NCBI GenBank assembly: GCA_028715415.1 | Contig: JAQURX010000004.1 | Location: 20,933-84,932 of the forward strand | DNA length: 64,000 nucleotides | Direction: 5' to 3' | Source: Candidatus Omnitrophota bacterium | GTDB lineage: Bacteria; Omnitrophota; Gorgyraeia; Gygaellales; Profunditerraquicolaceae | Part shown: positions 1 through 64,000 of the stretch, one piece after another | Numbering within the stretch: position 1 is the first letter of the stretch | How the letters are laid out: every line of letters starts with the position of its first letter | Program-made: the position numbers and the translations under genes | Notes under the pieces: model-generated | The model's input: only the letters and a program-made list of their open reading frames with translations | Databases searched by the model: none | Told to the model about the DNA's origin: nothing

Positions 1-461
1 ACATCTACAATCCGTTTGCAATTATTTTTTACTTGCTCAATTCTTTCTTTAGCAGCAGGAGATAAACCGCTTTTCTCAAAATCATCTTTTAAGAGTTCAA
101 GATTCCCCTGAATGATAAACAGCGGATTACTGATTTCATGGCTCAAAGTAAGAACAGTTTCCGTAACTGCAGCAAGTTTGTTCTTTTTTATTAATTCATC
201 CTGCAAAACTATAATCTTGTGGTTATAATCAAAAAGGCTATTGATTAGATTTTGCAGGCTTTCCCTGCCAGTAACTACCCCCATAAGGAAAACAGTTGTA
301 GCTGTAAGTATAATACCCCAAACGTCGGTAGTAAACTTTTCAAAAGTACCGATTTTATTAATAAGAAGATACAAGAAAACCAGAAAGGGTATTACCCCTA
401 TAAGGCAAATTGTATTAGCATAATCCCTACCAGTCCTTTTTTTTAATTGGATTACTTCCAT
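1..461 (-). CDS. Sensor histidine kinase, N-terminal part (gene continues beyond window start); ATG at 461..459
   Basis: Reverse-strand translation from the ATG at 461 (preceded by AAGGAG) gives MEVIQLKKRTGRDYANTICLIGVIPFLVFLYLL... with hydrophobic TM segments, then the HisKA H-box SHEISNPLFIIQGNLELL. The frame stays open to position 1. Not in the ORF track because it has no stop inside the window. Confidence 0.6.
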   Translation of the reverse strand, partial: MEVIQLKKRTGRDYANTICLIGVIPFLVFLYLLINKIGTFEKFTTDVWGIILTATTVFLMGVVTGRESLQNLINSLFDYNHKIIVLQDELIKKNKLAAVTETVLTLSHEISNPLFIIQGNLELLKDDFEKSGLSPAAKERIEQVKNNCKRIVD

Positions 462-470
462 GGCGGCTCC

Positions 471-857
471 TTATTTTATTATTTTCCGGATAAAAATAAT
501 ATAACCTATAGCTATGGCGTTTAGGCAAGCAAGCACCACAACACCTGCAGCTATATCTTTTACCAATTTAATTTTAATATGGAACTTTTCTGTAATGGTA
601 TCCATTAGAAGCTCAATTGCAGTATTAAATATCTCCGCCATAAAAACAAGCGTTATAGTTATACAAAGAGCTATCAATTCAATCCCCTTAAGTTTAAAAT
701 AAATCCCTGCTAAAAAAGCCAGGATTCCGAAAATAAAAATTAACCGCATATTGTGATGGTATAAAAATAAATAAATAATGCCTTGCAAAGCAATTCTTAA
801 ACTTGTAAAGAAACCCTTTACCTTAAAAACATTCCTAAAGAAACTGTCCTTAGCCAT
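471..857 (-). CDS. dgkA: Diacylglycerol kinase / undecaprenol kinase family (DgkA-like) integral membrane protein
   Basis: 128 aa with three hydrophobic helices and the ...EIFNTAIELLMD... motif typical of the prokaryotic DAGK family. Size matches. Confidence 0.7.
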   Translation of the reverse strand: MAKDSFFRNVFKVKGFFTSLRIALQGIIYLFLYHHNMRLIFIFGILAFLAGIYFKLKGIELIALCITITLVFMAEIFNTAIELLMDTITEKFHIKIKLVKDIAAGVVVLACLNAIAIGYIIFIRKIIK

Positions 858-859
858 AC

Positions 860-1648
860 TTAACGCCTCCTATAGGCTTCAAGAAAAGAGTCGCAATAAA
901 TATTTTTATTAAGCAACAGCTCCGCCGTGATTACCGAATCCATCAATTCTTTGTCAAGAGGATCTAAAATTGCCGCGTCTAACCCGGAAGCAACTGCCAT
1001 AGTCAAAAAAGTCCGATTAATAAGATTCCTTGCAATCGTACCCTGTGAAACATTGCTCAATCCAATAATAGTTTTAGGGCTTGGGTCAGAAATAATCTTA
1101 AATTCGTGGATTGAATCTAAAATATCCTTCATCTGGGCTTGAGCGACGTTAACCGGCATAACTATAGGGTCAATATACAGGTCCTCGATAGGAAAACCCT
1201 TATCTGAACAAGTTGCGACAATAGTAGCTGCCAACTCAAGGCGCTGATCCTTGTTTTGAGGAATCCCTTTTGAGCTTATAGTTAAACCAATAAGTTTAGC
1301 ATTATACTTTTTCGCAAGGGGAATCAAAACTTCCATTTTTTCAATATCTGCAGTTGTAGAATTAATTATAACTTTGTTCTTCGCAATTCTTAAACCAGCT
1401 TCTATAACAAGAGGCTTGCTTGAATCTAAACAAAGCGGTTTATCAGTTACTTCTTGAATAACTTCAACGAGCCAAGGCAAATCCTGAACCGGCTGTTTTG
1501 AGGCAGGGCCGCAATTAATATCCAAAACATCGCTGCCTGAATTAACCTGATCCAAGGCACATTTTTGTATAACTGATTTATCTTTTTCTTTTATCGCCTT
1601 TGCGATATTTTGATACATCCCGTTAATTAATTCCCCGATAATAAGCAT
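860..1648 (-). CDS. acsE: Methyltetrahydrofolate:corrinoid/iron-sulfur protein methyltransferase (AcsE-like, pterin-binding TIM-barrel)
   Basis: 262 aa, the AcsE/MtrH pterin-binding family size. It lies in a cluster with the corrinoid Fe-S protein subunits and cooC. Confidence 0.65.
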   Translation of the reverse strand: MLIIGELINGMYQNIAKAIKEKDKSVIQKCALDQVNSGSDVLDINCGPASKQPVQDLPWLVEVIQEVTDKPLCLDSSKPLVIEAGLRIAKNKVIINSTTADIEKMEVLIPLAKKYNAKLIGLTISSKGIPQNKDQRLELAATIVATCSDKGFPIEDLYIDPIVMPVNVAQAQMKDILDSIHEFKIISDPSPKTIIGLSNVSQGTIARNLINRTFLTMAVASGLDAAILDPLDKELMDSVITAELLLNKNIYCDSFLEAYRRR

Positions 1649-1652
1649 ACAG

Positions 1653-2627
1653 CTACCTCTTTGTATTTATGAATAAATTATCCAAATACATATTAACTTT
1701 TTCAATTGCTTTAGGATGGCGCATAACTAAAATATCTGCCCCAGCCTGGATAAGAGCGGTGGCAGTAATAATTTCCCAAGCGATTCCCCGTTCTGACTCC
1801 ATCCCCCAAGAAGGGAATTCCGCATGGCTGACCTTAGCTTCTTTAGCTCTCCATGATTCTTGGGCAACGAAACAAATAAATGGGTTAGCAACAGTTTTAT
1901 CTCCTGACAAAGCCGCAAGGCGGGCTCTTTCCATTATTGAATACGCGTATTCTAAACCATAACCCAATGCCCCTATCGTCGGATTAATCACAATCCGGTC
2001 CAGTGGCAAACCCATGTCGGAAATAAGGATATTTAATTGCTTGGCAATATTAATATCAATGGGAGACTCTGCTATAATACTATGCCCATCAGCTAATACG
2101 CTTGCGGCAATCGTTTTATAATTATCCTGCACAGCAGAACCAATTAAGCATTTCTCTCCCTTTGCCGCTTCAGAACAAGCCGGTAAAATGATATTATCCT
2201 TGGCATCATCTCCGCAGCCTAAAATAATCAGAGGAACCCCGACTTTTTTTAATAGGCTGGAAATCAATTTTGCTTCCGAATCAGCCGGCTTATTTCCAAA
2301 ATCAGGATGCGCTGCCTGCAACCTAACGCATAGCGCCTTAGCTTTATACTCTTTAACACATTTATCAGCCCAGGCTAAAGGGTCAGAAAATACATCTTTA
2401 TAGGGCTTTACTAATTCATCCGGCCAATCGCTGGGGGCAGAATCCCAGATCTCAAAGACAACCTGAGGCTTATTAGGTATTGCACCCTCCTCAAACAAAA
2501 ACGGCAATGCCTTCTCTCCCCCGACGGTTAAAGTATTTTCTCTTGTCCCTCCGCTAGCCTTATTAGCTCCAATACTTAACGTATAAACTTCCCCTGCCCA
2601 ATTTTCCAACATTAGCTGACTTGCCAT
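1653..2627 (-). CDS. acsD: Corrinoid iron-sulfur protein small subunit (AcsD-like)
   Basis: 324 aa TIM-barrel-like protein next to acsC, cooC and acsE. Size and order match CFeSP small subunits. It overlaps cooC by 16 bp. Confidence 0.65.
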   Translation of the reverse strand: MASQLMLENWAGEVYTLSIGANKASGGTRENTLTVGGEKALPFLFEEGAIPNKPQVVFEIWDSAPSDWPDELVKPYKDVFSDPLAWADKCVKEYKAKALCVRLQAAHPDFGNKPADSEAKLISSLLKKVGVPLIILGCGDDAKDNIILPACSEAAKGEKCLIGSAVQDNYKTIAASVLADGHSIIAESPIDINIAKQLNILISDMGLPLDRIVINPTIGALGYGLEYAYSIMERARLAALSGDKTVANPFICFVAQESWRAKEAKVSHAEFPSWGMESERGIAWEIITATALIQAGADILVMRHPKAIEKVNMYLDNLFINTKR

Positions 2628-3364
2628 ATACTTTCTCCTATTCTCCGCAGCGTATCTAAACTTATGCCTTTATCATTTAAATCCATCAACGAACAACCAT
2701 TAATACAAATTTTCTCAATTTCTTTATCTTGAGGAATAGAACCGAGATAATTTAGCCCTAAATCCTGAATCTTCCCCGAATCTATCATATCGTTATAACA
2801 GTTTACAATCAAAAATGATTTTTTAATCTTGATCTCTAAATCTTTAGTTAAATCCTTTATCCTTTTTGCAGCCTTAAGTCCAACCACAGAAGCATTTGAT
2901 ACAATTACAAGTGCATCCGCTGACCGGGTTGTCCTTCTGGAAAGATGTTCAAGGCCTGCCTCATTATCAATAATAATAAAATCGTAATCATTGATCAGCT
3001 TTCCCATAATATTTCTCAAAGAATTATTCACATAGCAGTAACATCCGGGGCCTTCAGGCTTGCCCATTGTAAGAAGATCAAATCCATCAGCTTCAACTAT
3101 TGCTGTTTGTACTTGAAATTCAATAAACCTGTCTTTTGGCATTCCGCTGGGGATTTTTTCAGGATGGGCTGAAATGCCATCAAGAATATTCCCTATCGTT
3201 GCCTTTACTTCAAGCCCAAGGCTTTCCGCCAGATTACTATTCGGGTCAGCATCAATCGCCAAAACAGAACCTAATTTCTTTTCTTTGATTATCCTGACAA
3301 TTAAAGCAGCAATGGTAGTTTTTCCTACTCCACCCTTTCCTGCCATTGCAATAACATAACCCAT
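2612..3364 (-). CDS. cooC: CooC/AcsF-type nickel-insertion ATPase (MinD/ParA P-loop family)
   Basis: Has the deviant Walker A (MAGKGGVGKTT) and a CYCYVNNSL (C-x-C) motif characteristic of CooC Ni-binding. 250 aa. Confidence 0.75.
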   Translation of the reverse strand: MGYVIAMAGKGGVGKTTIAALIVRIIKEKKLGSVLAIDADPNSNLAESLGLEVKATIGNILDGISAHPEKIPSGMPKDRFIEFQVQTAIVEADGFDLLTMGKPEGPGCYCYVNNSLRNIMGKLINDYDFIIIDNEAGLEHLSRRTTRSADALVIVSNASVVGLKAAKRIKDLTKDLEIKIKKSFLIVNCYNDMIDSGKIQDLGLNYLGSIPQDKEIEKICINGCSLMDLNDKGISLDTLRRIGESIWQVS

Positions 3365-3367
3365 AGC

Positions 3368-5296
3368 CTAAAATCTAACCGAAGAAAACTTTGTTAAATC
3401 CGTATGCGGAAAAAACAATGCTGCCATATATTCATCCATATAACACGGATCAACCGATAACTCAAAATAAGTGATTTTCTTGGCAATCTCATCGGCAATC
3501 TTAATTGCTTCACTGGAAAGGAGCATCATACGAGAGCCTGCCAAAGAGCTATTCCCGATAAAGAAAAACCGTTTTCTATCAATATCCGGCAATAGGCCAA
3601 TTTCAACCGCTGATTCTATATTTAGAGAAGTGCCAAACCCCCCAGCAATAAAGATTTTTTTTACGTCTTTAAAATCAAATCCCATATGTTTGACTAAAAT
3701 TGATGTCGCGGAATAAATCGCAGCTTTAGCACGTTTCAGATTGTCAATATCAGCTTCAGTGATTACTATATCCTGCGTTGAATTTGCCTCCTCTTTAAAA
3801 ACGAGGATAAATTCCTTTCCCATTTCAACGTTACGAACGCGCTTATGATTGCTGACGTTAATCCTTCCGTTTTTATCAATAATTCCTGCCTTAAGCATCT
3901 GAGGAATTGCTGAAATATACCCCGAGCCACAAATCCCGCGTGGTTTTTCATCAGCAATTGTCTCAACTTTTACCTCAAGATTTTTTGGGTTAATTGTTAC
4001 ATTTTGAATTGCGCCATGGCTTGCCCTCATGCCACAAGTTACTCCGCTTCCTTCAAACGCAGGCCCCGCAGAAGCAGCGCAAGCAACCAAGAAATCATTA
4101 TTACCCAGGCAGATTTCACCGTTTGTGCCGATATCAATCAAGATGCTTAAATCCTTTTCTTTATAAACTCCACTTGAAAGAACACCTGCAGTTGTGTCTC
4201 CTCCGACGTAACTGGCCACTCCGGGAACACATGACAATAAACCTCTTGGATTTATATTAATCCCTGCTTCTTGCGCGCGAATCGTTGGAATAAAATTTGC
4301 CGTAGGAACATACGGCTCTTTCCTGATATAAGTCGGGTCAACACCCAACAAAAGATGGATCATAGTGGTATTTCCCGCACAGATTATACAAGTAGCATCA
4401 TTTAAATCAATTTTATGCTCTGTAATTAATTCCGTAATAATTTCGTTCATTGTATCGGTAACAGCATCATGCAATTTTGCCAATCCGTCTTCTTCTTTTG
4501 CATAAATAATACGCGTAATCACATCAGAGCCAAAACTTGCCTGCTTATTATAAGCAGCTTTAGTCCCTAACACTTTTTTATCGTTTAAATTAACCAGTTG
4601 CCCGGAAATCGTGGTTGTCCCTATATCAAAAGCAAGGCCAAAATTTTTTAAAGACGTATCCCCCGGCTCAATCAAAACAATTTCAACAGAATCATTTCTT
4701 TTCCCCAGTGTTACAGTAACCTTCCAGTTTGAATCACGTAATAGCTCCCCAAGCTGTTTAATATTTGAAAGCCCTGTTTGAGAAACGGACAGTTTCTTCT
4801 TCTTCTGGATTTCGCTATACAACCTTTCCAGGTCACTGACTCTATCTTCTAAGTTTGGCTCAGGAAGTTCTAAATAAGCCTTTGTCGCAAGTGGAGAATG
4901 CTCAAATAATTCTCCCCCTAAAATAAACTTAATCGGCTCAATTTCCTCTGCTTCAGAGTAAAGCCCTTTAAGCCTTGCTTCCAATTCTTGAGGAGATAAT
5001 TTCTCTAAACTTTGACGTGATTCCGGGGGAACTTCAACCTCTAAGTCGCTATGGATTGTGGTTAGGCAAGCCAAATAAATATGCCTTCTTTTTTCTTCAA
5101 GGCTTAAGACTCCGGAAGATTGAGTTGAAACATTGCCTTTCTTTAATACAACCTTACACCTTCCGCAAACCCCATCTCCCCCGCAGGCAGAATTAATATG
5201 AACCCCTGCCGAAATTGCCGCTGAAAGTATAGTTTTGTCCTTTTCAACCTCTACAGTTTTGTTATCAGGATAAAACGTAACTTTAAATTTTTCCAT
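3368..5296 (-). CDS. Reductive activator of corrinoid Fe-S protein (RACo/AcsV-like): N-terminal plant-type [2Fe-2S] ferredoxin domain plus ASKHA ATPase domain
   Basis: N-terminus carries SACGGDGVCGRCKV plus a later Cys, as in a 2Fe-2S ferredoxin. The protein is 642 aa, matching RACo. It sits between acsC and cooC as in acetogens. Confidence 0.6.
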   Translation of the reverse strand: MEKFKVTFYPDNKTVEVEKDKTILSAAISAGVHINSACGGDGVCGRCKVVLKKGNVSTQSSGVLSLEEKRRHIYLACLTTIHSDLEVEVPPESRQSLEKLSPQELEARLKGLYSEAEEIEPIKFILGGELFEHSPLATKAYLELPEPNLEDRVSDLERLYSEIQKKKKLSVSQTGLSNIKQLGELLRDSNWKVTVTLGKRNDSVEIVLIEPGDTSLKNFGLAFDIGTTTISGQLVNLNDKKVLGTKAAYNKQASFGSDVITRIIYAKEEDGLAKLHDAVTDTMNEIITELITEHKIDLNDATCIICAGNTTMIHLLLGVDPTYIRKEPYVPTANFIPTIRAQEAGININPRGLLSCVPGVASYVGGDTTAGVLSSGVYKEKDLSILIDIGTNGEICLGNNDFLVACAASAGPAFEGSGVTCGMRASHGAIQNVTINPKNLEVKVETIADEKPRGICGSGYISAIPQMLKAGIIDKNGRINVSNHKRVRNVEMGKEFILVFKEEANSTQDIVITEADIDNLKRAKAAIYSATSILVKHMGFDFKDVKKIFIAGGFGTSLNIESAVEIGLLPDIDRKRFFFIGNSSLAGSRMMLLSSEAIKIADEIAKKITYFELSVDPCYMDEYMAALFFPHTDLTKFSSVRF

Positions 5297-5297
5297 T

Positions 5298-6626
5298 TTA
5301 CAGATTTTTTAGAAAACTTGGGATTCCAGCTGCTTCCTTGGGGCCAACGATAACATTTAAACCACAAGCCTCCTCCAATTCTCCGCTTAAAACAGCAACA
5401 TATCCGGGAATGATAATTTTCTTATGGGTTACAGCTTCTTTAACGCCAAATTTATCAATTGATTGGCTGATCTTCTCTGGCGTAAACTTTTCCGCCGCCC
5501 AGGCAGTCAAAACAGACATGCCTTCAGTATCAACGCTTAAGATATAAGACGGAATTTTACTCGCCTCTACTTCGCCAAGCACAGTATAATAGCTAAGAGA
5601 AAAGTTAGTGGTAATCAACACAGGTGATTTATCATTAGCAGCGCCTATAGGATAAAGTTTTGGCTCTATCTGTAAAGGCTTTTGCGGGTCAGTATAGATA
5701 TTTTGCCGCAAAGTCAGGAGAGAAAGTGTTTGCCAGGAATCAATTCCTTTTAACAAAACAATCCCGGCGTATTTTGAGATATAAGTCGCAGCCTCCATCG
5801 CTTCCTCAAATGGGTCAGTATTCTCAACAATCGTTAAAAGCGGGTAGCCCAAAGAACGATTAGACTTTTTTAAAGCCTGTCTCCTAACCTGGGTAAGGTC
5901 CCATAATTTTTCTGAAATTGGTTTTACTTCGGTATCAATCACTAAATCGCTAATGCCTTGCTTGGCTAATTCTTGAGTTAAAACAGACACCTCTTCTAAA
6001 TTCGGAGCAGAAACCACCAATGCTGATTTATACTCTTTTGCCAAAAGCCCGATTTCAGAAAGATTGCCTTTAACCGCACGGTAAATTAAGGGATTCTTCC
6101 CTTTTAAAATTTCAAGAGCCTGCTTTAAAGCTGATAAATCATTACTCATCAATACAAGAGGAAGATTGATATTGCTTGTTACAATCTTTAACACATCAAT
6201 AAATCTTTTTGCGTCGGTATTTTGCTTGAGGGCAATAAGATTAACATTCAACTGCTGTCCGACCCTTTCAAACGCAAGCTCTTTGATTTTTGAAAGTTTC
6301 TTCTTAATCTCATCATCCTTAATGTTATCTTCTATAATAAAACCGATTCCGCAAGGATTCCTGAACTTCTCTTCGTGCCGGAACATTACTGTTTCATTCC
6401 CAATATCTATTTTGGTTTCACCGGTTCCAATACTAATTAATTTTATTGGAGGCTGAGCTGACGCTTCCAAAGCATCCTTAGCCTCTTTGCTTAAATATGG
6501 GCATTTTTCAATCGCCACAGCTTTCTTTGCCAACTGCATGGCAAAGGCAAGGCAAGTAGCAAAGCCACATTCACGGCAATTGGTTTTTGGTAATAACTTA
6601 TAGATGTCAAGTCCTGAAAGCGCCAT
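5298..6626 (-). CDS. acsC: Corrinoid iron-sulfur protein large subunit (AcsC-like) with N-terminal [4Fe-4S] C-x2-C-x4-C-x16-C motif
   Basis: MALSGLDIYKLLPKTNCRECGFATCLAFAMQLAKKAVAIEKCPY is the canonical AcsC N-terminus. 442 aa. Confidence 0.75.
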   Translation of the reverse strand: MALSGLDIYKLLPKTNCRECGFATCLAFAMQLAKKAVAIEKCPYLSKEAKDALEASAQPPIKLISIGTGETKIDIGNETVMFRHEEKFRNPCGIGFIIEDNIKDDEIKKKLSKIKELAFERVGQQLNVNLIALKQNTDAKRFIDVLKIVTSNINLPLVLMSNDLSALKQALEILKGKNPLIYRAVKGNLSEIGLLAKEYKSALVVSAPNLEEVSVLTQELAKQGISDLVIDTEVKPISEKLWDLTQVRRQALKKSNRSLGYPLLTIVENTDPFEEAMEAATYISKYAGIVLLKGIDSWQTLSLLTLRQNIYTDPQKPLQIEPKLYPIGAANDKSPVLITTNFSLSYYTVLGEVEASKIPSYILSVDTEGMSVLTAWAAEKFTPEKISQSIDKFGVKEAVTHKKIIIPGYVAVLSGELEEACGLNVIVGPKEAAGIPSFLKNL

Positions 6627-6628
6627 TT

Positions 6629-7048
6629 TTACTCTCCGGTTAGATTAAATAAATTTAGTGGGTTGGATTTAAATAATTCCTTCGCAAAATTCTCAGAAAC
6701 CTTGTGTCCTTTTATTTTATTCAGCTGTTCAATCAAGCCTTCCTTTAAACTTATTTCAATATTTCTCTTACTATCTAAATTCTTAAATAGAATACGGATT
6801 CTTTTCCCATCAATCTTCTGGATATTTCCTTTGCCATACGTAGCCCCGCTTGAAAGCTGCAAGCCGTCAATAAGGCAAGATTTAGGCCTTTGATTTGCCC
6901 CCCAAACCAAAACATCCAAACCAAAATACTTTTTGCACTTTAATTTCTTTAACGCAATATTTCCGGCCATAAGCCCTAAAACAAGATATGGGCCCAAGTG
7001 GCCATGGAATTTAACAGCTTCCTTAAGAGTTATCCTATTGTTGTTCAT
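6629..7048 (-). CDS. FmdE/FwdE-domain family protein (FHGH motif), Cys-less variant
   Basis: VKFHGHLGPYLVLGLMAG resembles the FHGHxCPG signature of the formylmethanofuran dehydrogenase subunit E-like family, but Gly replaces the Cys. 139 aa. Confidence 0.45.
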   Translation of the reverse strand: MNNNRITLKEAVKFHGHLGPYLVLGLMAGNIALKKLKCKKYFGLDVLVWGANQRPKSCLIDGLQLSSGATYGKGNIQKIDGKRIRILFKNLDSKRNIEISLKEGLIEQLNKIKGHKVSENFAKELFKSNPLNLFNLTGE

Positions 7049-7056
7049 TTTAAGCT

Positions 7057-7725
7057 TTATCCTTTATTAATTAGGCTGGCTAGATAACCGGCACCAAAAC
7101 CATTATCGATATTTACAACTGCCACACCCGGAGAACAACTGTTTAACATTGTTAGTAGTGCTGACAGGCCACCAAAACTTGCTCCATACCCACAGCTTGT
7201 TGGAACGCTCACCACAGGACAACTCACCAAACCGCTTACCAAGCTTGCCAAAGCCCCTTCCATCCCTGCTACAATTACAATAACTTTGGCCTTACGTAAA
7301 ACATCCATATGGTGCATTAATCTATGCACCCCGGCAACTCCAACATCAAAAAGCCTTACTACCAGATTACCCATTATTTCCAAAGTAACAACTGCCTCTT
7401 GAGCTACTGGAATATCAGATGTACCGGCAGACATAACCACAACTAAACCTTTTTTTAAGTTCTTACCATGATTATAAAATCCGAGCTTTGCTAAAGAATC
7501 GTACTTAAGGCAGGTAATTGATTTCTTAAGATAAGTAAAAGTGCTTTTATCTAATCTGGTAAGAAGAAGGTCCTGCTTATTCTTAAGCAGTTCCTTACAG
7601 ATTGATTTAATATTTTCTTTTGTTTTTCCGGGGCAATATACAACTTCCGGAAAACCTTTACGCTTTTGCCTGTCTATATCTACCTTAGCAAAACCAAGGT
7701 CAGAGAAACCATGCCGAGAAACCAT
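7057..7725 (-). CDS. larB: LarB-like (PurE/AIR-carboxylase-related) protein; possible nickel-pincer cofactor biosynthesis carboxylase
   Basis: The C-terminal 150 aa form a PurE-like fold (SAGTSDIPV ... VAGMEGALASLVSGL ... PVVSVPTS). An extra N-terminal domain of about 70 aa is present, as in LarB. Confidence 0.55.
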   Translation of the reverse strand: MVSRHGFSDLGFAKVDIDRQKRKGFPEVVYCPGKTKENIKSICKELLKNKQDLLLTRLDKSTFTYLKKSITCLKYDSLAKLGFYNHGKNLKKGLVVVMSAGTSDIPVAQEAVVTLEIMGNLVVRLFDVGVAGVHRLMHHMDVLRKAKVIVIVAGMEGALASLVSGLVSCPVVSVPTSCGYGASFGGLSALLTMLNSCSPGVAVVNIDNGFGAGYLASLINKG

Positions 7726-7732
7726 TGTTTAT

Positions 7733-8041
7733 TTATCCCCGGAAAATAATAAAAAGCAAAACAAGAACTATCAGGGTGGATAATATATAAAAATCGTTAA
7801 AATAAATAAAATCACTAAATTTATCGCTAAAGGAATATTCTACCTCTTTTTCGCTCTTTGGCGAATGCATACGGCCTTGCCTCTGAAAAGAAGTTACTTG
7901 TTCCCGCTTAAAACGAAGGTACACTCCCCCAATTTTATACGCCGGGATAGAACCCTTTTCAGCCAACTCCATTACATCCTTCTCAGAAACGCCTAAGATT
8001 AAAGAAACATCTCTTACAGTCAAAAGTTTTTCTTCTGCCAT
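7733..8041 (-). CDS. Small HTH_17 (excisionase/MerR-like) DNA-binding domain protein with C-terminal transmembrane anchor
   Basis: LLTVRDVSLILGVSEKDVMELAEKGSIPAYKIGGVYLRFKREQV matches the HTH_17 pattern. C-terminal FYILSTLIVLVLLFIIF is a hydrophobic helix. Confidence 0.5.
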   Translation of the reverse strand: MAEEKLLTVRDVSLILGVSEKDVMELAEKGSIPAYKIGGVYLRFKREQVTSFQRQGRMHSPKSEKEVEYSFSDKFSDFIYFNDFYILSTLIVLVLLFIIFRG

Positions 8042-8065
8042 TTTGATTTACCTTACTTGATGATA

Positions 8066-8572
8066 TTATTTTTCAATTTTTCCCGAAGCAACCCAACTGT
8101 CAATTGCTTTTCTTTCAAATCTCCAGTCGCTTCCTTCTTTACTACCGGGCATTCTTCCTGAATTAGCCCACTCCATGATTGAATTAAGGTCAACTTCCAA
8201 ATACCGCGCTAATTCTTCCGAATTCATCAGGTCATGAAGCATTAAACATTTACCTTCGAGTATCGCTCCCTCTGCAACATTCAATTTAGCAGGACAGATA
8301 TCTCCTTCAACAAGAGCGGAAGGCAAAAGCGTTAATCTTTCTTTAGCTACTATCTTTCCTTTAACTTTGCCTCCAATAATGATATTATCTCCGACGATAT
8401 CAGCAAACACTGTTGCGGTATTCCCGATTGTCAAATTACCTTTAGTCTCTAAATTTCCTTCAAATTTACCATTTATGCGCAGGTTGACCGGGTCCTTAAA
8501 AACCAAACTTCCCTGCATAGAAGCATCAACATCTAAAGTCTTTTCTTCAACTTTCTTTTTACTAAACGCCAT
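8066..8572 (-). CDS. Bactofilin-domain protein fused to a C-terminal HTH_17 DNA-binding domain
   Basis: The central section (INGKFEGNLETKGNLTIGNTATVFADIVGDNIIIGGKVKGKIVAKERL ... VEGDI) has the G/V/I-periodic beta-helix pattern of bactofilins (DUF583). The C-terminus SEELARYLEVDLNSIMEWANSGRMPGSKEGSDWRFERKAIDSWV is an HTH_17. Confidence 0.55.
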   Translation of the reverse strand: MAFSKKKVEEKTLDVDASMQGSLVFKDPVNLRINGKFEGNLETKGNLTIGNTATVFADIVGDNIIIGGKVKGKIVAKERLTLLPSALVEGDICPAKLNVAEGAILEGKCLMLHDLMNSEELARYLEVDLNSIMEWANSGRMPGSKEGSDWRFERKAIDSWVASGKIEK

Positions 8573-8587
8573 AGCTAACCTCCTTTT

Positions 8588-9034
8588 TTAGGAGTTGTGT
8601 TCGTGTTTATCTTCACTAAAAACTCTTTTCTCAAAATGCCTAAACAAAAATAACACTATCAAAGAAATTACAGTAGCCACAAAACTTGCGCGAATAAAAC
8701 CCACTCCAACCGCAAGCCCTATTGCAGAAGCCACCCATAAACTTGCCGCCGTAGTTAATCCACGGACACCCTCTGTATCTCTCATTATAGTGCCAGCACC
8801 TAAGAAACCGATACCAGTGATAACTCCAGCAGCTATACGGGAAGGGTCTGCCTTATCTTTATATATATCAAAAACATATAAAGATGTCAACATTATAAGA
8901 CAAGAGCCCATTGTTACTAAAATATGCGTCCTGAGCCCTGCGTTTCTACGCTTAAATTGACGCTCCAAACCAATAAGCCCACCGAGAAAAACCGATAAAA
9001 GCAACCTCAATATAATCTGATAATCTGATAACAT
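8588..9034 (-). CDS. mgtC: MgtC/SapB family membrane protein
   Basis: GGLIGLERQFKRRNAGLRTHILVTMGSCL and GVITGIGFLGAG match MgtC family conserved blocks. 148 aa. Confidence 0.7.
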   Translation of the reverse strand: MLSDYQIILRLLLSVFLGGLIGLERQFKRRNAGLRTHILVTMGSCLIMLTSLYVFDIYKDKADPSRIAAGVITGIGFLGAGTIMRDTEGVRGLTTAASLWVASAIGLAVGVGFIRASFVATVISLIVLFLFRHFEKRVFSEDKHEHNS

Positions 9035-9047
9035 AAGTCTTCCTCCG

Positions 9048-10022
9048 CTAATTTAGTTCTGCGTTTAAATATAAACCAGATTTATGCCCTTTTTTATATA
9101 AACGATAGCCAAAACCGGCAACCATAGCCGCATTATCCATACAAAGCAATTTAGGAGGGAAAAAACATTTAACGCCCTGTGCCTTCGCCGACTCAAAGAA
9201 TTTATTTCTAAGACGGTTATTCGCAGCAACGCCACCTCCAATAACCAGCGTTTTTATTTTTTTAACCTTACAGGCTAAAAAAGCTTTGCTTATCAATGAA
9301 TCAATAACAGTTTCCTGAAAAGACGCGGCAATATCTAATTCTTGATCTTTATGTTTCTGATAATAATACAATACCGCGGTTTTGATCCCGCTAAAACTAA
9401 AATTTAAAGGCTTTTTAGTCCCTGAACAACGGAATTTAATATTCTTTGGGTTTCCCTTTTGCGCAATTTTTTCAATAATCGGCCCCCCGGGATAGCCTAA
9501 ACCCAAAATCTTTGCTACTTTATCAAAAGCCTCTCCACAGGCATCATCCTGAGTTTCTCCTAGAATCTCAATTTTATCAAAATCTTTTACATAAAATAAG
9601 CTGGTATGCCCTCCGGAGACAACCAAAGCAATAAATGGAAGCTTAATATTTTCCCCATTTAAAAAGTTAGCATAGATATGGCTATGCACATGGTTAACCC
9701 CAAGCAAAGGCCTCCCAAGGCTCATACTAACTGACTTTGCAAAGGTTATCCCTATTAAAAGCGAACCTAAAAGCCCTGGAGTATTTGTTACGCTTATTAA
9801 ATCAATATCCTTTAAGCTAACCCCGGACTCCTCTATTGCGCAATTGGCGACTTTAGCAATTGTTTCCAGTTGCGCCCTAAAAGCAATCTCAGGAACAATG
9901 CCCCCGTATTTCTTATGCTCTTTTAAACTAGAATATACTATATTAGATAAAATCTTTCTGCCTTCCGAAACAACAGAAACAGAAGTTTCATCGCACGAAG
10001 ACTCAATACCTAAAGTATACAT
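9048..10022 (-). CDS. tsaD: tRNA N6-adenosine threonylcarbamoyltransferase TsaD (Kae1/Gcp)
   Basis: MYTLGIESSCDETSVSVV... plus the HxxxH region (HVHSHIYA). 324 aa. Confidence 0.9.
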   Translation of the reverse strand: MYTLGIESSCDETSVSVVSEGRKILSNIVYSSLKEHKKYGGIVPEIAFRAQLETIAKVANCAIEESGVSLKDIDLISVTNTPGLLGSLLIGITFAKSVSMSLGRPLLGVNHVHSHIYANFLNGENIKLPFIALVVSGGHTSLFYVKDFDKIEILGETQDDACGEAFDKVAKILGLGYPGGPIIEKIAQKGNPKNIKFRCSGTKKPLNFSFSGIKTAVLYYYQKHKDQELDIAASFQETVIDSLISKAFLACKVKKIKTLVIGGGVAANNRLRNKFFESAKAQGVKCFFPPKLLCMDNAAMVAGFGYRLYKKGHKSGLYLNAELN

Positions 10023-10025
10023 TTA

Positions 10026-10823
10026 TTAATTCCTTTTTAAATCCGAAACAAAAACAAATTTAAATCCTTCTTTTGCCATCTCAGGCATCGAAGCCTTTAA
10101 AACTTCCAAAGTAACCTTACGGTCATGGCCGATACCGATTGCTTTTCCTTGCGCCATAGCCTTGATTTTAAGTTTATAAAGCTGCTTTTTTATATATTCG
10201 GCTTCTTCAATATTATCCAAAAAGATATCCCTCTTAGCAAAGCTCAAACCAATTTTTTTAGCCATTGCAGGGCAAACTGATTTTCCTGTAACATAGCTAT
10301 CCAAAAAATACAAATGCCTTTTCTTTAAATCGCTCATGACAATTTCCGTTGTTTTTGCATCCTCTGTAGCTAATGAACCCATATGATTAGAAACACCTTT
10401 TGCATAACCTATGCTTGCTAAATCCTTATCTAGCACATCCAAGATTTTTTCTTTTGAAGAATTAACCATTATAGTATTTTTCTCAAGCCTAACCTTTTCA
10501 TGCGGCTGCATAGGAAGATGCAAAATAACCTCAAAACCACAGCTGTTTAATTCTTCGGCTATTTGTTTTGTAAAAGCAAGATTAGGCAAAACTGCGCCTG
10601 TAATAGGATATTTAAATTCTTTCAAAATATGAGCATTATTTAAATTATAACCCCAATCATCAATTACAATCGCAATTTTACCTTTAAAAACAACCGGTTT
10701 TACTTCTTTAGGCTTAGCAATCTCCTTGGGCTTTTGCCTACTGGTCAACAAAGAAATACCCAGCATAAAAATAATACCAATCAAGACTACAATTGTAATT
10801 TTGTATTTTTTATCTTTTTCCAT
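10026..10823 (-). CDS. Divergent polysaccharide deacetylase family protein (YibQ-like), N-terminal TM anchor
   Basis: KIAIVIDDWGYN motif and the size typical of the YibQ/DUF610 family. Confidence 0.6.
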   Translation of the reverse strand: MEKDKKYKITIVVLIGIIFMLGISLLTSRQKPKEIAKPKEVKPVVFKGKIAIVIDDWGYNLNNAHILKEFKYPITGAVLPNLAFTKQIAEELNSCGFEVILHLPMQPHEKVRLEKNTIMVNSSKEKILDVLDKDLASIGYAKGVSNHMGSLATEDAKTTEIVMSDLKKRHLYFLDSYVTGKSVCPAMAKKIGLSFAKRDIFLDNIEEAEYIKKQLYKLKIKAMAQGKAIGIGHDRKVTLEVLKASMPEMAKEGFKFVFVSDLKRN

Positions 10824-10829
10824 AAAAAC

Positions 10830-12125
10830 CTACTGCTTCTTATTATTTTCTTTATATAACTTAAGTGCTTTTAAAATATCAACCGCGCGCATAAGCTGAT
10901 TATCCAAATGATAATCGTAACCAGAGATATTTTTATCCTTGCCTTCCTTCTCTTTTTCTTTCTTTTCAATTTCCTCAAAAACATCCTGAGGCTTTACCAA
11001 TTTTTCATCTTTATCATCGGCAAGTTCAATTTTGCCAGCCTCAACAATAATATCAGGGACAACTCCTTTTCCATGGATAATCTTACCTGAAGGAGTAAAA
11101 TATTTGCTTGTCGTAAGCCTTAAAGCCGAACCATCGCCCAAGGGGACAACTGTTTGGACAGAACCTTTTCCGAAAGATGTCTTTCCGACAATAATCGCAC
11201 GCTTATAATCCTGAAGGCAACCGGCAACAATTTCACTTCCTGAAGCAGAGCCTTCATTAATCAATACAATCATAGGGATTCCTGTTATTGGCTTTGCAAC
11301 CCTTGAATAGAATTTCATATCCTGATCAGGTTTGCGCCCTTTTGTATATACAATCAACTTCCCTTTTTCAACAAACTCACCGGAAACATTAACCGCAACA
11401 TCCAGAAGCCCTCCGGGATTGTTGCGCAGATCAAGGATTAATGCATTCATTCCTTCTTTAGATAATTTTTCTAAAGCTGCCTTGATATCCCTTGCGGTGT
11501 TCTCTCTAAACTCAATTAAGCGGATATATCCAATCCCGTCTTCAAGAATCTTAGCCTCTTTTATATCCCTAATCTTAATTACATCCCGCACAATCCTGAT
11601 TTCTAAAAGCTTCTTCTCCGATTCTCTTAAAATTGTCAAGACGACTGCTTCCCCCGGCTTTCCGCGCATTTTTTTTACTGCTTCAGTTAAAGTAAGGTCC
11701 CGGGTCAAATCCTTATTAATCTTAACAATCCTATCTCCTGCTTTAATGCCAGCTTTCCAGGCAGGAGTATCTTCAATGGGGGTAACGACTGTCAGTAAGC
11801 CGTCTTTAATTGTTATTTCAATCCCCAACCCTCCAAACTTTCCTTCTGTATCAACTTTTAATTCATTATAAGTATCCGGATCCATAAACTGGCTATGCGC
11901 ATCCAAAGAAGCAAGCATTCCCTTTAAAGCGCCGTATATAAGGTCTTTTGGTTTTGTTTCATCAACATAATCGGATTGTATAAGCGCTAACGAATCGGCA
12001 AATAATTCAACCTGACGGTATAATTCATCTTTTTTCTTTTTCTCAGTAGCTGACAAAGCAAAGGAATAAAAAGAAAAAGACAAAACTAAAATCAAAGCAA
12101 TAAAACAAAAAAGTTTCTTACGCAT
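10830..12125 (-). CDS. ctpA: Carboxyl-terminal processing protease (S41 family, PDZ domain)
   Basis: Signal peptide, PDZ region, and the S41 catalytic block LINEGSASGSEIVAGCLQD ... KTSFGKGSVQ. Confidence 0.8.
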   Translation of the reverse strand: MRKKLFCFIALILVLSFSFYSFALSATEKKKKDELYRQVELFADSLALIQSDYVDETKPKDLIYGALKGMLASLDAHSQFMDPDTYNELKVDTEGKFGGLGIEITIKDGLLTVVTPIEDTPAWKAGIKAGDRIVKINKDLTRDLTLTEAVKKMRGKPGEAVVLTILRESEKKLLEIRIVRDVIKIRDIKEAKILEDGIGYIRLIEFRENTARDIKAALEKLSKEGMNALILDLRNNPGGLLDVAVNVSGEFVEKGKLIVYTKGRKPDQDMKFYSRVAKPITGIPMIVLINEGSASGSEIVAGCLQDYKRAIIVGKTSFGKGSVQTVVPLGDGSALRLTTSKYFTPSGKIIHGKGVVPDIIVEAGKIELADDKDEKLVKPQDVFEEIEKKEKEKEGKDKNISGYDYHLDNQLMRAVDILKALKLYKENNKKQ

Positions 12126-13557
12126 TATCCATCCTCCGTTTTAACATATCAGGCACGACTTTAGGATTGGCTTTCCCTTTTGTTTTCTTCATTACTTGGC
12201 CTACCAGAAACATCAAAGCATTAGCCTTACCTTGCTTAAAATCATCCACCGATTTCTTGTTTTCTCTGATAACCTCATCAATAGTGCTTTCAAGGCTGCC
12301 CATATCAGAAATCTGAAATAAATTTTTGTCCTGAATAATTTTTGAGGATGGCGTTCCCGAAGAAATTGATTCGCTGAAAACCGCCTTTGCGGTAAGGTTT
12401 GAAATCTTGCCTTCCTCAACAAACTTAATTAAATTAATAAACTCTTCATCCCCTCCGGGGATATTAAGATCTTCCGGGTTGCAATTCAAATTATTCGCCT
12501 CCTGAAACAAAGGCCCGGTTGACCAATTTACTACTATCTTCTTATCCTTACCCGGATATAAATTCATACGTTTTTCTGTTATATCGGCAAATTTTTTAAA
12601 AGCGGTTACTACCTTCGCATCATATTCAGATAAACCGTATTCTTTTATAAAACGCGCGCTTTTCTCTTTCGGTAGTTCAGGTATAGTTTTCCGGATAGCT
12701 TCTACTAAATCACTCTCAATAACAAAAGCAGTTAAATCCGGCTCGGGAAAATAACGGTAGTCTTTTGCTTCTTCTTTAGTGCGCATTGGAACTGTGCATA
12801 AAGACTTAGTATCCCAAGCCATAGTCTGCTGAATAATCTTTTCACCATTTTCTAAGGCTTCAATCTGCCGCTTTATCTCATAATCAAGAGCGTCTCGCAC
12901 CCCCTTAAAGGAGTTCATGTTTTTTAATTCTGTCTTTGTCCCTAATTTTGTTTCACCCTTTTTTCTAACTGAAACATTAGCATCGCAACGCAATGAGCCT
13001 TTCTCCATATCGCAGTCGGAAACTTCCAGATATTCAAGAATGCTTTTTAGCAAGCTTAAATATTCATATGCTTCCTGCGGAGAATGGATATCGGGTTCGC
13101 TAACTATTTCTAAAAGAGGAATTCCAGTGCGATTGAAATCAACCAAACTCACATTGTCTTTATGAATCAATTTCCCAGCATCTTCCTCCAGATGAGCGCG
13201 GGTTATCCCGATACGCACAGGCTTTCCCTCAACATCTATATCCAAAAAGCCACCGCTTGAAATCGGCTGGTCATACTGAGAAATCTGATAGTCCTTCGGC
13301 AGGTCAGGATAAAAATAATTCTTTCTGTCAAACTTTGTATGTTTCTGAATCTTGCAATTTAATGCTAAGCCAACCTTAATCGCAAATTCAAAAGCTTTTT
13401 TGTTTAAAACCGGAAGTGTCCCCGGAAACCCGAGGCAAATTGGGCAAACCTGCGTATTAGGTTTTGCTCCAAATTCCGTTGAGCAGCCGCAAAAAGCTTT
13501 CGTCTGAGTTTTTAAGTGAGTGTGAACTTCTAAACCAATAACCGGTTCATATTCCAT
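12118..13557 (-). CDS. gatB: Asp-tRNA(Asn)/Glu-tRNA(Gln) amidotransferase subunit B
   Basis: MEYEPVIGLEVHTHLKTQTKAFCGC... is the canonical GatB N-terminus. 479 aa. Confidence 0.95.
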   Translation of the reverse strand: MEYEPVIGLEVHTHLKTQTKAFCGCSTEFGAKPNTQVCPICLGFPGTLPVLNKKAFEFAIKVGLALNCKIQKHTKFDRKNYFYPDLPKDYQISQYDQPISSGGFLDIDVEGKPVRIGITRAHLEEDAGKLIHKDNVSLVDFNRTGIPLLEIVSEPDIHSPQEAYEYLSLLKSILEYLEVSDCDMEKGSLRCDANVSVRKKGETKLGTKTELKNMNSFKGVRDALDYEIKRQIEALENGEKIIQQTMAWDTKSLCTVPMRTKEEAKDYRYFPEPDLTAFVIESDLVEAIRKTIPELPKEKSARFIKEYGLSEYDAKVVTAFKKFADITEKRMNLYPGKDKKIVVNWSTGPLFQEANNLNCNPEDLNIPGGDEEFINLIKFVEEGKISNLTAKAVFSESISSGTPSSKIIQDKNLFQISDMGSLESTIDEVIRENKKSVDDFKQGKANALMFLVGQVMKKTKGKANPKVVPDMLKRRMDNA

Positions 13558-13559
13558 TA

Positions 13560-15005
13560 TTATAAATTTAACTTTGGCTTCTGTTTATACCACGAAGCAC
13601 TTTGTTCATAATTAAAACCTACCCTGAGAAGCATCTCTTCATCAAAAGCCTTTCCTAGAATTTGCAGGCCAACCGGAAGATTATTCTTGGTAAAACCGCA
13701 AGGAACTGAAATTGCAGGAATCCCTGCAAGATTAGCCGAAATAGTATATATATCCGAAAGGTACATCTTAAGAGGGTCTTCCATTTTTTCTCCGATTTTA
13801 AAAGCTTCTGTCGGGGAAGTAGGAGTAATAATACAATCGAACTCCTTGAAAACAGCGTCAAAATCCTGCTTAATCAGGTTGCGCACTTTTAAAGCGCGCA
13901 AATAATAAGCATCATAGTAACCATGGGAAAGAGCAAAAGTCCCCAATATAATCCTTCTTTTAGCCTCCTGGCCAAAACCAATGCCGCGAGTCTTCATATA
14001 CATCTCAATTAAAGATTCTGTCTTCTCGCGAAAGCCATACTGCACACCATCAAACCTCGCTAAGTTTGAACTTGCTTCAGCTGTAGCAACAATATAGTAA
14101 ACCGCAACTGCGTATTCTGTATGCGGAAGGCTTACCTCTTTAAACTGCGCTCCTTTTGCTTTTAAAGAATTAATTGCCTCATCCAAAACACTCTTTACAC
14201 TTGGGTCAAGCCCTTCAATAAAGTATTCCTTAGGAAGAGCTATCTTCAAACCTTTGATATCTTTTCCTAAAGATTTGGTATAATCAGGCACATCAATATT
14301 AGCTGATGTAGAATCAAACGGATCATGCCCGGAAATCACATTCATCAGTAAAGCAGAATCTTGAACGTCCTTAGTTAAAGGGCCAATCTGGTCAAGGCTG
14401 GAAGCAAAAGCAATTAAGCCATACCGGGAAACTCTTCCGTAAGTCGGCTTAAGGCCGACGACCCCGCAAAAAGAAGCCGGCTGACGGATAGAACCACCTG
14501 TATCAGAACCTAAAGCCATGATTGCTTCATCCGCAGCCACAGCTGCAGCAGATCCTCCTGAAGAACCTCCCGGGACACAACCTAGATTCCAAGGATTACT
14601 AGTCGGCCCAAAATGGGAATTTTCAGTAGAGGAGCCGAAAGCAAACTCATCCATATTCGTTTTGGCAGGCAAGATTACCGCACCGGCGCCTTTTAGCTTA
14701 TTAATTACCGTTGCGTCATATGGAGGCTTAAAAGACTCTAAAATTTTTGAACAGCATTCGGTATTGAAACCTTCGGTACAAATATTATCTTTAATTGAAA
14801 CAGGTATGCCTTTAAGGCACCCTTCGCCTGATGATTTAGGAGGATTAGAATCCAAAACACCGCTATCTAACCTTACATAAGCATGGACTTTTTCATCCGA
14901 TTCTTTAATCCTGTCTGTTAACGAACGCAGGATTTCCCCGGAAGTTAGTTGATTATTAGATAATTTATCTCGTAGCTCGTGAGCAGTTAGTTTAAAATAT
15001 TCCAT
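13560..15005 (-). CDS. gatA: Glu-tRNA(Gln) amidotransferase subunit A (amidase signature)
   Basis: Amidase signature [13 protein letters not shown]. 481 aa. Lies between gatC and gatB. Confidence 0.9.
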
Positions 15006-15016
15006 TTTAATAGAAA

Positions 15017-15304
15017 TTATTCAATTACTTTCGGCACAATAAAGAAATTACCATCTTTAGATGGTGCGTTCATCAAAGCCTTTTCGCTTGGGATAGATTC
15101 ACGAAGAAGATCTTCTCTTAACACATTGGTAATTGGCAAGATATGGCTCATCGGGCTGACTGATTCGGTATCCAGCTTACTAAGCTGATCAATGAAATTT
15201 AAAATGCCCTGCAACTGGCTTGATAGCTTCTCAAGCTCATTTTGCGTAAGCTCTAAACGCGCCAAATGTGCAACTTTTTCTACTGTTTCTTTTGTTATTG
15301 ACAT
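15017..15304 (-). CDS. gatC: Glu-tRNA(Gln) amidotransferase subunit C
   Basis: 95 aa. First gene of the gatCAB order. The N-terminus reads [16 protein letters not shown]. Confidence 0.8.
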
Positions 15305-15434
15305 AGACGTATTTTCCTCAAATTTAAGGTTTTATAATAACAAACTTTGCCTAAAAAGTCAACCAGATAAGATTTTTATAGACAAAATCCGTAAAGCATG
15401 TAAAATATTCTAACTAAGCAAGGAATTCAAAAAC

Positions 15435-18400
15435 ATGCATAAAAGCATTAAAAACAAACAACCAAATTACAAATTAACTAAAAACGGCGAATTTATTATT
15501 GATAACTACAACCACGCAAAGCCGTTTGCTAATTTCTTCCCCGGGATTGCCGGAAAATATGGCATACCGATGTGGGCTTTTTATGTAAACCGCGGGCAAG
15601 GAATCTGTAGCTTTGGGACTAAAGACAAAGACCATGCAATTTTAGAGTTCTTTCCAGCAAACAAAGCCTGGGCTACTACTTCAATCTTAGGTTTCCGGAC
15701 ATTTATAAAAATCCTACGAGGCAACAATACGCTATTTTACGAGCCATTCCATAATGGAGCAACAAACTTAAATTTTGACCTCTCCAATAGAATGATCATT
15801 ACTTCTCAAGGCATGTCCTTAGAAGAAACTAACCAAACCTTGGGATTAAAGGTTAAGGTAGAATTTTTTACTATACCAAATGATTCCTACGCTGGCCTAG
15901 GCAGAATAATATCAATTCAGAACCTAAAGAAAACCCCAATTAATATGCAGATTCTAGACGGCCTACCGCAGATACAGCCGTTTGGAATGAATAGCTGGCT
16001 TGTCAAAGAAATGAGCCGTACTATAGAAGCATGGATGAATGTAGAAAATTTAGAAAACAAGGCTCCTTTTTTTAGGCTTGCGGTTGACCCACAAGACAGG
16101 CCGGAAGTAATTCACATAAAAGAAGGAAATTTTTATTTAGGCTACTATCATGATGGCAAAAATACCAAAATCATAAAACCTATAGTTAATCCATATCATA
16201 TCTTTGGTGAAATTACCGACTTCTCTTTCCCAAAAGAATTCTTAAAAACAAAGAAATTTGGCTATCCAAAGAATGAATTTGCAAATGGGATAACCCCCTG
16301 TGCATTCTCTCTATTTGATATTAACCTATCCTCAAACAAAACAATTGTGTTTAACTCAATAGCTGGTTACATGCGTAGCGTGGAAGCTTTAAACAAATCA
16401 ATAGATAGGTTATCTACCCTTGAATACCTGACAAACAAAAAAGAAGAAAACAGAAACATAATTAATGAGCTAAAGAATGACATCATAACCAACTCAGACT
16501 CAAATGAATTCAATCATTACGTTACGCAAACTTACCTTGATAATATTATGCGCGGAGGATATCCTTTAGTCTTTGAATCTAAAAATCAGAAATCGGTCTT
16601 CTATCTTTACTCCCGCAAGCATGGAGACTTAGAAAGGGATTACAATAGGTTCCAACTGCAACCAACGTATTTTTCTCAAGGAAATGGTAATTATCGTGAC
16701 GTAAACCAAAATAGGCGCATGGACGTATGGTTCAATCCTGAAGTTAAAGATGAAATTTTAATTAACCTAATTAATCTTCTGCAAACTGACGGGTTCAATC
16801 CCTTAGTAGTAAAAGGGCTGAATTTTGTATTAACCAACCCTGAAACTTTAAAATCAAAATTATCTAGGATTATTTCTGAAACTACCAAGATAGACTCTTT
16901 AATCTCTTTTCTAAAAAAGCCTTTTTCTCCCGGAGACGTTATACTTTTCTTAGAAGACCATTCAATCAAGATTGCTTCTTCTTATGATGAGTTGTTAAAC
17001 ACTATTATATCCTCCTCATCCAAAATCAATGAAGCTGAGCATGGCGAAGGTTTTTGGACTGACCACTGGACATACAACTTGGATCTTATAGAGAATTATT
17101 TGAAAGTCTACCCGGAAGATTTATGTAATATTATTTTTGACAAGCGTGTTTTTACCTTCTTTGATAACACTGAAACAGTCAAGCACCGCTCTGAAAAATA
17201 TGTCCTTTACAATGGGCTTCCAAGGCAATTACATTCAGTGGGGCTTGATATTGCAAAAAAAGATTTGATTAAAAAACGCTCCACACTTGCCCATGTAGTA
17301 AGAAGCAATTTCGGGGAAGGAGAAATTTACGAAACGACGCTTATCAATAAACTACTGTGCTTAGCAGTAAACAAACTCTCTTCAATAGATCCTTTTGGGA
17401 TAGGCATTGAAATGGAAGCCAATAAACCAAACTGGTATGACTCTTTAAATGGCCTTCCTGCCCTCTTTGGATCTTCCAGCTGCGAAACTTTTGAATTAAA
17501 GAGGCTTTGTGAATTCTTAAAAGAAGCCCTTGCTAAAACAAACCACAAGAAGATTACTATCACTGAAGAGATTTATCATTTCTTAAACTCGCTAAATAAA
17601 TTACTTGAAGACTATCTAACAAGCAATGGGACAGACAAAGACCTTATCTATTGGGATAAAAGCAATACTTTAAAAGAAAGCTACAGAGATAGCACTAAAC
17701 TGGGGCTTAGCGGGGCTGAATTAGACATTAGCTCTGATGAATTACTCCGCTTTCTTAACAATTCAATCACTAAACTTAATTCGGGCCTTAAAAAAGCGTT
17801 TGATAAAAGTGAGCAGATGTATTACTCGTATTTTATCAATGAGGTTACTGAGTTTGATACAATAAAAGATAACTCTATAAAGCCTAAGAAATTTAAACAA
17901 ATTAAATTGCCTTTCTTTTTAGAATCCCAAGTCCATGCATTAAGGACTTTGGACGACAAAACTTCAATAACAAACCTATCAAAAGCCGTATCCAAAGGAA
18001 GCCTTTTTGATAAGAAATTGAAGCATTATAAAGTTAACAGCCCTTTAAAAGAAATGCCTGAAGAAATTGGAAGAACAAGGATATTTACACCCGGCTGGCT
18101 TGAAAATGAATCTATATGGATGCACATGGAATATAAATATCTTCTCGAGCTGTTAAAAAAAGGACTGTTCGAAGATTTTTACCGGGATTTCAAGAATGTA
18201 CTAATCCCCTTCCAATCCCCTAAAAGATACGGCAGGAGCATTTTAGAGAATTCCTCATTTATTGTTAGCAGCGCTTATCCAGACAAAAACTTACATGGTA
18301 ACGGTTTTGTTGCCAGGCTTTCAGGCTCAACTGCAGAATTTCTTCAGATATGGCTCATCATGAATACGGGGTTAAATCCCTTCTTTCTTAATGAAAAAGG

Positions 18401-18677
18401 TGAGCTAAATTTACGATTTTCTCCGATACTAGCCGGATGGTTATTTGACAAGAAAAATAGGACATATACTTTTAATTTTTTAAGTAAAGTTAAAGTTTGC
18501 TACCATAACTTAAAAAAGAAGGACACATTTGGGATTAATGCAGCAAAGATTAAAAAGATTATCTTTATTGATCAGAAAGAAACCTTGGTAGAATTGAATA
18601 CTAATGTTATTCCCGCCCCCTATGCCAATCAAATAAGAAAGCGCCAAATCCAGAAAATAGATATTTATTTAGATTAA
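15435..18677 (+). CDS. Large (1080 aa) cytoplasmic protein, probably a GH94-like (alpha/alpha)6 glycoside phosphorylase/hydrolase superfamily member. It is the only plus-strand gene in the window.
   Basis: AAGGAA RBS 9 nt upstream of the ATG. The N-terminal KPFANFFPGIAGKYGIPMWAFYVNRGQGICSFG resembles the conserved N-terminal block of cellobiose/chitobiose phosphorylases (..PW.N.L.N....GYSF). The central NGNYRDVNQNRR and GEGFWTDHWTYNLDL segments resemble six-hairpin glycosidase motifs. No signal peptide. Confidence 0.35.
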   Translation: MHKSIKNKQPNYKLTKNGEFIIDNYNHAKPFANFFPGIAGKYGIPMWAFYVNRGQGICSFGTKDKDHAILEFFPANKAWATTSILGFRTFIKILRGNNTLFYEPFHNGATNLNFDLSNRMIITSQGMSLEETNQTLGLKVKVEFFTIPNDSYAGLGRIISIQNLKKTPINMQILDGLPQIQPFGMNSWLVKEMSRTIEAWMNVENLENKAPFFRLAVDPQDRPEVIHIKEGNFYLGYYHDGKNTKIIKPIVNPYHIFGEITDFSFPKEFLKTKKFGYPKNEFANGITPCAFSLFDINLSSNKTIVFNSIAGYMRSVEALNKSIDRLSTLEYLTNKKEENRNIINELKNDIITNSDSNEFNHYVTQTYLDNIMRGGYPLVFESKNQKSVFYLYSRKHGDLERDYNRFQLQPTYFSQGNGNYRDVNQNRRMDVWFNPEVKDEILINLINLLQTDGFNPLVVKGLNFVLTNPETLKSKLSRIISETTKIDSLISFLKKPFSPGDVILFLEDHSIKIASSYDELLNTIISSSSKINEAEHGEGFWTDHWTYNLDLIENYLKVYPEDLCNIIFDKRVFTFFDNTETVKHRSEKYVLYNGLPRQLHSVGLDIAKKDLIKKRSTLAHVVRSNFGEGEIYETTLINKLLCLAVNKLSSIDPFGIGIEMEANKPNWYDSLNGLPALFGSSSCETFELKRLCEFLKEALAKTNHKKITITEEIYHFLNSLNKLLEDYLTSNGTDKDLIYWDKSNTLKESYRDSTKLGLSGAELDISSDELLRFLNNSITKLNSGLKKAFDKSEQMYYSYFINEVTEFDTIKDNSIKPKKFKQIKLPFFLESQVHALRTLDDKTSITNLSKAVSKGSLFDKKLKHYKVNSPLKEMPEEIGRTRIFTPGWLENESIWMHMEYKYLLELLKKGLFEDFYRDFKNVLIPFQSPKRYGRSILENSSFIVSSAYPDKNLHGNGFVARLSGSTAEFLQIWLIMNTGLNPFFLNEKGELNLRFSPILAGWLFDKKNRTYTFNFLSKVKVCYHNLKKKDTFGINAAKIKKIIFIDQKETLVELNTNVIPAPYANQIRKRQIQKIDIYLD

Positions 18678-18696
18678 AATCAAAAAAAACGAAGGA

Positions 18697-21522
18697 TTAA
18701 AACTTCTTGCGGTAGTATAAACGGAAGATTTGCTGCGTGTCAATTGTCCTTAAGGATCCGCCATAAGGATCCCAGCCGATATCAAGAACTCCTCCCATGT
18801 AAGGATCCCTGCTTGCTTCGCCGTATTGAAAGCTAAAATCTTCATTCTCCGACTTGCGATAAATTAATTCCACGAATGCATTATGGTGGCCAGTAACTTT
18901 ATTTATATTTTGTACTATATTATCCAAATCCTGCCAACGTGAATAGGTATATTTCAAAAATATCGCTAGTTTCTTCATTGGTGCATAGCTAACTTCGAAA
19001 CCCACATGATTCATATTATCATCCACTTGCCCAGCTTTTTCAAAAGGATTACGCGTATAATCAAGATATAGCTGCAGATTATCCAAAGGGCTTAACCTTA
19101 GGCCTGCTTTAAAAATATTGTAATACGGATAAGGTGCACGGGCAAAATGCTGCTGATCAGTAAGAAAATTTAACACATCCCTATAAGCATTTCCATTTTG
19201 ATATGTTAATAAGGAATTACTCCCATCGTTTAAAATCCCCCTTGGGAAATTATCATACGCAAGCGAAATATCATTTGTAAATTCCCAAATTCCGTTTAAA
19301 GAAATCCAATCCAAGAACTGGTATTCAGCACCCAGAGAACTGGTAACAATGCTTGGATCTTTATTGTCTTCAATATAAGTATTAACATAATACTCTCTGC
19401 TAACAGGATTAAAAATAAAGGGATCTTTATTGCCATAGGTTTGATGCATTTTTTGATATATGCCCAGGCCTTTAGTAGTCAGCTTGTCATTTACTTCCCA
19501 GCTAAATTCATCCCTAAAAACATTTTCAATAAACTTGCCTTCACTGGAATGCACATTACGCACATCAACAAGGTTACTTACTTTTTTATCCCAAAGAAGG
19601 CTTTCTACTCTAAGGCCGAATGTACTGCGACCTATATCAATGCCATTCCCGACGCCATAATTCCTAACATCATCCCAGCTTAAACCCTGGCCTTCTCCTT
19701 GATAATAATATTGGAACGGCTTACGAAAATGAATATGCCTAGACCACCATTCGTCATCGCGTGTTTCCACATAAGAAGAAAGAGGCTCATCAAAAGATTT
19801 ATCCATGCGCGCAGCAAAAATTCTAAATTTGGTAAAAAATCTCTCCCCTTCTTCAGGCTGAATTCCAAAATAATCGTATTTGGTATCCATAATGCTTGCA
19901 GAAGGAAACCTTCCCAAAATAGCAAACTGGTAAGCATTGCCATTTTCTTTTGTCTGGAAATCAGATTGGGTTGTATCATTTGATGAATTAGAATAAGCGA
20001 ATTCAGCTGTTGTTTTAATACCTTCAATAGGCTCAAAACCTAAATCCATAGCACCGACATAATTTTGTGCATCAACATTCATATTATCGGGTTGATTGTA
20101 ACCTATTCTTGTCGTTGCAGTAAAACCTACGGCCAAATTATCCATAATGGACTGCTTAACGCGCGTCGCAGTAAGAAAATTATCCATAACCGAATAATCC
20201 TGCCAAAGGTCTTTAGGAGAAGCAATGTTGGTAGTAATAGAAGTCTTTTCTCCCAGAGAATAATCAAAATTAAAGCCGCGTAAAGCAGTCAGGCGCTGGC
20301 CCTCACTATCTCTTGTATAAAACGACAATGTATTATCCCAATATCCCTTAGTAAAATCAGCCCCTGCGTTATTAACTGTTCCCCTTGTCCATTTATTCAA
20401 CCAAGGGCTGTTTTCCCACCAAATACGATTATTGGATAATCTCAAAGGATCATCAAAAGTCACTGCTTGATTTTCATAGGCAATAGGATAAGCCCTAAAT
20501 TTTAAATTATCTTGATTGTAATCATACCAAAGTTCACGAACAGGTTGAAACTGACGATAAATTTTTAATGATGGGATTTGAAATGTATCAGAAGATGGAT
20601 CGGTAAAACCACCACTAATAGTGGTAGCGTCTGTCTGATTATTTTTTACTTTCATTTCAGGCAGGTTAAAAGAATTTCCAAAACGATTCGTATCTACTGT
20701 TTGATTAATTGTATATCCTGTATTCGACCAATATTTTAATTCAATATCAGCGCTATCGCCGAACGCGCTATGCACCGTTGTCCTAGCGCTTTTTCCAGTA
20801 AAACTCCAGGGGTCAACCACTATGTTGCTATAAAAATTAGAGCCTTCTTTGTTCTCTGTATTAAGTTTTACTGCTAATCTATCAAATATCCTAGGATCAT
20901 AGGTATTTTCCCTATTATCAAGTGCAGTATTTGAACGCATACGGTAATTCTTTTCATTTAAATCCCAATTAGCGCGTTTCCAATAGTCATCCTTACTTGT
21001 TGCGCCCATTCTCGTCTGAGCCTCTCCGCTAATTTTAATTCCCGCAACTTTAATTCCGTCTTCTTTTTTTTCAGTTTTTTCTTCTTTAACTACATAATCA
21101 TCAGCCCGAATAACATTATTTTCTTCTTTTGCTGTACCTTTATTACTTTTGCTGGCCAAATTAAACGCATTATCCATCTCCCGCTCTCTAAGCTGGCTTT
21201 CTCTTACCACACGAACCCTATCAGAAGCTTTTTGAGGAATCACTTCCTCTTGTTTAAAGGATTCGGACTGCGCATTGGTTGATTTAAAAATATTATTTAT
21301 ATACGATTTTGCTACCTTATTATTAGGCTCAACAAGCAAAACCTTATTGAATTCGGCCAAAGCTTCATCGTATCTTCCCATCTTATAGAAAGTAATACCG
21401 AATTCACAGAGATAATCAGCAGCTTGAGGCCCGGCAAAAACAACGGAAAAAGAAAATAGGATTGAAACAATACTGCAGAATAAAATAACCAGATGTAGTC
21501 GCTTAAATGGAAGGAATTTCAT
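18697..21522 (-). CDS. Giant (941 aa) putative outer-membrane beta-barrel protein with N-terminal signal peptide and TPR segment
   Basis: Signal peptide MKFLPFKRLHLVILFCSIVSILFSFSVVFA. TPR-like AADYLCEFGITFYKMGRYDEALAEFNKVLLVEPNN. A charged linker follows, then about 750 aa rich in Y/W/N/D/G/T with alternating polarity. The C-terminus ends ...FRLYYRKKF, the aromatic terminal residue typical of OM barrels. Confidence 0.45.
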   Translation of the reverse strand: MKFLPFKRLHLVILFCSIVSILFSFSVVFAGPQAADYLCEFGITFYKMGRYDEALAEFNKVLLVEPNNKVAKSYINNIFKSTNAQSESFKQEEVIPQKASDRVRVVRESQLREREMDNAFNLASKSNKGTAKEENNVIRADDYVVKEEKTEKKEDGIKVAGIKISGEAQTRMGATSKDDYWKRANWDLNEKNYRMRSNTALDNRENTYDPRIFDRLAVKLNTENKEGSNFYSNIVVDPWSFTGKSARTTVHSAFGDSADIELKYWSNTGYTINQTVDTNRFGNSFNLPEMKVKNNQTDATTISGGFTDPSSDTFQIPSLKIYRQFQPVRELWYDYNQDNLKFRAYPIAYENQAVTFDDPLRLSNNRIWWENSPWLNKWTRGTVNNAGADFTKGYWDNTLSFYTRDSEGQRLTALRGFNFDYSLGEKTSITTNIASPKDLWQDYSVMDNFLTATRVKQSIMDNLAVGFTATTRIGYNQPDNMNVDAQNYVGAMDLGFEPIEGIKTTAEFAYSNSSNDTTQSDFQTKENGNAYQFAILGRFPSASIMDTKYDYFGIQPEEGERFFTKFRIFAARMDKSFDEPLSSYVETRDDEWWSRHIHFRKPFQYYYQGEGQGLSWDDVRNYGVGNGIDIGRSTFGLRVESLLWDKKVSNLVDVRNVHSSEGKFIENVFRDEFSWEVNDKLTTKGLGIYQKMHQTYGNKDPFIFNPVSREYYVNTYIEDNKDPSIVTSSLGAEYQFLDWISLNGIWEFTNDISLAYDNFPRGILNDGSNSLLTYQNGNAYRDVLNFLTDQQHFARAPYPYYNIFKAGLRLSPLDNLQLYLDYTRNPFEKAGQVDDNMNHVGFEVSYAPMKKLAIFLKYTYSRWQDLDNIVQNINKVTGHHNAFVELIYRKSENEDFSFQYGEASRDPYMGGVLDIGWDPYGGSLRTIDTQQIFRLYYRKKF

Positions 21523-21572
21523 AATTGAAATTATTATAACTTAGAGCATTATATTTTGTCAATATAATAATT

Positions 21573-21600
21573 AAAAAAACCGGCGTAAATCCGCCGGTTT
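21573..21600 (-). terminator. Rho-independent terminator downstream of the small ORF 21628..21957
   Basis: Minus-strand RNA reads CCGGCG-gauuua-CGCCGG followed by UUUUUUU. The stem is perfect. Confidence 0.65.
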
Positions 21601-21627
21601 AGACAAACCTTCTTTTTCTTAAAAAAA

Positions 21628-21957
21628 TTAAATTGCTGTTATCTGGTTGCTTGAAAGATTAATCCTAAGCGAGTGCATAAACAAAATTAAAAATAACTTA
21701 CCATGCGAAACTACATAGGTGCTACTCTTAATCCTGCAGAAAAATTTCTCTTTGCGCTCTTTGGTATTGTGTTCTTTCAAAATATACAAATATGGCAAGG
21801 GCTTTTCAAGTTTTGCGCCGACAACCTCTCTAACCATGCAGATAAAATGCCTTCGGATAATGCTATGAATTCCCTGATTATCCGTAATCTCAGAGCTGGA
21901 GATTATCCGTTTTTTCTTATCCGCTGAAGTTAAATTTTTAAACAATAGGTCGCGCAT
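21628..21957 (-). CDS. Hypothetical small basic protein (109 aa from the ATG with a GGGAG RBS; the ORF track extends it from a TTG)
   Basis: GGGAGtaataaaATG start context. A clean terminator follows immediately downstream. A GC-rich structured leader lies upstream. No recognisable family from the sequence. Confidence 0.4.
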   Translation of the reverse strand: MRDLLFKNLTSADKKKRIISSSEITDNQGIHSIIRRHFICMVREVVGAKLEKPLPYLYILKEHNTKERKEKFFCRIKSSTYVVSHGKLFLILFMHSLRINLSSNQITAI

Positions 21958-22211
21958 TTTATTACTCCCTGGGCACAAGCCCGCCCTGTTCCATCCGATA
22001 AGAACAGGGGCTAATATTCATGGAGCCGGGCTGCATCAAAATATACTCTCCTCTAATTACAACCCGGCTTATCCCCTTGTGGCTGGTGGGGACATTAGTT
22101 AAGCTTTTATAAAGCTTTTAAAAACAGCACAAATAATAAGCCCAAGGTATTTTTACCTATTGGGCGAAAATCCAGCTTACTTCTTTAATCTTTCCTCAAT
22201 CAATTAAGTAT

Positions 22212-22266
22212 AGCATAATAAAACAAGCGCTTTCAATGCCCGCAGAGTTTAAATTGAAAGCGCTTT
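22212..22266 (-). terminator. Probable intrinsic terminator of the lepA-lepB-pgsA-plsY transcription unit
   Basis: Minus-strand RNA has a 13-bp stem AAGCGCUUUCAAU / AUUGAAAGCGCUU with a 15-nt loop, followed by GUUUUAUUAU. It lies immediately 3' of the plsY stop. Confidence 0.5.
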
Positions 22267-22313
22267 CATTCTTTAGCTCGACGCTAAAAAATTAAAATTA
22301 TTTTTTTCTGGTA

Positions 22314-22949
22314 TTATTTTTTCTTAAATGATAGCCGAGGCTCTTTGCCCTGAAGAAGCCTCTTGAGGTTGGATTTATGCCTTACAATAATAAAACTTGC
22401 GGTAAGAAGGCTAAAGATGAGCAGTGCTCTTGAATGATTTAAAAAAATAGCCAAAACAGGGAATATTAAAGCAGAGACCAGAGAAGCAAGCGAGACTATC
22501 CTTGAAATAAAAAATGTTACAAACCAACTCAAAATCACCAAACCTAAGATTAAAGCAAATCCTTGTATCCTAAATGAAAGACCTATCAACACCCCAAATG
22601 TTGTAGCAACTCCTTTACCGCCTTTGAAATTTAAGAATACCGTCCAGTTATGCCCTAATATGCTACTGACACCAAAAAGTATTCTTACTAATTCAGGATT
22701 AAAACCTGGCATTTTTGAAAGGATGATATCCGAAATAAATACAACAGGAATTACCCCTTTAAGACAATCAATCAATAATACAATTATCCCTGCTCTTTTC
22801 CCTAAAACTCTTAAAGCATTAGTGGCTCCCACATTCCCTGAGCCATGCTTTCTAATATCAATTCCCTTTAATAATTTTCCAGCAAGATAAGCGGTAGGAG
22901 TTGAGCCAATAAAGTAGCTAACGATGATTCCGAGAATTATCCAAAGCAT
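22314..22949 (-). CDS. plsY: Glycerol-3-phosphate acyltransferase PlsY
   Basis: MLWIILGIIVSYFIGSTPTAYLAGKLLKGIDIRKHGSGNVGATNALRVLG is the PlsY hallmark. Confidence 0.9.
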   Translation of the reverse strand: MLWIILGIIVSYFIGSTPTAYLAGKLLKGIDIRKHGSGNVGATNALRVLGKRAGIIVLLIDCLKGVIPVVFISDIILSKMPGFNPELVRILFGVSSILGHNWTVFLNFKGGKGVATTFGVLIGLSFRIQGFALILGLVILSWFVTFFISRIVSLASLVSALIFPVLAIFLNHSRALLIFSLLTASFIIVRHKSNLKRLLQGKEPRLSFKKK

Positions 22950-23520
22950 AAAGAGTTTTAAACCCCCTCATTATATAATCAATCCCAGAAAGAATAGTAA
23001 AAAATAAAGCTGCATTCCATAAAACTAATGAATACTTATACTGCAATAAGACTGCAATTACCGAAAGCATCTGGAAAGCAGTGGTTAATTTACCCCATTT
23101 TGTAGGAAAAATATTAATTGTCTGTTTAACCATGTAAATCACAACCGCTCCCATTAAGATAATCACATCCCTGCTAATTACAATTATAGTAACCCAAAGC
23201 GGAAATTTAATTCCTGAGGGGAAATCAGTAACCATATAACACATGATAAAGGCGCTCATAAGAAGCAGCTTGTCCCCTAAAGGATCAAGCACCATCCCTG
23301 CCTTTGAAATCTGCTTTGCTTTTCTGGCAATATAGCCGTCAACAGCATCTGAAATAACTCCCAGTATAAAGATACCCAATGCTACAAAACGAAGATAATC
23401 CTTTTCAGGATATTTGTAGTAAACCAGGCTTGATATAAAGAAAGGGACTGTAAGAATTCTAAAAGTGGAAATCTTATTAGCTATGTTCACTTTATTATCC
23501 TTATCCTTTGAGGGGGCCAA
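22918..23520 (-). CDS. pgsA: CDP-diacylglycerol--glycerol-3-phosphate 3-phosphatidyltransferase (CDP-alcohol phosphatidyltransferase family)
   Basis: NKISTFRILTVPFF ... DAVDGYIARK ... DPLGDKLL motif (D-G-x2-AR ... G-x3-D-x3-D). Confidence 0.85.
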   Translation of the reverse strand: MAPSKDKDNKVNIANKISTFRILTVPFFISSLVYYKYPEKDYLRFVALGIFILGVISDAVDGYIARKAKQISKAGMVLDPLGDKLLLMSAFIMCYMVTDFPSGIKFPLWVTIIVISRDVIILMGAVVIYMVKQTINIFPTKWGKLTTAFQMLSVIAVLLQYKYSLVLWNAALFFTILSGIDYIMRGFKTLYALDNSRNHR

Positions 23521-24083
23521 TAAATCAACATTGCCTTCCCGAGTACATTTTTACGGGGAACAAAACCCCAGTAACGGCTGTCTTTAGAAGACGAAGAATT
23601 ATCCCCTAAAACAAAATAACTATCCTCCGGAACAGTTATCTTTTGACCTTCTTTTGCAAAATCCCCGCGGTTATAATAATAAATTTTATTAAATTTGCTG
23701 TCAGTTAGAGGCTTATCATTAATATAAATTGTCCCGTTTTTAACCTCTACTATTTCTCCCGGCAACCCCACTAATCTTTTAATAAAATCTTTTTTCGGGT
23801 CTTCAGGATAAATGAACACTACAACATCCCCTCTCTTTATTTCAGATACAGCCGGAAGCCTTGAGTTACTAAAGGGTATTTTAGCACCATATATGAATTT
23901 ATTCACTAAAATTAAATCCCCTTCTAACAAAGTCATGCGCATTGAACCGGTGGGGATTTTAAAGGCCTGAACAACAAAAGTCCGGATAACCATCGCTAAC
24001 AAGAAAGCAATAACTATTGATTCAATCCATTCATAAATCGCAGACTTTTTCTTTCCGTCTTTAGTTCTAGTCTTGAACATCAT
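23487..24083 (-). CDS. lepB: Signal peptidase I
   Basis: TM anchor, GSMRMTLLEGDLILVNK (S26 Ser box) and VLGDNSSSSKDSRYWGFV (box E). Confidence 0.85.
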   Translation of the reverse strand: MMFKTRTKDGKKKSAIYEWIESIVIAFLLAMVIRTFVVQAFKIPTGSMRMTLLEGDLILVNKFIYGAKIPFSNSRLPAVSEIKRGDVVVFIYPEDPKKDFIKRLVGLPGEIVEVKNGTIYINDKPLTDSKFNKIYYYNRGDFAKEGQKITVPEDSYFVLGDNSSSSKDSRYWGFVPRKNVLGKAMLIYWPPQRIRIIK

Positions 24084-25876
24084 ATTTTTAACACCTCCAG
24101 AAATGCTTCCTGTGGAATCTCAACTTTACCAAATTGTTTTAATTTCTTTTTTCCTTCCTTTTGACTCTCCCAGAGTTTTCTCTTACGGGTAATATCTCCT
24201 CCATAGCATTTCGCGGTGACATGCTTACCTACGGACTTGACTTTTTCCGATGCAATAATCTGGCTACCGATAACCGCCTGGATTGCTACTTCAAATAACT
24301 GGCGGGGAATTGATTCTTTTAGCTTATCTGTTAAGACATGCGCCCGGCTTGCGGCTTTATCCTTAAATATTAACGATGAAAAAGCATCGCAAATATTTCC
24401 ATTAATAAGGATATCTAACTTAACTAACCTTGTTGGCAGGTAATCCTTGAATTCATAATCTAAAGAGCCATACCCCCTTGTCAATGACTTCATACGGTCA
24501 TAAAAATCAACGATAATCTCAGAAAGAGGAATAGAAAAAATTACCTTAACCCTGTCTTCACTAAGGTATTCGTTTGACTGGAAAACCCCTCTTCTTGACT
24601 TGGTGAAATCACACACCGCCTCAATTGAGTCAACCGGAACAATCATAAGCAAGGTTGCATACGGCTCAAATGATTCCTGGATATCCTGGATTGGAGGAAG
24701 CTTTGCCGGGGTATCAACTTCAATCAACTCCCCTTCTTTAGTCCTGACTTTATAAACTACATTTGGGACAGTTAATATTAAATTTAAATCGTATTCTCTC
24801 TTTAACCGCTCTTGCACAATCTCCATATGTAAAAGGCCTAAAAATCCACAGCGGAAACCTGAACCAAAAGACTGAGAGCTCTCCGGCTCAAACACAAAAG
24901 AAGCATCCGACAATTTCAATTTATCCATTGCCTCGCGCAAATCAGGAAAATCTCCGGGGTTAATCGGATAGATCCCGCAGAAAACAAGCGGCTTTAACTT
25001 ACGAAATCCGGGAAGAGCCTCTTCACATGGATTCTTAACATCAGTTATCGTATCGCCAACCATAATTTCACGCGCGTCTCTTATATTAGCAGTAAAATAT
25101 CCAACCTCACCACAAGTTAAAGAATCAGCTTCATTATATTTCAAATTAAAAAATCCTAATTCTTCTATTTTATAAACCGTTCCGGAATGCATCATTTTCA
25201 ATTGAGTTTTTTTGTCAATACGGCCATCCATAATCCTCACAAAAACAACAACACCTTTATAGGCATCAAACCGGCAATCAAAAACAAGCGCTTTTAAAGG
25301 ATGGTTCTCTTCACCTGAAGGAGGAGGGATAACTTCAATTATTTTATCTAAAATATCTTCAATCCCTATGCTCTCCTTGGCTGAAGCTAAAATCATATCT
25401 TCATCTTTGTAACCTAAAACACTCTCTATCTGCCTTTTAACGCGTGGAATATCAGCCTGGCTTAAATCAATTTTATTTATTACAGGGATAACCTCTAAGT
25501 CATTATCCATCGCAAGGTAATAATTAGCAACAGTCTGGGCTTCTATGCCTTGCCCGGCATCAACGACAAGCACTGCCCCCTCACAGGCTGACAAAGATTT
25601 AGAGACTTCATAAGTAAAATCAACATGGCCCGGAGTATCAATCAAATTAAAAACATAATCCTGATCAAACTTTTTTGAATGATACGTTAAGCGCACCATT
25701 GAAGCTTTGATAGTAATACCTCGCTCTCTTTCAAGATCCATATCATCAAGAAGCTGGTCCCCTTTATGGCTGCGTTCTACAACACCCGTTATTTCCAATA
25801 TACGGTCAGCTAAAGTAGACTTGCCGTGATCAATATGCGCTATAATAGAAAAATTTCTGATTAATGATTTATCCAT
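24080..25876 (-). CDS. lepA: Elongation factor 4 (LepA)
   Basis: IRNFSIIAHIDHGKSTLADRILE plus the conserved C-terminal LepA domain. 598 aa. Confidence 0.95.
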   Translation of the reverse strand: MDKSLIRNFSIIAHIDHGKSTLADRILEITGVVERSHKGDQLLDDMDLERERGITIKASMVRLTYHSKKFDQDYVFNLIDTPGHVDFTYEVSKSLSACEGAVLVVDAGQGIEAQTVANYYLAMDNDLEVIPVINKIDLSQADIPRVKRQIESVLGYKDEDMILASAKESIGIEDILDKIIEVIPPPSGEENHPLKALVFDCRFDAYKGVVVFVRIMDGRIDKKTQLKMMHSGTVYKIEELGFFNLKYNEADSLTCGEVGYFTANIRDAREIMVGDTITDVKNPCEEALPGFRKLKPLVFCGIYPINPGDFPDLREAMDKLKLSDASFVFEPESSQSFGSGFRCGFLGLLHMEIVQERLKREYDLNLILTVPNVVYKVRTKEGELIEVDTPAKLPPIQDIQESFEPYATLLMIVPVDSIEAVCDFTKSRRGVFQSNEYLSEDRVKVIFSIPLSEIIVDFYDRMKSLTRGYGSLDYEFKDYLPTRLVKLDILINGNICDAFSSLIFKDKAASRAHVLTDKLKESIPRQLFEVAIQAVIGSQIIASEKVKSVGKHVTAKCYGGDITRKRKLWESQKEGKKKLKQFGKVEIPQEAFLEVLKI

Positions 25877-26528
25877 TAGATATTTTATTTGAAAGTGCTT
25901 CTGCTACTTCTTCAATAGTCATATTTGTTGTATCAACGTATATTGCGTCTTTAGCTTGCTTTAAAGGAGCAAACTCCCTGGTTGAATCAATTTTATCTCT
26001 ATTAATTAAGTCTGCTTTTACATCTTGTAAAGTTACATTTTGGCCTGATTCTTTTAATTCTTTATACCTGCGGTTTGTTCTCTCGTCTAAGCTGGCATCA
26101 ACATAAAACTTATTGTCGGCATCCGGAAAAACAACAGTACCTATATCCCTGCCATCAAGCACGCAATCTCTTTTTTTTCCCAACTCCCGCTGCAAAGAAA
26201 GCATAACAAGCCGCACGCCTTTTATTTTCGCAACGTCAGACACATGTTTGGTAATCCTGGGTTCCCTGATTTCTTTGGAAACATCCTTACCGTCTAGTAA
26301 AACTTTTAAAGAACCATCAGGATTGTTAATTAAATCAATACTCGTATTATGCGCCAGGTCAATGAGATCATTCTCTAAGCTTATATTAATACTATTAATA
26401 ATGGCTTTTAAGGTAAGTGCCCGGTACATAGCACCGGTATCAATGTAAAGAAACCCTAATTTTTTAGCGATTATTTTTGCCACTGTGCTTTTACCAGCTC
26501 CGGCAGGCCCATCAATTGCGATAATCAT
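25869..26528 (-). CDS. cmk: Cytidylate kinase (start corrected to the internal ATG overlapping the tyrA stop, ATGA)
   Basis: MIIAIDGPAGAGKSTVAKIIAKKLGFLYIDTGAMYRA is the Cmk P-loop. The ORF-track N-terminal extension has no support. Confidence 0.85.
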   Translation of the reverse strand: MIIAIDGPAGAGKSTVAKIIAKKLGFLYIDTGAMYRALTLKAIINSINISLENDLIDLAHNTSIDLINNPDGSLKVLLDGKDVSKEIREPRITKHVSDVAKIKGVRLVMLSLQRELGKKRDCVLDGRDIGTVVFPDADNKFYVDASLDERTNRRYKELKESGQNVTLQDVKADLINRDKIDSTREFAPLKQAKDAIYVDTTNMTIEEVAEALSNKISNG

Positions 26529-27349
26529 GCAAGAATCTCTCTTTTGGCTTTTGCTTTCTTTAAAAACCCGCAAAGGGCTTTTCTATCGTTTCTTTGAATT
26601 GCGTGCTTTAAGCCTGATATCTCATCCTGATAAATATCTATTGCCTTAATTAAGTTTTTACGGTTACTTAAAAGGATATCCGCCCAAATCTGGCCATCCG
26701 AAGAAGCGATCCGCGTTGTATCTTTTAAACCGGTAGAACCGAATTTTAATAAATCCGAAGGGATACTGCTTATCAGCGAAAAGGCAGCAATGTGCGGCAA
26801 ATGGCTTACAAACGAAAGAATAAAATCGTGTTTTTCAGGATTAAGCAAAATAACCTTAGCGCCTAACTTTTCCCAGAAATTACCCAGTGCTTCTATAACC
26901 TTTTTTTCTGATTTTTTTGTCGGAGTCAGGAAACAAATTGTATTTTTAAAAATCCCTGCATTAGCATTAACAACACCTCTTTTTTCAGAACCAGCCATAG
27001 GGTGACTTCCTACATAATTTGAGAAATTCTTCTCCAAAACTGAAACGATTTCTCCTTTAGTACTACCTACATCCGTAACAATGCAGTTCTTTGGGATTAT
27101 TTTAGAGATTCTTTCAGATAGATTAATAATAACATTTACGGGAGTTGCTAAAATCAAAAAATCAACATCTTTAAGTACTTCTAATGACAAAGACGCCTCG
27201 TCAACTATTCTATTTTTTTTGGCTAACAATAAACTTTCTTTGTGCCGGCATACCCCAACAATCCTCTTGGCAATGCCGCTCTTTTTTATTGCAATAGCGA
27301 TTGATCCGCCAATTAATCCGGTTCCTACAATTCCAACTTTCTTAAACAT
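26525..27349 (-). CDS. tyrA: Prephenate/arogenate dehydrogenase
   Basis: Rossmann VGIVGTGLIGGS. 274 aa. Lies in the aromatic amino-acid cluster. Confidence 0.8.
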   Translation of the reverse strand: MFKKVGIVGTGLIGGSIAIAIKKSGIAKRIVGVCRHKESLLLAKKNRIVDEASLSLEVLKDVDFLILATPVNVIINLSERISKIIPKNCIVTDVGSTKGEIVSVLEKNFSNYVGSHPMAGSEKRGVVNANAGIFKNTICFLTPTKKSEKKVIEALGNFWEKLGAKVILLNPEKHDFILSFVSHLPHIAAFSLISSIPSDLLKFGSTGLKDTTRIASSDGQIWADILLSNRKNLIKAIDIYQDEISGLKHAIQRNDRKALCGFLKKAKAKREILA

Positions 27350-27354
27350 AGTAA

Positions 27355-28371
27355 TTATATCTCTCTTCCAACAACATTTGCTATGGCTTTTAATTCCTCA
27401 ACCAAGGTTGAAAAATTTTTCGGAGTAAGCGATTGAGCCCCATCCGACAACGCCTCTTCCGGGCGACTGTGCACTTCAATAATCAGGCCATCGCAACCTG
27501 AGGCGACCGCTGCCTTGGATAAAGGTGCAACCAAACCCCACTTACCAGCGGCATGGGATGGATCCACAACAATCGGTAAATGCGAAAGCTGCTTAACAAG
27601 AGGGACTGCGCTTATATCCAAAGTATTGCGCGTTGCATCTTCAAATGTCCTGATCCCGCGCTCACATAAAGCAACATTAAAGTTTCCACCCGCTAAAATA
27701 TATTCCGCTGACATTAACAATTCTTTAATTGTGGAAGACAAGCCTCTTTTTAACAAAACCGGCTTTTTAGTCATGCCTACTTCTTTCAGTAAATTAAAAT
27801 TCTGCATATTACGGGCGCCAATCTGCAGAACATCAACATATCTTGCTACCAAATCAACATCACGAGGGTCCATCACCTCTGTAATCGTAACTAAATCTAA
27901 CTCTTTGCCAACTTGCTGCAGGTATTTCAAACCCTCTTCTCCTAAACCTTGAAAGCTATACGGAGAAGTCCGAGGCTTAAAAGCCCCTCCTCTTAAAACT
28001 TTTACACCGGCATTTTTTATCTCTTTTGCGATAGTAAATAATGTATCAAGGTTCTCTATAGCACAAGGCCCTGCCATAAGCACAATCTTTTTCCCGCCAA
28101 TCTTTACGCCCTTACCTAAGTCAATTACAGAATAATCTTGCTTAAATTCCCTAGAAACTAATTTATAGGGAGCCAAAACCGGCATGACCTTTTCTACACC
28201 CGGAAAAGCTTCAAGAGGCGTAACACGTAATATATCCTCGGGCCCGATAACTCCAATAATTGTTCTTTCGGTTCCTTTTGAAACATGTGGCGTTAAACCT
28301 AACTTCTTTACGCGTTCAATAATATGCTCTACTTCACTATCTTGTGCTCCGGGCTTAAGGACAATAATCAT
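27355..28371 (-). CDS. aroF: 3-deoxy-7-phosphoheptulonate (DAHP) synthase, class I-beta with N-terminal regulatory domain
   Basis: 338 aa. N-terminal [25 protein letters not shown] (ferredoxin-like) plus a KDO8P/DAHPS I-beta core (GARNMQNF ... VVDPSH). Confidence 0.8.
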
Positions 28372-28392
28372 TTTTAAGCTCTCCTATTGCTT

Positions 28393-29472
28393 TTATTTTA
28401 AAACTTTCTTGATCACTGCTATGAATTTTTCGTTTTCTTTCCGTGTTCCGATAGTAACCCTGATAAAACTTTTTAAGCCATATTGCTGCATGTCTCTTAC
28501 TATGACCCCGTATTTAAGCATTTCTTTAAATACTTCCACTCCATCTTTTCCCGTATCAATAAGTATAAAATTGGTAACAGTAGGGACAAAAGAAACATTT
28601 AAATCCCTTAAGTTCTTATAAAGAAACTTTTTCTCAATTAAATTGTTCTTCTTAGTAGCAGCCAAAAATTTGGAATCTTCCAATGCAGCAACAGCTGCCA
28701 CCTGAGCCAAGCTATTTACGTTAAAAGGCTGCCTTACTCTTTCCATAAAAGAAACTAATTCCTCTTTAGCAATAGCAAATCCAATTCTAAGGCCGGCTAA
28801 CCCGTAAGCCTTGGAGAAAGTTTTCATAACAATACAGTTATTCATTTGAAAATAGTTTATGCCAAAGGGGTAATCAGAGGTATCAATAAAAGTATCGTAC
28901 GCTTCATCCAAAACAAGGATTACGCTATTCGGGAGAGTAGATAAGAAATCTTCCAATTCAGCCTTTGAAACAAAAGTCCCTGTGGGGTTATTTGGATTAG
29001 CAATAAAAACCAACTTTGTTTTTCTGTTAATCTTATTTTTAATTGCCGTTAAGTCATATTTAAAATTCTTTAAAGGGACAGTTATGACCTCTTTATTGTT
29101 TACCTTGGCAATAATTTCATATTCCAAAAAAGTTGACCCGGAAATAATGATATTTTCATCATCCTCAACGAAAGTCTTAATAATTATATCAATAATCTCA
29201 TCAGAACCATTCCCTAAGATTAAATTCTGAGGATTAAGACGAAGTTTCTTGGCTAGTTTATTCTTTAGATAAAAAGAGTTGCTATCAGGATACCTATTTA
29301 TATTTACCAGGAAATCTTTAATCGCCTTAAGTGCTTTTGGAGAAGCGCCCAGCGGATTCTCATTGGAAGCAAGCTTAATTACTTCCTTTAGGCCAAATTG
29401 GCGTTTTGTTTCCTCAATCGGCTTTCCGCCAACATATGGAGTAACTTTAAGAATATTTTTCCTAACTAACAT
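28393..29472 (-). CDS. hisC: Histidinol-phosphate/aromatic aminotransferase (class II PLP aminotransferase, HisC family)
   Basis: LASNENPLG N-terminal motif. 359 aa. Embedded among pheA, aroF and tyrA, so it probably serves Phe/Tyr transamination. Confidence 0.75.
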   Translation of the reverse strand: MLVRKNILKVTPYVGGKPIEETKRQFGLKEVIKLASNENPLGASPKALKAIKDFLVNINRYPDSNSFYLKNKLAKKLRLNPQNLILGNGSDEIIDIIIKTFVEDDENIIISGSTFLEYEIIAKVNNKEVITVPLKNFKYDLTAIKNKINRKTKLVFIANPNNPTGTFVSKAELEDFLSTLPNSVILVLDEAYDTFIDTSDYPFGINYFQMNNCIVMKTFSKAYGLAGLRIGFAIAKEELVSFMERVRQPFNVNSLAQVAAVAALEDSKFLAATKKNNLIEKKFLYKNLRDLNVSFVPTVTNFILIDTGKDGVEVFKEMLKYGVIVRDMQQYGLKSFIRVTIGTRKENEKFIAVIKKVLK

Positions 29473-29484
29473 TTTTACTTTCCT

Positions 29485-30549
29485 TTACTCACTAACCGGA
29501 TAAGAACCTAAAACTTTTAAAAACTTACATTTATTTTCTAATTCCTGAAGCGCTTTTTTTACTTTTGGATTCTCAACATGCCCTTCCAAATCAACAAAGA
29601 AATAATAATCCCATGCTTTTCTTTTTGAAGGGCGGGATTCTATTTTCGTCAAATTTATTTTATATTTCTTAAAAGGCAGCAGCATCTCATGCAAAGCGCC
29701 TACCTTATCTTTAATCAAAAAGAGGATTGATGTTTTATCGTGCCCGGTCGGGCCGGCATCAGTGTTTCCAATAACCATAAAACGGGTAATATTATGCGGG
29801 GAATCTTCAATGTCTCTTGCCAACACTCCCAGCTTATATTTCTTTGCCGCAAGCAAAGAAGCAATGCAACCGGAATTTTTTTCTTTTGTTGCAATCTGGG
29901 CAGCTCTAGTAGTGCTTGAAACTTCAATCTTTTCAACCGCCGGCATATTCTCCTGCAGCCAAATCCTGCATTGGCCGAATACCTGTTGGATTGTATAGAC
30001 GCGTTTAATTTTATTTTTAGGGCAATTCGCCAAAAGATTATGCGAAATATCCAAAACTATCTGGCTGCAAATCCTTAAATCAGATTCCACAAACATATCC
30101 AGAGTATAACTAACTGCCCCTTCAATGGAATTTTCTATAGGGACTACAGCATAATCAGCATTGCCTCTTTCAACCTCAAGAAAACAATCAGTAATATTCT
30201 CACAAGGGATATATTCAACCTGCGAACCAAATCTTTTTAAAGCAGCTAAATTACTGAAACTTGCTTCCGGTCCTAAATAAGCAATCCTTAACGACTTTCC
30301 AAGGCTAAGGCTGCTTGACATTATCTCTCTATAAACAGCCCAAAGCGCTTCTTTAGGCAAAGGCCCTTTATTTAACAAGCTGATTCTTTTTAATACCTCA
30401 ATTTCACGATCCGGAGAATAAGAGCTCTTTCCATTTTCATGTTTTATTTTTGAAATTTTAAGCGCCAAATCCGTACGGGCATTCATTAAATCAATAAGCC
30501 GCTTATCAATACTATCAATTTTATTACGCAATTTGTTTAGGCTCATCAA
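29485..30549 (-). CDS. pheA: Bifunctional chorismate mutase / prephenate dehydratase with ACT domain
   Basis: N-terminal CM_2 helix (LRNKIDSIDKRLIDLMNARTDLALKI), PDT core, and a C-terminal ACT domain. Confidence 0.85.
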   Translation of the reverse strand: MMSLNKLRNKIDSIDKRLIDLMNARTDLALKISKIKHENGKSSYSPDREIEVLKRISLLNKGPLPKEALWAVYREIMSSSLSLGKSLRIAYLGPEASFSNLAALKRFGSQVEYIPCENITDCFLEVERGNADYAVVPIENSIEGAVSYTLDMFVESDLRICSQIVLDISHNLLANCPKNKIKRVYTIQQVFGQCRIWLQENMPAVEKIEVSSTTRAAQIATKEKNSGCIASLLAAKKYKLGVLARDIEDSPHNITRFMVIGNTDAGPTGHDKTSILFLIKDKVGALHEMLLPFKKYKINLTKIESRPSKRKAWDYYFFVDLEGHVENPKVKKALQELENKCKFLKVLGSYPVSE

Positions 30550-31168
30550 CTAACTCCTTTGCCTTTTCTTGCTCTACATTGTCTTCAGCAAGATTCTGAT
30601 TTTGCGCAGTTAATTCATCTAACCCATTTTTTAGATCCTGCGCCTCCAATTTTGTAAAATCTTCCATTTTTGGCAAATCATTTAAAGACATTAAACCGAA
30701 ATGCTCCAAAAATTTCTTTGTTGTGCCATATACATAGGGAGAACCGGGTGCTTTTTTTCTACCTGCTATCTTTATAAGGTCTTTCTCTACCAACGAAGAC
30801 ATAACGCCATCAATATTAACTCCTCTTAAAGATTCAATCTCAATGCGGGTTATCGGCTGCTTATAAGCAATTATTGCCAAGGTTTCTAAAGCTGGTTTTG
30901 ACAACCTTTCAGTATGGCGCTCTTTAAATAGCTTCTTTAAGAATGGCGCAAAGTTTAAAGAGGAAATCATTTGATAGCCTCCGGCAACCTCAATAATCGC
31001 CATTCCGCGGTTTGAGTCCTTATATTCTGTTTTTAGATCCTCAATTGCTTTTCGGATAACTGAAACATCAATACCATCAAGGGCTTTTTTAATCTGCTCT
31101 AATAGAAGCGGCTTTTCACACGCAAAAAGCAAAGCTTCGATTGCACTTTTAATATTATTTTCTTCCAT
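30524..31168 (-). CDS. scpB: Segregation and condensation protein B
   Basis: AIEALLFACEKPL N-terminus and the winged-helix repeat typical of ScpB. It has an acidic C-terminal tail. Confidence 0.8.
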   Translation of the reverse strand: MEENNIKSAIEALLFACEKPLLLEQIKKALDGIDVSVIRKAIEDLKTEYKDSNRGMAIIEVAGGYQMISSLNFAPFLKKLFKERHTERLSKPALETLAIIAYKQPITRIEIESLRGVNIDGVMSSLVEKDLIKIAGRKKAPGSPYVYGTTKKFLEHFGLMSLNDLPKMEDFTKLEAQDLKNGLDELTAQNQNLAEDNVEQEKAKELVDEPKQIA

Positions 31169-31189
31169 AAGAATATCCCCTAGCTGTTG

Positions 31190-31816
31190 TTATCCAACCC
31201 TTTTTTGCTTATAGACGAAATTTAACAAATCCTCGGCTGTTTTAATACTATTAGATTCCTCAAGAGCCTTCTTAATCATAGACAAGGCTTCTGATTTTTT
31301 ATATTCCAGCTGCATAAGCACAGCAAGAGCTTCTTCTTCAAAATCTTTGGTTTCTTTTATTTCAAGGCTTATTTTATTATCCTGAATCAGCCCAAATTTT
31401 CCCACTTTATTCTGCAACTTAGCAACGATTTCTCTTGCTCTTTGCTCGCCTATACCCGGCAAAGATTTCAAAAAAGACACATTCCCCTCATCTATTGCTT
31501 GGGCAATCTGTGAAATCGGCTTATTAAGCGCCTTTAATGCAGCCCGAGGGCCGATACCGGAAACCGTAATAAAGACTTGAAAAAAATCTTTTTCAATATC
31601 ATTTAAAAAACCGATTAAAACCGGAATACTTTTTGATTGTTCAACCTGATGATAATGGAAGGTAATTAGATTGATATTTCCGTCCGGAGCCGTAAACTCA
31701 TCCATTCTTTGCATCACGGCTTGAGGAATAAGCACCTCGTAACAAAAGCCTCCAACGCTAACCGTCAAATAATTATTGCCTTTTTCAACTATTTTTCCGG
31801 AAATCCGCGAGATCAT
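31190..31816 (-). CDS. ruvA: Holliday junction DNA helicase RuvA
   Basis: MISRISGKIVEKGNNYLTVSVGGFCYEV ... and the HhH motifs. Upstream of ruvC. Confidence 0.85.
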   Translation of the reverse strand: MISRISGKIVEKGNNYLTVSVGGFCYEVLIPQAVMQRMDEFTAPDGNINLITFHYHQVEQSKSIPVLIGFLNDIEKDFFQVFITVSGIGPRAALKALNKPISQIAQAIDEGNVSFLKSLPGIGEQRAREIVAKLQNKVGKFGLIQDNKISLEIKETKDFEEEALAVLMQLEYKKSEALSMIKKALEESNSIKTAEDLLNFVYKQKRVG

Positions 31817-32295
31817 ATTTTTAACCTCGATATATAGCTATGCGAAATAGCTAACGCCAAAGCATCGGTAACATCAAAAAATTTCGGGACAGAATCCAAA
31901 TTTAAAATATTTACTACCATACTCTGGACCTGCGCCTTGGAAGCAAGCCCTCTTCCAACAATAGCTTTTTTAACTCTCGTTGCCGCATACTCAAAAACGG
32001 GAATGTTTTTTTTAGCACAAGCTAAAGTTATTACCCCGCGGGCATGCCCCAAAATAAAAGCTGTAGTCGGATGGGCATAATGCGCGTATAATTTTTCAAG
32101 AACTGCTACATCCGGCTTTGTATCATCTATCAATTTCGTGATGCCGGTATAAATTTTATCAAGGCGCTTTGCCAAAACCTCTTTCGGAGAGGTAGAAATT
32201 ACCCCTGCTTCAAGCAGATTAAAAAATCTCTTATCTGCTTGGATAACGCCATAACCTGTAATTGCTAATGCCGGGTCAATACCCAGTATTATCAT
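31813..32295 (-). CDS. ruvC: Crossover junction endodeoxyribonuclease RuvC
   Basis: MIILGIDPALAITGYGVI is the canonical RuvC start. 160 aa. Confidence 0.9.
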   Translation of the reverse strand: MIILGIDPALAITGYGVIQADKRFFNLLEAGVISTSPKEVLAKRLDKIYTGITKLIDDTKPDVAVLEKLYAHYAHPTTAFILGHARGVITLACAKKNIPVFEYAATRVKKAIVGRGLASKAQVQSMVVNILNLDSVPKFFDVTDALALAISHSYISRLKI

Positions 32296-33051
32296 TTAGT
32301 CTTCGTTTGCTGCCTGTTCAAGGATTTCATCAGGAATATCAAAATTAGCATACACCTGCTCTACATCATCATGCTCTTCTAATGAATCAATTAACGACAA
32401 AACCTGCTTGGCTTCGCCGCCAGTTACTTTTACTGTTGAAGAAGGAATCATGGTTACTTCTGCATCCTGGCATTTAATACCCTTTTCATCAATAGCCTGT
32501 TTAACTTTTTCAAAGTTCTGGGGAGAAGTTGTGATTTCATAATTTTTCTCATCAACCTTCATATCCTCAGCACCAGCTTCAAGAACCAAATTCATCAAAT
32601 CATCTTCTTTGGCAAGCGACTTTTCAATTAAAAAATAGCCTTTCTTTGTAAACATCCAGCTTACAGCTCCGGCGCCTGCGAAACTTCCGCCTTTTTTAGA
32701 CATGATATTCCTCAATTCGGCGCTTGTGCGATTCTTATTGTCGGTCAAAGCTTCAACGATAATCGCAACACCTCCCGGGGCATATGCTTCATAAACTACA
32801 TTCTCATAAATAACTCCAGGGAGTTCTCCTGTTCCACGCTTAATTGCCATTTTCACGTTGTCCGAAGGCATATTTGCTTCTTTTGCTTTCTGCATTATAG
32901 CGCGAAGCCTCGGATTAGTATCCGGGTTTCCTCCGCCATCACGTGCGACAACAGTTAACTCTTTAATAATTTTTGTGTAAGTAGCTCCCTTTTTAGCATC
33001 AGCTACCGCTTTTTTACCTTTATTTGTCTTCCATTTAGAGTGACCTGACAT
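32296..33051 (-). CDS. yebC: YebC/PmpR family DNA-binding transcriptional regulator
   Basis: MSGHSKWKTNKGKKAVADAKKG... is the hallmark N-terminus. 251 aa. Confidence 0.9.
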   Translation of the reverse strand: MSGHSKWKTNKGKKAVADAKKGATYTKIIKELTVVARDGGGNPDTNPRLRAIMQKAKEANMPSDNVKMAIKRGTGELPGVIYENVVYEAYAPGGVAIIVEALTDNKNRTSAELRNIMSKKGGSFAGAGAVSWMFTKKGYFLIEKSLAKEDDLMNLVLEAGAEDMKVDEKNYEITTSPQNFEKVKQAIDEKGIKCQDAEVTMIPSSTVKVTGGEAKQVLSLIDSLEEHDDVEQVYANFDIPDEILEQAANED

Positions 33052-33107
33052 TTCATTTCCCCCTTGTTTATTTCTGTTTTAAAAAGATACTTTCCAAAAA
33101 TTTAAAA

Positions 33108-33568
33108 GGCAAGCAGAATAAGCCGAGTTTTGTATCAATGCGAATTCTTGCGCATCCAAGTGATCATTTCTCTCGATCCTGGGCTTTTTCCCAGGACTCT
33201 AGCAGTTTACCCTCCCGTCCAGATATCTTTTCCATAATATCTAAAAGCGGACCACTTTCAACTCGCTTTAATAGCGAGAAAAACGGGACTATTGCACCTT
33301 ACTCCACGCGGGGTTTTCCGTCCAAACTGCATCACTGCAGCTTAGGGTAGTCTCTTACACTGCCTTTTCACCTTTACCCCCACACCAATTTTTATATAGC
33401 AGATGCTATAGCAAAATTGGTGTGGGGGAAGTTTATTTTCTGTGGCACTTTCCATGGCTTTGAAAAATTTCAAAACCCCTCTCAATTAAAGAGCGCGTTT
33501 GTCCTCTGGAGCCCGGACTTTCCTCCCCCGCACCAATTAAGTGCGGAAGCGACCACCTTCTGCTTGCC
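33108..33568 (-). ncRNA. rnpB: RNase P RNA, bacterial type A (rnpB)
   Basis: The minus-strand RNA contains GGAGGAAAGUCCGGGCUCCAGAGG (P4 5' strand), GGUAAAGGUGAAAAGGCAGUGUAAGAGACUACC (P10.1/P11 region) and ACAAAACUCGGCUUAU (P4 3' strand). The termini GGCAAGCAGAA / UUCUGCUUGCC pair as P1, and a P3 hairpin CCGCAC-uuaauug-GUGCGG is present. The region has no credible ORF. Confidence 0.9.
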
Positions 33569-33982
33569 TTAATTTTTACTTTTTACTGCCTTCTTAATCG
33601 CTAAATTAGCCAATTTATCCGCGCCAGAATTTTCTTCTCTTGGGATATGCTTCACGCAGACTTCTTCAAACCCCTGTATCAAACGAATTGCTTGGTTATA
33701 CAAAGGTATGATGTTAGGATGTTTGACTTTATAATCTTTGTTAATCTGCCTTGCGAGCAATTGGCTATCTGTATTAATCTGAAGAATTCTTGCCTTTAAA
33801 ATTAATGCTTCCTGCAATCCATAGATAAGCGCTGTATATTCAGCAACATTATTTGTAGCATTCCCAATAAAATCAGAAATATTTTTTACAACTTCCCCAC
33901 CTGAACACAAAACCACCCCTATACCAGCAGGCCCGGGATTTCCTTTTGACGCGCCATCTATATATAAATCAATCTTATTCAT
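33569..33982 (-). CDS. rnhA: Ribonuclease HI-like protein (short type-1 RNase H)
   Basis: DGASKGNPGPAGIGVV ... NNVAEYTALIYGL ... NTDSQLLARQI ... GADKLAN places the DEDD catalytic residues in the RNase H fold. 137 aa. Confidence 0.7.
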   Translation of the reverse strand: MNKIDLYIDGASKGNPGPAGIGVVLCSGGEVVKNISDFIGNATNNVAEYTALIYGLQEALILKARILQINTDSQLLARQINKDYKVKHPNIIPLYNQAIRLIQGFEEVCVKHIPREENSGADKLANLAIKKAVKSKN

Positions 33983-33991
33983 TGATAAAGA

Positions 33992-34708
33992 TTATTCCAC
34001 AAACAAGATCCTATTGCATATTTCACAAGTAACCAAACGTTCATACATTTTTATTAAATTTATTACCTGAGGAGGGACAAACATATTGCAGCCTCCGCAA
34101 TTATTCCCTTTTACCGCAACAATTGCCAGGCCATCGCGGTTTAGAAGAATCCTATCGTATTGAGATAATATCTTTGGGTCAATTTCAGGCAAAACTTGTT
34201 TTCGCTGTGCTTCTAATTGGGAAAGCCTATCGTCAATTTCTTTAATCCTGTCTTCAACTTTTTTCTTTTCACCAACAAAAACCTTTTCTTCTCCCTTAAG
34301 CCTTTCTTTTTCAGCTTCAACTTCTTTTTTCGCTTTATCCGAAAGGTCAAACAATTCTAAAATCTTATCTTCAATAACAGAACCGTCTGCTTTTGAATCC
34401 TGGATCTGCTGCAGCATCGCCTGATATTCTTTATTTGTCTTAAGAGCATATAGTTGGCCTTGAAGTTTCTTTCCTGCTTCTTCCTTTGAAGCCAACTCCA
34501 ACTCTTTATCTTTTCTCTGTTTCTGAAAATCAAGAAATTTCTTTTCTAACTCCGCTAATCCTTGTTTTTTAGCCTCAAATGATGCTTCCATTACCTTAAT
34601 TTCAGCAGGCTTAGCGGTTTTTTCGTTATTTAGAGTATAAATCTCACTATCAATTGCCTGTAATTTTACAAGGCTACCTATCTGTGTTCTTAAATCAACA
34701 TTAGACAA
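33992..34708 (-). CDS. COG1579-type coiled-coil protein with C-terminal C4 zinc ribbon (start corrected to the TTG at 34708)
   Basis: The C-terminus CGGCNMFVPPQVINLIKMYERLVTCEICNRIL has the Cx2C...Cx2CxRIL ribbon. A long coiled-coil precedes it. The ORF-track N-terminal 38 codons overlap two tRNA genes. AAGGAGA lies 7 nt before the TTG start. Confidence 0.65.
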   Translation of the reverse strand: MSNVDLRTQIGSLVKLQAIDSEIYTLNNEKTAKPAEIKVMEASFEAKKQGLAELEKKFLDFQKQRKDKELELASKEEAGKKLQGQLYALKTNKEYQAMLQQIQDSKADGSVIEDKILELFDLSDKAKKEVEAEKERLKGEEKVFVGEKKKVEDRIKEIDDRLSQLEAQRKQVLPEIDPKILSQYDRILLNRDGLAIVAVKGNNCGGCNMFVPPQVINLIKMYERLVTCEICNRILFVE

Positions 34709-34733
34709 GATATACTCTCCTTTTTTATAAATA

Positions 34734-34807
34734 TGGGCGCAATAGGACTCGGACCTATGACCTCTACAATGTGAATGTAGCGCTCTAACCAACTGAGCTA
34801 TGCGCCC
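34734..34807 (-). tRNA. tRNA-Val (anticodon CAC)
   Basis: Minus-strand GGGCGCAUAGCUCAGUUGGUUAGAGCGCUACAUUCACAUUGUAGAGGUCAUAGGUUCGAGUCCUAUUGCGCCCA folds into a cloverleaf: 7-bp acceptor stem, GUUCGAGUC T-loop, anticodon loop UUCACAU. Confidence 0.9.
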
Positions 34808-34813
34808 GTAATC

Positions 34814-34886
34814 TGGGCCCACAGGGATTTGAACCCCGGACCAAGTGATTATGAGTCACCTGCTCTGACCACTGAGCTATGGGCCC
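34814..34886 (-). tRNA. tRNA-Met (anticodon CAU; elongator or tRNA-Ile2 lysidine type, not initiator)
   Basis: Minus-strand GGGCCCAUAGCUCAGUGGUCAGAGCAGGUGACUCAUAAUCACUUGGUCCGGGGUUCAAAUCCCUGUGGGCCCA has a perfect 7-bp acceptor stem and a GUUCAAAUC T-loop. It lacks the three G-C pairs of an initiator anticodon stem. Confidence 0.9.
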
Positions 34887-34976
34887 CGAAGCAGATTAGT
34901 TAGAATGATCCCCACAGCAGACTAAATTCATAGCCATAGGACCATATTATAAATCATTATTACCTTAAGATTTAAA

Positions 34977-35005
34977 ATTATACACGAAATTTAAGTATAA
35001 GGCAA
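34977..35005 (-). promoter_or_regulatory. Sigma-70-type promoter for the tRNA-Met/tRNA-Val/zinc-ribbon/rnhA/rnpB unit
   Basis: Minus strand reads TTGCCT-17 nt-TATAAT. The predicted start is about 80 nt upstream of tRNA-Met. Confidence 0.55.
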
Positions 35006-35038
35006 GAAAAAATAAGCACCGCAATGGGTTAGAGAAGC

Positions 35039-35575
35039 TTATTCTTTAATAAACCTATCCCCGGTCCAAACCCATGTAGCCCATTTAATCTCTTTAATCT
35101 GGCAGGACCCATCTACTTTGGTAATATTCCTAGCTACTCTTATACGCGGGATAGTTGAATCAAATTCTGTTTCTATCCCTGAATCACTGCTAATTTCAAA
35201 AATCTTAACTAAGTTCATATTCTTTAGCTTATGGATCGTAAAATAAGTACGGTTACTATCATCTTTTGACCGGACAGCAATTTGTTTACATCCATCCATA
35301 TCTAATTCTATAAGCTCCAGATTAGAAAAATGGCCGGGAACAGAAAAACTCCCGATTTCACCCTTGTCTTTTCTCATTACCGCAACACGGCCCTTAGATA
35401 CCTGGTCTTTTTGATCTTCAGCGGTAACAATCTCAATCAACATATCACCATTTAAATCGGCTTTCTTAACTACAAATACTTTATTATCCTTCGTTTTATT
35501 ATTAACACTTCCACTTGAAGTAAGGCAACCAGAAAGAAATAACGCTAAAAATAGATAAAGAAACTTTACTCGCAT
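35039..35575 (-). CDS. Hypothetical lipoprotein (lipobox LSGC)
   Basis: MRVKFLYLFLALFLSGCLTSSGS is a signal peptide with a lipobox. No recognisable domain. Confidence 0.5.
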   Translation of the reverse strand: MRVKFLYLFLALFLSGCLTSSGSVNNKTKDNKVFVVKKADLNGDMLIEIVTAEDQKDQVSKGRVAVMRKDKGEIGSFSVPGHFSNLELIELDMDGCKQIAVRSKDDSNRTYFTIHKLKNMNLVKIFEISSDSGIETEFDSTIPRIRVARNITKVDGSCQIKEIKWATWVWTGDRFIKE

Positions 35576-35577
35576 TG

Positions 35578-37809
35578 CTATCCTCGCTTTCCCCTTCTTT
35601 TATTGGGTTTTTTTGCTTGGAGAATCTTTAAGAATATTGAAACAATTGAAGGGTCAAACTGCGAACCTGCCCCCTCCTCGATAATCTTTATCGCGTCTTT
35701 CTTGGAAAATGCTTTACGATAAGGCCTGTCGCTTATTAACGCCTGGAAAACATCAGCAATAGCGATAATGCGAGCGCCCATCGGTATTTCTTCTCCTTTA
35801 ATTCCACTCGGATAACCCTTTCCATCCCATCTTTCATGATGATAAAAAATAAAAGGTATCAAACCATGCAAAAACTGAATTGGCCTTATAATATCAGCGC
35901 CAATCTGAGGATGCTTCTTTATCTCTTCAAATTCCTTTTTTGAAAGCTTTGATTCTTTAAGTAAGATCTTCTCGCTAATTCCAATTTTTCCTAAATCATG
36001 CAGCATAGCTGCTTGTTTAACCAATTCTATTTCTTCTTTAGGCAGTGCGAGTGCTCTTGCGATATCCGTAGCATACTGGACGGTGTTTTCCACATGCTCT
36101 CCAGTATAACGGTCTTTTAACTCAATCGTCTTTGCAAAAGCGAATATTGATTCTACAAGGCTTTGATTGGCTTTTTTTGTAAGTTTATCAATCCTGCCTT
36201 TAAGCACTTTAACTACCGGAGTTTCTTTGGCTTTAGAAACCTTATTTTGTTTTTCTTTTTTCAAATCCAAAGATGAATAAACCCTATTGCCGCCAAATTC
36301 TTTAACTTTATTTAAAATATGATCTGCCAAATTAATTAAATCAACTCCTTTAATTGCTTTATCTTCAGGGTAGCTTGATACTGACAAGCTAAGTTTCAAT
36401 TTAACAGTATGTTCCTTATCGCCAAAGTTATAAAGATTTAATGCATCTAACAACCTTTGAGCTAAATTTAGCGCCTGCGGCCTGTCAATACCCGGAGAGA
36501 CAATAACAAATTCCTCTCCTCCGTATCTAACCACAATATCATAACGGCGAACCATATTCTTCAATTGTTTTGCAAATTGTTTTAATACCAAATCTCCAAA
36601 CTGATGACCATAAACATCATTTATAGATTTGAAATAATCAATATCCAGCATAATAACGGCAAGCCCATGCGCATATCTTCTTGCGCGGAAAAACTCTGCT
36701 TCAATTGCGTTCTCCAAATAGCGGTGATTATAAAGGCCGGTATAAGAATCAAAGAGAGACAATTCTTTAAGTTTTACATTAGAATTAAGAAGCTCTTCAT
36801 TTAGCTCAGCTAACTTTTTATCTGCTAATTTTCTATATGTAATATCCCTGATTATTGTTAGCACCTGCCGCACTTCCCCTTCAATAAAAATAGGGATTTT
36901 GCGCGTCTCAGTAACAATTTCTCTATTAGAAAACTTAGTGACTTCTTCACTAAGGAGAGACTCTCCTGTTTTGAAGACTTTACTATATTCATTTTTAACT
37001 TTTTCAGGGAGAAAAGGGAAAACTTCAAAAATACTCTTCCCCGCCATTTCTACATCCAGGCCTAAATTCTTATTCCAATCTACAAAAGAAGAATTAAAAA
37101 GAACAATCTTTAAATCTTTATCAACTACGTGTATGGCGTCGGAAATTGAATCAATGGTAGTGCGGTACTGTTGTTCCGAATTACGCAAAGAGACTTCAAT
37201 CTTTTTTCTTTCTTTAACTTCCTTTAGCAAGTCTTCGTTTGTTTTAGTTAATTCTGCTGTTCTTACCTTAACCCGGATTTCCAACTCCGACCTTGCCTCG
37301 CGTAATCTGTCCTCGATTAGCTTGCGTTGGCTAATATCCCTTGCAATGCCGGTAGTCCCGATTACATCTCCATTGCTATTATAAATCGGTGTTTTAACGG
37401 TCTCTATCCATTTCACATTTCCTTGTTTATCAATTAATTTTTCTTCAAAACTCTCGCGTTTCTTTTTATCCATTACTTCTTTATCATCATTTCTGTATTT
37501 TTCTGCTAGCTCACGCGGCCAAATGTCAAAGTCAGTCTTGCCAGCCAACTCTTCCGAACTTAAACCGCATGACTTACTGAACGAATCGTTAACGGCGACA
37601 AACCTGCTTTCTTTATCCTTAAGCCAGGCGATATCTGGAATATTATTAAGGATGGCGCGTTGCTGAAGTTCAATCTTACGAAGCTCATCTTCAACACACT
37701 TAAACTTGGATTCTGTCTTTTCCAGTTCCGTCAAACGGCTCTGCAAAGATTTTATCTCTTCGTTTAACTGCTCTTCGGTCTTGTTATCAAAATTTGACTG
37801 CCCGGGCAT
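35578..37809 (-). CDS. PAS/PAS-GGDEF-HD-GYP cyclic-di-GMP signalling protein
   Basis: Coiled-coil N-terminus, two PAS-like segments, a GGDEF domain (RYGGEEFVIV) and a C-terminal HD-GYP (HD ... HHERWDGKGYP). Confidence 0.8.
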   Translation of the reverse strand: MPGQSNFDNKTEEQLNEEIKSLQSRLTELEKTESKFKCVEDELRKIELQQRAILNNIPDIAWLKDKESRFVAVNDSFSKSCGLSSEELAGKTDFDIWPRELAEKYRNDDKEVMDKKKRESFEEKLIDKQGNVKWIETVKTPIYNSNGDVIGTTGIARDISQRKLIEDRLREARSELEIRVKVRTAELTKTNEDLLKEVKERKKIEVSLRNSEQQYRTTIDSISDAIHVVDKDLKIVLFNSSFVDWNKNLGLDVEMAGKSIFEVFPFLPEKVKNEYSKVFKTGESLLSEEVTKFSNREIVTETRKIPIFIEGEVRQVLTIIRDITYRKLADKKLAELNEELLNSNVKLKELSLFDSYTGLYNHRYLENAIEAEFFRARRYAHGLAVIMLDIDYFKSINDVYGHQFGDLVLKQFAKQLKNMVRRYDIVVRYGGEEFVIVSPGIDRPQALNLAQRLLDALNLYNFGDKEHTVKLKLSLSVSSYPEDKAIKGVDLINLADHILNKVKEFGGNRVYSSLDLKKEKQNKVSKAKETPVVKVLKGRIDKLTKKANQSLVESIFAFAKTIELKDRYTGEHVENTVQYATDIARALALPKEEIELVKQAAMLHDLGKIGISEKILLKESKLSKKEFEEIKKHPQIGADIIRPIQFLHGLIPFIFYHHERWDGKGYPSGIKGEEIPMGARIIAIADVFQALISDRPYRKAFSKKDAIKIIEEGAGSQFDPSIVSIFLKILQAKKPNKRRGKRG

Positions 37810-37814
37810 ATTTT

Positions 37815-39407
37815 TTAATATTCTCTCTGATGTTCAAGTGTCATATCCAAGAAAGTGCGCAACCTTCTTGAACGAGTTGGATGCCTTAATTTCTTCAAAG
37901 CCTTAGCTTCAATCTGGCGGACTCTTTCACGAGTTACCTTAAATACATTGCCGACCTCCTCCAGAGTCCGAGGGCAGCCATCAGTGATACCAAAACGCAA
38001 AATCAATATTTTCTTCTCCCTGTCGGTTAATGTCCCTAACGCAGAATTCATTTCATCTTTTAACATTGAATGAACAGTTGCGTTAGCAGGAGAAACAGCC
38101 TTCTTATCCTGAATAAAATCTCCGAAATGAGTGTCTCCCTCATCACCAATAGGCATCTGCAGAGAAATTGGCTCTTGGGCGATTTTCAATATTGATTTTA
38201 CTTTATCCTGAGGCATCCTCATCTTCTGAGCAATCTCTTCCGGAGTCGGCTCGCGGCCATTTTCCTGCACAAAGATTCTTGAATACCTAATGATTTTATT
38301 GATTGTTTCTGTCATATGCACAGGTATACGGATCGTCCTGGCCTGGTCCGCGATAGAACGCGTTATTGCCTGCCTTATCCACCAAGTAGCATAAGTAGAG
38401 AATTTATACCCTCTTTTATATTCAAATTTCTCAACGGCACGCATAAGGCCGATATTCCCTTCTTGAATTAAATCCAGGAAAGACAGCCCTCTGTTTGTAT
38501 ATTTCTTCGCAATGCTGACAACAAGCCTTAAGTTTGCCTCAACCAAACGCTTCTTTGTGCGATTGAACTTTAGATGCGCTGAACGAATTAATTTTATCTG
38601 TTCTTTAAGTTTCGGATACGGCACGCCTAACTGCCTCAATAATTCACGGCTTCTTGCGTTAGGGCGCTTACTTTTGTGACGCAGCTTATCAAGTTCCCTG
38701 ATTAAACTAAAGTATTTACGTACTATAGTTTCAACAACCGAAGTAGTAAAATTAAGCTTCAGCAACAACTCAAGGACGCCTGCTTCACTACGCGTATGTT
38801 TAACATTAGAAATAATTCTTTTAATCCTTAGTTGCACGCTCTTTCTTACTTTTACATCCTCTTTAACCAGCTCTTCCAAACTTAATTTCTCTTCCAAGAT
38901 ATCTTCCGCCACAAGAATCATCTCAGTGCGGGCAAACCTGGTTACCAAAGCTGCTCTTTTAAATTTATCCTCAGCATCCTCTATTTTCTTAGCTAAATCA
39001 ATTTCATTCTCCCGGGAAAGCAAAGATATTGAACCCATCTGTTTAAGATACATTTTAACCGGATCATCCAATGGCAAGAAACGATCCTCAACCTTAATCT
39101 GCTCGTTGATAGGATCATCCTTAAGCTCGTCCTTAATATCGTCTTTGGGTTCATCCTTAAGATCATCTTTCAAGTCTTCCTTTGAAACATTGTCTGACTT
39201 ATCAGCAACTTTCTCTTCCGAATTTTCAATAACCTCTATATCTTCATTACCTAAAAGCTCAAACAAGCGGTCAATATCACTAGAACTTGACATATCTTCA
39301 GGCAGCATCTCATTTACTTCATCGTAAGTCAAAAAACCTTTTTGCTTGCCTAATGCTATGATCTTCTCCATCTCTTTTGAATTAACTTCTTTTTTCTTTA
39401 TTGCCAT
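37815..39407 (-). CDS. rpoD: RNA polymerase sigma factor RpoD (sigma-70)
   Basis: Region 2 [39 protein letters not shown] and region 4. It has an acidic repeat insert ([21 protein letters not shown]). It follows dnaG. Confidence 0.95.
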
Positions 39408-39426
39408 TTAACTCCTCCGTGAAAAT

Positions 39427-41187
39427 TTAATTAAATTTTTTGATTAAATTATGAAATTCCTCAGTAAGCTCCGAGAGCCGCTGCTCATCTCCTAACTTCT
39501 GAGCCCGGGCTATCTCATTATGAAGGTTTTTCTTTTTTAGTTTCACCTTCTCTTCTTTTAAACGCTTCACGCAATCATCAGCCACTTTCTCCTTGCTATC
39601 CATTGATAATTCCGGAAGAAACAACGACTCGCATAAAATCTGGTCTATGTCTACATCGTTAAAATGCTGCATCAAAGAACTTGTTTCAATATTTTTTCCT
39701 TTTTCAAATAGCTCAAACATTGTTGAAACAATCTTGGAAACCCTTTGATCCTGAAAATCATCCGGGGCAAGAGTATTTCTTAGCTTATCAATTAAATTCT
39801 TTTCTTCAAGCATCAACTTTATTAAAAGCCTCTCCGTAGGATTAATTTGAAGATTTCTTTTAGAAACTTCCTTAACAGGCTCAAAACGGGAAGCCGGAGC
39901 CTTGATTTTGCCCAATTCTTCAAGGATATGCTCTTCTCCAATTCCAATTTCTTCAGAAAGCCTGTTTATGTATTCAGCTTTAATAATAGAATTCTTGAAT
40001 TTGTTAATTGTTAAGAGCATCTCAAGCGCCACATCCCTTTTCCCCTCTGCTTCTTTAATATTATGCCGGTTTCGCAATATCTTCAACTTGTAATCAAACA
40101 GATTGTAAGCATTTAAAACTACTTCTCTAAATTTAGCAACTCCTTCTTTTAACACAAATGAATCAGGGTCATGTCCTTGGGGGAGTATCACAACCTTAAC
40201 ATCCATGCCCTCTTCAATAAAAATATCGAGGCTTCGCAATGACGCCAGCTCCCCTGCTTTATCTCCGTCGTAAACCATTACAACTTTATTTGTGTATCTT
40301 TTTAAGAGGCGCGCCTGCTCATTGGTAAGTGCTGTACCGCAAGAAGCAATTATATTCTTAAAGCCCTCCTGGAAAGGCATAATAAAATCCATATAGCCTT
40401 CAACAATAACAACAAAATCATTCTCTCTGATGCTATCTTTTGCTAAATTTAACCCGTATAAATTCCTTCCCTTAACATAAACAGGCGTCTCCGGAGAATT
40501 AAGATACTTAGGGGTTGAATTATCCAAAACTCTGCCTCCAAAAGCAAGTACCCGGGATCTTATATCAAAAATAGGGAATATTATCCTATTCCTAAATCTA
40601 TCGTAGTAACCACCATTTTCTTTTGGCAGGATTAACCCGGCTTTTTCAATTAAAGATAAATTAATACTTTTATTCCTTAAGTAAGTAATAAGCGCATCCC
40701 ACTTATCAAAAGTAACCCCAAGCTTAAACAATTTTAAGGTTTCCTGTTTTACCCCCCGTTTGAGAAAATAATCCTTTGCTTTTGCGCCTAATTGGGAATT
40801 TAAGTTTGCCTCAAAAAATAAAGCTGCTAATTCATTTATCTTAAAGAGTTCTGTTGAGATACTATTAGCACCGTTATCGGAAGATTTGGTTTCCGGCAAA
40901 ATCACGCCGCTCTTTCTTGCCAAAAGCTGGACAGCCTCTGGAAAATCCATTCTCTCATGGCGCATAAGGAATTTAAAAGCGTTTCCCGATTCTCCGCAAC
41001 CAAAACAATGGTATATCTGCCGGTCCGGAGACACCATAAAGGAAGGCGTCTTTTCATGATGAAACGGGCAACAAGCCCTAAAATTCCTTCCTGCTTTTTT
41101 AAGGGGAATATAGCCGGAAATTATTTCAACTATATCAACCCTGCTTAAAATATCTTCTAAAATATTATCCGGGATTCTACCAATCAT
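39427..41187 (-). CDS. dnaG: DNA primase DnaG
   Basis: Zinc-binding CPFHHEKTPSFMVSPDRQIYHCFGCG, followed by a TOPRIM domain. 586 aa. Confidence 0.95.
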   Translation of the reverse strand: MIGRIPDNILEDILSRVDIVEIISGYIPLKKAGRNFRACCPFHHEKTPSFMVSPDRQIYHCFGCGESGNAFKFLMRHERMDFPEAVQLLARKSGVILPETKSSDNGANSISTELFKINELAALFFEANLNSQLGAKAKDYFLKRGVKQETLKLFKLGVTFDKWDALITYLRNKSINLSLIEKAGLILPKENGGYYDRFRNRIIFPIFDIRSRVLAFGGRVLDNSTPKYLNSPETPVYVKGRNLYGLNLAKDSIRENDFVVIVEGYMDFIMPFQEGFKNIIASCGTALTNEQARLLKRYTNKVVMVYDGDKAGELASLRSLDIFIEEGMDVKVVILPQGHDPDSFVLKEGVAKFREVVLNAYNLFDYKLKILRNRHNIKEAEGKRDVALEMLLTINKFKNSIIKAEYINRLSEEIGIGEEHILEELGKIKAPASRFEPVKEVSKRNLQINPTERLLIKLMLEEKNLIDKLRNTLAPDDFQDQRVSKIVSTMFELFEKGKNIETSSLMQHFNDVDIDQILCESLFLPELSMDSKEKVADDCVKRLKEEKVKLKKKNLHNEIARAQKLGDEQRLSELTEEFHNLIKKFN

Positions 41188-41228
41188 TTTAATAAATTAT
41201 GTTTAAGTTTTAAGAAAGGAAATGTTGG

Positions 41229-42098
41229 TTAATTTCTCTTAATCCTGTTAAACCCAGAGAAGCTGGTTATTTGGAATGCCTCTTCTCTTTCAATATTATC
41301 CAAAAGAAGATTAAGGCCTAACGTATCAGAAGAGATGTGGCCTGCGATAACTACATTAAGATTGGCGTCCTTAACCTTTTTAAAATGCTCTTCACCCAAA
41401 TGCATTGCTATTAAGGTTCTCACACCTGCTTTATATAGTTTATCAAAGACATCTTTAGACCCTTCAGTTCCTCCTGTCATATCAACAAGGATTTTTCCAG
41501 ACATCCTATGCGGAGAACCTGCGATAATCTTTGGCCCGGTAAAACTCTTTTCAGCAAGCTGATACTCAGGAACATCTAAAAGCACTGAAACAATATCTTT
41601 TACCGTTTTAGGTTTTCTCTTGGCCATTAAATTATTAATAAATGCATAAACATGGTTGTCCGCGGGAGTATGTACACACATAAATGGTAAATCTAATAAT
41701 CTTGCGGCATCAACCGGCCTTGTATGATTCTGAGGAAGAAGCCTTCTTTCAACCTCCAGTTTTCTTTCATCAAGCAGTTTTTGAGCAATAGCTTCATTTA
41801 CACCTGCTTTTTTTAACACATCAACCTGAAGTTGCATAACCTGATAAAGGCTTGCATAAGCGAAACCTTCGGGATGATGCGACATAACCAAATCAAGCCC
41901 TTGCTTTTTACGAATTTCTTCGGCAAGCAAAAGTTCACCTACTTCAACGTCTATGCCAACGATAATCTTTTTAACTTCCGTATCCGCTCTCCCGTAAAGT
42001 ATAGCGGAATCGGCATAATTAAAACTGCGATTCCTATTCCTAGGATCACGCAAGCTCCCATATTTAATAGCTAATTGATATAAACGCGATAATTTCAT
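41229..42098 (-). CDS. Nif3-family dinuclear metal centre protein (YqfO/YbgI-like)
   Basis: EVKKIIVGIDVEVGELLLAEEIRKKQGLDLVMSHHPEGF matches the Nif3 N-terminal block. The central CVHTPAD and C-terminal AGHISSDT are consistent with the metal ligands. Confidence 0.6.
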   Translation of the reverse strand: MKLSRLYQLAIKYGSLRDPRNRNRSFNYADSAILYGRADTEVKKIIVGIDVEVGELLLAEEIRKKQGLDLVMSHHPEGFAYASLYQVMQLQVDVLKKAGVNEAIAQKLLDERKLEVERRLLPQNHTRPVDAARLLDLPFMCVHTPADNHVYAFINNLMAKRKPKTVKDIVSVLLDVPEYQLAEKSFTGPKIIAGSPHRMSGKILVDMTGGTEGSKDVFDKLYKAGVRTLIAMHLGEEHFKKVKDANLNVVIAGHISSDTLGLNLLLDNIEREEAFQITSFSGFNRIKRN

Positions 42099-42682
42099 TT
42101 CTTCTCTTCTTTCTTCTTTTGGATGCCAAAATCTAAAACCATATTATTGAAACTTTCATTACTGATTAATTTACAAAGCAAACCATTCCAAATCGCACTG
42201 TAAACTGCAGAAGGCACCCTATAAAAGAAATTTGCAGAATACGAATTCCTAATACTCTTCTCAAGATAAGCGCTTGAACTAAAAACAAGTATAAATATAA
42301 TTAAACCGCTAAGGAGCAAACTTCTTAACGCACCAAGGATAACCCCGCCCCACTTATTAAGGCCGGGAGCTTCTTCAAGCTTTAAGAACTTTATTAAAAG
42401 TTTGCGCAAAAAAGCAAAAAATAAATACCCAATGGTACTTAAAAGAAGTAAAGACGGAAAATAAAACAGGTGTTCCGGGATACTACCTAAAATTACGTTG
42501 CCTCTTAGGAAATTAGCGAGTTGAACAAAATAATGTAACGACAAATAAGTTGCAAGAATGGTGCCCAGAAGTTTAAAAGATTCAACAGCCAAACCTTTTT
42601 CCTGAGCAATAAATATTACCCGGCAAATGATGACAAAAATTGAAATATCAACCCAATTAATCTGTCTTAAAATTTCAGGCAT
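42095..42682 (-). CDS. cvpA: CvpA-family (colicin V production) membrane protein
   Basis: 195 aa with four hydrophobic helices. The N-terminal INWVDISIFVIICRVIFIAQEKGLAVESFKLLG resembles CvpA. Confidence 0.55.
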   Translation of the reverse strand: MPEILRQINWVDISIFVIICRVIFIAQEKGLAVESFKLLGTILATYLSLHYFVQLANFLRGNVILGSIPEHLFYFPSLLLLSTIGYLFFAFLRKLLIKFLKLEEAPGLNKWGGVILGALRSLLLSGLIIFILVFSSSAYLEKSIRNSYSANFFYRVPSAVYSAIWNGLLCKLISNESFNNMVLDFGIQKKKEEKK

Positions 42683-42736
42683 ATTTTTTTGATAAACTCT
42701 TCACTCTAACTTATAACCAGGTAGGAAATTTGCTCA

Positions 42737-42765
42737 AGTATAACATATTAAAAATGGGTTGTCAA
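42737..42765 (-). promoter_or_regulatory. Sigma-70-type promoter upstream of cvpA-nif3
   Basis: Minus strand reads TTGACA-17 nt-TATACT. The 12-nt palindrome GAAAGCGCTTTC and an A-tract lie immediately upstream. Confidence 0.5.
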
Positions 42766-42840
42766 GGAAAGCGCTTTCTTTTTTATAACTTTAAGAATTG
42801 CTGCGGGTTAGAAGAATATAAGCAGTAAGAATTCTTAGTT

Positions 42841-43779
42841 TTATCGATTATTCTTGAACCAATCAATAGTTTTGCTTAACCCCTCTTCCAGCAATATCTT
42901 AGGCTTCCATTTAAGTAATTCATTAGCTTTCTTAATATTAGGCTGGCGCTGGCGTGGGTCATCCTGAGGTAGCGGTTTGTATATTAATTTGCTTTTTGTG
43001 GCAGTCATCTTAATTACAAACCTTGCTAACTCTAAAATGGTAAATTCATTTGGGTTTCCTAAATTAACTGGGTCATTGATTTTGGATTTCATCAGGCGGA
43101 CAATGCCTTCAACCAAGTCATCAACATAACAAAAACTCCTCGTTTGTTCCCCTCTTCCATAAACTGTTAAGGGCTTGTTATGAAGCGCTTGATTGATAAA
43201 ATTCGGCACTACCCTGCCATCATTAATCCTCATTCTTTCCCCGTAGGTATTAAAAATCCTTACTATTTTCGTATTTACATTATGAATTCTATGGTATGCC
43301 ATTGTAATCGCTTCGGCAAAACGCTTTGATTCATCATAACAACCGCGAACGCCAACAGGATTAACATTCCCCCAATAGCTCTCTGGTTGAGGATGGACCA
43401 AAGGATCGCCATAGACTTCAGAAGTAGAAGCAAGCAAAAACACTGATTTCTTGGCTTTAGATAAACCTAAAGCATTATGCGTTCCCAGGGAGCCCACCTT
43501 TAAAGTTTGAATAGGATACTTTAGATAATCTTCCGGCGAGGCAAGAGATGCAAAATGCAGGCAATAATCAACCCTTCCTTTAATTTCAATATATTTCGTA
43601 ACATCCCTATTTTCAAATCGGAAATATTTATGTTTAAGGATATGCTTGATATTTTCAATATTCCCAGTCTTAAGATTGTCTAAGCAGACAACCTTAAAAT
43701 CATCTTTTAAAAGCCGATCACATAAATGCGAGCCTATAAACCCGGCTCCCCCAGTAATTACAACTACTCTTTTTTCCAT
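42841..43779 (-). CDS. uxs: UDP-glucuronate decarboxylase (UDP-xylose synthase), SDR family; start corrected to [11 protein letters not shown] (AAGGAAGG RBS)
   Basis: [16 protein letters not shown] ... YDESKRFAE match the UXS/ArnA decarboxylase pattern. About 312 aa. Confidence 0.7.
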
Positions 43780-43798
43780 TAAACTAACCTTCCTTGCA

Positions 43799-44734
43799 TT
43801 AAAAGTTTTTCTGAAAATATTCAACCGTAGTCTTTAACCCCTCGATAAAAGAAACTTTGGGGTTAAAACCTAAAACTTTCTTTGAATTAGTCAAATCAGC
43901 TAAAGTCCTAAAAACATCTCCTGGGCGTTTATCTAAGAATTTAGGGCTGACATTCTTGTTTAATATAACATTTAAATACTTAACCAGCTCTAATATTGTA
44001 TAGTCTTTACCGCTTGCGACATTAAAAACCCCGCCGTATGCTTTTTTTGTTTTTGCAGCAAGGATATTTGCCTGAACAACATTATCAACATATGTAAAAT
44101 CGCGCGATTGTTTTCCTGTCCCGAAAATTGGAGGCGCTTCATTCTTTAACATATTAGTTATAAATTTAGGTATTACTACAGCATATTCATCATCTAGCGA
44201 TTGGCGCGGGCCAAAAACATTAAAATACCTAAGGCTAACCGTCGGCAATCCGTGATGGCCGCTAAAAATCTTACAATAATATTCCCCGGTTAATTTAGAT
44301 AATGCATAAGGAGAAATAGGATCGGGAAAAAAGGATTCTTTCTCGGGAAAATTCTTTGTTTCCCCGTAAACGGAGCTTGATGAAGCGCACACAAAAGATT
44401 TTATCTTATTATCCCGGGAGGCATAAAGCATGTTTAATGTCCCGTTTATATTTACGTCATTATATTCGTAAGGGTTATTCATTGATTTTGGCACGCTTCT
44501 TAATGCTGCCTGATGCAGGCAATAATCCATTCCTTTAGTAGCCTTAAGGCAAGTATTAAAGCAACGTATATCCCCCTTAATCAAATCAATTTCTTTAAGC
44601 ACGCCTTCTAAGTTTTGAGTCTTACCGCTTGAAAAATCATCTAATACCCTCACTGAATGCTTAGCTTTTACCAAAGCATGAACAATATGCGAACCGATAA
44701 AACCTGCTCCACCCGTTACAAGGAATTTACTCAT
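43799..44734 (-). CDS. NAD-dependent nucleotide-sugar 4-epimerase (WbpP/TviC/CapD-like)
   Basis: [11 protein letters not shown] ... YALSKLTGE (YxxxK). 311 aa. Immediately downstream of a TviB-like dehydrogenase. Confidence 0.6.
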
Positions 44735-46038
44735 AATATTACCACCTTCCTATCCTTTATATGCTTATAGACATTCCGAGTATCAAAAATAAGCTTTGAA
44801 TTATTAAGAATGAATTCGTAATCCAAACAAGAATGGTTAGTTGCAATTACCACGCAATCAAATTTTCCTAAAGCCTCTTTTTTCAGCTCCACTGATTTAA
44901 GATTTATATTCCCAACTTTTAAATATGGGATAAGAGGGTCGAAGTAAGAAACCTGTACATTCTTGGCCTGAAGCTCACGGATTATATCTATGCTGGGCGA
45001 CTTACGTAAATCTTTTATATCTTTTTTGTAAGTTACCCCCACAACCAAAACTTTTGCATTCGTTAAATGCTTGCCAGAATTCTTTAAGCATCCTTCTATG
45101 CGCGAAACAACATACTCCGGCATGTAATTAATCACATCAGAGGCAAGCTTGATAAATTTAGAACGAAATCCGAAATGCTTAGCCTTCCAATAAAGATACA
45201 AAGGATCCTTCGGTATGCAATGGCCTCCCACTCCCGGGCCGGGATAAAACGGCATAAACCCAAAAGGTTTTGTGCTTGCAGCATCAATAACCTCCCAGAT
45301 ATCTATACCCATCTTATGCGCCATCATTGCCATCTCATCAATTAACCCGATATTTACAAGTCGAAAGGTATTTTCAAGTAATTTTGCTACTTCCGCAGTC
45401 CTTGCGTTAGAAACAGGTACAACCTTTTCAATTATCCTTCCATACAAAGCGACCCCCAGCCTGGTTGCTTCTTTACTAATTCCTCCAATAATCTTTGGAA
45501 TTTTATTTACAGGATATTTAACATTACCCGGATCAATCCTCTCCGGAGAAAAACAAAGATAGAAATCTTTATTGTGCACTAACCCGTCTTTTTCCAAAAG
45601 AGGCAGTATTATTTCATCCGTAGTCCCGGGATAAGTTGTGCTTTCCAGAATAACCAAACAACCAACCTTTAAATTCTTCGCAATTGATTTGACAGCTTCC
45701 TGTATATAGGAAATATTGGGATGATACTTCCTCTTTAACGGGGTAGGAACACAAATAATTACCGCATCAATATTCTTTAATTTTCCGAAATCAGAAGTCG
45801 CGCTGAATTTATTTTTATTAATAGCATTCTTCAATTCTTCGGTAGTAACGTCTGTAATATAAGATTCTTTTCTTGCGATGTGCGAAAGCCTGTCCTTGTC
45901 AATCTCAATGCCTAAAACTTCAAAATTCTTCTTTGCGAATTCAAGCGCTAAAGGCAAACCTACATAACCTAAGCCTACAACAGCTAATTTTGCCTGCTTT
46001 TTTAAAATCTTTTTTTCTAATTCTGCGATGTTAACCAT
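44731..46038 (-). CDS. Nucleotide-sugar dehydrogenase (UDP-GlcNAc/UDP-ManNAc 6-dehydrogenase, TviB/WbpA/WecC-like)
   Basis: VVGLGYVGLPLA Rossmann fold, catalytic GGHCIPKDP. 435 aa. Confidence 0.65.
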   Translation of the reverse strand: MVNIAELEKKILKKQAKLAVVGLGYVGLPLALEFAKKNFEVLGIEIDKDRLSHIARKESYITDVTTEELKNAINKNKFSATSDFGKLKNIDAVIICVPTPLKRKYHPNISYIQEAVKSIAKNLKVGCLVILESTTYPGTTDEIILPLLEKDGLVHNKDFYLCFSPERIDPGNVKYPVNKIPKIIGGISKEATRLGVALYGRIIEKVVPVSNARTAEVAKLLENTFRLVNIGLIDEMAMMAHKMGIDIWEVIDAASTKPFGFMPFYPGPGVGGHCIPKDPLYLYWKAKHFGFRSKFIKLASDVINYMPEYVVSRIEGCLKNSGKHLTNAKVLVVGVTYKKDIKDLRKSPSIDIIRELQAKNVQVSYFDPLIPYLKVGNINLKSVELKKEALGKFDCVVIATNHSCLDYEFILNNSKLIFDTRNVYKHIKDRKVVIL

Positions 46039-47332
46039 TCTTACCTTTCCCTATCCCCACACAGACAAACCCTAATTTTTTCATCTTTTCACAATCGTAA
46101 ATATTGCGGCCATCAAAAACCAAAGGCCGTCTTAATAATTTTTTAATCTTTAAAAAATCTAACTCCCTAAATTCATCCCACTCGGTTGCAACTATCAAGC
46201 AATCAGCCCCCTTGGCTGTTTCGTACGAATTCTTACAGAAAGTAACCCCTTTTAAATCTTCTTTTGCCTTTTCCATTGCCTGGGGATCATAAACCTTGAC
46301 CTTTGCCCCTTCCAATTTAAGCTTACTAATTAAATCTAACGCAGGAGCATTTCGCAAATCATCAGTATCAGGCTTAAAGGCTAAACCTAGAATAGCTACA
46401 GTCTTATCTTTAATTACCCACAATACATCTTTTATTTTTCTAAAGAAATACTCTTTCTGTTGCTCATTAATATCCTTAACACTTTCAAGCATATTAAACT
46501 TTAGGCCCAATTTTTCTGAAATCGTAATGAACGCGTCTAAATCCTTAGGAAAGCATGACCCCCCATACCCCAAACCGGCTTTTAAGAAACTTGGGCCGAT
46601 TCTCTTATCCAAACCTATTCCCTTGGCAACCTCTTCAACATTAGCCCCTACCTCATCGCAGATACGTGAAACTGCATTGATAAAGGAAATCTTGGTGGCT
46701 AGGAAAGCATTAGAGGCATGCTTGATTAGTTCTGCCGATTTGATATTGGTAACTACTATCGGCGCTTTAAGCGGCTCATATAAATCCATCAGGATTTCCC
46801 GGGCTTTTTTTGATTCAACTCCGATAACAATCCTATCGGGATGCATAAAATCATTAATTGCAGTCCCTTCCTTTAAGAATTCCGGGTTAGACGCAACGTC
46901 AAACTTAATATTACGCTTGATATAAGTTGAGATGGTCTTTTCAACCCATTTTCCGGTTTCAACAGGAACGGTTGACTTCTCAACAATCAACCTATAACTA
47001 TCCATATTAATGGCGATATTCCGAGCGACATTTTCTATCCCCGTAAGATCAGCCTCGCCGTTTTCCAAAGAAGGAGTCCCCACAGCAATAAAAATTACCT
47101 CTGAATTCTTAACTGCATCTTTAATGCTTGTGCTAAAGATAAGCCTTTTGCTTTTTACATTGCTTAAAACTAACTCCTTTAAACCAGGCTCATATATCGG
47201 GATAATACCTTTCTTTAGGCTATTTACCTTTTTAGGATTATTATCCACGCAAATAACTTTATTGCCTAATTGCGCAAGGCATGTACCTGTAACTAACCCA
47301 ACGTATCCTGAACCAACAATTGATATTTTCAT
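46031..47332 (-). CDS. ugd: UDP-glucose 6-dehydrogenase
   Basis: MKISIVGSGYVGLVTGTCLA, catalytic GGSCFPKD. 433 aa. Confidence 0.8.
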   Translation of the reverse strand: MKISIVGSGYVGLVTGTCLAQLGNKVICVDNNPKKVNSLKKGIIPIYEPGLKELVLSNVKSKRLIFSTSIKDAVKNSEVIFIAVGTPSLENGEADLTGIENVARNIAINMDSYRLIVEKSTVPVETGKWVEKTISTYIKRNIKFDVASNPEFLKEGTAINDFMHPDRIVIGVESKKAREILMDLYEPLKAPIVVTNIKSAELIKHASNAFLATKISFINAVSRICDEVGANVEEVAKGIGLDKRIGPSFLKAGLGYGGSCFPKDLDAFITISEKLGLKFNMLESVKDINEQQKEYFFRKIKDVLWVIKDKTVAILGLAFKPDTDDLRNAPALDLISKLKLEGAKVKVYDPQAMEKAKEDLKGVTFCKNSYETAKGADCLIVATEWDEFRELDFLKIKKLLRRPLVFDGRNIYDCEKMKKLGFVCVGIGKGKNG

Positions 47333-47350
47333 TTAATTTGTTTCTCCTTA

Positions 47351-49651
47351 TTATTTAGGAATGTTTTGAGTCCCGGGAGTCGGCGTACTGTAACTCTTAT
47401 TAAATTCAAATTCCATTTCAGGGAAAGCCTTAAGCCTAAAAATCAACCAAAATGTATTTCCATGATTATACCTGGAATTGAAAGTAAAATCTGCTTCCCA
47501 ACAATGTAAATCCCTTGTAATAGTATACTGTTGCTCCCTCATCCCTCTTTTAATACCCGGCTTATGCCCTCTCTCGCGAGTCTGGAAAAGCGAAACCTTC
47601 CATTTGGGATTAGCCCTCCAGTCAAAATTATATGTTATCCAATTTTGGCCTTTTCTTTCATAATGCTGGCTGATACCAAAACCTCGGTCTGTGCCAAAAT
47701 TGAAATTGACATCTAGATTAACATTGGCAAAACGGCCGTACCCTGAATCAGAACGGTTCCCTGAATGCTTGTACTTAGCGTCCGCACTTACTCTTAACCA
47801 AGAATAAGGGATCAAATCAAGATCAAAATCAATATCGGAGAAATTACTCCCCAGTTTATCTCCAGTTTTTGGTTTAATTATGTAAGGAGTTGAAACAAGG
47901 AAATTGACCAAATCAACACTTTGCCCATTTCTTTTTGTCTGTAATTTATTTGTTAAGCCAAGGGAGGCCTGATTAGTTTGAGTGATTGAATCAACTCCGT
48001 CTAACTGCCTTATCCTAGAATTAACTATAGTAGGCTGATGGTTATAACTATAACCTATGGTCGGGGTAATAACATGCCTTAAGCTATTGATATCCAACCC
48101 GATGAAATTTGTTTTTATATTAAATACTCTATAGAATTTCGTACTGATGTCAGACCCTGTTATAAGCATATTCCGGATTACCGCTTGGCCATAGACATCA
48201 TTGTCATAAAAAGTTTGCCTGCTTCCGACAAAAGGCGTAAAAGAAAAGATTGACACTTTCATAGGAAAAGAAAACTTATTAGTTGTATCAATCCTATTAA
48301 CGTGCGTATCAGGATTACCCGGATTCTTTAGGTTCAAATTGGCAGCAGTGGTATCATTTCCAAAATAAAACCGGGTTGAACCTAATTTAACAGAAGGCAG
48401 GGAAAATCTTGCCTCAGGAATCTTCTCTAAATAACTACTTGTATACCAGCTATTCGTCCTATTCTGCAAAATGATATCTAAAGAAGAATTGCTAAAATTG
48501 TGGTGCATTGAAGCATAGCTCGGAGGCTGTGAATCTATGTCATATTCATTGCGAAAATAATCTTTTAAAACATTAAAGTCCTGGCCAAGCATCTTTCTTT
48601 TTTGGTCTACAGTCTTATAGAATTCAAACATGGCATTAGTATTATCATCAATATCCCATTTATGCCGCCACCGTCCAAAATACCGGTTGAATTTATTAGG
48701 TGACCCATCAGGAAGCCCGCTTGGAGTTTCATGAGTATAATAGAATTTAAAATCACCCTTGCCAACCCAGGGAGTTTTATAGTTGGCTCCGAATCCTTCG
48801 GCTATGCCCATCTTCTGCCTGACATCAAAGAAAATCTGCCCATCCAAATTCTCATTAAGATTATACCTCCATGCACTTGTTACAAATTTTCCCCAATCCT
48901 TACTGCTTCCGGGAGTAACCTGCACATGCATAAAAGGGTCATGAAAACTCTTGCTGAACTGAGGCAAATATAAAAGAGGGACAGGGCCTATAAAAAAAGA
49001 TGCATCCTTCATCTGCACCCTATCTTTCATAAAGAAATCAACTTTTCTTGTCTTCATCTTCCAATGAGGCTGGTCAAAATTACAAGTTGTCATGTAACCT
49101 CTATGAGAAATAAACTCATTGTCATCAACCTTAACTACACTTTCAGACTTACCAAAATAAGGATTAGCCCTAAAAGCCGCATCAAGTATTATCCCGGTTT
49201 TATTCTCAAAGTTATAACTAATCTTCTCTCCTTCTATTTCTCCCTTTTTGTCCTCAAGCCGGGCTTTTCCTTCCGCTTGCCCTTCTTTTGTCTGGGTATT
49301 TAAAGTAAGTTTTTGACAAGTAAGTTTTGCGCCTTTATAAACCACCTCTACATTGCCCGTGATAACCACTTCTCTGCTATCGGTTAAATATTCAACCCTG
49401 TCTCCGTTTAAAGTAATTGGCTCGATGTTAACGCCTTTGGAAGGAATATCTATGGCATTTTCCTGCACGGCTAGAGGTGTTGCTATTTGTTCAACATTAT
49501 CAGCGGCTACCTCAACGATAGGTTTTTGTTCTTCTGCGGGTTTTTCCTGAGCTAAACAAAGATTTCCAAGAATAAAAACAGATAACACACTAACTACGCT
49601 TGGTATTACCTTAATCTTGAATTTTAAATTTGAGCTTCTATTAATTATCAT
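47351..49651 (-). CDS. lptD: LPS-assembly outer-membrane protein LptD (OstA)
   Basis: Signal peptide, N-terminal OstA-like domain (VVITGNVEVVYKGAKLTCQKLTL), the hallmark GYMTTCNFDQPHWKM motif, and a long beta-rich C-terminus. 766 aa. Confidence 0.8.
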   Translation of the reverse strand: MIINRSSNLKFKIKVIPSVVSVLSVFILGNLCLAQEKPAEEQKPIVEVAADNVEQIATPLAVQENAIDIPSKGVNIEPITLNGDRVEYLTDSREVVITGNVEVVYKGAKLTCQKLTLNTQTKEGQAEGKARLEDKKGEIEGEKISYNFENKTGIILDAAFRANPYFGKSESVVKVDDNEFISHRGYMTTCNFDQPHWKMKTRKVDFFMKDRVQMKDASFFIGPVPLLYLPQFSKSFHDPFMHVQVTPGSSKDWGKFVTSAWRYNLNENLDGQIFFDVRQKMGIAEGFGANYKTPWVGKGDFKFYYTHETPSGLPDGSPNKFNRYFGRWRHKWDIDDNTNAMFEFYKTVDQKRKMLGQDFNVLKDYFRNEYDIDSQPPSYASMHHNFSNSSLDIILQNRTNSWYTSSYLEKIPEARFSLPSVKLGSTRFYFGNDTTAANLNLKNPGNPDTHVNRIDTTNKFSFPMKVSIFSFTPFVGSRQTFYDNDVYGQAVIRNMLITGSDISTKFYRVFNIKTNFIGLDINSLRHVITPTIGYSYNHQPTIVNSRIRQLDGVDSITQTNQASLGLTNKLQTKRNGQSVDLVNFLVSTPYIIKPKTGDKLGSNFSDIDFDLDLIPYSWLRVSADAKYKHSGNRSDSGYGRFANVNLDVNFNFGTDRGFGISQHYERKGQNWITYNFDWRANPKWKVSLFQTRERGHKPGIKRGMREQQYTITRDLHCWEADFTFNSRYNHGNTFWLIFRLKAFPEMEFEFNKSYSTPTPGTQNIPK

Positions 49652-50298
49652 TATTTCTGAGGGATCTTTTTATAATCTTCTAAGAATCTTGCAATTCCAA
49701 TATCCGTTAAAGGATGTTTAATCAATTGTTCAATAACCGCAAACGGAATAGTAGAAATATGGGCTCCAATTTTTGCGGCATTAACAACATGCATAGGATT
49801 ACGCACTGAAGCAACAATAATCTGTGTTGCAAAATTATAATTTGAATAAATCTGCTTTATATCTGCAATCAACTGCATGCCTTCCTGGCTTATGTTATCA
49901 AGCCTGCCTATAAAAGGCGATATATAAGTAGCGCCGCACTTAGCAGCTAATAAAGCCTGAGAAGGAGAAAAACAAAGAGTAACATTGGTTTTAATGCCTT
50001 CATCGGATAAAATTTTAACTGCTTTTAAGCCTTCCTTAACAAGAGGCACCTTTATAACAATATTTTTAGCTATCTTGACCAATTCTCTTGCTTCCTTAAC
50101 CATTCCCTGTGCTTCAAGGCTGATAACTTCAGCGCTGACCGGGCCAGCTACCAAAGAACAAATTTCTTTTAAAACATCTATTGAAGGCTTTTTTTCTTTA
50201 GCGATTAATGATGGATTAGTTGTTACCCCATCAATAACACCCAGGCTTATCGCTTCTTTTATCTCAAGGACATTGGCAGTATCAATAAAAATTTTCAT
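49651..50298 (-). CDS. tal: Transaldolase / fructose-6-phosphate aldolase family (start corrected to [20 protein letters not shown])
   Basis: [33 protein letters not shown] is the canonical short transaldolase (type 3B) N-terminus. Confidence 0.85.
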
Positions 50299-50302
50299 AT
50301 GA

Positions 50303-51223
50303 TTAAAAACCCTCCCTAGCAAGAATGGCTGCCCCAATAAAACCCGCTTCATTTCCTAATTTAGCTTTTAAAACTTTAACGTGTTTTGCCTGAACATGCA
50401 TTCCACGCGATCTTATTGTTTTTCTTACCTCATCAAATAAAATCTTTCCGGCCTTTGATACTCCCCCGCCAATTACAACAGCATCAAGATTCAATATATT
50501 CGTTACTCCAGTTAAAGCCAAACCTAAACAAAAACCCACCCTCTTCCAAACATCAATTGCAAGCTTATTTTGTTTTTTAGCTAATAAACTAACTTCTTCA
50601 AGGGTGATATTGCGTTTAAATACTTTTCTAGCAAATTCTTGGATTCTTGAATTGCCAATATATGTTTCAAGGCAAGCCTTCCCGCCACAATTGCATTTCG
50701 GGCCATCTTCATTTAAAAGCAAATGCCCAATTTCACCCGCAGCATTATTTGTCCCGCGAAAGATTTTCCCATCAAGGATAAAAGCTCCGCCAACACCGGT
50801 GCCCAACGTAAGGCAAAGCGAATTCTTAAATTTTCTTGCGCTTCCTAATTTAAACTCAGCAAGAGTCATAACCTTAACATCATTATCTATAAAAACTTTC
50901 AGTGCCAGCTTCTTTTCCAAAATATTCCTAAGCTTTACATTTCTCCAGCCAGCTATGTTAGTAAGGGAATGCACCACCCCGTGCTCAGCATCAATTGGCC
51001 CGGGCAAACCAATCCCAATTGCATAGATATCTTTTTTATTTAAATAATTATCTTTGATGATTTTATTAACTAAATAACAGATTGCGTTAATCAGTTTCTC
51101 TTTGTTATTATAACTCTGTGTAGGAAGGAATTGTTTGGATTTAATCTTGTAATTTAAATCCAAGAGGGCTACTTTTAAATTTGTGCCGCCTAAATCTATT
51201 CCTATTAAATATCTAGCTGCCAT
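50303..51223 (-). CDS. ROK-family glucokinase
   Basis: [14 protein letters not shown] start. ROK zinc motif CNCGGKAC ... GHL. 306 aa. Confidence 0.8.
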
Positions 51224-51411
51224 ATCTAAGAATTATGATACCTTTAAAGTTGCCTTAAATTGTTAAATTATTAAATTAAGGTATTTTATCCTAAAATCAA
51301 ACCAATTGCAATAGTTATAGTTAGTGAGGCCACAATTTACGGAAGAGCCGAAGGCGATGAACGTAAATTGTATGGCCGAACTAATCCCGCAAGCTTTTTG
51401 CGGGATAGCTA

Positions 51412-52410
51412 TCAATTATTATTTGGATACAGGCAAACTCTGTTCTTACCTGAATGCTTTGCCATATACAAAGCCTTATCAGCGTTCTCTATCAAACGTT
51501 CCGGATTTGCAGCGCTATTTGGGAAGGCTGCAATTCCTATGCTTACCGTAATCATAATCTCTTCATCGTAAATCTTGATCTTCCTTGATTCAATTTCCTT
51601 CCTGATACGCTCTGAGGCAAGGCGGGCTTGCTCAATACTAGTTTCAGTCAGCCCAATAGCAATCTCCTCTCCTCCATACCTGCCTACAAAATCCACCTGC
51701 CTTATATTCTCTTTTATAATCCTTGAAACTTCCCTTAAGATCGCGTCTCCCACCAAATGGCCGAAATGGTCATTATATGATTTAAAATTATCAATATCTA
51801 CCATTAAGAAAGAAAGATTAAGCCTAAGCTTCTTTGAACGCTTAAATTCTTCAAAAAACCTTTCCAAGAAGTATCTCCGGTTAAAAACTTTAGTCAAGGA
51901 ATCTATAATGGTCATTTCCTGAATCTTTTTATAAAGTTGTATCCTTTTATACCCAAGAAGAAACTGATGCGCTAATATATCGAACTTCTCCATATCTTCT
52001 TTTGATAAATTATTTACTGCAAGATACGCGTAAGTTTTTCTCTGTAAAACAAGAGGGAATAAAGTATATTTTTTGTATTTAGCAACATCTGCTTCTTCTT
52101 TAATAAACACACAATCATCAATATTAATAAACTTCTTGATATTATCTTTAAAAAACACAAACATCTTGTCTTCATCCAGAGTTTTGTTAATAGCTTTTGT
52201 GATATCATACAAGGCAATAATTTCGTAAGCTTTATTATCCAGGAAAATATTTTCTTTCTTTACTAATTCATTTTTACTGCTCACCTCTTCAAATTCACGC
52301 TTAATCTTTTCATGAAGGCAAAGTTCTTTGCTAAACCTTGCATTAAGCTCTCTATCCAAATGAAAATACAAAATTATGGTTAATATAATTAAAAAGATTA
52401 CTAACACCAA
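51412..52410 (-). CDS. Membrane-anchored diguanylate cyclase (GGDEF)
   Basis: N-terminal TM helix. GGDEF core DSLTKVFNRRYF ... MVDIDNFKSYND ... RYGGEEIAIGL. Confidence 0.8.
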   Translation of the reverse strand: MVLVIFLIILTIILYFHLDRELNARFSKELCLHEKIKREFEEVSSKNELVKKENIFLDNKAYEIIALYDITKAINKTLDEDKMFVFFKDNIKKFINIDDCVFIKEEADVAKYKKYTLFPLVLQRKTYAYLAVNNLSKEDMEKFDILAHQFLLGYKRIQLYKKIQEMTIIDSLTKVFNRRYFLERFFEEFKRSKKLRLNLSFLMVDIDNFKSYNDHFGHLVGDAILREVSRIIKENIRQVDFVGRYGGEEIAIGLTETSIEQARLASERIRKEIESRKIKIYDEEIMITVSIGIAAFPNSAANPERLIENADKALYMAKHSGKNRVCLYPNNN

Positions 52411-52425
52411 AACATTCTCCTTGCC

Positions 52426-53790
52426 TTAGGCAGAAACTACCCTGTTTCTTCCATTCTGTTTTGCTTCATACATGGCGCAATCAGCTTTTTTTATCAAACC
52501 GTCTTCATCGGACGCATCAGACGGGAAACTTGCAACCCCTATTGAAACACTAATATGAGTTTCCTGCCTTCTTAACACAATTTTCTCATCCCTGATTTCT
52601 TCGCAGAGTTTTGTTGCTATTTCAAGAGCTTTATCTTTTTCCGTATCCGGAAGAATCACGCAAAATTCTTCTCCCCCAAAACGGCTTACTTCAGGGTTAT
52701 AATTTTTCAAGGAATCAACTATTTTTTGGCTAATTTTCTTTAATACAATATCTCCTGCAGAATGCCCATACAAATCGTTATAGTTCTTAAAATAATCAAC
52801 ATCCAGCATCAGCAAGGAAAAAGCTATATTCTGTCTTAAGCCTTTCTTGCATTTTTCCTTTAGATGCTCAATCAAATATCCTTTCGTAAACAACAAAGTC
52901 AAGCCGTCATGCATTGCTAATTGCTCTGTTTGCTGGTAAAATTCTCCATTTTCCAAAGCCACGGCCCCTAAATCGCAAATTGTAGAAAGCAGCCTTAAAT
53001 CATCTTGAGAATAAGCATTGGGTTTAGGATTATCAAGCCTCATTAATCCTAACAATCTATTTTCACTTACAAAGGGAGAGCTGATTAACGAAGAAACAAC
53101 ACGCCCTTCGCTATGCAAAACCAACTTTTCCAGGTCAAAACGAAAATCCTTTTTTATATCCTCAATTAAAAGAGGGTTCGAATGCCTTAATACCCAAAAA
53201 TCAAAAACATCCCCTTCCTTTTCTTTAACGATAAAATCTTTTTCTTTTTTTGTCTTAAAGAGGGTTGGTTTTTGCGTGTGGGGATCTACTAAGTACAAAA
53301 GGCAGACACCTTTATTGTTGGCTATAAGCGAAGAGGCGATATCAGCGAGTTTTTGACCAACAGTATCTAATTCCAGACTTTGATTAATAACTTCGGCTAC
53401 TTCTTTGAGGCGGTTATAACGGCTGATCTTCTCGTTTAAAGCCAGGTTATTTTTTATCTCAAGGGAATCTTCATGCAAGACAACATTCAGCTTCTCCTGG
53501 ATAACCTGCGTCCTATAAACAAGATTATACTTTTTGTCAATGTATCTTCTTAAGAATAAAGAAATAACAACTACTACCGCCAAAATATACAAGGCTGAAA
53601 TAATAAATGGATGCTGGCAAAATGCCACAATCAGAATCAAAGGAAGGATAAAATACAAAAAAACAAAAAATAAAAAAGGAAAGATTATTTTAAAGAAACT
53701 GGGGGATTGATTAATTCCAGAATTATCATTGTTGGTGGCCCGCTTTAAATTGCATTTCTTGTTATTTTTGAAAAATGCGGGTAATGGCAT
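52426..53790 (-). CDS. Membrane GAF-like sensor diguanylate cyclase (GGDEF)
   Basis: Two TM helices and a central GAF-like region. GGDEF core HDGLTLLFTKGY ... MLDVDYFKNYND ... RFGGEEFCVILP. Confidence 0.75.
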   Translation of the reverse strand: MPLPAFFKNNKKCNLKRATNNDNSGINQSPSFFKIIFPFLFFVFLYFILPLILIVAFCQHPFIISALYILAVVVVISLFLRRYIDKKYNLVYRTQVIQEKLNVVLHEDSLEIKNNLALNEKISRYNRLKEVAEVINQSLELDTVGQKLADIASSLIANNKGVCLLYLVDPHTQKPTLFKTKKEKDFIVKEKEGDVFDFWVLRHSNPLLIEDIKKDFRFDLEKLVLHSEGRVVSSLISSPFVSENRLLGLMRLDNPKPNAYSQDDLRLLSTICDLGAVALENGEFYQQTEQLAMHDGLTLLFTKGYLIEHLKEKCKKGLRQNIAFSLLMLDVDYFKNYNDLYGHSAGDIVLKKISQKIVDSLKNYNPEVSRFGGEEFCVILPDTEKDKALEIATKLCEEIRDEKIVLRRQETHISVSIGVASFPSDASDEDGLIKKADCAMYEAKQNGRNRVVSA

Positions 53791-53815
53791 AATTTCAACT
53801 ATGCTTTTTTATATA

Positions 53816-54919
53816 TTAACAAATTGTCTCTTCGGTGGTTTTATCAAAAAAATGGACTTTGCTCATATCAAAAACAACATCCAAATCCTGATTGACCTTT
53901 GGCTTATCATGTGCGCCGACACGGGCGATAAATGTATGCTTCCCCGTATTCAAATATAAATACACTTCTGAACCCATCGGTTCGTACACTTCGCAATTAA
54001 CCCTTACAATATTCTCGGGAGGAGCCTCTGAAACAAAAAGCTTATCGTAAATATCTTCAGAACGGATACCAAGAACTATTTCTTTACCTACATATTTTGC
54101 CAAAACCTTATACATATCCTCAACTATCTTTACAAAAACTTTCCCTTCGTCAAAATAGAGCTTTCCTTCTTTTTTGATAATTTTACCGGCCATAAAATTC
54201 ATTGGCGGCGAACCAATAAAGCCCGCGACAAATTTATTCTTAGGGTGGTCATAAATACTGATAGGATCTGCTACCTGCTGCAATAACCCGTCTTTCATCA
54301 CTGCAATCCTATCGCCCATAGTCATAGCTTCAACCTGGTCATGGGTTACATAAATAATTGTGGTTTGAAGGCGGATATGTAATTTATGAATCTCTGTGCG
54401 CATCTGAACTCTCATCTTCGCATCAAGATTGCTTAGCGGCTCATCAAACAAGAAAACCTTGGGTTTTCTTACTATTGCACGCCCTACCGCAACGCGCTGC
54501 CTTTCTCCGCCGGAGAGTTCTTTTGGTTTGCGGTGAAGAAGCCGCTTAATGCTTAAAATTTCAGCCGCATCATTAACTCTTTGAATTATTTCTTTTTTTG
54601 GGATATGGCGCAATTTAAGCCCAAATGACATATTCTCTAGAACTGTCATATGTGGATAAAGCGCATAATTCTGAAATACCATAGCGATGTCGCGGTCTTT
54701 TGCAGGAACGTCATTTACCCTCTTATCACCGATATAAACGTCCCCTTCGCTTATATCCTCCAACCCCGCAATCATCCTTAAAGTAGTAGACTTGCCGCAA
54801 CCTGAGGGGCCAACTAGAACCATGAATTCTTTATTCTCAATACCTAAATTGATTTGATCAACAGCACGGATTTGGCCCGAATAAATTTTTGAAACATCCT
54901 TTAAGCTTACTTGTGCCAT
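53816..54919 (-). CDS. ABC transporter ATP-binding protein, MalK/UgpC/MsmK-type (orphan; no permease or binding protein adjacent)
   Basis: Walker A GPSGCGKST, signature LSGGERQRVAVGRA, Walker B VFLFDEPLS, and a C-terminal TOBE/MalK regulatory domain. Confidence 0.85.
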   Translation of the reverse strand: MAQVSLKDVSKIYSGQIRAVDQINLGIENKEFMVLVGPSGCGKSTTLRMIAGLEDISEGDVYIGDKRVNDVPAKDRDIAMVFQNYALYPHMTVLENMSFGLKLRHIPKKEIIQRVNDAAEILSIKRLLHRKPKELSGGERQRVAVGRAIVRKPKVFLFDEPLSNLDAKMRVQMRTEIHKLHIRLQTTIIYVTHDQVEAMTMGDRIAVMKDGLLQQVADPISIYDHPKNKFVAGFIGSPPMNFMAGKIIKKEGKLYFDEGKVFVKIVEDMYKVLAKYVGKEIVLGIRSEDIYDKLFVSEAPPENIVRVNCEVYEPMGSEVYLYLNTGKHTFIARVGAHDKPKVNQDLDVVFDMSKVHFFDKTTEETIC

Positions 54920-54926
54920 TTTCTCA

Positions 54927-55766
54927 TCAACTCAGATAAACTAATAATTTAGCCAAAGTCTCTTTTAGATTTTTACGGTTTACTATCATATCAACCATAC
55001 CGTGCTCTAGAAGAAATTCAGAACGCTGAAATCCGGCGGGTAATTTATGCCTTATTGTCTGCTCAATAACGCGTGGCCCGGCAAACCCAATCAAAGCCTT
55101 AGGCTCAGCAATAATTATATCCCCGATACCAGCAAAAGAAGCCATAACTCCACCCATAGTTGGATTTGTCAATATAGAAATAAATGGGAGCTTAGCTTGT
55201 TTATGATAAGAAAGCGCAGCGCAGGTCTTCGCCATCTGCATAAGACTAAGTATACCTTCATACATTCTTGCCCCTCCCCCGGAACCGGAAACAATTATAA
55301 GAGGCAGTTTATTTTTAGTTGCAGCTTCTATCGCACGGGAAATCTTCTCCCCGACTACAGAACCCATAGAACCCATTATAAAGCGTGAATCAGTAACACA
55401 GATGATTACATTTTTTTTATCTAACAGGCCTTCCCCGGAGACAACAGCATCTTTAAGCCCTGTTGACTTTTGGTCCGCAGCTAATTTATCTTTATAAGTC
55501 TTTGGCCCTTTAAAATCCAAAGGATCAGCTGAAATTAAATCTTTGTCAAATTCTTTAAAGCTGTCTTTATCAAGAATTGAATCAAGGCGTTCATAGGCAG
55601 TCAGAGGAAAATGATAGCTGCATTTTGGGCAAACCTTAAGGTTCTCCTCCAATGTTTTATTATACAAAGCCTCGGAACAATTCTCGCATTTTGTCCAAAG
55701 CCCATCGGGAATTTCTTTTTTCTTTAAGCGGACTATCGTGTATTTTGGCTTTCCAAACAGTGCCAT
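54927..55766 (-). CDS. accD: Acetyl-CoA carboxylase carboxyltransferase beta subunit
   Basis: N-terminal zinc ribbon CENCSEALYNKTLEENLKVCPKCSYHF followed by the carboxyltransferase fold. Confidence 0.9.
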   Translation of the reverse strand: MALFGKPKYTIVRLKKKEIPDGLWTKCENCSEALYNKTLEENLKVCPKCSYHFPLTAYERLDSILDKDSFKEFDKDLISADPLDFKGPKTYKDKLAADQKSTGLKDAVVSGEGLLDKKNVIICVTDSRFIMGSMGSVVGEKISRAIEAATKNKLPLIIVSGSGGGARMYEGILSLMQMAKTCAALSYHKQAKLPFISILTNPTMGGVMASFAGIGDIIIAEPKALIGFAGPRVIEQTIRHKLPAGFQRSEFLLEHGMVDMIVNRKNLKETLAKLLVYLS

Positions 55767-55768
55767 AT

Positions 55769-57082
55769 TTATTCCTTATCTTCCTTAAATTTATGAATAA
55801 GCAAACCCGAAAGCACCTTAGGATAAAAGAAAGTTGATTTGGCAGGCATCTTGTTTCCATTTAATGCGACAGAAATTATCTGCTGCATCTTAACCGGGTT
55901 TAAGAAGAATGCGACATATTTGCTGTTTGCGTCCACTTCCTCAATAAATTTCTCCGCATCGTTGCTGAATGTGAGATTTTCATGATTATCGATTTCTTCT
56001 AATTTAAACCCAAAAGCATTTCTTAGAATTAAATAATTAAGGATTGAGACATCCAAAGACCTTGATTCTTTTGGCTTGTCAGAAATAACCTTATCAAGCA
56101 TTTTAACATTTTTTAATCTTAATAACCAAAACTTTTTATCCTTATACATACCCAACACATGCTCTGAATTGCCGCATTTTTCCAAAAGAAAGAAAAACCT
56201 GGTTTTATCTTTAATTTCTTCAATATCAAAATAATCCTTAATATTCGCTTTAAAATTTTCTAAATCAAACTTGGTTTCCATCTTTACAAGGCGATGAATC
56301 GGTAAAATCGTAAGCCCGCGAAGGTCGGTATTCGTAAAATAAGCTAAGACATAATTAAAACTCTCATCCCCGGTAAGTTTTCCAAGCTTCTGCCTCATCT
56401 CCTCACGATAATTACAAGCAACTTCATAGCGATGATGGCCGTCGGCAATAAATATATTCTCATCCTCCATACCTGATTGAATCAAATCAATCTGTTCGGG
56501 GGAATCCAGCCTCCAGATTTTATGCACGCATTTATCCCTATCGGTTACTTCAATAAAAGGTTCTTTATTTTGGATATGCTGACGGTATAAACGCTGAATT
56601 ACGCGTTTATTATCTGCAAAAATAGCAAATATCGGGCTTAAATTAGCTTTCACCTGCCTTAAAAGTTTAAACCTGTCTTCTTTGGGGCCGGTCCGGGTAT
56701 GTTCATGCCCAAAAACCCCAGCGCTCCTCTCAGGGAGACGTAAAAGAGATATAAACCCAAGCCTTACCTTTGTCTCACCTTTAATCTTATATTGATGGCT
56801 GTAAAAATATATCGCGGGAGACTTATCTTGAACCAACACCTCTTCTTTTATCCAATCCCTGAAGCATTCAGCTGAAGCCTTATACTTGTCTTCAATGCTT
56901 GAATCTTTTCTAAATAATACGTGAATAAAATTATGCGGGTCTGCTTCAAGATAATATTTCTGGTCGGCTGGAGAAATTACATCATATGGAGGACAGACAA
57001 CTTTGGACAAATTCTTGTTCTTATCTTGATTAAAAATTAAAGCTGAAAAAGGAAGTATTTTAGTCATTAAATTATCCTGCAA
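55769..57082 (-). CDS. DUF1015-family conserved protein (function unknown)
   Basis: The VFGHEHTRTGPKEDRFKLL and IADGHHRYEV blocks match what I recall of the DUF1015 family. 437 aa. Confidence 0.45.
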   Translation of the reverse strand: MQDNLMTKILPFSALIFNQDKNKNLSKVVCPPYDVISPADQKYYLEADPHNFIHVLFRKDSSIEDKYKASAECFRDWIKEEVLVQDKSPAIYFYSHQYKIKGETKVRLGFISLLRLPERSAGVFGHEHTRTGPKEDRFKLLRQVKANLSPIFAIFADNKRVIQRLYRQHIQNKEPFIEVTDRDKCVHKIWRLDSPEQIDLIQSGMEDENIFIADGHHRYEVACNYREEMRQKLGKLTGDESFNYVLAYFTNTDLRGLTILPIHRLVKMETKFDLENFKANIKDYFDIEEIKDKTRFFFLLEKCGNSEHVLGMYKDKKFWLLRLKNVKMLDKVISDKPKESRSLDVSILNYLILRNAFGFKLEEIDNHENLTFSNDAEKFIEEVDANSKYVAFFLNPVKMQQIISVALNGNKMPAKSTFFYPKVLSGLLIHKFKEDKE

Positions 57083-57446
57083 CTTTCTTTAAATTAAATA
57101 GTGGAAAAAATGTCCCCCCGATTAAAGCACCAAAACCGTCAATAAACACATCCAACCCGGAACAATACCGGTTTGGAACAAACAACTGGTGGTATTCGTC
57201 GCTGACTCCGTAAGTAACTCCAAAAAGACAGGTAAAAACAGCAAGGCTAATTAACGTTACGTTTAAATAAGAAGTCTTTAGTGCGCGCGCAAAAAACAAA
57301 CCAAGGACAAAATAAGCAAGAAAATGGAATATCGTATCCTGATAAGTTACCACATGAGGGATTTTCTGTCCGGGAATTGAAGAAGCATAGAATATTGCTC
57401 CCATGCCAATTAAAACCGGCAGCCAAAGATTTAAGATCTTTTTCAT
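57072..57446 (-). CDS. VanZ-like family membrane protein
   Basis: 124 aa with four hydrophobic helices. VSDEYHQLFVPNR is the conserved VanZ E-x-x-Q block. Confidence 0.6.
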   Translation of the reverse strand: MKKILNLWLPVLIGMGAIFYASSIPGQKIPHVVTYQDTIFHFLAYFVLGLFFARALKTSYLNVTLISLAVFTCLFGVTYGVSDEYHQLFVPNRYCSGLDVFIDGFGALIGGTFFPLFNLKKVAG

Positions 57447-57454
57447 AACTTTTA

Positions 57455-57721
57455 CTATTTGCTATGCGGGCACGAACCGCATCCGTCATGCGACTTAGGG
57501 CAACTACCAGTATTTTTCTTGTGCTCTTGTGCGCTTGTGCTCTTTTTGTAGTCTGTCGCGTAGAAACCAGAACCTTTAAAAATTATCCCTGCGCCGCTTC
57601 CTATAAGCCGTTTTACTTTTTTATTGCACTCGGGGCATTTTTTTAACGGTTCGTCGCTCATTTTCTGGAATTTTTCAAATTTATGTCCGCAAGACAAACA
57701 TTCATAATCATAAGTAGGCAT
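57455..57721 (-). CDS. FmdB-family zinc ribbon protein
   Basis: MPTYDYECLSCGHKFE ... CPECN is the FmdB signature. The C-terminal tail carries an additional CxxxxxC. Confidence 0.7.
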   Translation of the reverse strand: MPTYDYECLSCGHKFEKFQKMSDEPLKKCPECNKKVKRLIGSGAGIIFKGSGFYATDYKKSTSAQEHKKNTGSCPKSHDGCGSCPHSK

Positions 57722-57737
57722 TATTTCTCCTGTATTC

Positions 57738-58895
57738 TTACCTGAAAGTTCTTTTTATTTTATCAGTAAAGCTTTCTTTGTTTATATTATCCCCAGAGGC
57801 TTTGGCAAATTCTTCAATTAAACGCCGCTGCTCCGCATTAAGGCTTTTAGGTATATCCACATCAACCTTAACTAATTCATCTCCAATCCCTTTTGAGTGC
57901 ACATCAGGAATTCCTTTTTCTTTAAGCCTGAATATGCTTCCCGATTGGGTTCCCGCAGGAATCTTCATCTCTACTTTACCGCCTAAAGTCGGGACTTCAA
58001 CTTGAGAGCCCAAAATCGCCTTTGATAAACTTATTTTAATCTCTGTCAAAATATCGTTATTATGCCTTTCAAAAACCGGATGTGGATGGATTTCAATAAC
58101 TACATATAAATCCCCCCTGTTGCCGGCTGTTCCGGATTCACCTTCGCCTCTTACACGCAGGCTTGAACCGGTATCAACCCCAGCAGGAATCTTTACTTTA
58201 ATTTTTCTGGAAACTTTTGTCCGGCCTTCTCCATTACATTCAGAGCAAGGAGTTTGGATTATCGATCCTTCGCCTCCACAGCGGGAACAAGTTTGTGCAA
58301 TTTGAAAAAATCCATTAGAAACTACCGTTCGTCCGCTTCCTTTGCATTGAGGGCAAGTATTTTTCTTGCTTCCGGGCTTTGCACCGGTGCCGGAACAATT
58401 AGAGCAAACTTCATATCTAGGCAAAGTAATTGTTTTCTCTGTACCAGTTGCGGCTTCTTCCAAAGTAATACTTACAGCAACCTCAAGATCCCTTCCCCGT
58501 TTTGCGCGCCTTCCTCCTCGAGTTCTCCCTCCAGAAATATCATACCCAAGGTCGCCGAAGATTTCATCAAACAATCCTCCACCAACGCCAAAATCTCCAA
58601 GATCCTGAAATACGCTGTTAAAATCCGCTCCCTTAAAGATATCTTCATAAGCATATTTCTGGTCGATACCAGAGTGTCCGTATTGATCATAAAGAGCACG
58701 CTTCTGCGAGTCAGAAAGAACCGCATAAGCCTCTGAGATTTCTTTAAATTTTTCCTCAGCTTCTTTTTTCTGCTCATGAGGAACCCTATCAGGATGATAT
58801 TTTAAAACTGCTTCCCTGTAGTTTTTCTTTATCTCATCAAGGCTGGCATTCTTCTGAACACCCAATATTTCATAGTAATCACGCTTAGTAGACAT
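57738..58895 (-). CDS. dnaJ: Chaperone DnaJ (start corrected to the ATG giving [13 protein letters not shown])
   Basis: J-domain with HPD (KYHPDRV), a G/F region, and four CxxCxGxG zinc-finger repeats. Confidence 0.95.
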
Positions 58896-58906
58896 GTATT
58901 TAAACC

Positions 58907-58984
58907 GTTTCAAGTTTCAAGTTGCAAGTTTCAAGAAAAACAGTTTCGGCATTCACCTGAAACCTGAAACTTGAAACCTGAAAC
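58907..58984 (-). repeat. Long imperfect inverted repeat built from 4 heptamer units per arm (GTTTCAR on one arm, YTGAAAC on the other) in the dnaK-dnaJ spacer; forms a roughly 29-bp stem in the operon-sense RNA
   Basis: Plus strand reads gtttcaag tttcaag ttgcaag tttcaag ... cctgaaac ctgaaac ttgaaac ctgaaac. In the minus-strand RNA the arms pair with one mismatch and three G-U wobbles. On the other strand the wobbles become A-C mismatches. Confidence 0.7.
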
Positions 58985-58992
58985 ATTCTTAT

Positions 58993-60924
58993 TTATTTCT
59001 TATCATCTTCCTCTTTAAACTCCGCATCAATTACATCATCTTTCTTGCCTTTTTCCTCTGTTGGCCCTTCCTGCTCCTGGCCACCTTGAGGCCCAGCTCC
59101 GCCTGCTTGCTGCTGTTGCTGTTGTTGCTGCTGTTGCTTTTGCGAAGCCTGCTTATAAATTTCTTCGGCTAATTTATGAGAAGCCTTGGTCAGGTCTTCC
59201 ATTCCTTTCTTAATTCTTTCAATATTCTTATCTTTTATCGCAGTCTTTAAATCATTGGCTTTAGCTTCAATATCAGCGCGTTCAGCTTGGCTGACTTTAT
59301 CGCCATAATCTTTCAATGATTTTTCTGTTGCATATACCAGATTATCCGCCTGATTGACTGCTTCAACTTCTTCTTTTTTCTTGGCATCATCCGCTGCAAA
59401 CTTCTCAGCATCCTTAACCATCTTTTCAATTTCTTCCTTAGAAAGTTTCTTAGGAGCGGTAATCCTAATTGATTGTTCCTTACCAGTTCCTAAATCTTTT
59501 GCCAAAACATGCACGATACCATTTGCATCAATATCAAAAGAAACTTCTACTTGAGGAACTCCGCGAGGAGCTGCGGGGATACCCACTAAATCAAACCTTC
59601 CCAACTCAACGTTATCATCTGCCATCTGTCGCTCGCCTTGAAGAACACGAATAGTAACAGCAGTTTGATTATCCGCAGCAGTAGAGAATACCTGTGACTT
59701 ACGAGTTGGAATTGTTGTGTTTCTATCAATTAATTTTGTATTAACCCCGCCTAAAGTTTCAATACCCAAAGACAATGGAGTAACGTCTAACAAAAGAACA
59801 TCCTTTACATCGCCTTTAATAATTGCCGCTTGTATTGCAGCGCCCAAAGCAACGCATTCCATTGGGTCAACGCCACGTTCAATCTTTTTGCCAAAATAAT
59901 CTTCAACAAATTTCTGAACAATGGGCATCCTGGTCGGGCCACCTACCATAATTATTTTATCTACGCCTTTATCGGTAAAACTAACGCCTTCCTTTTCAAA
60001 AGAATTCTTGGCATCTTTTAATGCCTGCTCAAGAGGGCCGCGGCATCTATCAATAATGGGGCCAACTAACTCTTCAAGCTTAGCGCGGTTAATTGACATG
60101 GTTAAATGCTTTGGTCCAGTTGCATCAGCAGTAATAAAAGGAAGATTTATATCAGTAGTTAATGTGCTTGAGAGTTCAACCTTTGCTTTTTCTGCTGCTT
60201 CGCGCAAACGCTGCATTGCCATCTTGTCATTTTTTAAATCAATACCTGTGTCACGCTTAAACTGATTGGCGATATAATCAATTATCACATTATCCATATC
60301 AGTTCCGCCGAGCTGAGTATCTCCACTCGTTGCCATTACTTTAAATCCGCCCTCTTTCCACATTTCCATAATGGTAACGTCAAGAGTTCCTCCACCAAAG
60401 TCAAAAACTAATATTTTTAATTCTTTTCCTGCTTTTTCCAGCCCATATGCAAGGCATGCTGCCGTAGGCTCATTAATAATACGTAAAACTTTTAATCCTG
60501 CAATTTCTCCTGCATCTTTAGTTGCCGTTCTTTGGTTATCATCAAAATAAGCAGGACAAGTGATAACTACTTCTTCTACTTTATCACCTAAATAAGCTTC
60601 TGCATCCTGTTTAACTTTCTGTAAAATAAATGAAGAAATCTGCTGAGGGGAATATTCTTTTCCATAGACCTTAAAGTGATAATCTGAACCCATCTTTCGT
60701 TTAGCTGCCTGGATTGTTCCTTCTGGGTTAATCGCAGCCTGACGCCTTGCGGGTTCTCCAACCAAGCGTTGCCCGTCTTTCGTAAAAGCAACATAAGAAG
60801 GAAATGCTTTTCCTGAAGCAACCCCAGCGCCTTCAGCAGAAGGTATGATTACAGGCCTTCCACCTTCCATAACCGCAGCAGCTGAATTTGAAGTCCCTAA
60901 GTCGATTCCAATAACTTTAGCCAT
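58993..60924 (-). CDS. dnaK: Chaperone DnaK (Hsp70) with C-terminal poly-Gln tract
   Basis: [23 protein letters not shown] and the other Hsp70 signatures. 643 aa. Twelve consecutive Gln lie near the C-terminus. Confidence 0.95.
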
Positions 60925-60925
60925 A

Positions 60926-61474
60926 TTATCCTCCCTTTTTGGAAACTTTAACTTTTGAAGTCCTTATAATTCTATCGTTTAATAAATACCCTTTTTGCAA
61001 TTCTTCTACAACTGTGTGATCCGGGAAATTCTTATCTTCAACCTGCATCAATGCTTCGTGGAAATTTGGATCAAATATTTTTCCTTTCGCCTCAATTGGC
61101 TTAACGCCATGTTTCTTAAGCGTCTCATAAAAATGCGCTAAAATCATCTCAACGCCTTTTAAGAATGCCGGCAAATCTTCATGCTTGGCTTGCGCCAATT
61201 CAACTGTGCGTTCCAGATCATCCAAAACATTTAATAGTTCAAAAATAATATCCTCATTAGCAAACTTTATAAAATCCTGCTTTTCTCTTTCTATGCGTTT
61301 ACGCGTATTGTCAACATCTGCCTGCATCCTGAGCATTTTATCCCAAGACTCTTGCCCTTTGGCAGCGTCTTCTTTCAGCTTGAGATACTCAGCTTCTTTA
61401 AGAGTAATAATGTTTTCTTCTTTCTTGTGGTTCTCTTTGTGATTTTCTTTTACGTTTTCTTTATGCTCTTCCAT
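60926..61474 (-). CDS. grpE: Nucleotide exchange factor GrpE
   Basis: 182 aa with a coiled-coil followed by a beta-sheet domain. Position between hrcA and dnaK. Confidence 0.9.
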
Positions 61475-61475
61475 A

Positions 61476-62213
61476 TTAAATAGTCTCCAAAACCTCTGTT
61501 AAGACGTCCGAGATATAACTTAGAGCAGGAATGATATGATTATATTCCATGCGCATTGGCCCTAATACCGCAAGTTTGCCCGATGGCTTATCTTTTCTGC
61601 GATAATTAGAAACAATTAAAGAACAATTCTCCATCCCCGGACAGCCTAATTCACTGCCTATATAAACCTTAACCTTTTCATTAAAATCCCTGTTAATAAC
61701 ATCCAATAGCCGCTCTTTATCTTCTATCATTTTAATCAATATGCGAATTTTTTCAGAATCATTAAATTCCGGCTGCTCAAGGACACGGCTTAACCCTTTA
61801 TAAAAAAGCTTATCATGCCAATCAAGAAATGAAACTATGCCTGCGTAACGGGTAATCGTAGAAATAATTACTGAAGTGTTTTCAAGAGCGTCTTCCAATC
61901 GCCGCATTTCTTTTTTGTATTCCTTGACTATACAGTCCTTTTCCTCGTCCAATAGCTCCATCTGAGAAATCAAAAAATCAACATAATAGCGATAACCCTT
62001 GCTTGTAGGAATTCTTCCGCCAGAAGTATAAGGATGTGCAAGATAACCTGACTCTTCAAGCTCCGCAAATATATTTCTTATTGTAGCAGAGCTTAAATCA
62101 AATTCTTCCGCAATATCATCCGAAGCAACAGGCGAAGCGTTGCCTATATACCGGTTGATCGCCGCCCTTAAAATTGACCTTCTTCTTGTATCGTAATCTA
62201 CGTTTTTAACCAT
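61476..62213 (-). CDS. hrcA: Heat-inducible transcription repressor HrcA (short form)
   Basis: N-terminal winged helix (SATIRNIFAELEESGYLAHPYTSGGRIPT). It is followed by grpE-dnaK-dnaJ and preceded by a CIRCE element. Confidence 0.8.
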   Translation of the reverse strand: MVKNVDYDTRRRSILRAAINRYIGNASPVASDDIAEEFDLSSATIRNIFAELEESGYLAHPYTSGGRIPTSKGYRYYVDFLISQMELLDEEKDCIVKEYKKEMRRLEDALENTSVIISTITRYAGIVSFLDWHDKLFYKGLSRVLEQPEFNDSEKIRILIKMIEDKERLLDVINRDFNEKVKVYIGSELGCPGMENCSLIVSNYRRKDKPSGKLAVLGPMRMEYNHIIPALSYISDVLTEVLETI

Positions 62214-62227
62214 ATTTTTGCTTTAAA

Positions 62228-62254
62228 TTAGCACTTTTCAATAAAAAGTGCTAG
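62228..62254 (-). promoter_or_regulatory. CIRCE operator (HrcA binding site) in the hrcA leader
   Basis: TTAGCACTT-N9-AAGTGCTAG against the consensus TTAGCACTC-N9-GAGTGCTAA. It lies 14 nt upstream of the hrcA start. Confidence 0.85.
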
Positions 62255-62304
62255 CCGATTCCTCTTTTTCTTTTAACTGCTTACTTCCCATAGGATAAGG
62301 TTAG

Positions 62305-62332
62305 ATTTTATCATAATTCTTTAGTTTGTCAA
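62305..62332 (-). promoter_or_regulatory. Sigma-70-type promoter of the hrcA-grpE-dnaK-dnaJ operon
   Basis: Minus strand reads TTGACA-16 nt-TAAAAT, with TGa immediately before the -10 (extended -10). CIRCE is downstream of the predicted start. Confidence 0.55.
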
Positions 62333-62459
62333 TCCTTTGGATTAACTGTCATCTGGCTTAATGTCATTCCCGCGAAAGCGGGAATCCACGCTATTGCCTG
62401 GATCCCTGCTTTCGCAGGGATGACAAAAGAAACTCAGAAACGACAACAACGCTTCCCGC

Positions 62460-64000
62460 TTAACGAAAAACTATCTTTCCGTCCTTACCTAAATCAGCTA
62501 TTACCTTCTTTCCTTCTTTAAGGCTGCCGTCTAAGAGCTTTACAGAAAGCGGATCCTGCAAACTTCTTTGAATCGCCCTTCTTAGCGGGCGAGCTCCAAA
62601 ATTAACGTCAAAACCGTTCTCTGCAAGATAATCTTTGGCTGCCTGAGATATCTCAAGTTCAATGCCAAGGAGCGCTAATTTCTTATAAAGCGGCTCTAAT
62701 TCAATATCCACAATCTTCCCAATATCGCTTTTTGATAGCGGATTAAATACAATGATATCGTCAATACGGTTTAAGAACTCCGGACGGAAGTATTTTTTTA
62801 CTTCAGATAACAACTTATTTTTAACTTCTTTAAATGCAACATTTTCTTCCTTTTGCGTGCGGAATCCAATTGAGCCATGCTGCTGAATAATTTCAGCACC
62901 GATATTAGAAGTCATAATTATAACCGTATTCTTAAAATTTACCGTCCTTCCTTGTCCGTCAGTTAGCCTGCCATCATCAAGAATCTGGAGCAATAAATTA
63001 AAGACTTCCGGATGAGCCTTTTCTATTTCGTCAAAAAGTATTACTGAATACGGCCTGCGACGCACTTTTTCAGTTAATTGCCCGCCTTCATCATAGCCAA
63101 CATATCCCGGAGGAGCGCCGATTAACCGGGAAACACTGAATTTTTCCATATATTCAGACATATCAATCCTGATTAAAGCATCTTCATCGTCAAACAGAAA
63201 CCAAGCCAAAGTTTTCGCAAGCTTAGTTTTTCCAACTCCTGTAGGCCCCATAAATATAAATGAACCCATAGGCTTTAATTCATCTCCTAATCCGGAACGA
63301 GACCTTCTGACGCAAGATGAAATAACATCAATTGCTTCATCTTGCCCGACAATTTTTGTTTTAAGGCGCTCTTCCATTTGAATAAGCTTTTGGGCATCCT
63401 GCTCCATGAGCTTAGTTAAAGGAATTCCCGTCCATTCGGCAACAACACTTGCCACATCCTCATCACTAACTTCCTGCCTTAACATACCCGATTCCTTATT
63501 AAGCGCTGCGAATTCTTCGTTAAACTTTTTTAGCTCTTTCTCTAATTCAACTAATTTGCCATATTTGATTTCTGCAGCTTTGTCTAAATCTCCGACTTTT
63601 TCCGCATTAACAGCTTCATTCTTAAATTGCTCAATCTTTTCTTTTACTTCCTGAATTTTTACGATAACAGCCTTTTCCTTATCCCACTGTTTTTTCTTTT
63701 GCTCTAAGGTTTTTTTAAGAGAATCAATCTCGGCTTCAATTTTTTTAAGTCTATCCTGAGAAATTTTATCCTTTTCCTTCTTTAATGCCTGTTTTTCAAT
63801 TTCAAGCTGCATGATTTTTCTTTTTGCAGAATCAATCTCAACCGGCATACTATCAATTTCAATTCTTAGACGAGAGGCAGCTTCATCAATTAAATCAACC
63901 GCTTTATCCGGCAAGTGCCTGTCGGTAATATAACGATTTGACAAAGTTGCGGCTGCAATAATCGCAGAATCCTGAATACGCACACCGTGATGAATCTCAT
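62460..64000 (-). CDS. clpB: Chaperone ClpB, C-terminal about 510 aa (middle coiled-coil plus NBD2); the gene starts beyond the window end
   Basis: Coiled-coil M-domain, then second AAA+ module GPTGVGKT ... ILFDEIEKAH ... sensor-2 GARPLRR. The frame stays open to position 64000. Confidence 0.9.
   Translation of the reverse strand, partial: EIHHGVRIQDSAIIAAATLSNRYITDRHLPDKAVDLIDEAASRLRIEIDSMPVEIDSAKRKIMQLEIEKQALKKEKDKISQDRLKKIEAEIDSLKKTLEQKKKQWDKEKAVIVKIQEVKEKIEQFKNEAVNAEKVGDLDKAAEIKYGKLVELEKELKKFNEEFAALNKESGMLRQEVSDEDVASVVAEWTGIPLTKLMEQDAQKLIQMEERLKTKIVGQDEAIDVISSCVRRSRSGLGDELKPMGSFIFMGPTGVGKTKLAKTLAWFLFDDEDALIRIDMSEYMEKFSVSRLIGAPPGYVGYDEGGQLTEKVRRRPYSVILFDEIEKAHPEVFNLLLQILDDGRLTDGQGRTVNFKNTVIIMTSNIGAEIIQQHGSIGFRTQKEENVAFKEVKNKLLSEVKKYFRPEFLNRIDDIIVFNPLSKSDIGKIVDIELEPLYKKLALLGIELEISQAAKDYLAENGFDVNFGARPLRRAIQRSLQDPLSVKLLDGSLKEGKKVIADLGKDGKIVFR

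Follow-up and report, generated by a model that had tools for sequence, protein, structure and literature searches.

A conserved tRNA-mRNA-ribozyme gene cluster in Omnitrophota, probably an operon, in which the RNase P RNA gene adjoins the stop codon of an RNase H gene

Two tRNA genes, a zinc-ribbon protein gene, a type 1 RNase H gene (rnhA) and the RNase P RNA gene rnpB form a compact cluster in the window (the whole 64-kb stretch of DNA that was analysed; Table 1), and this cluster is probably a conserved housekeeping operon, transcribed as one precursor from which the ribozyme would be freed by processing. The original prediction had proposed these five elements, and ARAGORN, Rfam cmscan and Pfam agree that they are real, share one orientation and are tightly spaced. 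Read from the sequence, the successive distances are 6, 25, 9 and -1 nt: 6 nt separate the two tRNA genes, 25 nt lie between tRNA-Val and the TTG start codon of the zinc-ribbon gene, and the ATG of the RNase H gene follows 9 nt past the zinc-ribbon stop codon, while at the last junction position 33569 closes the RNase H TAA codon and at the same time opens the RNase P RNA alignment. A ribozyme that starts on the last base of a stop codon suggests excision from a longer transcript. The cluster is the local form of an old gene neighbourhood, (Nif3)-dnaG-rpoD-tRNA-Ile2-Zn-(RNase H)-rnpB, where Zn stands for the zinc-ribbon gene, and it is from this comparative anatomy that we infer a single transcript and a coupled regulation of its parts.

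Table 1. Features of the cluster and of its surroundings in the window
Feature	Position	Strand	Evidence or remark
tRNA(CAT)	34814..34886	-	ARAGORN and Rfam cmscan, 73.7 bits; CCA not encoded
tRNA-Val(CAC)	34734..34807	-	ARAGORN and Rfam cmscan, 70.4 bits; CCA not encoded
CT398/HP0958/Rv2229c-family zinc-ribbon CDS, 238 aa	33992..34708	-	Pfam PF24481, PF02591
Type 1 RNase H (RNase HI) CDS, 137 aa	33569..33982	-	Pfam RVT_3, RNase_H
rnpB, type-A RNase P RNA, 467 nt	33103..33569	-	cmscan RF00010
Sigma70-type promoter-like site TTGCCT-17-TATAAT	34977..35005	-	consensus scan, 10/12
yebC	33051..32296	-	starts 52 nt after rnpB
ruvC	32295..31813	-	after yebC
ruvA	31816..31190	-	after ruvC
Nif3	42098..41229	-	PF01784, 30.8 bits against a cut-off of 23.4
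dnaG	41187..39427	-	upstream context
rpoD	39407..37815	-	upstream context
PAS-GGDEF-HD-GYP protein	37809..35578	-	upstream context
178-aa ORF	35575..35039	-	no Pfam match

The claim of a full type-A RNase P RNA was borne out by a covariance-model search, in which RF00010 matched with 232.3 bits against a gathering score of 100 (E = 3e-74, cmscan) and the alignment spanned model positions 1-367 of 367 without truncation, the 467 nt including two expansion segments. Both universally conserved P4 strands (GAGGAAAGUCC ... ACAnAAnnCGGCUUA) are present in this alignment, and a P1 helix of 13 bp (AAGGCAAGCAGAA / UUCUGCUUGCCUU) puts the ends of the gene at 33570 and 33106. Inside the gene, at 33261..33234, there is also a promoter-like site with 10 of 12 consensus positions, which could drive yebC separately. 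By score, P4 and P1, the window rnpB encodes a bacterial type-A RNase P RNA, the same RNA family as that of E. coli, with predicted catalysis. In the model bacteria E. coli and B. subtilis, rnpB is a stand-alone, monocistronic gene with its own promoter and terminator, and the RNA is made as a primary transcript; in contrast, the window gene touches an open reading frame and has neither a recognisable promoter nor a recognisable terminator.

The two protein-coding genes were assigned from profile and structure matches. The zinc-ribbon gene is preceded by the SD sequence GGAGAG at 34720..34715, and its product is identical to an NCBI protein of 238 aa (P0001). It matches the Pfam families CT398_CC (PF24481, 37.7 bits against a cut-off of 27, 2.4e-9) and Zn_ribbon_9 (PF02591, 36.7 against 29.1, 4.5e-9) as well as the PDB entries 4ILO (5e-39), 3NA7 (8e-24) and 5Y05 (6e-14), with MSMEG_4306, CT398 and HP0958 as its profile relatives, and the four cysteines C204, C207, C228 and C231, arranged as two CxxC pairs, are invariant across 80 homologs. 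The protein is a member of the CT398/HP0958/Rv2229c family (COG1579/DUF164), with a predicted coiled-coil hairpin and C4 zinc ribbon. For the RNase H, the Pfam matches are RVT_3 (PF13456, 5e-25) and RNase_H (PF00075, 7e-13, 49.4 bits against 25.8), and the structural matches are PDB 3HST (4.4e-26), 3U3G (6e-26) and also 4E19 and 2EHG, the best solved relative being the N-terminal domain of Rv2228c (3HST). The four acidic catalytic residues D9, E48, D72 and D122 are identical to those of 3HST and 3U3G in the alignment. The 137-aa protein is a single-domain type 1 RNase H of the Rv2228c-N / Sulfolobus tokodaii RNase HI type, its activity being predicted; its exact sequence was found only on one 933-bp Logan contig of unknown library type.

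These matches make apt the parallel that had been drawn with Rv2228c, Rv2229c and Rv2230c of M. tuberculosis, as 3HST is the best match of the RNase H and the zinc-ribbon profile matches MSMEG_4306. In M. smegmatis, Nif3, the zinc-ribbon gene and RnhC form one operon according to RNA-seq and RT-PCR (PMC5741613; PMC5224475). The mycobacterial operon (Rv2230c-Rv2229c-Rv2228c; MSMEG_4307-4306-4305) has the homologous zinc-ribbon protein and RNase H domain in common with the window, but Nif3 directly precedes the zinc-ribbon gene there, whereas the window Nif3 gene, predicted to be non-adjacent and confirmed weakly by its PF01784 score, lies ~6.5 kb upstream, with dnaG, rpoD, the GGDEF protein, the 178-aa ORF and the two tRNA genes in between. 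Furthermore, the mycobacterial RNase H carries an acid-phosphatase/CobC domain that the window enzyme lacks, and in the window tRNA genes precede the zinc-ribbon gene and rnpB abuts rnhA, whereas in M. tuberculosis rnpB is a gene away, located between Rv2226 and Rv2227 (PMC3774663, Table 4).

The pair of tRNA(CAT) and tRNA-Val(CAC) makes up the entire tRNA complement of the window according to ARAGORN and cmscan. The former had been called tRNA-Met, and a tRNA gene with a CAT anticodon is indeed there, but the methionine identity did not stand: judged by its E. coli matches, its acceptor stem and its replacement by TAT tRNAs in relatives, it is most likely tRNA-Ile2, the AUA decoder, with a predicted lysidine through which the CAU anticodon would be read as lysidine-AU. 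The best six E. coli matches listed are all annotated as tRNA-Ile, with 85-87% identity over 62 nt; the closest one is ileX, and the match that was inspected is the tRNA-Ile gene beside dnaG-rpoD-mug. E. coli genomes have a median of two matching places per genome, which we take to be the ileX and ileY genes. The acceptor stem, GGGCCCA/UGGGCCC, has the elongator-type, non-initiator G1-C72 pair, as do those of 59 of 65 relatives, and CC occupies acceptor positions 4-5 in 57 of 65 loci; the window tRNA has C4 and C5, which form the C4-G69 and C5-G68 pairs reported as TilS determinants in E. coli. In three relatives (L098, L101 and L102) a tRNA gene with the anticodon TAT and an identical acceptor stem stands between rpoD and the zinc-ribbon gene, i.e., the position can be filled by the other AUA decoder, tRNA-Ile(UAU). 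The E. coli ileX gene is likewise located just downstream of dnaG-rpoD-mug, although a gene on the opposite strand separates it from rpoD and no zinc-ribbon gene, rnhA or rnpB follows it. Of the 62 Omnitrophota-type loci with enough upstream sequence, 55 have both a CAT tRNA and a tRNA-Val(CAC) ahead of the zinc-ribbon gene. Anticodon-only tools apparently mislabel the CAT tRNA at this conserved position as tRNA-Met.

The synteny around rnpB extends to relatives of the window. Omnitrophota-type loci were obtained from a scan of a genome collection with a 25-sequence zinc-ribbon alignment, which returned this type only; other phyla were reached via profile searches, context look-ups and a metagenome scan, and the taxon labels of these non-Omnitrophota loci come solely from near-identical named proteins, many loci staying unlabelled. 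Among 77 informative Omnitrophota-type loci, with zinc-ribbon proteins only 39-76% identical to that of the window, the cluster recurs with rnpB immediately behind the RNase H gene in 73; rnpB is missing after rnhA in L057, L073, L079 and L080. The junctions leave no space for separate signals: tRNA-Val is a median of ~30 nt away from the zinc-ribbon start, 57 of 85 loci have a zinc-ribbon stop codon that overlaps the start of the RNase H gene, and the RNase H reading frame runs 1-75 nt into rnpB in 37 of the 66 loci with a well-defined P1. Such overlaps were verified against cmscan coordinates for L032 (71 nt), L061 and L062 (38 nt each), L045 (7 nt), L036 (6 nt) and the window (1 nt). Relatives also share the upstream block Nif3-dnaG-rpoD-(variable genes)-tRNAs-Zn and, in most Omnitrophota-type loci, the order yebC-ruvC-ruvA downstream, with 25-264 nt between rnpB and yebC. 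Among Nitrospirota and unassigned lineages, rnpB is found at most 3 kb downstream of the zinc-ribbon gene and on the same strand in 35 of 48 informative loci, directly adjoining the zinc-ribbon gene in 15 of these, where RNase H is absent; the other 13 have no rnpB nearby. The arrangement, described as unusual by the original prediction, is so in comparison with model organisms, but it is the rule in Omnitrophota, common in Nitrospirota and reported for Borrelia and, with one gene between, for M. tuberculosis. The source of the window is a metagenome-assembled genome, and the conservation of order in relatives rules out mis-assembly or chance matches as its origin: the same order is shared by over 70 contigs, which are independent and come from different studies, and the RNA matches have E-values of 3e-74 and about 1e-13, which leaves a negligible probability for an artefact.

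Part of this neighbourhood was drawn by Pereira et al. in 2011 (PMC3372290). The legend of their Fig. 3B assigns colours to dnaG, a sigma70-family gene, tRNA-Met and rnhA in the vicinity of flgZ homologs, for seven species of seven taxa, and indicates an RNase P RNA gene downstream of the Borrelia burgdorferi flgZ homolog; in their text, Nif3 is said to lie immediately ahead of the flgZ homolog of other taxa. The order dnaG-rpoD ... tRNA-Zn-rnhA of that DUF164/FlgZ (HP0958) neighbourhood is common to the window. However, the discussion there is confined to Nif3, rpoD and dnaG, rnpB appears once, in the legend and for one species, and the fusion or overlap of rnhA and rnpB, tRNA-Val, the phylum-wide conservation and the probable Ile2 identity are absent (PMC3372290). 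Across open-access papers and bioRxiv preprints, a linkage of rnpB with rnhA, the zinc ribbon, COG1579, CT398 or Rv2228c is undiscussed beyond this one figure legend, and the fusion or overlap of rnpB and its breadth appear to be undescribed.

Our promoter and terminator calls, consensus scans combined with conservation, agree with a single transcription unit, the scans as such not being evidence of function. The predicted TTGCCT-17-TATAAT site is present 90 nt upstream of the first tRNA. Since 14 such sites occur in the scanned region 31000..36000 where 13.3 are expected, the lone window site is not above chance, and its support comes from conservation: of 66 related loci, 50 have a TTGCCA/TTGCTA-17-TAxxAT site with at least 9 of 12 matching positions in the 160 nt ahead of the CAT tRNA, against 3 of 86 control coding windows. 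Between the cluster elements of the window, the consensus scan detected no terminator-like and no strong promoter-like site, and terminator-like sites after rnpB were found in just 9 of 73 loci. A conserved leader motif of the TTCTTTGA type was considered as a -35 or -10 box and rejected, as its spacing to P1 or to downstream -10-like hexamers misfits.

We regard it as somewhat unlikely that rnpB is instead transcribed independently, from a promoter of its own within the final codons of rnhA, with the unit of tRNAs, zinc-ribbon gene and rnhA ending by read-through or decay; the tight packing would then result from compaction of the genome and an inherited order of genes and would say nothing of shared transcription. 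The monocistronic rnpB genes of E. coli and B. subtilis set a precedent for such independence, the four Omnitrophota-type loci without rnpB after rnhA demonstrate that the link is breakable, and the A/T-rich 5' flank of the window gene (GTAAAAAGTAAAAATT) might hide a weak or non-canonical promoter in the 3' end of rnhA. In six relatives with a spacer before rnpB (L052, L083, L087, L069, L035 and L024), P1 is preceded at 5-15 nt, the right distance for a canonical -10 box, by TATAAT or TATATT, which points to independent rnpB transcription in some lineages. On the other hand, the consensus scan found no sigma70-type site of at least 9/12 ending near the window rnpB, just 11 of 73 relatives have one upstream of rnpB (3 of 86 control coding windows do), and -10-like hexamers at -12..-7 showed no position-specific enrichment across 66 loci anchored on the first P1 base. 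Neither is there a terminator between rnhA and rnpB, and every complete rnhA message contains the 5' part of rnpB wherever the reading frame overlaps it, by up to 75 nt.

Under the operon reading that we favour, transcription would start at the sigma70-type promoter at 35005..34977 and proceed through tRNA-Ile2(CAU), tRNA-Val(CAC), the zinc-ribbon gene, rnhA and rnpB. Nor does the series of genes stop at rnpB, where the original prediction left off: yebC-ruvC-ruvA continue on the same strand, and because the 52-nt gap contains no terminator-like site, the transcription unit probably extends into these genes. RNase P would cut at the 5' side of each tRNA and, since CCA is encoded in neither of them, an RNase Z-type cut would be expected at the 3' sides. 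After the cut behind tRNA-Val, the message would begin with a 25-nt leader bearing the GGAGAG ribosome-binding site, and zinc-ribbon protein and RNase HI may be produced from it by coupled translation. Finally, two cuts would free the RNase P RNA, an endonucleolytic one that falls at the stop codon of rnhA or inside it, and a second one before yebC.

Mixed tRNA-mRNA operons as such are known, e.g., tufB and metY-nusA-infB of E. coli, whose tRNAs are freed by RNase P and 3' nucleases; unlike the window cluster, these operons have no RNase P RNA inside. The mitochondria of S. pombe and S. cerevisiae (RPM1) provide a parallel in that their RNase P RNA comes from a long precursor also bearing its tRNA substrates, and in S. 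pombe it is cleavage at the tRNAs on either side that fixes the ends of rnpB (PMC6097661). Whereas mitochondrial tRNAs flank rnpB and define its ends, in the window an mRNA intervenes and the 5' end of rnpB coincides with a stop codon, so that a cut other than the mitochondrial type would be needed.

The arrangement also raises the question of a functional linkage, in which the zinc-ribbon protein and/or RNase HI would have RNase P RNA or the tRNA/rnpB precursor as a target, e.g., as an RNA chaperone or processing factor, and the products of rnhA and rnpB would be made at mutual expense, as the rnhA message would lose its stop codon or its 3' end when rnpB is excised. We consider this quite improbable. 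It is consistent with the overlaps of reading frame and rnpB documented in relatives, with the proximity of zinc-ribbon gene and rnpB in Omnitrophota, Nitrospirota and unassigned lineages, Borrelia (PMC3372290) and Mycobacterium (PMC3774663), and with the RNA chaperone role in FlaA production proposed for HP0958, whose family is predicted to bind nucleic acid (PMC3372290). However, reported experiments have linked members of the family with RpoN, the type III secretion apparatus (its ATPase) and RNA polymerase/DNA rather than with RNase P (PMC3372290, PMC8469502, PMC7092591); proximity downstream of rpoD could stem from an ancient block of highly expressed genes, and the 13 non-Omnitrophota loci without a nearby rnpB also speak against it. 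The molecular role of the family is still termed mysterious in the literature (PMC8469502). As a speculation, to which we likewise give a low probability, rnpB might be matured from the 3' end of the rnhA message at mutual expense and the CT398/HP0958/Rv2229c family might be a dedicated partner in stable-RNA biogenesis, serving RNase P RNA and/or tRNA-Ile2. If true, each 5' cut of RNase P RNA would strip the stop codon, or in relatives up to 75 nt of coding sequence, from the rnhA mRNA, and such a partnership would explain why the zinc-ribbon gene is located between tRNA and rnpB in at least four phyla.

The production and regulation of RNase P RNA have been little studied outside a few model bacteria. 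If the operon reading holds, a whole phylum would derive this ribozyme from the end of an mRNA whose beginning carries the ribozyme's own tRNA substrates, reading frame and ribozyme would often share sequence, and the cluster would be a natural test case for mRNA translation or decay coupled to the maturation of a ribozyme. The linkage of the COG1579/DUF164 gene to rnpB and to an AUA-decoding tRNA in Omnitrophota, Nitrospirota, Borrelia and mycobacteria also provides a testable lead for the role of this protein family (HP0958, CT398, Rv2229c).

Five co-oriented, tightly spaced elements were found on the minus strand, as the original prediction had described them: two tRNAs, a coiled-coil zinc-ribbon gene of the COG1579/DUF164 family (Zn), an RNase H gene and a full rnpB, the last recovered by a covariance-model search (see the table). 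ARAGORN and Rfam detected no tRNAs in the 64 kb besides this pair. The spacers measure 6 nt between the tRNAs, 25 nt from tRNA-Val to the TTG codon and 9 nt from the Zn stop to the RNase H ATG, and the RNase P RNA alignment begins on the final A of the RNase H TAA stop. The 13-bp P1 helix (AAGGCAAGCAGAA/UUCUGCUUGCCUU), which joins the ends of the RNA, places these at 33570 and 33106, with an uncertainty of 1-3 nt. The RNA is 467 nt long, ~100 nt above the Rfam consensus length owing to two insertions (~33427-33396 and ~33278-33236); lengths among relatives range from 308 to 604 nt.

Features of the rnpB cluster and of related loci (L numbers) used for comparison
Feature	Position	Strand	Details
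tRNA, anticodon CAT	34886..34814	minus	ARAGORN and Rfam agree
tRNA-Val(CAC)	34807..34734	minus	ARAGORN and Rfam agree
Zn ORF	34708..33992	minus	238 aa, TTG start, GGAGAG 6 nt upstream; CT398-like coiled-coil hairpin and C4 zinc-ribbon domain
RNase H/RVT_3 protein ORF	33982..33569	minus	137 aa; domain match
rnpB, RNaseP_bact_a	33569..33103	minus	Rfam model, 232.3 bits vs gathering score 100, E = 3e-74, whole model covered
TTGCCT-17-TATAAT	35005..34977	minus	promoter-like match
TTGAAA-16-TATTAT	33234..33261	minus	10/12; inside rnpB expansion segment
PAS-GGDEF-HD-GYP gene	35578..37809	minus	c-di-GMP turnover
tRNA-Ile (UAU), anticodon TAT	L098:536-608		between rpoD and Zn
tRNA-Ile (UAU), anticodon TAT	L101:2898-2970		between rpoD and Zn
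tRNA-Ile (UAU), anticodon TAT	L102:2897-2971		between rpoD and Zn
c-di-GMP-I riboswitch	L062:203-293		upstream of cluster
Motif 5′ of rnpB	L001:5115-5132		
RNase HII gene	L085:5765-6433	opposite	Nitrospirota, GCA_040757595.1

The Zn protein matches an NCBI entry from a Candidatus Omnitrophica MAG at 100% identity. Upstream on the same strand lie genes for CvpA, Nif3 (a weak match, yet exceeding the cut-off), DnaG, RpoD, a PAS-GGDEF-HD-GYP protein and a 178-aa ORF, and downstream of rnpB, after a 52-nt gap, yebC, ruvC, ruvA and scpB. The PAS-GGDEF-HD-GYP gene sits between rpoD and the tRNAs in many relatives as well, and one relative carries a c-di-GMP-I riboswitch.

Among solved structures, the RNase H is closest to Rv2228c of M. 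tuberculosis (its N-terminal RNase H domain; 3HST, 4.4e-26), 3U3G and 4H8K (named only 'Ribonuclease H' in the PDB), 4E19 (an RNase HI/H1 entry) and Sulfolobus tokodaii ST0753/RNase HI (3ALY, 2EHG), and these alignments show conservation at the four acidic positions D9, E48, D72 and D122. The Zn profile matches CT398 (4ILO, 5e-39), HP0958 (3NA7, 8e-24) and MSMEG_4306 (5Y05, 6e-14), and its four cysteines are invariant across 80 homologs. The comparison drawn earlier with mycobacterial Rv2228c, Rv2229c and Rv2230c is therefore apt, since the RNase H matches the Rv2228c domain and the Zn profile MSMEG_4306; in M. smegmatis, Nif3, Zn and RnhC (MSMEG_4307-4305) were demonstrated to form one operon (PMC5741613, PMC5224475).

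Both predicted tRNAs are present, but the one read as tRNA-Met is probably tRNA-Ile2, judging from several sequence features. In a BLAST search of 5,426 complete E. coli genomes, the best six matches listed were all tRNA-Ile genes (85-87% identity), with about two places matched per genome, which we take to be the tRNA-Ile2 genes ileX and ileY. The match inspected was ileX, just downstream of dnaG-rpoD-mug and thus in the same neighbourhood as the CAT tRNA here. G1-C72 is paired, so the tRNA is no initiator, and the acceptor stem carries C4 and C5, as in 57 of 65 relatives; in E. coli the TilS determinants include C4-G69 and C5-G68. Moreover, a tRNA with anticodon TAT, the alternative AUA decoder, occupies this position in three metagenomic loci, with the acceptor stem GGGCCCA/UGGGCCC kept, which suggests that the AUA-decoding strategy was switched at a fixed genomic position.

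Conservation was assessed in 82 Omnitrophota-type loci with adjacent Zn and RNase H genes, drawn from a GTDB scan at one genome per species (Zn identity to the window protein 39 to 74%), from context look-ups and from the window; record titles are mostly Candidatus Omnitrophota, with some third-party assemblies labelled Planctomycetales or Planctomycetia. The synteny of the rnpB neighbours holds: located by two P4 motifs and checked with cmscan, rnpB lies directly 3′ of the RNase H gene in 73 of the 77 loci with enough sequence. Both tRNAs are upstream in 55/62 loci, and yebC-ruvC-ruvA come next in most. The four loci without rnpB at this site (L057, L073, L079 and L080) belong to a sub-lineage whose RuvC is divergent (31-32% identity) and in which yebC lies 41-150 nt 3′ of the RNase H gene; rnpB has either moved elsewhere in these genomes or is absent. 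In L057, the opposite strand carries a tmRNA gene 1 kb upstream.

Measured from the RNase H stop, the first base of P1 lies at a median of -2 nt, and in 37 of the 66 loci whose P1 spans at least 9 bp the ORF ends within rnpB. The overlaps group at 1-12, 28-41 and 67-75 nt, and those of L032 (71 nt), L061 and L062 (38 nt), L045 (7 nt) and L036 (6 nt) match cmscan coordinates. In L019 and L039 the frame stays open for >130 nt into rnpB; either the overlap there is extreme or an error in sequencing or assembly has deleted the stop codon. In 57/85 loci the Zn ORF ends beyond the RNase H start (typically -14, -8, -4 or -1 nt, with starts estimated from tblastn coordinates), and the median gap from tRNA-Val to Zn is ~30 nt. 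Where the ORF overlaps rnpB, the complete RNase H message must include the 5′ part of the ribozyme. This junction anatomy, together with the promoter and terminator distribution given below, is as would be expected for a single transcription unit from which the RNA parts are released by processing.

Consensus scans identified TTGCCT-17-TATAAT as the top minus-strand promoter-like match near the cluster and no terminator-like site between its elements. The raw count of promoter-like matches did not exceed that in shuffled sequence, so this single site weighs little alone. Among relatives, the 160 nt preceding the CAT tRNA contain a sigma70-type site (≥9/12) in 50/66 loci, almost always of the form TTGCCA/TTGCTA-17-TAxxAT, against 3/86 control windows inside the Zn ORF and 11/73 windows upstream of rnpB. 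Terminator-like hairpins follow rnpB in 9/73 loci. The TTGAAA-16-TATTAT site, ~180 nt upstream of yebC, could be an internal yebC-ruvCA promoter or a chance match.

In the proposed mechanism, transcription would start at the conserved promoter, and RNase P would cleave 5′ of both tRNAs. Neither tRNA encodes CCA, and since CCA-less precursors receive an RNase Z-type 3′ cut, such a cut is expected here; after tRNA-Val it would leave a 25-nt leader retaining the ribosome-binding site. Translation of the Zn protein and RNase H would be coupled, and nucleases would free rnpB by cutting at the stop codon of the RNase H ORF and ahead of yebC. The chief alternative is a promoter for rnpB concealed in the 3′ end of rnhA, and TATAAT-like boxes do lie 5-15 nt before P1 in six relatives with a spacer; these suggest that release by processing and an rnpB promoter may both exist within the phylum. 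A motif, (G)TTCTTTGA(A/T)A(A)T with variants, is found 2-10 nt 5′ of P1 in ~32/73 loci (e.g., L001, L009, L014, L016, L030) and is absent from the window. It occurs there at roughly ten times the background rate and is retained whether coding in any frame, containing the RNase H stop codon or intergenic. Its distance is unworkable for a sigma70 promoter; it may serve as a processing site or as an unusual type of promoter element.

Operons that combine tRNAs with mRNAs are well known. A precedent for RNase P RNA embedded with its own substrates is the polycistronic precursor of mitochondria (PMC6097661), and the DUF164 neighbourhood with dnaG, rpoD, 'tRNA-Met' and rnhA appeared in a 2011 figure (PMC3372290). 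In the open-access literature and bioRxiv preprints we found no description of a bacterial rnpB abutting or overlapping an ORF, of phylum-wide conservation of such a junction or of the breadth of the Zn-rnpB linkage.

This linkage extends beyond Omnitrophota. Context look-ups revealed two carriers of dnaG-rpoD-tRNA(CAT)-Zn-RNase H-rnpB, L084 from a Nitrospirae MAG (rnpB 10 nt past the RNase H stop) and the unassigned contig L087. In L085, from a further Nitrospirota MAG, the order is Zn-[RNase HII, opposite strand]-rnpB, with RNase HII filling the slot held elsewhere by RNase HI; no rnpB was found in the L086 locus. Scanning metagenomes with an alignment centred on Nitrospirota gave 48 informative loci that were not Omnitrophota-like: 8 showed Zn-RNase H-rnpB, 15 had rnpB immediately 3′ of Zn, 12 had it farther downstream but co-oriented (0.9-2.7 kb), and in 13 it was not found. 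All 18 motif-based calls checked by cmscan were confirmed (265-320 bits). Examples fall in Nitrospiria, Thermodesulfovibrio-like lineages and Nitrospira, as labelled indirectly through near-identical named proteins. The flgZ homolog of B. burgdorferi has rnpB downstream of it (PMC3372290, Fig. 3B legend), and in M. tuberculosis rnpB is between Rv2226 and Rv2227, one gene off Rv2228c (PMC3774663, Table 4). A further, less likely rival reading, suggested by such proximity, is that the Zn protein or RNase H would be functionally tied to RNase P RNA; published data lend this no support, as they connect family members with RpoN, with secretion and with RNA polymerase/DNA (PMC3372290, PMC7092591, PMC8469502). 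Given the Nitrospirota and metagenomic arrangements and these two species, the more general linkage is rpoD-tRNA(CAT)-Zn-rnpB, with an RNase H gene between Zn and rnpB in some lineages.

Follow-up and report, generated by a model that had tools for sequence, protein, structure and literature searches.

Heptanucleotide repeats are the most abundant class of long repeats in prokaryotes, and a link to polymerase slippage and the polymerase footprint has been proposed, according to the accounts of Mrazek (2007) given in two later papers (PMC4679880, PMC4692102). Known intergenic examples include the STRR and GGGGAYT repeats of cyanobacteria, the GGGAATC repeats of Xanthomonas, and the TAACTGA repeats of Beggiatoaceae, the last of which adjoin start codons (PMC4692102, PMC4679880). 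Slippage is the proposed origin of such heptanucleotide simple-sequence repeats (SSRs). No description of heptamer hairpins in Omnitrophota, or of a GTTTCAR unit, was found in the searchable literature.

REP sequences can shield upstream mRNA from 3' exonucleases and thereby set relative expression within an operon, and Newbury et al. reportedly assigned them a role in differential mRNA stability in 1987. For the chaperone operon considered here, a low ratio of DnaJ to DnaK matters. In E. coli, most dnaK message takes the form of a 2.1-kb mRNA carrying only dnaK, and loss of RNase III by mutation increases the level of dnaJ mRNA (PMC3082872). The 3' ends of bacterial transcripts are associated with stem-loops, irrespective of how termination occurs (PMC13613805).

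The window, by which we mean the whole 64-kb stretch of DNA that was analyzed, carries an hrcA–grpE–dnaK–dnaJ operon on its minus strand. Other minus-strand genes that flank it are a clpB fragment, a zinc-ribbon gene, VanZ, DUF1015, and accD. The DnaJ protein has a 100% identical counterpart in a metagenome-assembled genome of Candidatus Omnitrophica/Omnitrophota, where it is encoded on a 137,734-bp contig. The parts of the operon are as follows.

62228..62332, minus strand: operon control region, with promoter and CIRCE-like repeat, directly upstream of hrcA
61476-62213, minus strand: hrcA
60926-61474, minus strand: grpE
58993..60924, minus strand: dnaK, 643 amino acids, stop codon TAA at 58993-58995
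57738..58895, minus strand: dnaJ, 385 amino acids, ATG at 58893-58895

The control region contains a near-consensus sigma-70-like promoter with a TG extension (TTGACA-16-TAAAAT, 11/12 matches, 62305-62332, minus strand) and the CIRCE-like inverted repeat TTAGCACTT-N9-AAGTGCTAG (62228-62254, minus strand). This arrangement upstream of hrcA identifies a classical HrcA-controlled heat-shock operon. A similar CIRCE is present in two loci of relatives, L082 and L209 (L numbers designate individual loci and contigs throughout). A promoter scan of the dnaK–dnaJ spacer found no promoter-like site on the sense strand, and dnaJ therefore must be transcribed through whatever structure the spacer forms. 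That structure has the following parts.

58907-58935, plus strand: left arm, GTTTCAA GTTTCAA GTTGCAA GTTTCAA G
58956-58984, plus strand: right arm, ACCTGAA ACCTGAA ACTTGAA ACCTGAA AC
58956..58984, minus strand: 5' arm of the sense RNA, four tandem heptamers, GUUUCAG GUUUCAA GUUUCAG GUUUCAG G
58936..58955, minus strand: 20-nt center between the arms, UGAAUGCCGAAACUGUUUUU, folded in the minimum free energy (MFE) structure as an inner helix of 3 bp and a loop of 12 nt
58907..58935, minus strand: 3' arm of the sense RNA, CUUGAAA CUUGCAA CUUGAAA CUUGAAA C

The element is a palindrome of a heptanucleotide SSR, made of two inverted tandem GTTTCAR arrays. Two arrays of period 7 were identified by TRF (GTTTCAA in 4.1 copies and ACCTGAA in 4.3, with 90–91% matches), and the minus-strand (sense) RNA reads (GUUUCAR)4 ... 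(CUUGMAA)4. Its predicted main stem comprises 29 bp with one U·C mismatch, which lies in the second unit of the 3' arm; three G·U pairs fall within the arrays, and another lies at the base of the stem. The stem begins 7–8 nt past the dnaK stop codon and ends 11 nt ahead of the dnaJ ATG. The sense strand folds with an MFE of −40.6 kcal/mol (z = −5.97), and none of 200 shuffled sequences is equally stable. The plus-strand RNA of the same spacer reaches just −26.3 kcal/mol because the G·U wobbles turn into A·C there. Both the stem of 4 + 4 heptamers with one mismatch and several wobbles and its strand asymmetry had been described in an earlier note on this DNA, and the fold and TRF confirm that description.

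At 58907-58984, the hairpin is the longest inverted repeat within the window and includes its sole genuine pair of heptamer arrays. In this compact window, just nine gaps between genes reach 50 nt. Over 3860 bp that include the hairpin, a Logan assembly of run SRR22315506 matches the window exactly, and this independent assembly indicates that the hairpin is not an artifact. Elsewhere in the window are a class A RNase P RNA (33103-33569, minus strand; 232 bits; 467 nt versus a 367-position model) and genes for tRNA-Val and tRNA-Met (34734-34886). Within the RNase P RNA is a 25-bp near-perfect inverted repeat (33377-33428) that looks like a lineage-specific helix extension.

Several known types of element do not account for the hairpin. 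Searches with Rfam 15, carried out by E-value on positions 58000-60000 and at the gathering threshold on the whole window, gave no family that passed for it. The best score was 44.6 bits against a threshold of 97, and such hits are chance look-alikes of miRNA precursors. The Rfam-listed tpke11, heat-shock element, and thermometer entries likewise have no match at the gathering threshold. A CIRCE operator (TTAGCACTC-N9-GAGTGCTAA) is rejected as the identity of the spacer because the window's only CIRCE-like site is the one at 62228-62254. A CRISPR array, with repeats of 24–48 nt and unique spacers, is ruled out because the units are contiguous 7-nt sequences without spacers. Heptanucleotide SSRs are recognized by at least three head-to-tail 7-nt units, and the arms have this number of units and lie in intergenic, noncoding DNA. 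The tandem-heptamer construction, which the earlier note had considered unusual, is the signature of a known repeat class.

A strong stem-loop directly 3' of a stop codon might stop most transcripts beyond dnaK by intrinsic (Rho-independent) termination, and dnaK-only transcripts do predominate in other bacteria. Intrinsic terminators, however, consist of a G+C-rich stem and a U-tract, and no U-tract is found 3' of this stem, where the tail reads GGUUUAAAUAC. The stem is A/U-rich, and a terminator scan does not call the hairpin. Among the 38 relatives with long spacers that are described below, a T-rich tail (no fewer than 5 T among the first 8 nt 3' of the stem) is present in only one. The earlier note had already argued that this is not a simple terminator, and we agree that such a function is very unlikely.

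The same note had listed thermosensing among the candidate functions. If the hairpin were an RNA thermometer or translational attenuator, heat shock would open it and allow dnaJ to be translated. Known thermometers, ROSE and fourU among them, hide the SD or AUG in a helix of marginal stability that melts at physiological temperatures. Such a role would fit the heat-shock operon, the stem that ends 11 nt before a start codon lacking a Shine–Dalgarno (SD) sequence, and the periodic wobble pairs. The prediction, however, retains the whole stem at 80°C (−7.1 kcal/mol) and most of it at 90°C. Moreover, the helix holds neither an SD nor an AUG, its sequence is not conserved, and no Rfam thermometer matches it. 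We regard temperature sensing by this hairpin as extremely improbable.

A small open reading frame (ORF) also passes through the hairpin.

58900..58986, minus strand: 28-codon ORF, with its AUG 6 nt past the dnaK stop and its end 4 nt before the dnaJ ATG

If ribosomes reinitiated after the dnaK stop codon, they could translate this ORF through the hairpin and so preserve coupling to dnaJ. In the window, its frame stays open precisely because of the one mismatch in the stem, which changes TGA to TGC. Counts in other genomes point the other way: a spacer-spanning ORF occurs in three of the 38 relatives, whereas shuffled sequences yield 5–14 (mean ∼9.5) and the reverse strand 11. The ORF as judged from these counts is probably fortuitous, and there is little reason to believe in a relay ORF.

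The comparison set consisted of 80 species-level Omnitrophota loci in which dnaK lies directly upstream of dnaJ, and the junction counts cover 78 related species. In about half of the relatives, dnaK and dnaJ overlap or are separated by a spacer of at most 30 nt, while in the other half the spacer is 55–165 nt in length. A set of 38 nonredundant relatives with spacers of at least 50 nt was used to characterize the long form. The fold has z < −3 in 32 of these long spacers, and in 24 a period of 7 is best on both arms. The stems have a median of 24.5 pairs, and the median distances are 3 nt from stop codon to stem and 9 nt from stem to start codon.

Unit sequence and copy number vary among the 38 species, and nearly every species has its own unit. 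Examples are TTTTCAG, TTTCAGC, TTCATGG, CTCATAG, CTAGTAA, GTAGTAG, CGGATAG, CGTATTG, AGTATTG, and GTGTAAT, together with a few 8-mers. Relatives whose DnaJ proteins are 81–82% identical to that of the window have CTAGTAA/TTACGAG, GTAGTAG, or GTGTAAT, or no spacer, as opposed to the GTTTCAR of the window. The earlier note had suggested looking for a structure in the spacers of relatives. A hairpin is indeed there in about half of them, but its sequence is unrelated. By sequence comparison, the window hairpin is one instance of a group of fast-evolving heptamer-array hairpins that fill spacers in many Omnitrophota. Presence and absence of the hairpin are interleaved on a tree of DnaJ, and sister taxa frequently differ. 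Because about half of the relatives, including sisters of carriers, lack the spacer, the hairpin must be dispensable and often gained or lost. Many of the stems have a mismatch or wobble that recurs every 7 nt, which is expected from homogenization of the tandem units within each arm.

Within species, the spacers are identical (L081/L082, L209/L210, L034/L036, and ten samples of L211-L220). Phase variation by copy number is rejected because no within-species change was seen in the spacers compared. Between L021 and L023, the changes in the stem mostly preserve the structure; they include a compensatory double change and a number of G·U intermediates. Lineages without heptamers also place strong hairpins at this junction. 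For example, the L211-L220 loci (CG23_combo relatives) have a 259-nt dnaK–dnaJ spacer (142-400) with four strong non-heptamer hairpins that total −86.7 kcal/mol, and its sequence is invariant across the ten samples.

Three kinds of data bear on selection at this junction. The first is the distribution of the arrays. Of 78 dnaK–dnaJ spacers, 20 contain a strong period-7 array, compared with 11 of the 248 spacers at the five remaining junctions of the operon (Fisher P = 4e-7), although this enrichment could reflect tolerance instead of benefit.

The second is strand asymmetry. At dnaK–dnaJ, the sense fold has the lower energy in 25 species and the antisense fold in 10 (mean difference −3.6 kcal/mol, P = 0.003), and the hairpins contain 112 G·U pairs in the sense RNA versus 61 in the antisense RNA. 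The G+T fraction is 0.49–0.51 at fourfold sites and in other spacers, and therefore base composition does not account for the G·U excess of the sense strand. Transcription-associated mutation bias is excluded as its cause only indirectly. The overall bias is modest, and several species, including L047 and L015, have the opposite one. It is weaker at the junction of dnaJ with the zinc-ribbon gene (17 versus 6) and absent at grpE–dnaK and DUF1015–accD. Generic GTTTCAR hairpins from other genomes have no sense bias (14 versus 20). Arm polarity, with the G+T-rich arm first, is not significant (26/39, P = 0.16).

The strand data also bear on the possibility that the element acts as DNA, either as protein-bound heptamer iterons or through a cruciform with an effect on replication or transcription. 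The layout, inverted arrays of direct repeats, resembles that of iterons, and some members of the class are found in divergent promoter regions. Yet the asymmetry between G·U and A·C is strand-specific, which is not expected of a site in duplex DNA. Furthermore, the 7-bp period differs from the helical repeat, and the unit is not conserved between close species. A DNA-level role is accordingly a distant prospect.

The third concerns the start of dnaJ. The window has no SD-like motif upstream of the dnaJ ATG, as the earlier note had pointed out, and the same is true of the lineage. SD-like motifs precede dnaJ in only four of 40 long-spacer loci and 10 of 40 short-spacer loci, whereas one precedes dnaK in 43 of 44 and the zinc-ribbon gene in 33 of 36. 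Translation of DnaJ therefore appears to depend on its coupling to that of dnaK, and the hairpin lies at the very place where the coupling takes place.

These patterns suggest that selection does act, modestly, at the dnaK–dnaJ junction. Junction enrichment, sense-strand stability, and the SD-less dnaJ start argue for a role at the RNA level. The strand-specific reading given in the earlier note is plausible, and the greater stability of the sense fold across species gives it some support, while the effect on dnaJ that it proposed is something we infer from sequence.

Heptamer arrays are not confined to this junction. In the same Omnitrophota loci, the grpE–dnaK spacer, the gap that follows dnaJ, and further junctions also contain period-7 arrays. 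The 76 arrays in these loci represent 55 distinct units, and single-linkage clustering of the units was uninformative because all of them chained together. One composite element, in which AGAGAAC arrays are followed by an A/T-rich loop, by GTTCTCT arrays, and by the tail CCGAGCGAAGCGAGG common to all copies, is present at least four times within 7 kb of locus L050. In L209, arrays or hairpins with several different units are present in 6–7 of nine spacers around the operon. A tail motif, CCGAGCGAAGCGAGG(A) or CGACGAAAGGAGC, which carries an SD, lies directly 3' of heptamer hairpins in several species and at several junctions (L050 at ∼985-1001, 2985-3000, 4250-4268, and 6910-6935; spacers of L045, L049, L053, L058, L074, and L209).

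The coding regions of the operon contain short repeats as well. Heptamer tandem repeats (e.g., CAGAAGA/CAGAGGA) are found inside the region that encodes the disordered C-terminal tail of DnaK (L063 at 2740-2796, L050 at 2767-2798, L045 at 2893-2922, L056 at 2810-2843, L024 at 2915-2939, and L037 at ∼160-200). Since these heptamers lie in coding DNA, the frame is kept only by copy-number changes in multiples of three. In the window genome, the corresponding tail region carries a CAR (polyglutamine) trinucleotide repeat (59107-59143, minus strand). A different, non-heptamer structured element, ccccctcgcag.gctcggggtcattttt.cccc.agcgcc.gaggctgggg, is conserved just upstream of the dnaK SD in the grpE–dnaK spacers of L004, L047, and L070, and it is also present in the spacer between dnaJ and the zinc-ribbon gene in L021. 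This element could be a distinct regulatory RNA of the operon.

Metagenomes were scanned for three tandem GTTTCAR units, which were found on at least 120 contigs. The G+C content of these contigs ranges from 31 to 69%, and many of the arrays are inverted pairs that fill spacers. The surrounding genes are co-directional, convergent, or divergent, and among the contigs listed none of the arrays adjoins dnaK or dnaJ. Four of the contigs encode proteins in 90%-identity clusters with members from Aequorivita, Flavobacterium, Prevotella, and Lacunisphaera, which are genera of Bacteroidota and Verrucomicrobiota. The contigs also hold ∼140 arrays of 111 other heptamers, whereas periods of 8 or 9 are rare among their arrays. 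Viral contigs contain 92 stretches with GTTTCAR arrays. Some viral or metagenome contigs have very long arrays, such as L285 (2361-3072, 26 pattern matches), L274 (11958-12082, six abutting matches), and L187 (2499-2581, four).

As judged from these matches, the heptamer-array architecture, and even the GTTTCAR unit, is also found in unrelated bacteria and viral contigs. GTTTCAR is not a special cross-phylum unit, however, because control heptamers of the same composition reach comparable numbers in viral contigs (15, 20, 26, and 80 stretches versus 92). The reading of the hairpin as a conserved, operon-specific element does not survive these findings: outside this genome, the arrays are found in viral DNA and at unrelated loci in all gene-orientation contexts, the latter being what the earlier note had named as grounds for refutation. 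The further idea that GTTTCAR arrays might be dispersed finds no second example in the window, but many outside this genome.

One explanation for this distribution is that the arrays are neutral or selfish by-products of slippage, which accumulate wherever a gap tolerates them and have no function at dnaK–dnaJ. The occurrence of GTTTCAR at so many unrelated loci, the similar counts for control heptamers, the 55 distinct units among 76 arrays, and the frequent differences between sister species in the presence of the hairpin are all as this explanation would predict. In addition, the generic GTTTCAR hairpins lack a sense-strand bias and are found in every gene-orientation context, including divergent and convergent ones, and many of them therefore may lack an RNA role. 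Other observations are difficult to explain in this way. The dnaK–dnaJ junction is sevenfold enriched over neighboring junctions, and its sense-strand stability and G·U excess go beyond the composition of neutral sites. Three comparisons within species show no copy-number change, and in one pair of species, L037 and L081, the spacers are 74/74 identical when third codon positions are just 54% identical. A purely neutral origin is possible but, on this evidence, not the likelier account.

The L037 spacer raises the question of mobility. Its 74 nt are identical between L037 (1-372) and both L081 (2958-3328) and L082 (3438-3808), whereas the flanking dnaK and dnaJ DNA is 78% identical. The identity ends exactly at the stop and start codons. 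Locus L204, whose protein P0003 is closer to L037, has no spacer at all. Either extreme purifying selection on the hairpin or lateral arrival of the element could produce this pattern.

One form of lateral arrival would be a mobile REPIN- or MITE-like miniature element that inserts at stop–start junctions, and a later RNA role would be compatible with such an origin. The identical hairpin in two species with diverged flanks and its absence from a closer relative are what insertion should leave behind. The multicopy composites of L050, with their common loop style and tail, are also suggestive, as is the reappearance of unit families in distant genomes at different junctions. There is a precedent in the trnL P6b element of Nostoc, in which repeat classes have been replaced independently of phylogeny (PMC4476775). 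Searches for marks of insertion gave little. No target-site duplications flank the hairpins (mean flank match 3.55 versus a null value of 3.64), no transposase was identified, and the L037-type 74-nt core was not found in viral contigs. Copy number is low, with one element in the 64-kb window and one in 14.5 kb of L081, and slippage plus selection suffices for most of the pattern. We therefore view insertion of a mobile element as unlikely.

A bolder extension is that heptamer-array palindromes in Omnitrophota and other phyla might be actively spreading miniature intergenic elements, transferred laterally or generated by a dedicated mechanism, that could have been co-opted at stop–start junctions to set operon protein ratios. 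The best hint is the hairpin shared by L037 and L081 despite saturated synonymous sites, and we offer this idea as speculation with a small chance of being correct.

As a whole, the best explanation, to which we give a slight overall preference, is that the element is a slippage-made SSR hairpin that both lowers the synthesis of DnaJ relative to DnaK and uncouples it. Replication slippage would favor 7-nt units and would expand and homogenize each arm, so that wobble and mismatch positions recur every 7 nt. The product would be transcribed inside the operon mRNA as a stem-loop of about −40 kcal/mol, standing in for the stop/start overlap used by about half of the relatives.

There are two ways in which such a stem could act. 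First, it might block 3'–5' exonucleases or be a substrate for a double-strand-specific RNase. Either event could leave a stable hrcA–grpE–dnaK upstream mRNA and less dnaJ mRNA, and the stem may define the 3' end of that upstream message. With 29 predicted base pairs and one 1x1 mismatch, it has the roughly two turns (at least 20 bp) of near-continuous double-stranded RNA expected of an RNase III substrate. Cleavage by RNase III and stabilization of mRNA are plausible candidate effects. Second, the helix would fill the region directly upstream of the SD-less dnaJ start and thereby limit reinitiation. Initiation at dnaJ would then depend on ribosomes that open the helix while terminating at the dnaK stop codon. 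By attenuation or uncoupling of dnaJ in these two ways, the hairpin probably lowers dnaJ output relative to that of dnaK.

What appeared to be a unique regulatory hairpin is thus one example of general 7-base tandem-repeat hairpins. The same junction has been occupied repeatedly across an uncultured phylum while the sequence of the hairpin turned over completely. This provides a natural series of ∼40 different hairpins and ∼40 hairpin-free controls at one well-understood junction, which makes the long-standing question of the role of bacterial heptanucleotide repeats directly testable. There is also a caution for annotators: long, strand-biased stems in compact genomes may derive from repeats and not from conserved RNA genes.

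The window hairpin belongs to the known class of heptanucleotide-repeat hairpins, in a phylum that is new for it. Like known heptanucleotide SSRs, it is composed of tandem 7-nt intergenic units of the kind that often adjoin start or stop codons. Such repeats lie between the same genes in related species and are highly variable in length and sequence, as is true here, and some Xanthomonas arrays are inverted pairs capable of forming stem-loops. The Omnitrophota arrays differ in their unit and in that both arms are nearly always present, giving one long hairpin. Their repeated occurrence at one junction of the operon, where the sense fold tends to be the more stable, is another difference. The window itself is repeat-poor, with one element in 64 kb, whereas L050 and L209 carry arrays at most junctions.

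A close structural parallel is the P6b element of the Nostoc tRNA-Leu(UAA) group I intron, in which both arms likewise consist of complementary 7-nt repeat motifs (PMC4476775). There too, the structure is kept while the class of repeat is swapped, and length changes by whole units (PMC4476775). In contrast to the elements described here, P6b is inside a self-splicing intron, not between cistrons, and it has two repeat classes versus dozens of units (PMC4476775).

With regard to location, the structured RNA between dnaK and dnaJ in E. coli (tpke11 region) and the processing of dnaK operons in Firmicutes are similar to the present case, in that the heat-shock transcript is dicistronic or polycistronic. 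The E. coli element, however, is not made of tandem repeats and has no sequence or Rfam similarity to the hairpin. The REP, BIME, and REPIN sequences of Enterobacteria and Pseudomonas resemble it as extragenic, genome-specific palindromes between co-transcribed genes, but REPs are unique palindromes of 20–40 nt that are present in hundreds of copies and linked to RAYT transposases (PMC3116915). Membership in that family is rejected because the arms are tandem repeats and not a unique palindrome, with one copy in 64 kb and no flanking duplications. By analogy, a REP-like intercistronic stabilizer would be the nearest functional counterpart of the heptamer hairpin between dnaK and dnaJ.
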